DNA from: Mycoplasmatales bacterium
GTDB taxonomy: Bacteria > Bacillota_I > Bacilli_A > Mycoplasmatales > JABAAY01
DNA: 64,000 bases
Reading direction: 5' to 3'
Assembly (NCBI GenBank): GCA_014238225.1
Contig: JABABL010000002.1
Span: forward strand, 17,664-81,663
Positions 1-64,000 of this stretch are shown here, one piece after another; within the stretch, counting starts at the first letter, position 1, and each line of letters opens with the position of its first letter. Under the pieces are notes generated by a model, which was not told the DNA's origin, did not search any database, and saw only the letters and a list, made by a program, of their open reading frames with translations. A program made the position numbers and the translations under genes.

Positions 1-274
1 CAATTTTTGTTTTTACAGCATACTTGTTTAAATTAGTTGTTTTAATAACAAGAATATTATCTCTGTTTAAACTGTGAAATCCACGTTTAGGAATTCTTCT
101 GAACAAAGGTGTTTGTCCCCCTTCAAATCCAGGACGAGTTCCGCCACCAGATCTAGAGTTCTGCCCCTTCATTCCTTTACCGGATGTTTTTCCCCAACCA
201 GAAGAGGTTCCTCTTCCAATTCTCTTTTTTCTGTGTCTTGCACCCGGAGCAGGTTGGAGATTATTTAGTTTCAT
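1..274 (-). CDS. rplO: 50S ribosomal protein L15 (N-terminal part; 3' end outside window)
   Basis: Minus-strand translation from ATG at 274 gives [66 protein letters not shown], a canonical L15 N-terminus. It directly follows rpsE with a 14-nt overlap, so no rpmD (L30) lies between them. Confidence 0.9.
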
Positions 275-1016
275 TTTTTATTCTTTTCTGCATTCTTGCT
301 TCTGCCATTTCTGCACGTTCCTCTTTAGATATTATTTTACTATTTCTCTCTTCAATTGTCATTAATTTTGACAATGCTTTGATTGTAGCAGCAACAACAT
401 TAATTGGATTATTGCTACCTAGTGATTTAGCATACACATCGGTTATTCCTGCTAACTCTAGCACGGACCTTGCTGTTCCACCAGCAATAATTCCAGTACC
501 CGCTTTTGCAGGTTTTAATAAAATAATAGAAGCTCCGTATTTAGCTTGTACAACATGTGGAATGGTACAACCTTTAAAAATAGGAACTTGAATAGTGTTT
601 TTGTTAGCTTTCTTGAATGCTTTTTTTATAGCTGCTGGAATTTCAGTTGCTTTTCCATTATAAAAACCAACTTTCCCTTTTTTATCTCCAACTACAACTA
701 AGGAAGTAAAACGAAAATTTCTTCCACCCTTGACAACTTTAACAACACGGTTAATTTTTATAACTTTTTCTGTCATGTCGCTGCGAGGACGTTCAAATCT
801 TCTACCACCCTGTGGACGTTCACGACGTGATCTAGGATTTTTATCCTCTCTATCGTTCTCCTTAGGCATAGGTGCGCCTGTTCCACTAGAACCTGTGTTA
901 CGTGTACCGGCATCATCGTTTGATGTAGGTTGATTCATTGTTTTTGCCGCTTCTTTTTCTATTTGTTTATCCAAAATTTGTTCTTTTTGTAGATTTTTAT
1001 TTTCAGTATTAGACAT
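261..1016 (-). CDS. rpsE: 30S ribosomal protein S5 with ~80-aa N-terminal low-complexity extension
   Basis: 251-aa ORF. The core '[50 protein letters not shown]...[19 protein letters not shown]' is canonical S5. It lies between rplR and rplO. Confidence 0.93.
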
Positions 1017-1366
1017 TAAAACACTATCCCTTCTTTTCTAACAGCGTCCGCAAGGGCTTTAATTCTTCCGTGATATAGGAATCCGCCTCTGTCAAAAACT
1101 ATTGTCTTAATTTTTTTTGTCTTGCATTTTTTCCCAATGTCTGACCCAACTTTTATTGAAGCAGCAATGTTGGAACCATTTGGAATTTTCAGTTGCAAGG
1201 AAGAAGAACTAACTAAAGTTGTTTTTTTGTCATCGTTAATAACTTGCACAAAAATATTTTTATTACTACGAAAAACAGCTAGTCTTGGACGTTCTTGTGT
1301 TCCGTGAATTTTCTTCCTAATAATTTTATGTCTTTTTACTCTAAGGAGTGTTTTTTTATCTGTCAT
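1016..1366 (-). CDS. rplR: 50S ribosomal protein L18
   Basis: 116 aa. '...[21 protein letters not shown]...[26 protein letters not shown]' matches L18. TAATG overlap with rpsE. Confidence 0.93.
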
Positions 1367-1908
1367 TACTTACCTGCAGACTTTCCGGCTTTTCTACGTA
1401 CATGTTGTCCTTTGTACATAACACCTTTGCCTTTATAAGGTTCAACTGGTCTTATTTTTTTAATTTTAGAAGCAAATGCTCCAACTTGTTGTTTGTGACA
1501 GCCTGAAATTTCAATAACGGTTGGTTTTGGAACTTTAAGACTTATTCCTTCTGGAATGTCCAGAATAACAGGATGAGAAAACCCTAAGCTTAAATTTAGT
1601 TTTCCTCCATTTAAATTGCATCTATAACCAACACCATTAATAATTAAATGTTTTTCAAATCCTTTTGTTACACCATCAATCATATTTTTGATTAAAGAGT
1701 TGACTGTTCCGTGTAGCTGTTTATCTTGTTTTTCTTCAGAAGAACGCAGAGTTGTGACAACATTGTTGTTAATCACAATTTTAATTCTGGAATTAAATTT
1801 TTCTATTAATGTTCCGTTGGGACCTTTAACCTGAATTTCATTTCCTGGATTTTGAGTGACTTGTACAGTTTCAGGAAAAACTAATGCTCTATTACCAATT
1901 CTTGACAT
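1366..1908 (-). CDS. rplF: 50S ribosomal protein L6
   Basis: ATG at 1908 (MSRIGNRALVFPE...), 180 aa. '...GVGYRCNLNGGKLNLSLGFSHPV...PYKGKGVMYKGQHVRRKAGKS' matches L6. The ORF-track start at 1914 is an upstream TTG. Confidence 0.9.
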   Translation of the reverse strand: MSRIGNRALVFPETVQVTQNPGNEIQVKGPNGTLIEKFNSRIKIVINNNVVTTLRSSEEKQDKQLHGTVNSLIKNMIDGVTKGFEKHLIINGVGYRCNLNGGKLNLSLGFSHPVILDIPEGISLKVPKPTVIEISGCHKQQVGAFASKIKKIRPVEPYKGKGVMYKGQHVRRKAGKSAGK

Positions 1909-2312
1909 TATCAAACAAAAGCTATAACTTCACCGCCAAGGTTTTTGGATCTAGCTTTTTCTCCTTCCATTATTCCTTCCGATGTAGAAAGAATAACTCT
2001 TCCTAAACCATTTAAAACACGAGGTATATCATCAACTTTTGAATAAATTCTAAGGCCTGGTTTTGAAATTCTTTTCAGTCCAGAAATAACTCTAGACTGT
2101 CCGTCATTTCTGTAAACCAAGTAAATGAAAAGTTGTTGTTTTGGACTGTCCTTAATAACTTTTACCTTGTAACCTCCGATATATCCTTCTTCATATAAAA
2201 TTTTTGCAATTTTCTTTAAAAGAATGGAGGAATCCATCGTGGTGTAATTTTTAAATTGTTGATTAGCGTTTCTTATACGCGTAAGCATATCGCTTATTGA
2301 ATCTATAACCAT
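1908..2312 (-). CDS. rpsH: 30S ribosomal protein S8
   Basis: ATG at 2312 is preceded by GGAG. 'MVIDSISDMLTRIRNA...' matches S8. The terminal Trp is TGA (1911-1913), followed by TAA at 1908-1910. 134 aa. Confidence 0.9.
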
Positions 2313-2323
2313 AACTTCTCCTA

Positions 2324-2506
2324 TCAACTTGCCTTTCTAACTCCAGGTAATTCGCCTTTGTATGCCATTTCACGAAAGCATATACGACAAATCATATATT
2401 TTCTAATAATTGCACGTGGCCTTCCACATCTCTGACATCGGTTGTAGGCTCTTACTTTAAACTTAAAATGTCTATTTGCTTTTACTTTTAATGATTTTTT
2501 AGCCAT
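2324..2506 (-). CDS. rpsN: 30S ribosomal protein S14, zinc-ribbon (type Z) form
   Basis: 60 aa with CxxC...CxxC: '[23 protein letters not shown]'. Confidence 0.92.
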
Positions 2507-3056
2507 GTTCTTCCTTTGTCTTTTTTAGTGGAGCACCTAATTGAATTAGGAGTTCTCTTGCTTGTTTTATATTGGTTGTGTCAGTAACGATAGTGACATC
2601 CATTCCACGATTAACAGATATTTTGTCGTAATCAATTTCTGGAAAAATCATGTGTTCTTTAACACCAAAACTATAGTTACCGCTGCTATCAAAAGAATTG
2701 CTACTTAACCCTCTAAAGTCTCTAACACCGGGTAAACAAACATTAAATAATTTTTCTAAAAATATATACATTTTATCGCCACGCAAGGTAACCTTTGTAG
2801 CAATAGGCATGTTATCCCTTATTTTAAATGCAGCAACAGATTTTTTAACGCGAGTAACAACCGCTTTTTGTCCTGCTAGAAGAGTCAATTCGTTAATTGC
2901 TTCATCAATTCTTTTGGAATTAGTAATAGCATCTTTCATTCCCATGTTAATGGATACCTTAACCACCTTAGGCACAGCCATAATGGAACTTAATTTAAAC
3001 TTTTTTTGTAAACGTGTTCTAATTTGTTCGTTATACTTTTTTCTTAATTCACTCAT
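2499..3056 (-). CDS. rplE: 50S ribosomal protein L5
   Basis: 185 aa. '[16 protein letters not shown]...', '[15 protein letters not shown]', '[15 protein letters not shown]' match L5. Confidence 0.93.
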
Positions 3057-3058
3057 TA

Positions 3059-3373
3059 TTAACCTTTATCAATAAACGTTCCGCTTTTAATTGCAAAACG
3101 AAATTTCTTTTTTCCTTTATATTTTAGCCCGATTCTTGTTACCATCTTTTTGTTTTTGGGATCTATTAACATAACGTTTGATTTATGAATAGTTCCCTCT
3201 TCCTTAACAATTCCACCTTGTGGTTTTTCTTGTGTGGGTTTAATGTGTTTAGTAATAACATTGATACCCTCAACAATAACTCGTTCAGTCTTAGGAAAAT
3301 ATTTTTTAACAACACCTTCTTGTTTTTTGCCTTTTCCGGCTATTACTCTTACTTTATCTCCGACTTTAAACAT
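3059..3373 (-). CDS. rplX: 50S ribosomal protein L24
   Basis: 104 aa with the KOW motif 'FKVGDKVRVIAGKGKKQEGVVKK'. Operon position between L14 and L5. Confidence 0.92.
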   Translation of the reverse strand: MFKVGDKVRVIAGKGKKQEGVVKKYFPKTERVIVEGINVITKHIKPTQEKPQGGIVKEEGTIHKSNVMLIDPKNKKMVTRIGLKYKGKKKFRFAIKSGTFIDKG

Positions 3374-3741
3374 TATAAAACCTCTTGCGCTAAAGAAATA
3401 ATTTTAGCGTATCCTCTTTCTCTTAACTCACGAGCTATCGGTCCAAAAATCCTAGTGCCCCTAGGGTTTTTATCATCATTTATCAAAACTGCAGCATTAT
3501 CGTCAAATCTTAGTTTTGTTCCGTCTTTTCTTGTTATACCTTTCTTGGTTCTAACAATCACGGCTTTTATAATATCGCCTTTTTTAACATTTGCATGTGG
3601 AATAGCTTTTTTAATTGTTGCAACAACTTGATCACCAATTGAGGAAAATTTACGGTGACTACCGCCTAAATTACGAATAATAAGTATTTCTCTTGCGCCG
3701 CTATTGTCAGCTATTTTTACTCTAGATTCTTGTTGAAGCAT
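3373..3741 (-). CDS. rplN: 50S ribosomal protein L14
   Basis: 122 aa. '[28 protein letters not shown]...[26 protein letters not shown]' matches L14. Confidence 0.95.
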
Positions 3742-4037
3742 TAGACTTTTCCCTTTCTTTCAAGAATTTTAACTAAACGACAATGTTTTTTCTTGGACTG
3801 CTGTCTTGTTTCTTCAATTGAAACTAGGTCACCTATTCTTGCTCTATTTTCTTCATCATGTGCGTGATATTTTTTACTAGACAAGTAAGCTTTTCCATAT
3901 AGTTTGTGTTTTTTGTAAGTGCTTACAAGAACAACAATGGTTTTATCATTTTTGTCACTAACAACTGTTCCTTTGTAACTTCTTCTTCCTTTGGTTGAAA
4001 TTATTTCTTCTGTTTTGATTGGGTTCTTAGCAGCCAT
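3741..4037 (-). CDS. rpsQ: 30S ribosomal protein S17
   Basis: 98 aa. '[58 protein letters not shown]' matches S17. Confidence 0.92.
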
Positions 4038-4615
4038 TATTTACTCTCTTTTACAACTGGTTTTTTTGTTGTTGTTTTTTTAGCAACAGGTTTCACTGTA
4101 GTGGTTTTTTTAACAACAGGTTTTACAACATTTTTTTTAGCAGTTTCTTTTGGTTTGGACACAACTTCTTTAGCTTTTTTACTAGAAGAACCGCTACTTT
4201 CCTTAACAACTGTAGCTCTGGTTGCACTTCTTTTAATTTCGGTTAATTGTTTAGGTTTGCTTGTGGTCTTTTCTTTGGAGTCGGCGGCTTTCGCTTTGTT
4301 CATGCCTTCTTCTAGAGCCTTCATCATTGATTCTTGTTTTTCTTTTTCTAGATCTTGACGTTTTTTCTCAGCAGCCTGTATCTTTTCTAGTGAAGGAGGT
4401 TGAAATTTAAGATCAATTTTTTCACCATTTTTTTCTCTAATTTTTAAAATAGTCAATATTCTAGCAATATCTTTTCTCAATAATTTAAATCTGTGTGGGC
4501 TATCTAATTTACCAGTAACAGATTGAAATCTAATGGCGAATAACTGTAATTTTAGTTCATGAACTAATTTAACAAGTTCCTTTGTTGTTTTTTCATGTAT
4601 TTCATTAACTAACAT
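4037..4615 (-). CDS. rpmC: 50S ribosomal protein L29 with ~125-aa C-terminal K/E/T/V-rich tail
   Basis: 192 aa. The first ~65 aa are L29-like ('[45 protein letters not shown]'). The rest is low complexity and ends '[33 protein letters not shown]'. Confidence 0.88.
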
Positions 4616-5028
4616 TATTTGTCCTCCTTTGAAATGATTTTTGTTTTAATGGGTAGTTTGTGGCTAGCAAGTCTTAACGCTTCGAATGCAACCTCTCTTG
4701 AAACTTCATCAATTTCAAACATTATGGTTCCTTTTTTCACAACTGCTACTCAAAATTCAGGAGATCCTTTTCCGCTTCCCATTCTTACTTCTAAAGGTTT
4801 TCTTGTCATAGACATTTGTGGAAAAATTCTAATTCAGATTTTCCCGCCTCTTTTCATGTAACGTGTCATTGCAATTCTTGCAGCTTCAAGTTGTCTTTCC
4901 GTAATTCATGTTCCTTCTAGAGCACGTAAAGCATATTTACCAAAGTCAATATTAACAGCCCCTTTTGCCTTACCTTCGTAAGATACTCTGTGAGGACGTC
5001 TATATTTAGTTCTCTTGGGTTGGAACAT
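4615..5028 (-). CDS. rplP: 50S ribosomal protein L16
   Basis: Joined across three in-frame TGA codons: [23 protein letters not shown]...[11 protein letters not shown].... 137 aa. The start overlaps the rpsC 3' end by 23 nt. Confidence 0.9.
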
Positions 5029-5707
5029 GCCTTCTCCTTCTTCTGTTTGGAGGTCTTCTAGTGTTACGGTTTCCGTAATTTCCGTGACTAATTCATACTT
5101 TTACACCGATTTGGCCGTATGTGGTCTTTGCAGTAGCAGTCGCATAATCTATGCGGCTTTTTAAAGTGTGTAATGGAACAGAACCTTCGGAATATCCTTC
5201 GCTTCTAGCAATATCAGCACCACCCAATCTGCCTGCAACCAATGTTTTTACGCCTTTAGCTCCGTTACCCATTGCTTCTCTAATTGCTTTTTTTTGAACA
5301 ATTCTGAAAGGCATTCTATTTTCGATTGAGTAAGCTATTTTATTAGCAAGTAGTTGAGCATTAGCAATACTTGTATCGATAGGAACAACTGAAAATTTAA
5401 TTTTTAGTTTTCTATTGCCAAGAGTTCTTCTGATGTGATAAAGAAGTTTTTCAATATTTTTACCCTCACGACCTAAAACTTCACCTTCTTGAGATGTTCT
5501 TATTTCTACATTAAGTCCGTTAACAGTTCTTTTGATTATGACTTCACTAATGTTCATGGTAGGAAGTCTTTTCATAACTTCTCTTCTTATAACAATGTCT
5601 TCTTTTAGTCATTTAGCATAATCACCTTTGGTTTTTGGAAATCACTGAGACCTTCATGTCCTGTTAATTCCTAATCTTAGTGCTTCTGGATTAACTTTTT
5701 GTCCCAT
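5006..5707 (-). CDS. rpsC: 30S ribosomal protein S3
   Basis: Joined across TGA codons: [18 protein letters not shown]...'[41 protein letters not shown]'. 233 aa with an Arg-rich C-terminal tail. Confidence 0.9.
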
Positions 5708-6045
5708 TATTCCTTCTCCGCAACTTTCAACAATATATGTGAAGTTCTTTTATTTATTGGAAATGCTCTTCCTTGAGCACGTGGTCTGAATCTTTTCAAT
5801 GTTGGTCCTTCATTAGCAATTGCTTCCTTTATGAAGAGGCTTTCTCCATTCATAGAATGGTTGTTAACAGCATTAGTAATTGCAGAATGTAATAAATCCA
5901 ACACTATTGTTTTTGACTTTTTATTAATACTTTCAAGAATAGATATTGCTTCTGCAACTTTCTTACCACGGACTAAATCCAAGACTAATCTTACTTTACG
6001 AGGGCTAATTCTAACTGTACGAACCCTAGCAATAGCTTCCTTCAT
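5707..6045 (-). CDS. rplV: 50S ribosomal protein L22
   Basis: 112 aa. '[29 protein letters not shown]...[20 protein letters not shown]' matches L22. Confidence 0.93.
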
Positions 6046-6047
6046 TA

Positions 6048-6317
6048 TTAACCTTTCCTGCCTTTTCCATGCCCTGTATATTTCCTTGTTGGAGAAAATT
6101 CACCAAGCTTATGCCCTATCATGTCTTCGGTAACAAATACTGGAATATGTTCTCTTCCATTATGTACACCAAAAGTGTGACCAATGAACTCAGGAAAAAT
6201 AGTGCTTCTGCGTGATCATGTTTTAATGATTGACTTTTTACCTTCTAAATTTTGCTTCTCAACTTTTTTTAATAAGTGATCAGCTACATATGGTCCCTTT
6301 TTAACACTTCTTGCCAT
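6048..6317 (-). CDS. rpsS: 30S ribosomal protein S19
   Basis: [19 protein letters not shown]...[18 protein letters not shown], with one internal TGA-Trp. 89 aa. Confidence 0.92.
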
Positions 6318-7159
6318 TATTTGCTTTTCCTTCTTCTAATAATTAATTTTGTAGATTGTTTTTTATTGTTTCTAGTCTTTACACCCAGAGCTTTTTTTCC
6401 TCATGGAGTTAAAGGTGCTGCTCTACCAATAGGTGATTTTCCTTCACCACCACCGTGAGGGTGGTCATTAGGGTTCATAACAGAACCTCTAACAGTTGGT
6501 CTTATTCCTTTTCATCTATTTCTACCAGCTTTTCCAAGCTTAACTAAGTTGTGTTCGGAATTGCCAACAGTACCTATTGTAGCTCTACACTTAGCCAAAA
6601 TTTTTCTGGTTTCACCGCTAGAAAGACGAATAATTACGTACTTGCCTATTTCATCTTTTCCCAGTACTTGTGCGCTTGTTCCAGCACTTCTGCATAACTG
6701 AGCTCCCTTGCCAGGGCTCATTTCTATATTGTGTACAAAGGTACCTTCAATAATGTTTTCTAGAATCAAACAATTTCCATTTTTGATAGGCACGTTGTTA
6801 CCACTAATAATTTTTTGCCCAATGTGAGCTTCGGATGTAGCAAGAATATATCTCTTTTCGCCATCTTCGTAATTTACTAGACAAATGTTGCATGTACGAT
6901 TGGGATCGTATTCCAATGTGGCAATTCTTCCATATATATTATCTTTGTTTCTTTTAAAGTCAATGACCCTGTATTTTCTTCTTGAACCACCGCCACGATG
7001 TCTAATAGTGATTTTGCCTTGGTTGTTTCTACCAGCATTTTTCTTTTTGGTTTTCAACAGAGATTTTTCAGGATTCTTAGTTGTCAAATAGTTCGTTAAA
7101 TCTAAAAGAACAGTATTTCGTTGTGCATTTGTATTTGGTTTAAATCTTTTTAGCGCCAT
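6317..7159 (-). CDS. rplB: 50S ribosomal protein L2
   Basis: 280 aa across TGA codons. '[15 protein letters not shown]', '[17 protein letters not shown]', '[16 protein letters not shown]' match L2. Confidence 0.94.
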
Positions 7160-7812
7160 TATTTTGTGTTCTCTTTCGTTTTGTTCAATAGTTTGTTTTG
7201 AACTTCCATTACGGATTCTTTATCAATAACAATATAATCAGCGTGCATTATTTGAATAATGTTACATTGATTTATTTCTTCATACTCTATTAATGGTACA
7301 TTGCCAGTTGCCAAGCTTAAGACAGGATTAAATTTTTTGGAAAGGATAAGAATTTTTTTATCTGAGTACCCTAGATTTTTAACAACTGCAACAATTCTTC
7401 TAGTTTTTGGTTCTGCAATTTTCATTTTGTCTACTACAATTAATGCGTTTTCTTTACATTTTTGGCTAAATACTGATCGGTATCCTAAATTTCAAACTTT
7501 CTTGTTTAATTTTACTTGATAGTTTTTTTCCGTTGTTGGTCCAAATACTACACCACCAGTACGTCACTGTGGTGATCTTATGGAACCATGACGAGCTCTT
7601 CCTGTACCTTTTTGTTTTCAAGGTTTTCTTCCGCCACCAGCTACTTCGTCTTTTGTTTTAACTTTGTGGGTTCCTTGCGTAGCCATTCTTCTTGTTGCTG
7701 TTACAACATCAAAAATAACTGGGTTATTAGGCTCAATACCAAAAACAGAACTATCCAAGGTTATTTTTTCTTTTTTTTCACCTTTTAAATTAAAGACAGG
7801 AATGTTAACCAT
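7159..7812 (-). CDS. rplD: 50S ribosomal protein L4
   Basis: 217 aa joined across three TGA codons that I traced codon by codon: '[13 protein letters not shown]...[35 protein letters not shown]'. Its TAA overlaps the rplB ATG, so no rplW lies between L4 and L2. Confidence 0.92.
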
Positions 7813-8681
7813 TATTGTTTACTACTTTCTTTGTCTTCATTTTCTATGGACTCATCGTTCTTTTCTTTTGATTCACTGGCATCGCTGTTGCTTTTAGTAT
7901 TTTCTCTTTCTCTTTGGGAGCGGACTTCATTAATTATTGCTTCCATTTCTTCAACAGAGGAATCGGTTGTGACACTTGCTCCTCATTTTTTAGCTTCTTC
8001 AAGTAATTGGTTTTTCAATTCTATTTCTTTTAAGTTGACTATTTTTATAATTTCTTTTGCTTTTGTTTTCTTTTTGGAAGAAATAATTTTAACTAAGGAC
8101 TTATTTGGGCCTGGTATTGCTCCTTTAACCATTAAAACTTCATAGTTTTTGTCAATCATAATCACAACTAAATTTTCAGATGTTGCAGTTCCGCCACCCA
8201 TCTGACCGGGAAGTTTTTTTCCTGGCATAACTCTATTTGGAGAAATTGGACCCATGGATCCGGGACGTCGGTGATATCTAGAACCATGACTCATAGGTCC
8301 TCTAGATTGATTATGTCTTTTAATCGATCCTGCAAACCCTTTTCCCTTGCTTACACCTTGAACACTGACAATGTCGCCCGGTTCAAAAATGTCCACGCCT
8401 AAATTGTCGCCAACACTTGTGTTTTCCAACCTCATATTTCTTATTTCTCTGATTGTTTTATAGGATTTTAAGTTATTTTTTGTGAAATATCCTTTTTGAG
8501 GTTTATTTAGTTTTTCAGTGGGTTCAATTGCTAGTTTATAACTATTGTATCCGTGTTTTTTTTCAGTTTTAATTTCGCAAACATGGTTAGGTGGTAAATG
8601 AATTATAGAAACCGGAATAGAATGACCTTTATCACTAAAAATTTGTGTCATTCCTATTTTTCTTCCTATTAAACCTTTCAT
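7812..8681 (-). CDS. rplC: 50S ribosomal protein L3 with acidic C-terminal extension
   Basis: Start 'MKGLIGRKIGMTQIF' at 8681. 'SVQGVSKGKGFAGSIKRHNQSRGPMSHGSRYHRRPGSMG' matches L3. It reads through TGA at 7983-7985 into an E/S/D-rich tail and ends at TAA 7812-7814, overlapping the rplD ATG. 289 aa. Confidence 0.9.
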
Positions 8682-8685
8682 ATCT

Positions 8686-8994
8686 CTACAACTTAATTTC
8701 GATGTTAACGCCTGATGGTAAAGCCATTCTTTGTAAAACATCCATAGTGTCCCTATTAAAATTTCAAATTTCTATTAATCTTTTGTGTGTTCTTAATTCA
8801 AACTGTTCTCTAGAATCTTTGTATTTATGCACAGCTCTTAGAATAGTAAAAATTTCCTTCTTTGTTGGAAGTGGAATTGGACCAACAATATTAGCACCTG
8901 TACCTTTTGCAACTTCGATTATATTCACAACTGATTTGTCCAACATGCGATAGTCATAGGACTGTATTTTGATTCTTATTCTTTTCTTTTTCAT
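8686..8994 (-). CDS. rpsJ: 30S ribosomal protein S10
   Basis: 102 aa across TGA 8764-8766. '[17 protein letters not shown]...[40 protein letters not shown]...[11 protein letters not shown]' matches S10. Confidence 0.93.
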
Positions 8995-9106
8995 ACTACT
9001 GTTCTCTGTGTGCTCTTTTACTAGAGTATAATATATAATAGCAAAAAAAAGAAAAATTAAGCATTAAATAGAAACTTTATGTAAGTTTTGCGAACGTCTT
9101 TATCAT

Positions 9107-10846
9107 TCACTCTAGTTTATTAAAAATATTTGTATATACAAAGGCAGATTTAGGGCATGCTCCTGTAGCCTCGAGTGCATCAGAATAACTAGTGGCTTTT
9201 CCAAGTTGTGTAAAAGATAGGTACCCTTTGAGCGCTCCTATTTCTTTATGAAAAACATCAGAAGCTAAACTAATTCCAGAAATATAAGGAATCATCACCT
9301 TAAATACAGAGTAGTCTTGGTACATCTGCTCAACTATGAAACTTCAAAGGCTGTCAGAAGGAAATCCTTTTTTTTCGTTTTTAGTTTTAGGAAAATACTT
9401 GTTTACAAGTTCTCTGCTTTTTTCGAAAATATCCATCCCTGGATCTTTTGCTAACTTCATTTTTCTTCCTTTTTCGTGTGCTCATTTTTCTAACTCTAAG
9501 CACATACAAGGGTTGAAGACATTCGCAAGAAAGTCTTTAATATATTTTTCTAACAAAAATGCTTGTGTTTTTTTGTTTTTACTTGTGTGAACTACATGTT
9601 CAAGCAAGAGAAATTTTGTGAAAACTCCGGATGTTAATAAATTAACAAGAGGTGGTGTTTGAAACCCCTTCACCTGTTTAGTTGCACTTTTTAGGGAATG
9701 CACCGCAATTCCAATCTGTTCAGCCAACAAAATAAGGCTCAAAGGTGAATTATCTCATTTTATAGAAACATGCGGATAGACATTTGCATTACCCGAGGTA
9801 AATGATTCATCCTTTTTGTTTTTATCAGAACTCAAATCTACTAAATTATTGTCAAACAAAAATTCAACACTGCTTCAGTATTCTTTTCCCAAGGGCTTAA
9901 ATGCATGCTTAAGAATTTGTATAGCTTCTTCAATGCTTATTTCTTCATCTGTTTGAATAAGTGGTCCATTTCAATCCCATGGTTCTGGATTATCAATTTT
10001 AGTAATTTTAGCAATGGTTTCTTTTCATTGAATAACAAGGTTTGTCTTCTTTTCAACGTGTTGGATTACTGTCGAAAACACCTCTTCATCTATTCTTTCA
10101 CTGAATAAAAAGGAATCAAGAACACTATTAAAATGTCTTAATTTAGCGACTTCATTTTGCGATTTTATGTGCAAATCATAGAGAGTTATAAATAAAGAAG
10201 AACTGTAATTAACCGTGGATCACAAAGATTGATAGGCGCTTTTTCGTAATTCAGTATCTTCGTTATATAAAAATACTGGTAAATTTTGCATAAATAAATT
10301 GTACATTTTTCCATCTTTGTCACGAACAGGTGTAAATCTCAAAGATCTTGTCATAAGATCATTTCGAACAATTGATGGCGAACTGATAAGTGGTGCAAAT
10401 GTATTTAAAAATTTATTTTGCCTATGGTCTGCTCTGTGAGCAGAAGCTTTAAAAAACTCTTCATATACCTTTTTGTATCCAGATATCTCGTTATTTTTTA
10501 AATACCCCATAACTTTTTCTTCACTACTCAATATTTCAAGGCTTGAGAAAGAAACGTGTCGATCTCCTTGCCCTAACATTGATTGGATTTGGTGATAGCT
10601 TCGTGCTGCTTTTGCATCAGTTGTGTTGCTTGAGTGTTTTAAAAATAAATAAGTTTGCATTATGTTTGCAAGAAAGACTGTTTCTTCCGAATGTTTTATA
10701 TATTTAGTAAAGTTTTCCAAATTTTCGGTTATCTTCCCCTTCATTTTTATAATCTCATTGATAGCGACTTCATATGATTTTTGATATTCTTCTACTGTTT
10801 TACCGTTAAGTATTTTCTCAACGTTTCATTTATATTTTTGTTCCAT
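9107..10846 (-). CDS. Oligoendopeptidase F (M3B)-like protein lacking the HExxH zinc motif
   Basis: 579-aa reading frame, open under code 4; ORF-track pieces 9107, 9482 and 10220 share one frame. The region that aligns by eye to the M3B 'TLxHExGHxxHS' block reads 'LLAEQIGIAVHS'. No HExxH occurs anywhere in the protein. Confidence 0.6.
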
Positions 10847-10848
10847 TT

Positions 10849-11316
10849 TTATTTTTTACTACTAAAATGTTTTTTGTAGTCTCCGTACCCCTTTTCGTTT
10901 AATTTGTCTTCGGGAATGAAAGATAGACTTGCAGAATTAATGCAGTATCTCATACCGTTTGGTGAAGAAGTGTCTCCCTTGAAAAGATGCCCAAGGTGGG
11001 AACCAGAAGTTGATTTTACTTCTGTTCTAATCATTCCGTGCGAAACATCTTTTTTTTCTATAACTTTATCACTGTCAATTACAGCTGTAAATGAAGGTCA
11101 TCCAGTACCAGAATCGAATTTATCCAAACTTGAAAAAAGAGGCTCTCCAGAAACTACATCAACATAAATGCCCTTGCCTTTTTCATTTCAATACTCGTTA
11201 TCAAAAGCAGGTTCTGTTCCTGAATTTTGCGTAACATGATACTGAAGTTCAGTTAATTTCATTTTTAAATCTGTTTTTTTCGTCTCGAAAGTGTTTTTTT
11301 TCTTGTTTTTGAACAT
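10849..11316 (-). CDS. msrB: Peptide-methionine (R)-S-oxide reductase MsrB (form without Zn-binding CxxC pairs)
   Basis: 155 aa. '[23 protein letters not shown]', 'FDSGTGWPSF', 'HLGHLFKGD', 'RYCINS' match MsrB. The positions of the two CxxC motifs read DVVS and STSGS. Confidence 0.85.
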
Positions 11317-11324
11317 CAAAGTTA

Positions 11325-12509
11325 TTATGAAATTATGTCGGTAACGTTTCCAGCACCAACAGTTCGTCCGCCTTCTCTTATTGAAAATTTAGTACCTTTT
11401 TCAATAGCGATCGGAGCAATTAACTCTATTTCAAGTTCGATATTGTCACCAGGCATAACCATTTCTACATCTTTCGGTAATGTTGCAGCACCAGTAATAT
11501 CAGTGGTTCTAAAGTAAAATTGTGGTCTGTAATTATTAAAGAATGGGGTATGTCTTCCACCCTCTTCTTTTGTTAATGCATATACTTGTGCTTTAAATTT
11601 TTTGTGTGGTGTAACAGATCCTGGTTTAACAACTACCTGTCCTCTTTGAATGTCGTTTCTCTCAACACCTCTTAGTAAAAGTCCAACGTTATCCCCAGCA
11701 CGAGCATCATCTAAAAGTTTTCTAAACATTTCAATTCCTGTAACAACAGTCTTTTTAGTAGGAACAACGCCAACTATTTCAACATTATCGTTTAACTTAA
11801 GCGCTCCTCTTTCAACTCTTCCGGTTGCAACTGTACCACGTCCAGTAATAGTGAAGACATCTTCAACTGCCAATAAAAATGGTTTGTCAATATCTCTGAC
11901 TGGTGTAGGGATTGATTCATCGACTGCATCCATTAATTCATCAATTTTTCCTTCTCATTTAGGATCATTGTTTAATGCGCCAAGAGCACTTCCTCTAATA
12001 ACGATGGCATTGTCTCCATCGAAATCGTATTGAGTAAGTAAATCTCTAACTTCTACTTCAACAAGATCTATTAGTTCTTCATCATCTACAATGTCGCACT
12101 TATTTAGGAATACAACAACATTAGGAACACCCACTTGGCGTGCCAATAAAATGTGTTCTCTTGTTTGAGGCATAGGGCCATCGGTCGCAGCAACAACAAG
12201 AATAGAACCATCCATTTGTGCAGCTCCAGTAATCATGTTTTTAATATAGTCGGCGTGACCAGGACAGTCAACATGAGCATAGTGTCTTTTGTCTGTTTCG
12301 TATTCAACGTGAGCAGTGTTAATTGTTATACCACGTTCTTTTTCTTCAGGTGCTCCATCAATATCTTCATATTTCATAACTGTTGCTTTACCTTGTTTAG
12401 CTAAAACATTGGTGATTGCAGCTGTTAGTGTTGTTTTACCGTGGTCAACGTGTCCGATCGTTCCTATATTTACGTGGGGCTTTGACCTATCAAATTTTTC
12501 TTTTGCCAT
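11325..12509 (-). CDS. tuf: Elongation factor Tu
   Basis: 394 aa. '[10 protein letters not shown]', 'DCPGHADY', 'NKCD' are present. One TGA-Trp at 11955-11957. Confidence 0.97.
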
Positions 12510-12606
12510 TTTTTTTCTCCTCTTTGGTTTTTAAAGTTTTTATTCTATTACAAATTATATACAAACTATTATGATTATGTACACAAAACATTTTTTTAAT
12601 TAAAAA

Positions 12607-14676
12607 TTATTTTTTAGCTGAGTCAGCGATTATTTCTTCTACGGTGCTTTTAGGAGCTTTTTCATAACTACTGAACTGCATCGTGTAATTTCCTCTTCCT
12701 TGAGAAAAAGATCTTAAGTCGGTAGCGTATCCAAACATTTCTCTTAACGGAACTTTGGAACGTACAACATTAGTATTGCCTCTCTCTTCGGTGTATTCAA
12801 TTGTACCTCTTCTAGCAGAAAGGTCTCCCATAACATCGCCAAAGTAATCTTGAGGAACAATAACTTCAACATCCATAATCGGTTCTAGTAAAATTGGTTC
12901 ACAGTTTTTCTTTGATTCCTTTAGAGCCAAGCTAGCAGCAATTTTAAAAGCAACTTCGCTCGAGTCAACATCGTGATAAGAACCATCATATAATGAAGCC
13001 TTAACATCGATCATCGGATATCCAGCAATAATTCCAGTTGCAAGAGCATCTCTAATTCCATCGCGCACAGGATTAATGTATTCACGAGGAACACGCCCTC
13101 CCACGACTTTGTTAACAAATTCGTATCCTTTATCTTTATTAGGCTCAAATTTAATTCATACGTGCCCGTATTGACCACGACCACCTGATTGACGAATATA
13201 CTTACCTTCGCAATTCCCAACTTTTGTTAGTGTCTCACGATACGAAACTTGTGGTTCACCAACGTTCGCTTCTACTTTAAACTCTCTTTTTAAACGATCA
13301 ACAATAATTTCTAAGTGTAATTCTCCCATTCCAGCAATAATAGTTTGCCCGGTTTCATGATTAGTAAATGTTTTGAATGTTGGATCTTCCTCTGCTAATT
13401 TATTTAAAGCGATGATTGATCTTTCTTGATCAGCCTTTGTTTTAGGTTCAATTGCAAGAGAAATAACTGGTTCTGGGAAAACCATAGACTCAAGAATAAT
13501 TTTGCTGTTTTCGTCACAAATAGTATCACCAGTAGTGGTATCTTTCAATCCCACAATCGCGGCGATGTCTCCTGCGGAAACTTCTTTTATTTCTTCTCTT
13601 TTGTTGGCATGCATTTGCAAAATTCTTCCAACTCTTTCTTTTTTATTTTTAGTTGCATTGAATACATAAGATCCTGCCTTTAATGTACCACTGTAAACCC
13701 TCGCGAAAGTTAATTTACCAACATAAGGGTCTGTCATAACTTTAAATGCTAAAGAAGAAAAGGGACCGTCTACTCTGGGTTCGCGTGTTTCTTCTTCGTC
13801 TTTCATATTAACACCCACAATAGCAGGAACATCTAAGGGAGAAGGCAAATAGTCTAAAACTGCGTCTAATAAAAGTTTAACACCCTTATTTTTAAAAGCA
13901 GAGCCACATATTGTTGCATGAAATTCTCCTTCTATAACGCCTTTTCTAATTGCTCTTTTTATTAATTCGTTAGGAGCATCTTCATTTTCCAAGTACTCGG
14001 CCATTAAATCTTCATCGTATTCGGCAACAGCATCGATTAAAGTATGTCTCATTTCTGTTGCTTTTTCAAGTAAATCTTGAGGAATGTCTTTTATTACTGC
14101 TTCCTCTTCTTTTTTACCGTCAAAAAAGTGTGCCTTCATTTCTATCAAATCAATTATTCCTACAAAATCATCTTCACTTCCGATAGGAAGTTGAATGGCT
14201 GATGCCTTAGCTCCCAGTCTTTTTCCGATTGAGGCTAATGAATATTCAAAGTCAGCACCAATTTTATCCATTTTATTTACAAAAATAATTCTTGGAACTT
14301 TATACAAGGAAGCTTGTCTTCATACTGTTTCGGTTTGAGGTTCGACACCGCTTTGTCCATCTAAAACAGCAACAGCTCCATCCAAAACTCTTAAACTTCT
14401 TTCTACTTCAACAGTAAAATCAACGTGTCCGGGAGTATCGATAATATTAACTCTATGATCTTTTCAAAATGCTGTAGTAGCCGCGGATGTAATGGTGATT
14501 CCGCGTTCTTGCTCCTGCGCCATTCAGTCCATGGTTGCCGCACCTTCATGTACTTCACCAATTTTATAAATACGACCAGTATGAAATAAAATTCTTTCTG
14601 TTGTGGTTGTTTTACCGGCATCAATATGAGCCATAATACCTATATTACGATATTTTATTAGTGGATATTTTTCCAT
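12607..14676 (-). CDS. fusA: Elongation factor G
   Basis: 689 aa across TGA codons. '[20 protein letters not shown]', 'DTPGHVDF', 'FVNKMDK' are present. Start ATG at 14676. Confidence 0.96.
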
Positions 14677-14682
14677 ATTTAT

Positions 14683-15150
14683 TTATCAACGATAGTGTGC
14701 AAAAGCTTTATTAGCGTCTGCCATTCTGTGAATTTCTTCTTTTTTCTTAACCGCTCCGCCTGTTAAATTGGAAGCATCAATAACTTCATTCATTAAATTT
14801 AGTATCATTGTTTTTCCATTTCTATTTCTTGCATTATTAACTAATCATCTAATTGCTAATGCTTGGGCTCTGTTGGGCGCAACTTTAATTGGAATTTGAT
14901 AGTTAGCTCCCCCTATTCGACGTACTTTTAATTCAAGAACAGGCTTGATATTCTCTAGTGCTAACTCAAAAACCTCCAGCGCGGGTTTGTTTAGTTTTTG
15001 TTCTACCATGAATAAAGCACCATAAACTATTTTCTGCGCCTTTGCTTTTTTTCCATCCAACATTACTTTATTAACTAACTTTGTTATAACCAAAGAGTTA
15101 TACAGTGGATCGCTTAGAACTTTTCTTTTATCTGGTTTTAGTTTTCTCAT
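14683..15150 (-). CDS. rpsG: 30S ribosomal protein S7
   Basis: 155 aa. '[19 protein letters not shown]...'. It ends '...AFAHYRW' with the Trp encoded by TGA (14686-14688), then TAA. Confidence 0.94.
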
Positions 15151-15561
15151 CTAGTTTCCTGTTTTACTTCCGTAAAGACTTCTGCTTTTTTTTCTTCCCT
15201 CAACACCTGATGTATCCAATGCTCCACGAATAATATGGTATCGTACTCCTGGCAAATCTTTCACACGGCCGCCTCTAATCATAACTAAGGAGTGTTCTTG
15301 AAGATTGTGTCCTTCTCCAGGAATGTAAGCTGTGACCTCCATTTTGTTTGTTAGACGAACTCTTGCGTATTTCCTCAAGGCAGAATTAGGTTTTTTAGGT
15401 GTCATGGTTGCAACCCTTGTACATACTCCTCTTTTTTGTGGTGCTGCTAATGTGTTATATTTCTTTCTAACACTATTGAAGCTACGTTGTAAAGCAGGCG
15501 ATTTGCTTTTTTTTACTTTTACTTTTCTTCTTTTTCTTATTAATTGATTGACTGTTGGCAT
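15151..15561 (-). CDS. rpsL: 30S ribosomal protein S12
   Basis: 136 aa. '[13 protein letters not shown]', '[18 protein letters not shown]', '[30 protein letters not shown]' match S12. Confidence 0.97.
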
Positions 15562-15671
15562 AGTTCTTCTAATCCTTAAAATTAATTATATAGAAAAATA
15601 TCTAAATGCTTAAATGAATTGTATAAATTAATAAAAATATATATAATTAAATTAAGAAATTAAGGAGAAAC
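15562..15671. promoter_or_regulatory. Divergent AT-rich promoter region between rpsL (-) and rplW (+)
   Basis: 110-nt intergenic region. On the plus strand there is TATAAT at 15642-15647 and a strong AAGGAG at 15662-15667, 4 nt before the rplW ATG. The rpsL promoter must lie in the same interval. Confidence 0.35.
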
Positions 15672-16349
15672 ATGGAATTAGAAACATATTCAATAATAGG
15701 AAAGCCCGTCATAACTGAAAAATCATTTAGATTGATGCAAGAAGAACAAAAGTATACCTTTGAAGTAAATCCACGAAGTCACAAAATACAAATTAAACAC
15801 GCGTTTGAAAAAGTGTTTAGTGTGAAAGTAGCTAAAATTAGCGTTATAAAAGGAATAAAGAAAAAGAAAAAAAGAGGGAAATACCAGGGAATGACAGCTG
15901 CACAAACAAAAGTTATTGTGAAACTAAAACCAGGATACAAACTAAATGTCTTTGAAGAAGAAAAATATATGGTTGACAATGCTGCAATAAAGGCTGTCTC
16001 GGATGATATAAAGGCAATTTCAAAATCCTCGCCAAAATCCACTGCTAAAAAAACAGTCGAGACAAAACCTACGACTAAGAAAACAACTGTAGCCAATTCC
16101 ACTGTCAAAAAAACAGTTGGAACAAAACCTGCTGCTAAAAAAACAACCGTACCTAAACCTGCTGCTAAAAAAACAACTGCTGCAAAACCCGTTACTAAAA
16201 AAACAGTTGGAACGAAACCTGCTGCTAAAAAAACAACTGCTGCAAAACCCGTTACTAAAAAAACAGTTGCGACTGCCCCCGCCGTTAAGAAGACAGCAGT
16301 AACTAAACCTGCCTCTAAAAGTGCCAGTAAACCATCAACTAAAAAATAG
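15672..16349 (+). CDS. rplW: 50S ribosomal protein L23, relocated, with ~125-aa Lys/Thr/Ala/Pro repeat tail
   Basis: 225 aa. The N-terminal ~95 aa, 'IIGKPVITEKSFRLMQEEQKYTFEVNPRSHKIQIKHAFEKVFSVKVAKISVI...KVIVKLKPGYKLNVF', match the L23 fold signature. The tail consists of (KKTxxxKPAA)n modules. Confidence 0.88.
   Translation: MELETYSIIGKPVITEKSFRLMQEEQKYTFEVNPRSHKIQIKHAFEKVFSVKVAKISVIKGIKKKKKRGKYQGMTAAQTKVIVKLKPGYKLNVFEEEKYMVDNAAIKAVSDDIKAISKSSPKSTAKKTVETKPTTKKTTVANSTVKKTVGTKPAAKKTTVPKPAAKKTTAAKPVTKKTVGTKPAAKKTTAAKPVTKKTVATAPAVKKTAVTKPASKSASKPSTKK
16155..16274 (+). repeat. Direct tandem duplication (60-nt period) inside the rplW tail
   Basis: 16155-16209 is identical to 16215-16269 ('aaacctgctgctaaaaaaacaactgctgcaaaacccgttactaaaaaaacagttg'). 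Shorter related modules lie upstream from ~16060. Confidence 0.9.
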
Positions 16350-16384
16350 TATTAAATTGATTGCTTAAATTATTTTTGGAATGT

Positions 16385-16597
16385 TTACTCGTGGATGTTA
16401 TCACATGCTTCTTTAAGAAGTTTAATGCGGTGAATAATCAAACTGAAATTTGTATGTTCTTGGCTGATGGGTTCTTCCCCTAGTTCCTTAGTAGTCAAAC
16501 CAGCAACTTCAACACTCAGGGTATTAATATCGTTTTCAATTGCAAAGTATCTTTTCATGATTTCTTCCCTTGTTATCTCTGTTTTCGTTTTTTTCAT
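16385..16597 (-). CDS. Hypothetical 70-aa protein (helical, acidic)
   Basis: ATG..TAA ORF: MKKTKTEITREEIMKRYFAIENDINTLSVEVAGLTTKELGEEPISQEHTNFSLIIHRIKLLKEACDNIHE. It is divergent from the three-paralogue operon. I recognise no motif. Confidence 0.4.
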   Translation of the reverse strand: MKKTKTEITREEIMKRYFAIENDINTLSVEVAGLTTKELGEEPISQEHTNFSLIIHRIKLLKEACDNIHE

Positions 16598-16728
16598 ATC
16601 TGCCTGCCTTTGAATTATTTTGTATATTTAAATATTACACTATCACATGAAGATATAATTAAACAACCTTTTTCATTACAAAATCGATACATTTCTCTAA
16701 AATTTTTTATTTTGTGACATTGAAAAAG

Positions 16729-16737
16729 TGATAGAAT
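16729..16737 (+). promoter_or_regulatory. Candidate extended -10 element (TGATAGAAT) upstream of the paralogue operon
   Basis: TGnTAnAAT-like element ~30 nt before the ATG at 16768, with an AAGGA Shine-Dalgarno sequence at ~16753. No clear -35 element. Confidence 0.3.
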
Positions 16738-16767
16738 AAACCAATAAATATTAAGGATAATAGCTTT

Positions 16768-18012
16768 ATGTCAAAAAAGAAAATATTGAAAACAATTATC
16801 AGCGCAGCAAGTGTTTCAGCACTTGTTGGTCCCGTTGTAACAGTTATAAAAACTTCTCAAAAAGAAGATGTTAACGATAATGTAACTGTGGAAGAGGTTA
16901 ACGACCACGAAACAGTGGCAGTAACCCTGGAGCAAAACGAGAGAATAGATGCTACCGATATTCCTATTATTATCGGTGGGTGAATGAACATAGCTGCTCA
17001 GCTGGGAATTGCTCATGATTCTTCATCTGGTAGAGGCTGAAATAATATGTTTTGAGGAAATCAATGAAACTTTGACTGAAATCCCACAAGCGCACTAAAA
17101 GAATATAAAGATGGATTAATTGGATACCAACACCCTTTATCGGATCCAAACCTTGTAAAAGATGGTGTTTTTACCTACTCTGATTACCGTAGTGCTGACA
17201 CACGAACAGGTAATAGACATGCTTATGTTTTAAACGATGGTTCTTTCAATTCCACTTTAGACTACGATAACTATGAAACGGATGTTTTTTATAACTACAA
17301 TTCTGGTGATGGTGGTTCCCCTATTTTGACCTCAAAATTAGAAAGTAGTTTTAAACTTGGAAGTAATCCAAACTTACAAGATGATGTAAGTTCCTCCTTT
17401 CTTCTGTTGTTGTACAGTATGTTCATTACTGGGGAGGGTGCGAAATTAACTGGCGACCCTACATGAGATACTGCTCCTGAAACTCTTTTCTTATCACCTG
17501 TTTTGCAGTTACGCAGAAGCAGTCCTCCTACCGGATACAATGATCTTTCTATTGCCGCAGCTATCGGAACCGCAGCAGTGGGGGCAATTATTGGAGGAGT
17601 TAGCGGAGGACCTATCGGTGCAATATCTGCAGCTGCTGGTCTGGGCTTAACTATGTTATTTACACCACAGTTAAATGGAATGGGTATTGCCGGAGTGAAA
17701 ACTTCTCTTGAACAACCTAACTATATATCAATTAAAGGTAGTAAAGACTTTCTATGATGAGAAAGCGTTAGATTAAAAAATAAATACTTTGAAGATGATT
17801 CATACAATATTGAGAAATTTTTCATGACCGACTTGACTTTAACTAGTACATTTAATGCGAAACTTAATTATGATGGGATGAATGGGTGAAAACCATGGGC
17901 TTCAATCACAGAACCTGGTGTATCATTTTCTTATATAGCGGAAGGTACCAGGACAATCACTAATTCAGAAACTTTCGATTTTTCTAATTGAATAATCGAG
18001 AAGAAAGACTAA
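16768..18012 (+). CDS. Paralogue 1 of 3: secreted or membrane protein of unknown family (414 aa)
   Basis: Open under code 4 (many TGA-Trp codons). Signal-like N-terminus 'MSKKKILKTIISAASVSALVGPVVTVIKTSQ' without a lipobox Cys. Motifs 'GRGWNNMFWGNQWNF', 'DDVSSSFLLLLYSMFITGEGAKLTGD', the Gly-rich hydrophobic stretch 'LSIAAAIGTAAVGAIIGGVSGGPIGAISAAAGLGLTMLF', and 'LKNKYFEDDSY...YDGMNGWKPW...FDFSNWIIEKKD'. Confidence 0.8.
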
Positions 18013-18018
18013 CAAATC

Positions 18019-19290
18019 ATGAAAATAAAAAATAGAAAAAAATTCACGCAAACACTGTTGGCCGCTTCAGGATCTGCTGCTCTAATAGGTCCTGCAATCA
18101 CAATGTTCAATACACAAACAGAAGTTAATGTTAATGATGATGAAAACATCGAACAAGTCACAGACTCTGAAACACTAAGCATAGATTTAAGCAAAACAGG
18201 TTCGTTGTGAAGTCCTGATATAAATTCTTTTTTTGGCGGTGATGCTGTATTCACTGCATCTTTGGGATTCGTTCACTCTGCATTAAGTGGTAGAGGATGA
18301 TCCAACATGTACTGAGGAAATGAGTGAACTTTTGATCACTCAACACACACGAATGAGAATTTAATATTTCGTGATTATGGTTTAGGAAGTCAAAAAGGAA
18401 TTGCTGCTTCGAGTGGAATAACAAACACCGCAGGAAGATCTTTCAAATACTCTGATCATAGAGAACAATTAGTTACTGAAAAGCAATACAAAAACGGCAA
18501 TTCAATTATTTTGAACAGAGGATCGTTAAATTCAACACTTGCATATGAGAACTACGAGATTGATGTCACTCAAGAGAGAAATGACGCTTCAACAAAAATA
18601 TTTGAGAGTAATTTACACAGTAACTTTACACTAGGGGAAAACCCCAACTTGCAGGATGATGTGAGTTCTTCCTTTCTTCTGTTACTTTATAGTATGTTCA
18701 TAACAGGAGAGAGTTACGAATTAACAGGTGATAGAACAATGGAAACTACTCCTGAAATTCAGTTTATTGAACCTGTCTTTCAACTAACACGAAACAGCGA
18801 ATTAAATAAGTACAATGATGTTTCCCTTGCTTCTGCTGTTACATCAGGATTATTGGGCGCGATTATCGGTGGAGTAAGTGGAGGACCTGCTGGTGCCATA
18901 GCCAATGGTGTTGGGTCCGCATTAATCGGTTTGTTTATGCCACAAATGAATGGAGCAGGTGCTGAAGGAGTTAAAATGTCATTAGAAGAACCTGATTTTG
19001 TTCCTATTGATGGAGCAAAAGCATTTCTTTGAGATAGTTCTGTAATGTTAAAGAACAAATATTTTGAAGATGAATCATATACTACAGATAAGTTCTTTAT
19101 TACTGACATTAGTTTAAACATGAATTTGGAAACAAAATTAAGTTATGACGGATGAAATGGCTGAAAGCCTTACGCAATAATGTCAAGCCCTTCTGTTTCA
19201 ATGTCTTATGTGGCTGAGGGTACTAGAATTATCACTACGGCAACTACTTACGATTATTCAAACTGACTTATAGAAAAGAGAGGGATATAG
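18019..19290 (+). CDS. Paralogue 2 of 3: secreted or membrane protein of unknown family (423 aa)
   Basis: Starts 6 nt after paralogue 1. 'MKIKNRKKFTQTLLAASGSAALIGPAITMFNTQ', 'GRGWSNMYWGNEWTF', 'DDVSSSFLLLLYSMFITGESYELTGD', 'VSLASAVTSGLLGAIIGGVSGGPAGAIANGVGSALIGLFMPQM', 'YDGWNGWKPY...YDYSNWLIEKRGI'. Confidence 0.8.
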
Positions 19291-19291
19291 A

Positions 19292-33668: not shown

Positions 33669-34712
33669 CTATGCTTTGTAATAAATTCTAACGCTTGGGC
33701 TCATTGTGGAACTAATGGCAATTCTCTTAACATAGTCGCCTTTGGCACTAGAAGGTTTAGAACTAATTATTTTACTTAGTATAAAGTCGTAATTCTCAAT
33801 TAGTTGCTTATCTGTGAAGTTACTTTTCCCTAGTACGCAGTGAACATTGGCATCCTTATCTGTACGGTACTCAATCATGCCTTGTTGTATTTTTTTTATT
33901 ATAGAAACAACATCCGTTGTAACTGTACCTAATTTGGGGTTTGGCATCAAACCCTTGGGACCTAGTAGTTTTCCTATTTTTCCAATTTCAGGCATCATTT
34001 CAGGTGTAGCAATTACGTTATCAAAGTCAAATCATTTTTGATTTTTAATTCTTTCAATCATATCTGCATTTCCAACATAATCAGCACCCGCTTCTTTGGC
34101 CTCTTTTTCTTTAGATTTAGTCAATACAAGAATTTTAACTTTTTTACCTGTTCCATTGGGAAGGGCAAGCGTGCCTCTTAATTGTTGATCAGCATGTTTA
34201 GTATTTAAGTTTAAGCGAAATACAACATCAATTGTTTCAACTTTGTCTTTTTTAATAACTTTTTTAATAACGTTAATTGCTTCCGCTATTTCATAATTTT
34301 TTAACTGATCAATGTTTTTTAACTGAGCTCGGTAAAGTTTCCCTTTTCGTTCAATAATACTTTTTCTTTTTGCGGGCTTTTTTTTCGCTACCGGAGTAAC
34401 AGTAACTTTTTTTTCATCAACAGAATTTGAATCTTGTTGGCTGTTTTTTTCAACTTCTTCAACTTTTTCAATAGTGTCCGTTTTAAAAAAGTCTTCATTG
34501 TTTTCTGAGGGAGGAGGAGTAATTAGGACTTCTTTTGTTTTGACTTCTTCCTCTTTTGAATCAGTATTAGAAGCAACTATTTCGTGCGAAACATCTGTAA
34601 CAGCTAATTGAGCTACTTCTTCCATGAAATCATTTTTCTCCTCTAAATTAGATTTCTCATCTGTTGCCGCTCTTGCTTTATCAACAACTATTGTTTTCTT
34701 AATTTCAGCCAT
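33669..34712 (-). CDS. rplA: 50S ribosomal protein L1 with ~115-aa acidic N-terminal extension
   Basis: 347 aa across TGA 34032-34034. The core '[30 protein letters not shown]...[21 protein letters not shown]...[36 protein letters not shown]' is canonical L1. Confidence 0.9.
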
Positions 34713-35323
34713 TATTCTTTATTCCCCTCTGGGTTGTCTTGATTGTCTTCCTCGTTTTGTTCTTTATTTTGTTCTTCTGTGCCATCCAAATTAATTCCAT
34801 CATCTGCTGGAGCTACTGTAGTTTGCGCTTCCTCCAAAACAGCTTGGTATGCAGCTTCTGCCATTGCTTTTTCTTCAGAAGGAAGTGGAGCTTCTATTAA
34901 TTCATGCTCAAACCCTTCTACTTCTATACCCATGTTGCGTGCTGTTCCTTCAATAACTTTAATAGCAGCCTTTATGTCGTTCGCATTGAGATCAACTAAC
35001 TTGTACTCTGCTATTTCTGTGATTTGTTTTTTGGAAATTTTTCCCACGTTCTCTCTTCCAGGTAAAGAAGAACCTTTTTTAACACCTGCTGCCTTCTTTA
35101 TCAATATAGATGCAGGCGTGGTTTTCAAAACAAATGAAAAACTCTTATCTTCATACGCAGTTATAATAACAGGCACAACATCTCCCATTCTTTCCTTTGT
35201 TTTGTCGTTAAATTCGATACAGAATTGAGGCATATTAATACCTAAAGATGCTAATTCAGCACCTGGTTTTGCCTGTCCTGCGTTAAATTGTATCTTTGCT
35301 ATTCTTTTTATTTTTTTAGCCAC
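34712..35323 (-). CDS. rplK: 50S ribosomal protein L11 with ~65-aa acidic C-terminal extension
   Basis: GTG start at 35323, with GGAGA 6 nt upstream. '[38 protein letters not shown]...[18 protein letters not shown]' matches L11. The tail ends '[21 protein letters not shown]'. Confidence 0.88.
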
Positions 35324-35382
35324 GAAACTTCTCCATTTCTGCGTGGTTAAACCCACTCACTAATTTTATATATTATATACAA

Positions 35383-35937
35383 TTATTTAATTTTTTCTAA
35401 GTATATAAATTCTATTTCCATCGGGGTGCGGCGTCCCAAAAACTCAATATCAACTGTAGCAACTGCTTTTTTTTCTTCTATTCTCGAGATTTTTCCTTGT
35501 TGATGTTTGAAGGGTCCGAATAAAATTGTTACATTTTCACCAATTTCAAAGCTGTAATTATAGTCAACATTTTTATGATTTTCATGCAAACTTATTTTTT
35601 CTAACATTTCGTTCACTTCTTTTTCCGTTAAAGGAATGGGTTTGGTGCCCTTCCCGCTAGAGCCGCTTATCCCAGTTACACCAGGTGTGTTTCTAACAAT
35701 ATATCATGCTTCATCATTCATGGTCATGTATGCAAATAAGTATCCTGGATATAAATTTCTCTCTTGTTCTTTTCCTGTTTTATCATGGATTTCACGTTTC
35801 TTAACAATTCGAACATCCAAAATTAATTGTGTAACATCAGCACTTTCCGCTCTTTTGATTAAATCATTCCTAACTTTTTCTTCTTGTCTGCTGTAACAGG
35901 TAACTACATATCACCTAGGTTTTTGTGCTTCTTCCAT
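35383..35937 (-). CDS. nusG: Transcription termination/antitermination factor NusG
   Basis: 184 aa across two TGA codons. 'W-YVVTCYSRQEEKVRNDL', 'NLYPGYLFAYMTMNDEAW-YIVRNTPGVTG', KOW 'FEIGENVTILFGPFKHQQGKISRI'. secE-nusG-rplK synteny. Confidence 0.9.
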
Positions 35938-35955
35938 TATTATCCTTTGTTGTTT

Positions 35956-36303
35956 TTATTGAGCGAGAACGAGGGCAAGAAATCCAAAATCTACACCGTA
36001 TAAAATTGCTGCAAGAATAAGACCAAAAATAATAACAACTACAAAGTCCTTCACCAATGGCTTCCCTACATGTCATTTTACTCTACGTAGTTCTCTGTTC
36101 ATGTTGAATAGAAACTCCACTAGTTTTTTTCGAAAAGATTCTCAATAAGTTACTCCGCTATCCTTTCTCTCTTGTTTTTTTACTCTTTTTTCTTCCGCAT
36201 ATTCAACACGTTCTTTGTTTCTAGTTTCTATTTTTTCTAAACGTATTTTCTTCTTCTGAAGTTGAATTTTCTGCTTTAGCGTTAATTTGTCTTTTTCTTC
36301 CAT
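35956..36303 (-). CDS. secE: Preprotein translocase subunit SecE with K/E-rich N-terminal extension
   Basis: 115 aa, which I translated fully. The C-terminal 'ELRRVKW(TGA)HVGKPLVKDFVVVIIFGLILAAILYGVDFGFLALV' is the SecE TM signature. It lies between rpmG and nusG. Confidence 0.82.
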
Positions 36304-36444
36304 TTATACAGTTTCTCTATGCTCTTGATAATTATTACATTTTTTACAATACTTTTTAATAACAAACAATTTATTATTTGTTATTGACATATTGTAGTTA
36401 ATACTATTGCAATTAGTACATTCTATTTTTGTTCTAGTGGACAT
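36304..36444 (-). CDS. rpmG: 50S ribosomal protein L33
   Basis: 46 aa: MSTRTKIECTNCNSINYNMSITNNKLFVIKKYCKKCNNYQEHRETV. CxxC...CxxC zinc ribbon. Not in the ORF track because it is under 60 aa. Confidence 0.88.
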   Translation of the reverse strand: MSTRTKIECTNCNSINYNMSITNNKLFVIKKYCKKCNNYQEHRETV

Positions 36445-36459
36445 ATTAACTATTATACA

Positions 36460-37026
36460 TTATGACTTATTGAAAATAGCCTTCACTTTTTTAATCATTT
36501 GATAGTTTAGAGAGTTTAATTTTGGTCGTGAGATGCTCATCTTTTTTTCTATTTCTTTGTTTTTATATCCCTCAACCTTTAATTTACACAGTTCCTTTTC
36601 CTTTTCGTTAAGCCTATCTGAGTAGATAATTTTGTCAATAATCATTTTATTGAATATTTGCTCATGTAGATTAGTTTTATTTTGTATGAAAAATTTTAAA
36701 TTATCATAGTTGCTGCTCTTATTAATAGTTTGGTGTTTTAGTGTCAAGAATTTTTTGATGTAATCGTTGCTTAGTCCTTTGAGTGTTGTTATAAAAAATT
36801 GCACAAAATTAATTTTAAAACTTTTGTCGTATCTGTAAATAGAACGAATAAAAGATTTATGGATTATAAAATCAAAATCATTAATTTCAAGCCCTACATT
36901 ATAAAATTTATTCAATTTACTTTTTAGAAGAATCTTTGCTTTCTTATAATGTCTATTTCAAAGTAAATTGAATAGTTCACTGCTAAATTCATTTTGTAAT
37001 AAGTATGCTATCTCGTTATCTGTCAT
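36460..37026 (-). CDS. Alternative sigma factor, SigH-like (position equivalent to B. subtilis sigH)
   Basis: 188 aa across TGA. The C-terminal HTH '...LNEKEKELCKLKVEGYKNKEIEKKMSISRPKLNSLNYQMIKKVKAI' resembles sigma region 4. Synteny cysS-rlmB-[sigma]-rpmG-secE-nusG matches Bacillus. Confidence 0.55.
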
Positions 37027-37786
37027 TTTTCATTTCAAAATTTTTACTTAAGATAACGGCAGTTGCACTACTAACATTCAGACTTTCCACTACGGGGCTG
37101 GTCTGAATTCAAGAATAGTAATCACAATTTTTTTGCAAAATGGGTTTAACTCCAACAGCTTCATTTCCAACAATGAATGCCGTGTTTTGGCGAGGATTAG
37201 TGTACTCAAATTTTTGTTCTGTATTCCCTTTACACATCCCTACTGTAACCACGCCGTGTTTTTTCAATTTCAATAGAGCATCGTGAATATTTTTTACTCT
37301 AATAATTTTAATATTAGTAACATACCCCGCGGATGTCTTATACACTGTTCCGTTAACTTGTGATTGGTTTTTGTCGCAAATAACTATGTAATTAACCTTA
37401 AAGGCAACTGCATTTCTAATGATTGATCCAAAATTTTGTGGATCTTGAATTTGGTCCAAGACAAGAAATGTAATTCCGTCATTCGGTTTGATGTTTTCCA
37501 AGGTTCTTTTCATATCTTGATATTGGAATTCGCTTTTTAATTCGGCAATGACACCTTGGTGGTTAACGTTCATCATTCCAGTTAATGCGGGTTTATTTTT
37601 ATAAACAATCTTTCCATTTAATTCAGGAATTTTTGCAAACGGGGAATCAAAATAAGTAAATACTTTTTTTATTGCGATTTTCTCGTCTATAATTTTTTGC
37701 ACTATTTTCTTTCCATAAATAATATTGGAATTTTCCAAGAAATTTACTGATTTAAAACTATTTTTTTTATATTTTGGTCTGTTCAT
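37016..37786 (-). CDS. rlmB: TrmH/SpoU-family rRNA 2'-O-methyltransferase (RlmB/YacO-like)
   Basis: 256 aa. 'LVLDQIQDPQNFGSIIRNAVAFKVNYIVI', 'FIVGNEAVGV', and after TGA 37109-37111 'IQTSPVVESLNVSSATAVIL' (SpoU motif 3). It overlaps the sigma gene start by 11 nt. Confidence 0.8.
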
Positions 37787-39108
37787 TATAAAATACTCTT
37801 TTCAATAAGGATTTTTCTTATTTCATCTGCCTCTTGATACTTCATTTGACTCTTTTTGAGACATCAATTTTTGTACAAGCTCTTTTCTTCAATTGTTATT
37901 TGCACATCTTCAAAAACAAATCCTAAGATTTTTTTTAGACAATAAGTTATTCTTGAAAAACTTTCGTTTAATTCAACACTATTCTTTTCAAAATTTTTGT
38001 ACAGTGTTTGTATTTTTGTTATTTTCTTTTCTACTTCGGAAAGGATATTAGGAAAGTTAAAATCATCTTGAATAGCTTGTTCTATCTCAGTATCAATTTC
38101 ATTGCTTTCTTGTAGAATGGTGTCTCTAATTTGAAAATTTTTACTAATTTTTTGAAAAAGAGAATTTCATGCCTTCACTTTTGTTTTTGCTTCTGTCAAG
38201 AGAATGGAGTTTAGATTAATGGGTGCTTCATAAGAGGATTTATAAAAAATATAACGCAAAGTGTTTGAGTCATTTTTATCCAAAAAGTCTTTGATTTTAA
38301 GTATATTTCCTAGGGATTTGGACATTTTTACTCCAAAAATATTCAAACTTCCGTTGTGCATCCAAATATTGGCTAATGGTTTTTGGTCGTATGCGTACTT
38401 TTGAATTATTTCGTTTTCATGGTGGGGAAACTTTAAATCAACTCCCCCGATGTGAATATCGGCGAATCCGTCTAAGAACTTTTCAATGAAGGCAACACAT
38501 TGGGTGTGTCATCCAGGCCTTCCTTTCCCATATTTGGAATCTCACTTGATTCCCTCATCAGTATTTTTTCACAAGACAAAGTCAGCAAAGTATTTTTTAT
38601 TTTTGTCATTATCAAGTGCTTCATCCATTTTTTCCAAGTTTTGATTACTCAATTGTCCGTATGCTTTGGAAAAACTCTTAACACTGAAATAGACATTGCC
38701 TCCTGCTTTGTAGGCTGCCTTTGAATCAAAAAGTCTATCGATATAACTTAAAATAGTGTTTATTTCATTTGTAACTTGTGGTTCATGGGTAGGTGTAAGT
38801 AAATTTAACATTTTCTGATTATCTTTGTAGTTTTTAATGTGCATTTCTGAAATATGTTTTTCGGTAACATTCTTCTGCTTGGCGCTAAGTATAATTTTAT
38901 CGTCTATGTCGGTGATATTAATAACTGTAGTAACTTGAATTTTGTGGTGTTTAAAATACCTCATTAAGACATCTACTAGAATGAGTGGTCTCATGTTTCC
39001 TATATGCAGTTCGCTGTACACTGTGGGACCGCAAACATATATTTTTAATGTTTTTTTCGATAAATCAATGCTCTCTTTTTTTTGGGTAAGGGTGTTAAAT
39101 ATCTTCAT
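37786..39108 (-). CDS. cysS: Cysteine--tRNA ligase
   Basis: 440 aa across TGA codons. 'IYVCGPTVYSELHIGNMRP' (HIGH) and 'GVKMSKSLGN' (KMSKS) are present. It fills the whole interval down to rlmB. Confidence 0.92.
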
Positions 39109-39118
39109 TTTTTATTGC

Positions 39119-41197
39119 TCAATGTTTAATAGTTATTGTACTCATTTTTACCTTTTTTGTACTTGAAATGTTTCTGTATTTTTCTTCTATTTCTTGTGGA
39201 ACAGGTTTAGAAGACAAAAAATACTTGGTAAGTTCGTTACACGGAGAGTTTTTGATCTTTTGTTTATCCCCTTGTTCAACACAAATACCGTTGAAAAAAA
39301 ACGAAACTTGTTCTGTTATTGATTCTACATACTTATAATTATTGGGGTTGGAAATGAACACTATTTTTGTATTATTCTCCTTAATTACAAACTTAAGTTG
39401 ATTTAAAAAATCCTTAAATTCCTTATGTTTTTTGTCAAAATTGTATTTCTGCAAATTAATAACTAGGAGTTTGGAATTAAAAAAAATCGCAAAAAGAACT
39501 GTGATTTTATTTAATCACAGCTCACTAATCGTGTCTGCTTTTGTTTGTAAAAAATCACCATTTATTCCTGCTTTGTTAAAAAGTTCTGTTAGTTTGTCGT
39601 ATTGGTCGTCTAGTATTTCATAAGCCGACACAGCACTGTTTTCGCTGTAGAGGTTTTGAGTAGTAGTTTGCGAATGAAAATTTTCCTTCACTGTTTTGTA
39701 TCTAGTTTGAAAAGTTCTTTTTTGTTGATTAGAAAATAATTTACTATTATCTTTATAAAACTCTCCAAATTCCTTTTTACTATCGTTTTCAAATGATTTT
39801 TTAAAAACAAATCTATATTCTTTGGGAGGTTTGTCAACATAAAAATGATTCAAAACCTTCTTTTCTCACAAAATTAGGTGTTTCAACGCGTGTTTCTTCT
39901 TGCTAATTAATGTTTTTAAATTTTCTTTTTTTTCTAACTTACAGTTTTTAATTTGCTCTTTGTAATGAACAACGTTAGTGCGATAACGCTCAAATGCATT
40001 CCAAGTGCTATTGGAAAATTTTTTGTCAATGTTTTGTAGATGCTTTTTATGATTATACTTAAGCAAACGATACGGCTGTGTAAAGTGTTTATCTTTGAAA
40101 ATTTTTGACTTTAGAAAGAAAGACTCTATTTTTTGCGTATATTGATCATTGTAGTTGCGTTCGTGTTCTTTGATTTCAAAAAATTCCTTTTCAATGATTT
40201 TGTCATATTTTGCTCTCAGTGCATCAATTTCAGTAAAGTTTCTCGCCTCAAAGAGACTAATTATCTTCCCTTTTTTTCAGTTGGAGATTGAAGCGTTTGG
40301 TCCTTGTTCATCAATTAATTGTTTATCTAAATTAACAGAGAATTTTTCAAAATACTCAGGGTTTCTTTTTAATTTTTTAACTTTTTTGTGATTGTTCTTA
40401 AGTTGTTTAATTGATAACATGTCCAATTCATGACGATACTCCTTTTTTTTAGTGCTGTAACTTTCCACAAATTCATTATTTGCCTTTGTGAGTTTCTCCA
40501 AAAAAATACGCACTTCATGTCAGTTGTGTTCATACATTTTCTTATATTTTTCTTTCAATTCTTTTTTCTGTATAACAAAGGAATCCACCGCAGCCTCTAC
40601 GACCGTTTTAAATTCGTTTTTTTCCAAATAGTATTCGGTGTTCGCAATCTTAACTAAAGATTTTTCTTTAGTTACTCTTTTCTTGTAATTGTTGATGATT
40701 TTATTTTTTTTATCTTCGTGATACTCTACAAACTCATGAAAATACTCTTTTTCCTTTTTTTCAATAGTTTTCAGTTTCTCATGTTCAGTTTTAGGAACAA
40801 CTGTTTCTCAATAGTTCATTCTGCTTGTCAAGTTTTGTAGAAACAACCTTTTTCGTTGTTTGGACTGTAATTCAGAATCCTTGAAAAGTTCCGCAAAGAA
40901 TGTGTCAACAATTCTATATCTGTTTTTTAGAATTCTTCGTTTGATATCAAAAAAATCAACAGAGAATAATTTTTCATCTCAAAAATTTATAGTGTTTTCG
41001 TTATTGTATGTGTTTATTTCTCCACTAAAAGGTAATTTTTTATTGAGCATTTTCTCTATATCGTTGCAGTGAGTATTGGAGAAAAATGTTCAATATTTAG
41101 TTTTATTGTCCAATATAAATTCTTCGTTTCTGAAAACTTCCCTATGGAAGTTTTCGTTTGTGGAGAACTTGAGTTTGCTAAATTCTATTACACTCAT
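39119..41197 (-). CDS. OppF-like ABC ATPase paralogue with degenerate Walker A, signature and Walker B motifs (692 aa)
   Basis: I traced the whole frame: seven TGA codons and no TAA/TAG. The C-terminus 'KIVFISNPNNYKYVESITEQVSFFFNGICVEQGDKQKIKNSPCNELTKYFL' aligns with OppF 'TIILIAHDLRVVEYVCDRLVVMYNGKIVEKGTSKEIFSNTQHPYTKNLM'. The LSGGQ position reads 'ELWLNK', Walker B reads 'LLVINLQ', and Walker A reads 'FFSNTHCNDIEK'. Confidence 0.65.
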
Positions 41198-41225
41198 AAA
41201 ATCATTATAAGTATAATATTAAAAT

Positions 41226-41624
41226 ATGAAAACAAAAATAGCGATTATTTTATCGTCTTGATGATTAGTGACCATTGTCATTATGTTTCCTTTAGCTTTA
41301 GAGTTTGGTTCAATGCGCGACACTCTTGGTGGAATTGCCTATGAGGTTATTGCCATTATTTTTTTAGTTGTCAACGGATTAGGTGGAGTAATTTCGTTTG
41401 GCTTTGGAGTTAGATTAAAAAAACAAAAAACAGTAAGAAGTGTTGTTCTTAAAAAGACACGTTCGTCCTGAGAAAGTGAAATGGTGGATTCTTTTGCCAC
41501 TAATCACTTAGGATCTTATGACTATGTCACTTTTATAGCGAAGATAAGGTATTCTTTTTATATTCTATTTTTTTGAATGATTAATTTTTTAACTGTTTTA
41601 CTAATTTTACTTTTTCTAAGATAG
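41226..41624 (+). CDS. Small hydrophobic membrane protein (132 aa)
   Basis: ATG..TAG, open under code 4: MKTKIAIILSSWWLVTIVIMFPLALEF...VIAIIFLVVNGLGGVISFGFGV...YILFFWMINFLTVLLILLFLR. At least 3 predicted TM segments. It is the only plus-strand gene in this region. Confidence 0.5.
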
Positions 41625-41635
41625 AGAATTGCTTT

Positions 41636-43480
41636 TTATTCCAATACAAAATGTGTTTCGGATAGTTTTCTGTATTTTTGATGTTCTGAAAGGAGTTCAT
41701 CGAAATAACTAGATTTTTGTTCTTTTAAATTTTGGATAGTTGTTAAGGACTTCATTAAATTTTTTGTGTATGGATGTTGTGTATTACTGAATATTTCTTT
41801 CGAAGTTCCTTTTTCAACAATTTTACCATTGTACATCACCACTAGTCGATCACAAACATATTCAACAACTCTTAAGTCATGAGCAATTAAGATAATTGTG
41901 AACTTATATTTTTCTTGCAAGTCTTTTAGTAAGTTTATAACCTGAGCTTGTACACTGACGTCAAGTGCAGATATCGGCTCGTCCGCAATTAATATGCTAG
42001 GATTAACGACAAGGGCTCTAGCGATACCCACTCTTTGCATTTGCCCACCAGATAGTTCTGAGGGAAAATTATTAGAAAAGGCTGGATTTAAACCACAATC
42101 GCGCATTGAAGAATAAACTTTTTGTCTAATGTGTTTATTTCTGTTCACAATGCTGTGTTTTTCCTTGGTTTTTTTAGTAATTTCTTTAATCTTTTTTTGC
42201 GTTTTTAGTGAGAGTTTTCCTCTTATTTGTTTATTGTTTAGTTTCTGTTCACATTTTTTAACAAATTTGTAATGCGTAGCGTGCAATCTTTCTATTTCTT
42301 TTTGACTTTTTTCTATTTTAGTCTTGAGATCGCGAGTATGTTTTTTTCTATTTTTATGGAAGTGAATAATTTGTTCACGCAATGTTTGTTTGAAAAGAGA
42401 AGTGTACTTTGCAATGTTATTGATGTATTTTTCTCTAGCCACTTTTGTTAATGCTTCGCGTGTCAATCCGTTTTCAATAAGTATAGACTCTTTAGCTTCT
42501 ATAATTTTTGTTCTTTTTTCAAATTCATACTGTTGTAGTCAAGTAATATGTTTTTTAAACTCATTTTTTTCAACTTTTGTTGTGATGTTGTTTTTTAATT
42601 TTTCTGCTCTTTCTTTATTTCTTTTCAGTTCTTGTTCGAAGCTTTTTTTTATAACATCAATGGCTTTACTAATTTTTGCTGTTACAGCGGCATCCAAGGG
42701 CTTGTCTTCAAAACTATCATCCCTTGTTTTTTCCAAAGATTCTCTAAACAAAGATCTTTCTTTTTCTTTATAGGCACTTATGGCTTGCTTATAATACTTT
42801 TTTTCAAGCTTAGGCAGTCTTTTGTGTTGTGTAATCTCTGCATGTGCACTTAAAATTTTATTTTCTTCTATGTCAACATGAAATAGATAGTCTTTGTAAT
42901 TCGAGCGATAATACGACAACAGTTCAGCAATATTATTTTGCGCATCTTTACGTTTTTTTTCGTCTTTTATCAAGTCTTCAGACTTTAGTAATTCTATTTC
43001 CAATTTCAGATAGCGATACGCCTTCTTTGCTTTATCTTTAAAATCATTTTTGTTAAGCAATCCTTCTGCGATTATGTCGAATATTTTTTTACTTGTATTT
43101 ACAGAACCAAATGGATCTTGAAATATCATTTGCACTGTATCGGCCATTCAGGAATTAAATGATCCCTTAATAGCATTGGAACGAGCGGGAATCATTCGCT
43201 GGTTTATTGAAATTGAACCGTTTTGTCTATTATATAAGCCTAGCATTGTTCTTGCTGTTGTCGTTTTCCCGCTGCCTGATTCTCCGACTATTCCGAAAAA
43301 TTCTCCGGTCTTAACAGAAAAACTAATATCGTCCACTGCTTTTATTAATTTTCCATTGCTATTAAAAAAAACAGAAAGATTACTAACATTCACTGCTTTT
43401 TGATGCTCTTGTATACGAATAACTTTTTTTTGTTTTTTATCAACTATTTGTGTAGCTGAGGAAACTTGTTTACTTTTCAT
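41636..43480 (-). CDS. oppF: Oligopeptide ABC transporter ATP-binding protein OppF with large K/E-rich insertion
   Basis: 614 aa, three pieces in one frame. Walker A 'GESGSGKTTT', signature 'LSGGQMQRVGIARAL', Walker B 'ILIADEPISALD', and 'HPYTKNL' are present. About 270 aa of coiled-coil-like sequence lies between the Q-loop and the signature. Confidence 0.88.
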
Positions 43481-43481
43481 T

Positions 43482-44585
43482 TTATACTAACCCTTTTTTA
43501 AATTTGTCTCATCTATCTTTTATTATTGTTGGCGGTGAATATTCAGGCGCTTTATCATCTAGCAATCACGTTGCTGCATAATGAGTCTCACTAATTTTTT
43601 TCAGATCAGGTTTTTCAACGAAATCAATGTTTAAACTGTAATCATTTCTTGGAGCAAAAGCATCTCCTTTGATAGTTGCAATATTTAATGGAACAGAACC
43701 ATGTATTGAGTGCAGTCTTTTATTTCCAGAATTAACATCTGGTGAGGACATTATCAAGCCTCAAGTGTAAGGGTGTTGAGAATTAAACAACACTTCTCTT
43801 GCTGTACCGATTTCAACAATTTTTCCTGCGTACATAACAGCAATCCTATTTGCAATAGAACTAACAACTCCTAAATCATGAGTTATAAAAATTGCACTTT
43901 TGTTGAAGGAGTTTTGTAATTCTCTTATTATTTTTAGAATTTCAGCCTCGACTGTTGGATCTAGTGCTGTAGTGGGTTCATCAAAAATAATAACTTCAGG
44001 ATTACATGCTAATGCAGCACAAATAACAATTCTTTGTTTTTGTCCTCCACTGATTTCATGAGGAAACAAATTATAAACTCTCTCGGGATTTTTTATTTTT
44101 ACTTGACGCATAAGGTGAAGGGCTTTTTCCTTTGCTTCTTTTTTGCTTTTAGTAATCTTGTGAATTAGAAAACTTTCCCTGATTTGTTTTCCGACTTTAT
44201 AGACAGGGTTTAAAGTGCTAAGTGGATTTTGAAAAATTTTAGTAATAACAGAACCTCTTAGTTTTTGTCATTGTTTCTCTTTGTGCTTTGTAACATCCTG
44301 TTCTTTGATTTTAATTGAACCGGTGGTGTAAACTGAACCTTTAGGAGCCAATCCCATTAGTGTGCTTGTTAAAACTGTTTTCCCACAGCCTGATTCCCCA
44401 ACAAATGCTAGTACTTCCTTCTTGTGTAGACGAAAGCTCACATTTTCAACAATTTTTTTCCCTTTTCGGGCACTTTTTTTCTTTTTAATTTCCAAAGAAA
44501 GATTGCTCACATCAATTAACACGTTGGACTCTTCGTTAGTGTTTTTTATTATTGGTGTTGTTTTTTTTAGTAGTTTTTTTTTCAT
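43482..44585 (-). CDS. oppD: Oligopeptide ABC transporter ATP-binding protein OppD
   Basis: 367 aa. Walker A 'GESGCGKTV', signature 'ISGGQKQRIVICAAL', Walker B 'VIIFDEPTTALD', and 'HPYTW...' are present. I traced the C-terminus through two TGA codons to TAA at 43482. Confidence 0.88.
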
Positions 44586-45571
44586 TATCTGTTAGCCTTA
44601 AATACATTTTGAAATGCATAACCTATCATCTGTATTGATAACGTGATTATTAGAATAAATATTATTGGGAATAGAAGGGTTAGCGGGCTTGTTGCAAGTA
44701 ATTGACTTTGGTTTCCTATTATGTTGCCTAAAGTAACATCACCGCTTGCAAAACTAAGACTGAATCCAATTGCTCCAAAAGAAGTTTCAGCTATTATTAC
44801 ACTAGGAATAAGAAAAATAATATTAACTATAACGTAAGGAATAACCTTGGGTATGTAGTCTAAAATAATTTTATACCTTTTAGTTCCCAATATTCTAGAA
44901 GCAACATTGTACTCCAAGTTTTTTATTCTTATTACTTGTGCACGTACATTGAAATACATCGGAATTCATAGCGATATAACGAATATTAGCATAATAAAAC
45001 CAAAATTAATTTGATTTCCTCTGCTAACAAATTGTGCGTAAATAATTAGAAATAACGCAATTAAAGGAAAAAAGGTCAGTATTTTTACTATTACCTGTAA
45101 GAATTGATCGAATATGCTTTCTGCTCCGGAGGAAAACGCCCCCCCTATAATTCCCAAAGTGGTTCCTATAATAGTACATAAAACTGTAACCGCAATGGCA
45201 AGAGCTAAAGAGGTTCCAACTCCTACACCAATTAAAAGTAACATATTATTTCCGAAACTATCAGTTCCAAAAATATACTGGGCCGATGGTGTGGCGTTAT
45301 TAAGAATGTTACCATTGCTACCAGCAATGGGACTTAAAACATCAATGTTATTAACTGCTAGGTAAATTGGAACTCCAATGATGTAAGCCAATAACAATAA
45401 GAATATTATTATCCCTATTCAAGCAAATCAGCTAGAAAAAAGCTCTCTAGACACTGTGGCTAATTTGCCATGATGTTTAAATTCTGAATCATCAGTTTTA
45501 CTAACTTCTTTATAGAATTGCAATTGTCCTAGGGGTGTTATTGTTCTGAAAAAAGTATTTATTTCTCCCAT
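44585..45571 (-). CDS. oppC: Oligopeptide ABC transporter permease OppC
   Basis: 328 aa, multi-TM. 'NVASRILGTKRYKIILDYIPKVIPYV' is an EAA-like loop. Operon position. Confidence 0.8.
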
Positions 45572-45572
45572 T

Positions 45573-46526
45573 TTATCCTTTTCTCACTCTTGGATCTAAA
45601 ACCAAATATAAAATATCTCGTGCTGCATATCCTAATAAAACTATAAGAGAACCTACAAAACTTATCACAAATGCTACATTATATTCTGTTTGCTGAATAG
45701 CTTGTATTAAATTTTTTCCGGCTCCCGGTATATTAAAAATTGTTTCCGTAAAGGCAGCTCCGCTAATAGCGGCGAATAGACTAATTGGGGCAACAGTAGC
45801 AACTGGGTATAAGACTTGTTTAATAGAGTGCACACTGGCAATTCTGAAATTGGATACTCCTTTTGCTTTTGCAAAGGTAATGTATTGTTCCTTTGACTCA
45901 TTTATAACGGCCGTTCGTACAAGAAAAAAGGACGCTGGTAAAGATATGAACAAAATAGTAAAGAACGGAAGAATAAGAGAAATAACTGGTCTTGCACTAT
46001 TGTACGAAGCAGGAAGGTTTTCTCCAAAATTAATAGAGCCCAAATATGAGAAGAAGATTGCTAGAATGACAGCAGGAGTACTTAACAAAACTCCATGTAT
46101 CAAGGAAAGAAAACTATCTGATGTCTTACCAACTCGATTACCAGCAATAATTCCAAAAGCCGTTCCTGCCAAAATAGAAAGAGCGGTTGCTGGTAATGTG
46201 TATTGTAATGAAGTTAAAAAGTAAGAAAAAACAAACTGAGTTACCTGCAATCCAGGAGAAGACACATAGGAAACTCCAAGAGATCCTGTTTGAAAAAAAA
46301 GCGAAACGTATCTTATAAATTGTTCACCAAGCGGTAAATCTAGTCCTAATTCTCTTCTTCGAAATTCTATTTGTTCTGGTGTGGTTCCCTGTCCAACTGA
46401 TCCAACATTGCCAGGTAGGCTTCTAAATAAAAAGAAAAAAACAATGAATAGTAAAGCGGAAAAAAAGATTATTTCAAAGAAAGTAAGAAGAAGTCTTAAT
46501 AGTATTTTTTTCGAGTGTTCTGACAT
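45573..46526 (-). CDS. oppB: Oligopeptide ABC transporter permease OppB
   Basis: 317 aa. 'YITFAKAKGVSNFRIASVHSIKQVLYPVATV' is an EAA loop. It ends 'LDPRVRKG', typical of the DppB/OppB family. Confidence 0.85.
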   Translation of the reverse strand: MSEHSKKILLRLLLTFFEIIFFSALLFIVFFFLFRSLPGNVGSVGQGTTPEQIEFRRRELGLDLPLGEQFIRYVSLFFQTGSLGVSYVSSPGLQVTQFVFSYFLTSLQYTLPATALSILAGTAFGIIAGNRVGKTSDSFLSLIHGVLLSTPAVILAIFFSYLGSINFGENLPASYNSARPVISLILPFFTILFISLPASFFLVRTAVINESKEQYITFAKAKGVSNFRIASVHSIKQVLYPVATVAPISLFAAISGAAFTETIFNIPGAGKNLIQAIQQTEYNVAFVISFVGSLIVLLGYAARDILYLVLDPRVRKG

Positions 46527-49333
46527 TAAAATATGTTTCCTCCATTGGAAGCACTTACAAATTGAGAAACTGTGGGTAGCTGATAAGTGCGGCCATTAAT
46601 TGTAACGACTGTTCCATCAAGATAACCGTTGTAGTATGAAAAGAATCCTGTCGAGCTTTCTGCTAATCCTGCTATTCTATTTACTGTTGTTTGAGCCTGA
46701 CTAATGGTGTAACCCATAGCCGGAACGTCATTATAAAAAGCCTTAAGCAGTGTATTAATATACCCTCATTGTGAGGCATCACTATCGTAAAAATTGTTGG
46801 AAGCGTTTGCCACGGTTAAGTTGGGTAAATTACTGAATACTTCACCAGCAGTTACGGTGGTGGCAGAACCAGAAGAAGAGAAGGGGCCCATTCCATTTAA
46901 ATTCAGATTATTTTGATTTCTTAAATCCACCGAACCTTGTTCAGAACTTGAGTTACTTCAAAAATCATAATATTCTGATGTTGCAAAAGATCAGTTTCCA
47001 CCAGAAGCTAAAGCAAATGTTGGATCTGTTTGACCAAAGATTCCACTAAAAAAGTCAAATGGCGTGTTTGTATCTGCACCTCATCCGCGGATGGATAAGT
47101 CAAAATTATGTGTTGTTCCAAAAATTCCTGATGGAGAAAAGAATTGCGATGTTGGTATTATATTGTCCTGAAATCCTAAATTAAGACGAGAAGACATACT
47201 ATTAAGTGTTTGCAATCCTTCTTGTAATCACAGTACATAAGGAGGAACGCCGCCAGTTCCAGAACCAGCACTTCTCGCAAAATTAATTGTTCTTGAAAGT
47301 GATGCTGAACCATCTGGTGTGTTTTGTAAAAATTGATTTAAAAAGTATTCAGCAATTTGTAAACTAAATCTCTGGTCTGTTCTTGCCGACTCAGGAATGG
47401 TTAATCAAGTGTTTAAATCGTACGTATTAGAAGAGAAACCTCCTGAATTTAAGATATTATCATAAACTGTGCTACCGGCCGAACTAGAAAGGTCTCCTGT
47501 AAGTACACTATTTCCTGATCCAGTATACTGAACAACTGAACCAGAAGTTTGATAATCAAATTCTTCTGACTCAACTGAAATAGCTCTTCCGTCGTCATTG
47601 ATATAGTATTCGACTCCGTTTGAATCAGTTACTCTTCCGGATGTATAGTCTGTTAAACTTATCGAAACATTTCCTTGATTTCCAGTTGTACCTATGGGAA
47701 TAGAAACTCTCGAATCACCCCCTAGATTATAAGGAATAAATGCCGACTTTGCAGGAATAATGGTCGCAGTTTGAGCAAGTTGATCAACTCTTTGAGCGTT
47801 TAAAATTCATGAAAAGGCTCTCCTAAAGTTTACATCGAAAATAGGAGATGTTTGAGCGTTCCTAGCCATAGCACCTGTGTTGGCGTTAGGTGCCAAGAAA
47901 TATGAAAAGTAAAATAATGCTGGTGATCCAGTATTTGTAATACGATAAGGAGCAAGAGCCGCCTCTCTTAATTCTGGGCGATTGGCATCTGTCACTGTCA
48001 CACTGTTGGCTAAACTTCCGATAGCTCAGTCAATAGCTCCAGCACGAAAGTTTTGATAGTACCCTCCCGATGCCGCTGTTTGAATAATAACACCGTCGTT
48101 TAGGGTGCTGTTAGCTTTATAGTACTCTTCGCTTTTAGCAAATGTTCCACTAAAACCATAAATGACATCACTATATCTAAAAGGACCACTTGTAATTGTA
48201 CTAAAAGGTGCAGCAAAATAGTCACTGCCTGACTCTGTTTGTCTAGAATTATAAAATTCCATGTTTGTTGGAAACGAACTTCCGTGTGTTAGTAAAGAAA
48301 GAAAGGTTTCATTAGGAGGAAGAAAATCAAACAAATATGTAATTGACTTTGCTGGAACTAAACCGGTATTTAGACCTGCGATTTCTGAACTATTAAAGTA
48401 GTTTCGTATTTCTGAACTGTACTGAGATGTTCAGTTAATTTGACCTAGTGATTCAATAGACTGAGCAGAATCGCCATCATTAAAAATAACTCCGAACCCA
48501 GTTGTACACGAGTTTAATCTACCCCACGCTACGTTTCTTTCTGATTCACTTTGACTATCATCAAAAGAAGAAAAACAAGCATTAGGCCCCGTAAGAGCTC
48601 CCAAAGGGGCAAGTTGAGTTCATGGTGCAATGGTTCCACTGTTCCTAGCCAAAATTATTCTTAAAGTATTGTAATAATCGCTTGGTAAAACATCTGCTGT
48701 TTCTCTTGTGGTTATTCCGTTTTCCTCAATAGTGTTGATAAAATTGTCGTTTTGGTCTCGTCACCTTGGTGAGTTAACTACTCCGTTTGTAGGGTCTGTG
48801 TTGTCTCCCATTAAAAAGGTAAAACCGCGATATGAGGTTGTCTCTTGCCCATTTGACTGAGCAACATCGTTAATTCAAAGAGGACGATAATATTCAGCAA
48901 CTGCTGGGTCTCTTCTTTCTCTTCTCACTAATCCGTCTTGACCGGGCTGTGCGAATGGGGAGGAAGAACCTTCAAATACTAGGTCGTTCCCTTCTTGGTC
49001 TGTAACATTGCCGTTATACACGTATGATAATGGTTGAATGTCAAGCAGTTCATTGAAACCACCTTCTAAATCAATGCTTCCTACAGGACTATTCATAATA
49101 TCTAGTCTGTTTCTTGGCGAGATTAAAGGTGTTTCAACCAATGAAGCAGCATTAAGAGGTGAAGCCAAATTATCAATTAAGTAATTAAGACCGTCTCAAG
49201 AAACGTCTCCTAGGGTTAAAAATCCTCTTGTTGGTTGAGGCGCACAAGCTTGTGCTACAGTTGCAAAAAATCCCAGTCCCAGAGCAGAAACTGCTCCAAC
49301 TAGTAGGTGTTTTTTGATCCTTTTTTTTCTCAA
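46526..49333 (-). CDS. oppA: Large substrate-binding lipoprotein of the opp operon (OppA-like, 935 aa)
   Basis: I scanned the frame codon by codon and found only TGA codons inside. TTG start at 49333, downstream of AAAGGA. N-terminus '(M)RKKRIKKHLLVGAVSALGLGFFATVAQAC' is a signal peptide plus lipobox Cys. The function is assigned from operon position and size only. Confidence 0.65.
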
Positions 49334-49395
49334 AGCATCCTTTCTTTAATGAACAAGTGTATATTATTTATTATAGTAAATAATATTACTGGGTA

Positions 49396-50265
49396 CTATT
49401 CTACGATTACTTTTTTTAACAAAACAAATGCTTTGTTGCTCATGGATGAAGCCAAGAAAATCTCAACTGGAAGCAAAATAATGTGTGGCAGTAAAGAAAT
49501 TAAAAATGGTATTCCTAGTAAGATTTGAAAATAAAATGGAGTTGCAAATAAACTTATGGGGAGAAACAGAAGCGTACATACGATAGCGAACTTTAAAACA
49601 CTCGTGTTTTTTTTGTTCGAATAAAAGTGAAGAAACGCAAATACGGAGAGAATAAATGCTCCAATTGTTCCGATAACTAAAATAATAATTCCTTGGAGTT
49701 CAATGGAAAGGGATGATAATAAGTCAGTGCTTGTAAATAACTCATGAATAAAACTATTTCAAAAGCTTATCTGAACAATTTGAAAAAGTCATCCTACCGC
49801 CAACAGAAAGTACATGACTACATTGACGGTGATTAAAGAATTTGAATTTACTGTTATTTTTCTATTAAACAAATTTATTAATGCTCCTGGGAGAAAACCT
49901 ATTAAACAGGCATTGAATAAAAAACCAGCAAAAAAAACTCCTCCAGATAAAGCAAATCCAAAGTTATTTGCCATAAACGCCACTAAAACTCCAAAAAAGG
50001 GACCATACAAAACACTAACAAGAATTGTTGTAACATCACCAGTAATTCTTAACAACGACCCTATAAATGGAATGACATAAGCATAATTGGAAATAATTGT
50101 CAAAACAACATTCATCGCCAAGAGCAAGGCACAAATCGCAATTTTTTGCTTTGAAAGAGAGAAATTAAACCTTGGATTCTTTTTTTGTACAATACTAGCC
50201 ATAACAAAGACAATTAAGATTAAAAATGAAAATACAACATTAATAACTATCATGTTGGTTGTCAT
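49396..50265 (-). CDS. ECF-transporter S-component-like membrane protein (FolT-like), extended (289 aa)
   Basis: 'QKIAICALLLAMNVVLTIISNYAYVIPFIGSLLRITGDVTTILVSVLYGPFFGVLVAFMANNFGFAL' matches my recollection of the folate S-component pattern. It reads through TGA 49789 into 3-4 more TM segments. Adjacent to folC. Confidence 0.55.
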
Positions 50266-51373
50266 TAACGTATTTTAGCACATTTGCAATGAAATAAAAA
50301 CTACCTGTAAATATAAAAACTGTTTCTGGTTCAGTTTTTTGTAAATATTCAGAAAGAGATGTAAGTGTGACATTGTGAATCTTTTGTAAACTTTTGGGTG
50401 ACTCAAACGTGACATACTTGACTACAAATAATTGTTTTGATAAAAGTTCAACCATAGGTTTTCATTTTTTTTCTTTATTGAGTCCGACAACAACAGTACA
50501 CTTATTGTGAAATTTTTGGCTTATTTTGAAAATTAAGTGTTCTAATGCCTCCGTGTTGTGTGCCGGGTCAACATACATGTTGTTGCTAATTTTGCTGAAT
50601 CGATATTTCACATTATATTTCTTGATTATATTTTTTCCTTGATTCATTTTTTGAAGAATGAAATTAGCAAATGAAGTATTTTTTTTAAAAAAGTCTTGTG
50701 ATTTTGTTTTAAAACAATAATCTTGAATATCGTTCTTTTGTAAGTATTTTTTTATAAATGAGTTTATTTTTTTATATGGAGTTTTAACTCAAAAAAAGAT
50801 CTTTGTCTTGTCGGCAACCCGTATTTTGTTTTTCGTTATTTTCAAATAAGAATGTCCAAGTATTTTTTCATGATCTTTACTAATAGATGTTAGTGCCGCA
50901 TATTGATGAGGGATGTAGTTTACACAATCCCACAATGCACCTATTCCACACTCTAGAATACAGAGGTTAATTTTATTTTGTTTAAAAAAAAATATGGCAA
51001 TAAAAGTCATGATTTCAAAAAAACCAAAATTTTCAAGACTAGCAATTTCATTAATTGCTTTGTATGTATTAATAAAAGCAGTATTTGATATATTTTGATT
51101 ATTAATTTTTATTCGCTCATTTACTACTAATACATGGGGACTAGTGAAAGTTCCTACTTTCTTATAATGCTTCATGAATGCTTCCCCCAAGAGGTGTGTT
51201 GTGCTGCTCTTCCCGTTTGTGCCAGCAATAGTAAATACAGTGAAATCATTTTCATAAATGTCTAACTTCCGTAATGTTTCTAAGAAAATTTCTTTTCTTT
51301 TTTTCTTACTAAGGTTGTTTTTTTGAGAGAAAATTTTTTGAGTTAATAAACTAAACTCGTCCTTAATAAACAT
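50240..51373 (-). CDS. folC: Folylpolyglutamate synthase / dihydrofolate synthase family protein
   Basis: 377 aa across two TGA codons. Mur-ligase P-loop 'FTIAGTNGKSSTTHLLGEAF', 'ECGIGALWDCVN', 'SISKDHEKILG' are present. Confidence 0.8.
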
Positions 51374-52259
51374 CCTCCGCTTTCCGGAGCAACGAGGCTA
51401 ATGTTTTTCAAACAAAATAAATAATTACTGTATTAAACGCAAGTTCAAAAGGAGCAATGATTAATCTGCCTAAAAATAGAGAGGAATAGGTTATGGGAAT
51501 ACCGAGCGCTTGAATATCAGCCCACGGTGTTATTAGAACTGCTACAAAATATTCAGTCAACACACTTAAAAAGAAAATAGGTAGTATTGTTTGCAATTTA
51601 GATTTTCTTTTGGGATGCTTAAAAAATAGAATAATCCCAAAATAAAACAAGGAAACCATAGCGATGCTCAGAATTATAAGAACTATGCCTGCCTCTCCTG
51701 GAATACTTATTCCTCCGCCTTGACTGTTTCCAGAAAATATGGGAATTGAACCTGATAAACCTTGCGGTCCTGTTAATAAAATAATCAAACCAATTATGGT
51801 GAAAATAAATAAAATTGTAGTGGTTCAAAAACTAGTGGTTGTTTTTAGTTTTTTTGAGTGACTCAATATTTTACATAAGCCTCCAAATAATCCGTAAAGT
51901 AAGATGGCTATTGTGTAACCCGGTTGAATAAAATTAGGCCTTAAGAGAAGAACAAGAATTTCAGTTACAATCCCCATTAATACTCCAACAAGTGGTCCAA
52001 AGGCAAACCCCCCAATTTTAATTAAAATTCCTTCAAAAGCAATTCTAAACCCGGGATATGCAACAAGAGGGGTGTATGTCGTAATTAAAATTACAAGAGC
52101 AACACTTATAGAAGATAGAATCGCGGTATAAGTAATTCTTTTTGTTGGTATTTTAAATTCTTTTTTTAAAAAATAAAGGAATTTACGGATGTTTAATCCA
52201 GTAACTTTTTGACGAGATTTAATGAATCTAACTATTGCGTTTGAATTTTTTTTTTCCAT
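51363..52259 (-). CDS. Second ECF S-component-like membrane protein (298 aa)
   Basis: 'ITYTAILSSISVALVILITTYTPLVAYPGFRIAFEGILIKIGGFAFGPLVGVLMGIVTEILVLLL' follows the same pattern as 49396-50265. It continues across TGA 51825 and TGA 51408 and overlaps the folC start by 11 nt. Confidence 0.5.
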
Positions 52260-52270
52260 TCCCTATAATG

Positions 52271-52942
52271 TTATCAAAGAATAGGCAATAGCTCATTATG
52301 TTTCAAAATTTCATTAATTTTCTTAAAAATATTTCTTCTGTAAAAGTTCTTGTTGAAAGCAAACGGAGAAGGATGACTCGTATTAATAACGTAATAAGTG
52401 TTCAAATTTAATTCTTTAATTAAGTTTTGTGCTTGTACTCCCATAGCCAAAAAAACTACAGTTTTCCTTTGGGTGATTTCCCTTAAAACATTCCTAGTAA
52501 ACTTTTCTCATCCAAGATTACGATGTGATAGTGGATGTCCTTCTCTAACCGTCAAAACTGTATTTAAAAGAAAGACACCTTGTGATACTCACTGCGTTAA
52601 ATCAGAGGATTTTGGTGTTATGTTAAATTCAAATTCTATCTGTTTGAAAATATTTTTTAGACTTGGAGGTATTTTGTTGTTCTTAGTACTAAAAGCAAAA
52701 CCGTCCGCAAAATTTTTAGTATGGTAAGGATCTTGCCCTAAAATTACCACCTTGATGCTTTTGAATTCAAGTTTTTCGAATACTCTAAATACATGGCGGA
52801 AAACAGGATAGCATGTGTGCCTATTAAATTCATCTTGAATTCTGTTGGAAAGATCAGTAAAGTATTCTTTTTTGCTTTCTTTTATGAAAAAGGGAGTTCA
52901 ATCGTTATTAATTTTATGAACTTCTTCTATAAGACTGACCAT
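52271..52942 (-). CDS. ung: Uracil-DNA glycosylase
   Basis: 223 aa. 'IKVVILGQDPYHTKNFADGFAFS' and 'VINTSHPSPFAF' are the family-1 UDG motifs. The terminal Trp is TGA, followed by TAA. Confidence 0.9.
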
Positions 52943-52948
52943 TATTTA

Positions 52949-53269
52949 TTAAGAAGGAAAGATAAATCCCCCGGCAAACAACACTATGATGATTATTATC
53001 ACAGCAACAACAACCAAAGTAAGATTTATTATAAAAAATGTAGAAAATCCAAATGTCTTGTCCGGTGTCTTTGTTTTTTGTTCTTCGGTCTTTAAAGGAG
53101 AGAAAGATGAAACACTTTTTTTTCTTTTTATTGTTTTATTAAGAATAGGATTTTCGATATTTCTCTTAGAAACAGGTTCCTTGTGGCCAGTAATCTTGCT
53201 TCCAGGAAGCTTTACTTTTACAACTTCTCGAAAATTTTCTCTACTATTTTGAATTTTGTTCTTTTTCAA
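52949..53269 (-). CDS. Small basic protein with C-terminal TM anchor (106 aa)
   Basis: MKKNKIQNSRENFREV...TFGFSTFFIINLTLVVVAVIIIIIVLFAGGFIFPS. It lies 6 nt upstream of ung. Confidence 0.45.
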   Translation of the reverse strand: MKKNKIQNSRENFREVVKVKLPGSKITGHKEPVSKRNIENPILNKTIKRKKSVSSFSPLKTEEQKTKTPDKTFGFSTFFIINLTLVVVAVIIIIIVLFAGGFIFPS

Positions 53270-53480
53270 TCTCTTCCCTTATTTTTAAGTAATCAAAATA
53301 ATTAATGGAACGATATTTATTGTTAAATGTTTCGATGAATATTTTACCGCCCTTGCCAAAGTACGCCTTTAGGCAAAACTTAATAGCTTCCTGTTCATTT
53401 GTAAAGCGACGAATGGTATTTCCCTTTTTACTTTTCTTCACAACTCACTTTTTACTTTCCTGAATAATGAAAATGTTCAT
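53244..53480 (-). CDS. Small hypothetical protein (78 aa), possibly DUF2188-like
   Basis: ATG at 53480, one TGA: MNIFIIQESKKWVVKKSKKGNTIRRFTNEQEAIKFCLKAYFGKGGKIFIETFNNKY.... The pattern 'W.V...g...r.F.t..eAi..a' resembles DUF2188 as I recall it. Confidence 0.35.
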
Positions 53481-53544
53481 AAGAATATTGTAAATAAAAA
53501 AATTATTATTTTAAAATATATTTGGTTTATTATATACTGATATT

Positions 53545-53796
53545 ATGAAATCACAACAAAAAGCAACACACGTAAAAAAGCCAATAAAAAAAGTAAGTAA
53601 ATCAGCGAAAAAGAATAAAAAAAATTCCAACGCTCCTGTAGTTAGGAACATTAAACGAGTAACCTTTATTAGTGTTGTGAGTTTGGCAGCCTTAGGCATT
53701 AATACAATTGTTAATAAAATAAGATCGATGTTTGCAAACGGACCAAAAAGCAAAAAATCTGATATTAAAGTCGAAGAAGAACACACAAATAATTAA
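53545..53796 (+). CDS. Small Lys-rich protein with one TM segment (83 aa)
   Basis: ATG..TAA: MKSQQKATHVKKPIKKVSKSAKKNKKNSNAPVVRNIKRVTFISVVSLAALGINTIVNKI.... The antisense ORF 53511-53786 is Phe-rich and looks like a shadow. Confidence 0.4.
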   Translation: MKSQQKATHVKKPIKKVSKSAKKNKKNSNAPVVRNIKRVTFISVVSLAALGINTIVNKIRSMFANGPKSKKSDIKVEEEHTNN

Positions 53797-53829
53797 CTTC
53801 TAAGTTGGGAGTTAATTATTTTAAATATA

Positions 53830-54528
53830 TTAGGTTGGGAGTTGAACATTGGTTACATTAAATAAAAAATTACTAGGATTTAAATAAAATACTGTTTCTG
53901 CACTGGGGGCATTTTCCCCTTGGTAGGTAATTTCTTCTCTTATTACTCCGCCGCCTGGCGTAGTGTTTATGTTTAATGCATTTATCTCTACATCTGCAGT
54001 CACTGCTAATGAGCTTCCACCTTGTAAATTGATTTCGCCAGTTATCGTTAAATTTATTGGGGAAGATGCATCTGATGCTGCATCAAATTTAATTCCTAAG
54101 TTTGTTCCTGAGACAGAATTTGAATCTGCAACAGGATTATTAACATCAAAAAAGGAAACTCCGCTGGGCAAGACATTATTTGCGGAAAAGGAAATTGGTG
54201 TAATTGTAAGAAACAGATATTCGCTTGTGAAACCACTAACATTTGAGTCGGCAGAGACAGGGCGACAGTTACTGCTAAATCCTGCTGTCTGGCAAGATTC
54301 ATTTAGACTGCCCCAAAGACTGCGGTGTGAATTAAAATTGCCGTCTGTATCGTTTGAAATAACATTACCAAAAACTATACGTCTAAAATAATTACTGTTC
54401 ATATTAGTGATGGTCGCAGTAGAAGGGGGGCCACATTGTTGTGCAACAACCGCTATTGTTCCTATGCCTAATATTCCTAAGCTTCCTAAACTTCCAACGA
54501 TTTTTTTATAATTTCTTTTTTTGTTCAT
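53830..54528 (-). CDS. S/T/N-rich lipoprotein (232 aa), AQQC-lipobox family
   Basis: 'MNKKRNYKKIVGSLGSLGILGIGTIAVVAQQCGPPS' is a signal peptide plus Cys. The mature part is rich in N/S/T/G and looks beta-rich. Confidence 0.7.
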   Translation of the reverse strand: MNKKRNYKKIVGSLGSLGILGIGTIAVVAQQCGPPSTATITNMNSNYFRRIVFGNVISNDTDGNFNSHRSLWGSLNESCQTAGFSSNCRPVSADSNVSGFTSEYLFLTITPISFSANNVLPSGVSFFDVNNPVADSNSVSGTNLGIKFDAASDASSPINLTITGEINLQGGSSLAVTADVEINALNINTTPGGGVIREEITYQGENAPSAETVFYLNPSNFLFNVTNVQLPT

Positions 54529-54537
54529 GCTTGTATT

Positions 54538-64000: not shown

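Follow-up and report, generated by a model that had tools for sequence, protein, structure and literature searches.

The L3-L4-L23-L2 string is among the most conserved gene orders in biology, and a gene for ribosomal protein uL23 that stands outside of it raises several questions at once: whether it is the true rplW of the organism, how it came to its present place, and what the long repetitive tail of its product may do. Such a gene is found at positions 15,672–16,349 on the plus strand of the window, by which we mean the whole stretch of 64,000 nucleotides that was analysed. The window belongs to a metagenome-assembled genome (MAG) of 680 kb in 60 contigs, with 32.8% G+C and an estimated completeness of 88%. 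Long reading frames appear in it only if TGA is read as tryptophan, and the window thus reads as Mollicute DNA with genetic code 4. Our overall explanation, which we consider quite probable, is that this ORF represents the sole uL23 gene of the organism, relocated by duplication followed by loss of the original copy and carrying a tail directed to the rRNA. For comparison we used above all the MAG "Mycoplasmatales bacterium bin29s", which is the only other species of the genus and of the GTDB family and is referred to below as the congener.

The sole uL23 gene of the genome

The ORF runs through 225 codons without interruption up to its stop. Residues 8–92 of the product match the Pfam family Ribosomal_L23 (PF00276, model positions 2–85/86) with an E-value of 2e-22 and a score of 79.8 bits, the gathering cut-off being 30.8, and among solved structures the uL23 chains of the Staphylococcus and Bacillus ribosomes come nearest (E 3e-18). 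The uL23 core, residues 1–95 (positions 15,672–15,956, plus strand), was modelled by AlphaFold2, run with an alignment of 35 L23 sequences, with the alpha/beta elements of the core in place and a pLDDT of about 90–98. P12 and E16, invariant among the 35 aligned L23 sequences, are both kept in the rplW product, as are all seven of the near-invariant residues of that alignment (T15, K17, F30, V32, K38, G69 and G73). E16 sits within a TEKS motif. The Glu residue of the (T/S)EK motif in E. coli uL23 is the docking site of trigger factor, and we take E16 to be its equivalent; trigger factor and Ffh are both encoded by the genome.

When the core is compared to that of the congener, 3, 0 and 28 substitutions are found at the first, second and third codon positions, respectively (113 codons), a distribution indicating strong purifying selection. 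A PF00276 profile search of the 680-kb assembly gives a single match, which is this ORF; the congener likewise has one match, and two L23 matches in one genome were seen in none of the 90 other genomes scanned. The preliminary description of this DNA had allowed for a canonical rplW elsewhere, which would reduce the present gene to a non-ribosomal paralogue, but neither the genome nor the congener holds a second L23 gene. To judge by its sequence, the ORF is the organism's one functional uL23 gene, and its product is presumably present on the ribosome.

The closed slot in the S10 operon

The window carries this operon on its minus strand in the order S10, L3, L4, L2, S19, with rplW missing. 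The TAA stop codon of rplD (7159–7812, minus strand; Pfam) at positions 7161–7159 overlaps the ATG of rplB (6317–7159, minus strand; Pfam) at 7159–7157. Since the two codons are merged in the sequence TAATG (7157–7161, minus strand), the slot that normally holds rplW has no room for it and is closed. The congener shows the same organisation on two contigs. The first one (JABAAY010000021, 8.5 kb) carries S7–S12 divergent from L23, which is followed by the first gene of a group of three paralogues that we describe below, and the second one carries L3-L4-L2-S19 with L4 abutting L2.

We found rplW between rplD and rplB in 57 of 57 other loci and in neither of these two species. The order L3-L4-L23-L2-S19 is kept in all 29 other Mycoplasmatales genomes (16 genera, 14 families) and in all 28 loci sampled from the rest of the class. 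The suggestion that rplW had been relocated is thus borne out, the gene being displaced from the S10 operon and the slot closed in both species, and the comparison of synteny with relatives that had been proposed along with it shows an arrangement common to the congener and absent from the 57 other Bacilli sampled. Scans of GTDB genomes and JGI metagenomes gave no further members of the lineage.

This operon cluster was compared across 204 genomes by Brandis 2021 (PMC8046335). RplW is among the proteins of the concatenated alignments of that study, and genes absent from any genome were left out of these alignments (PMC8046335), so that none of the 204 genomes would seem to lack rplW at its usual position. 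An rplW gene that has left the S10 operon is a rarity, yet it falls within a described class of events.

Origin of the displaced gene

A phylogeny of the L23 core had been suggested as a means to separate translocation within the genome from xenologous replacement. In the latter case the rplW gene next to rpsL would have come from a different organism, possibly along with lineage-specific genes of its neighbourhood, and the native operon copy would have been lost. The location of rplW beside lineage-specific genes without a Pfam family (a 70-aa ORF and the three paralogues) is compatible with such a history, and so is the poor resolution of the L23 tree. The placement of the lineage, however, speaks against it. 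In the tree built from L4, L2 and S19 the lineage forms a long isolated branch inside the order, and in the L23 core tree it is again a long isolated branch, to which the nearest rows by path are same-order lineages; the length and the placement of the L23 branch thus mirror those of the L4+L2+S19 tree. The rplW product also falls outside of a group with 90% support that contains all 28 other-order sequences. A tree forcing the 30 Mycoplasmatales L23 proteins into one clade was not rejected (p-AU 0.63) and had the higher likelihood, by 5.5 units. The L23 alignment comprises 96 columns and has little power, which makes this a weak test with which a transfer from within the order is still compatible.

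No foreign source of the gene is suggested by similarity searches. The nearest L23 cores are those of same-order lineages, with 46–50% identity. A search of 1.84 billion representative proteins returned the congener alone at E ≤ 1e-30, and all the other matches reach at most about 50% identity and mostly cover the core only, so that there is no candidate donor. With respect to the alternative posed at the outset, the trees thus lean towards an origin inside the order, or at the least give no grounds to reject it, while a transfer between members of the order stays compatible with it.

According to Brandis 2021 (PMC8046335), genes leave the cluster via duplication and subsequent loss, the gaps between operons are the usual sites of invasion, and horizontal transfer from close relatives is allowed as a source of the duplicate; the last point may also be read in favour of a replacement. 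The signs by which duplication-then-loss is recognised in that work, namely an empty slot, a single copy elsewhere and a gene tree compatible with the species tree, are all found here. As in the "deletion" events of Brandis 2021, the essential gene is gone from its slot in an otherwise intact operon and is present as a single copy elsewhere, long-distance horizontal transfer is not indicated, and the landing site is an inter-operon gap. Unlike in those events, the gene concerned is rplW, and it landed only about 8 kb away, inverted and inside the same super-cluster. Considering both sides, we regard xenologous replacement as quite improbable, and duplication followed by loss appears to be the best reading of the sequences in comparison with the capture of a foreign gene.

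If duplication-then-loss is accepted, the common ancestor of the two-species lineage would have established a copy of rplW about 8 kb away from the operon slot, in the gap between rpoC and rpsL, in inverted orientation and back to back with the promoter of the str operon. The original copy between rplD and rplB would then have been cleanly deleted, and rplD would have been re-coupled to rplB through the TAATG overlap. Neither repeats linking the old slot to the new site nor a mobile-element scar were found, and an intermediate genome with two L23 copies was not encountered among the 90 other genomes scanned.

Expression signals and neighbouring genes

The rpsL gene (S12; 15,151–15,561, minus strand; Pfam PF00164, E 2e-36), which is the first gene of the str operon, is divergent from rplW, and the 110-bp region between them (15,562–15,671) presumably serves as a bidirectional promoter region. 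On the plus strand a TATAAT hexamer at 15,642–15,647, read directly and located 24 nt before the ATG, is the candidate −10 box of rplW, and the Shine-Dalgarno sequence AAGGAG occupies positions 15,662–15,667, 4 nt before the ATG at 15,672. Both elements had been pointed out in the preliminary description; both are present and identical in the congener. The candidate −10 box of rpsL, and hence of the str operon, is a TATAAT on the minus strand at 15,585–15,590, 23 nt before the start codon, and is conserved in the congener as well. There is no −35 box upstream of the rplW TATAAT, and for this reason it was left unlisted by the promoter consensus scan.

The ribosome binding site was also said to be one of the few strong ones in the window. 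This holds: the six-base AAGGAG stands ahead of the start of only one other gene of the window, rpsR (58,414–58,701), and most window genes have a match of 4–5 bases or none. The spacer differs from that of the congener at 6 of 110 positions, whereas in the L23 core the third codon position is changed in 28 of 113 codons. The spacer is thus far better conserved than synonymous sites and is under constraint, as would be expected of a shared promoter region. The candidate promoter at rplW is probably in use. Outside the operon, rplW would rely on its own −10 box and its unusually strong Shine-Dalgarno sequence for the supply of one L23 per ribosome.

The back-to-back TATAAT boxes are placed within an inverted repeat (15,570–15,592 and 15,640–15,662) that is 78% complementary. 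Duplication of the rpsL promoter, giving mirror-image promoters, was considered and is not claimed: the in-register identity is not above that of shuffled sequences (p 0.16–0.43), and the similarity does not exceed that to the upstream regions of other genes either. At the other end of rplW no intrinsic terminator was found, and shuffled sequences fold as well as the 3′ region does (z 0.91).

The view that rplW is divergent from rpsL and monocistronic agrees with its position, alone on the plus strand and flanked on either side by a minus-strand gene. The further proposal that it heads a plus-strand block together with the operon of three paralogues (16,768–20,524, plus strand; no Pfam family) had to be abandoned, since a conserved ORF of 70 aa on the minus strand (16,385–16,597) intervenes. 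This ORF is convergent with rplW and lies 35 bases from its stop codon. It differs from its counterpart in the congener by 8, 3 and 17 substitutions at the three codon positions, the plus-strand frame that overlaps it is interrupted by a stop codon in the congener, and no Pfam match was obtained at E ≤ 1. The ORF shares the orientation of the ancestral rpoC–rpsL gap, which in Bacillus holds the L7Ae-like gene ybxF; that the ORF is a diverged relative of ybxF is conceivable.

The cluster rpoBC-str-S10-spc is otherwise Bacillus-like, with a second invaded inter-operon gap between tuf and rpsJ, where genes for MsrB (SelR domain) and a PepF-like protein are found (window positions 10,849–11,319, minus strand). 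An Rfam search of the 64-kb window gave no family at its gathering threshold, although the window includes the regions of the L10, L11, S10 and spc operons, in which other bacteria have ribosomal leader RNAs.

The repeat tail of the rplW product

The core is joined to the tail by a predicted alpha-helix, residues 96–117 (15,957–16,022, plus strand; DSSP on the model, pLDDT about 68), the sequence of which is conserved in the congener. Residues 118–225 (16,023–16,346, plus strand) were modelled by AlphaFold2 without secondary structure at a pLDDT of 47–67 and are predicted to form a disordered polycationic tail of about ten modules, each of 10 aa and composed of K, T, A, P and V. Residues 116–225 contain 28% K, 23% T, 16% A, 10% P and 10% V, and the net charge of residues 96–225 is +28. 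At the DNA level, TRF and a repeat search delineate a tandem repeat with a period of 30 nt and nested periods of 60 and 90 nt (16,033–16,320, plus strand), the inner 60-nt unit having 89% matches; the units differ by point changes and remain in frame. The architecture initially proposed for the protein, an L23 core followed by a repeat tail, is confirmed by Pfam, by the AlphaFold2 model and by the DNA tandem repeat. An A7 run is present in each of seven repeat units (window 16,047–16,263, plus strand, with spacings of 30 or 60 nt), and the +1 frame through the repeat is open for about 70 codons. Slippage products arising from these A7 runs are conceivable.

Could the junction or the repeat tail be mis-assembled in the metagenome bin, or the ORF be a decaying extra copy? 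The MAG is split into 60 contigs, and short-read assembly easily collapses or expands tandem repeats. Against this concern stands the recurrence of both the gene order and the kind of tail in the separately deposited MAG of the congener (contig JABAAY010000021), in which the L23 tail is shorter and has a different repeat count. The two tails differ by whole-codon indels and many substitutions, which argues that the tail is real and fast-evolving. The point differences between the in-frame repeat units, the strong purifying selection on the core and the status of the ORF as the only L23 gene are likewise hard to reconcile with an artefact. In addition, contigs from the runs of two studies, one of them possibly the source sample, contain 86–92% of the words sampled from the stretch. 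The suspicion of an assembly artefact raised in the preliminary description is thus dispelled by the independent assembly, and we consider an artefact of either kind to be exceedingly improbable. The tail of rplW would lengthen and shrink through slippage of the 30-nt repeat.

The tail had been called histone-H1-like. It does share with the C-terminal domain of histone H1 and with chlamydial Hc2 a low-complexity, strongly basic repeat rich in K, A, P and T; unlike in those proteins, a globular H1 domain is missing, and it is a ribosomal protein that the repeat extends. The Pfam family HC2 (PF07382) matches this low-complexity sequence with 30.2 bits, below the gathering cut-off of 40. We rejected the tail as a histone homologue because the match is sub-threshold and compositional, and we place it with the basic extensions of Mollicute ribosomal proteins. 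The likeness to H1 and Hc2 is one of composition and not of descent.

Basic extensions around the tunnel exit

The proteins uL23 and uL29 are neighbours at the ribosome tunnel exit. The uL29 gene of the window, rpmC (4037–4615, minus strand), encodes 192 aa, of which residues 4–58 form the L29 domain (Pfam), and a 126-aa tail that ends in three KPxxKK(T) modules. When all ORFs of the genome were scanned, the KPxxKK module turned up in two proteins only, uL23 and uL29, and the uL29 of the congener carries KPxxKK modules too. The rplW repeat and the rpmC tail also share stretches of nucleotide sequence, identical at 23 of 24 and at 42 of 51 positions, a likeness that codon bias could produce in any two genes encoding this peptide motif.

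Extensions of this kind are common in the order. We extracted uL22, uL23, uL29 and uL24 from 29 of its genomes and found at least one of uL22, uL23 and uL29 to be clearly extended in 24–25 of the 29, the carrier varying by lineage. The rplW product has about 130 extra residues, while L23 is at most 111 aa long in all 28 non-Mycoplasmatales Bacilli sampled. It exceeds the E. coli and B. subtilis proteins by more than 20 aa in a region predicted to be disordered and is thereby an extended protein in the sense of Xue et al. (bioRxiv 10.1101/2021.12.18.473270). These authors report extensions on 11 of the 52 ribosomal proteins of M. pneumoniae, among them three of the four that surround the exit (L22, L23 and L29); the L23 extension is one of those predicted to be disordered. 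The same work found that ribosomal-protein extensions are more frequent in Mollicutes, that transposon disruption of the M. pneumoniae extensions costs fitness, and that these extensions, for which no function is known, are located over 30 Å away from the exit.

The genome of M. pneumoniae was recognised in our set by an L23 identical in length and sequence to chain s of PDB entry 7OOD. It encodes an L23 of 237 aa and an L29 of 111 aa, while in a sister genome of 580,076 bp the two proteins have 106 and 200 aa, respectively. The tail of this 200-aa L29 has tandem repeats of its own. M. pneumoniae uL23 resembles the rplW product described here in that its canonical core is continued at the C-terminus by about 140 residues, K/T/E/V/A-rich and predicted to be disordered, and extensions are also found on its exit-site neighbours uL29 and uL22. 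There are differences as well. The M. pneumoniae rplW remains between rplD and rplB. Its L23 tail is not alignable to ours, contains many acidic residues and has a net charge of +18 as compared to +28, whereas here the tail is a near-regular 10-aa tandem repeat the module of which is reused in uL29. Other tailed Mollicute L23 proteins from public sequence collections (such as P0030, 188 aa, and P0050, 202 aa) resemble it in that they have C-terminal A/T-K-K-P-A/V runs of the AKKPAAKK type, but their cores resemble another family of the order and are only 38–41% identical to ours over the matched stretches, so that the tails must have arisen independently.

The rplW tail thus adds an example to a trait already known from Mollicutes, and it stands out only by its regularity, its charge and the presence of one module on two exit proteins. 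Several other ribosomal proteins of the window are also enlarged: S5 (251 aa; 261–1016, minus strand) has an N-terminal extension of about 80 aa, L3 (309 aa; 7812–8741, minus strand) an acidic C-terminal tail and L1 (347 aa; 33,669–34,712, minus strand) about 145 extra N-terminal residues, and L11 (214 aa; 34,712–35,356, minus strand) and S6 (134 aa; 59,209–59,613, minus strand) are extended too.

Possible role of the tail

With their similar tails, uL23 and uL29 would jointly bring about +47 net charges to the 50S surface beside the tunnel exit. The tail would most likely lie on peripheral rRNA and neutralise or stabilise it, in the way modelled for the uL22 and uL29 extensions of M. pneumoniae. 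Within our main explanation we see about an even chance that binding of rRNA is indeed its role. The 23S rRNA of the organism is of full length (2894 nt), so the tails are not stand-ins for lost rRNA, and replacement of lost rRNA by the tail is ruled out.

Another possibility is that the protein has a second, non-ribosomal job, with the tail acting as a DNA or RNA binder similar to H1 and Hc2 or as a tether between the exit face of the ribosome and the anionic cell membrane, and with the separate promoter allowing expression in excess of ribosomes. The composition of the tail is indeed like that of H1 and Hc2 tails, and there is the weak HC2 match of 30 bits; this match, however, is compositional and below the gathering score, and HU is encoded in the genome. 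A separate supply would fit the own candidate promoter of rplW and a Shine-Dalgarno sequence of the strongest class in the window, but the tailed L23 of M. pneumoniae is encoded inside its operon, which means that such a tail needs no separate expression. Both carriers of the module are located next to the tunnel exit, and this exit is turned towards the membrane while proteins are inserted co-translationally; on the other hand, trigger factor and Ffh are present, and thus the normal partners of the exit site exist. The variation of the tail carrier among uL22, uL23 and uL29 from one lineage to another, as between M. pneumoniae and the 580,076-bp sister genome, suggests that what is selected is charge at this location, whichever protein provides it. 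On balance a second job of this kind seems very unlikely to us.

The role of position may be given still more weight if the KPxxKK tails of uL23 and uL29 are seen as a selected "polycation collar" that tethers the exit face to an anionic membrane or nucleic acid. What would matter then is the location of the tail and not the protein that carries it, the tail being found on uL23, uL29 or uL22 across Mollicutes. If this were true, the placement of rplW outside the operon would let a wall-less, genome-reduced cell tune the amount of the tether separately. We hold this to be rather unlikely. Binding of the tail to rRNA appears to be favoured over a tether to membrane or nucleic acid, which is the less likely function.

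Biological meaning

The relocation of rplW and the tail of its product are a real but modest curiosity, and they do not represent a new kind of system. The order L3-L4-L23-L2 is so conserved that a clean, lineage-fixed exception is useful. The relocation of rplW marks a little-known marine mycoplasma-like family and offers a natural test of whether a protein of the S10 operon can stay balanced when it is expressed from a promoter of its own. The tail adds a clear case to the basic disordered tails around the exit tunnel of Mollicutes, a habit that takes the form, in this lineage, of one repeat module shared by two neighbouring exit proteins.
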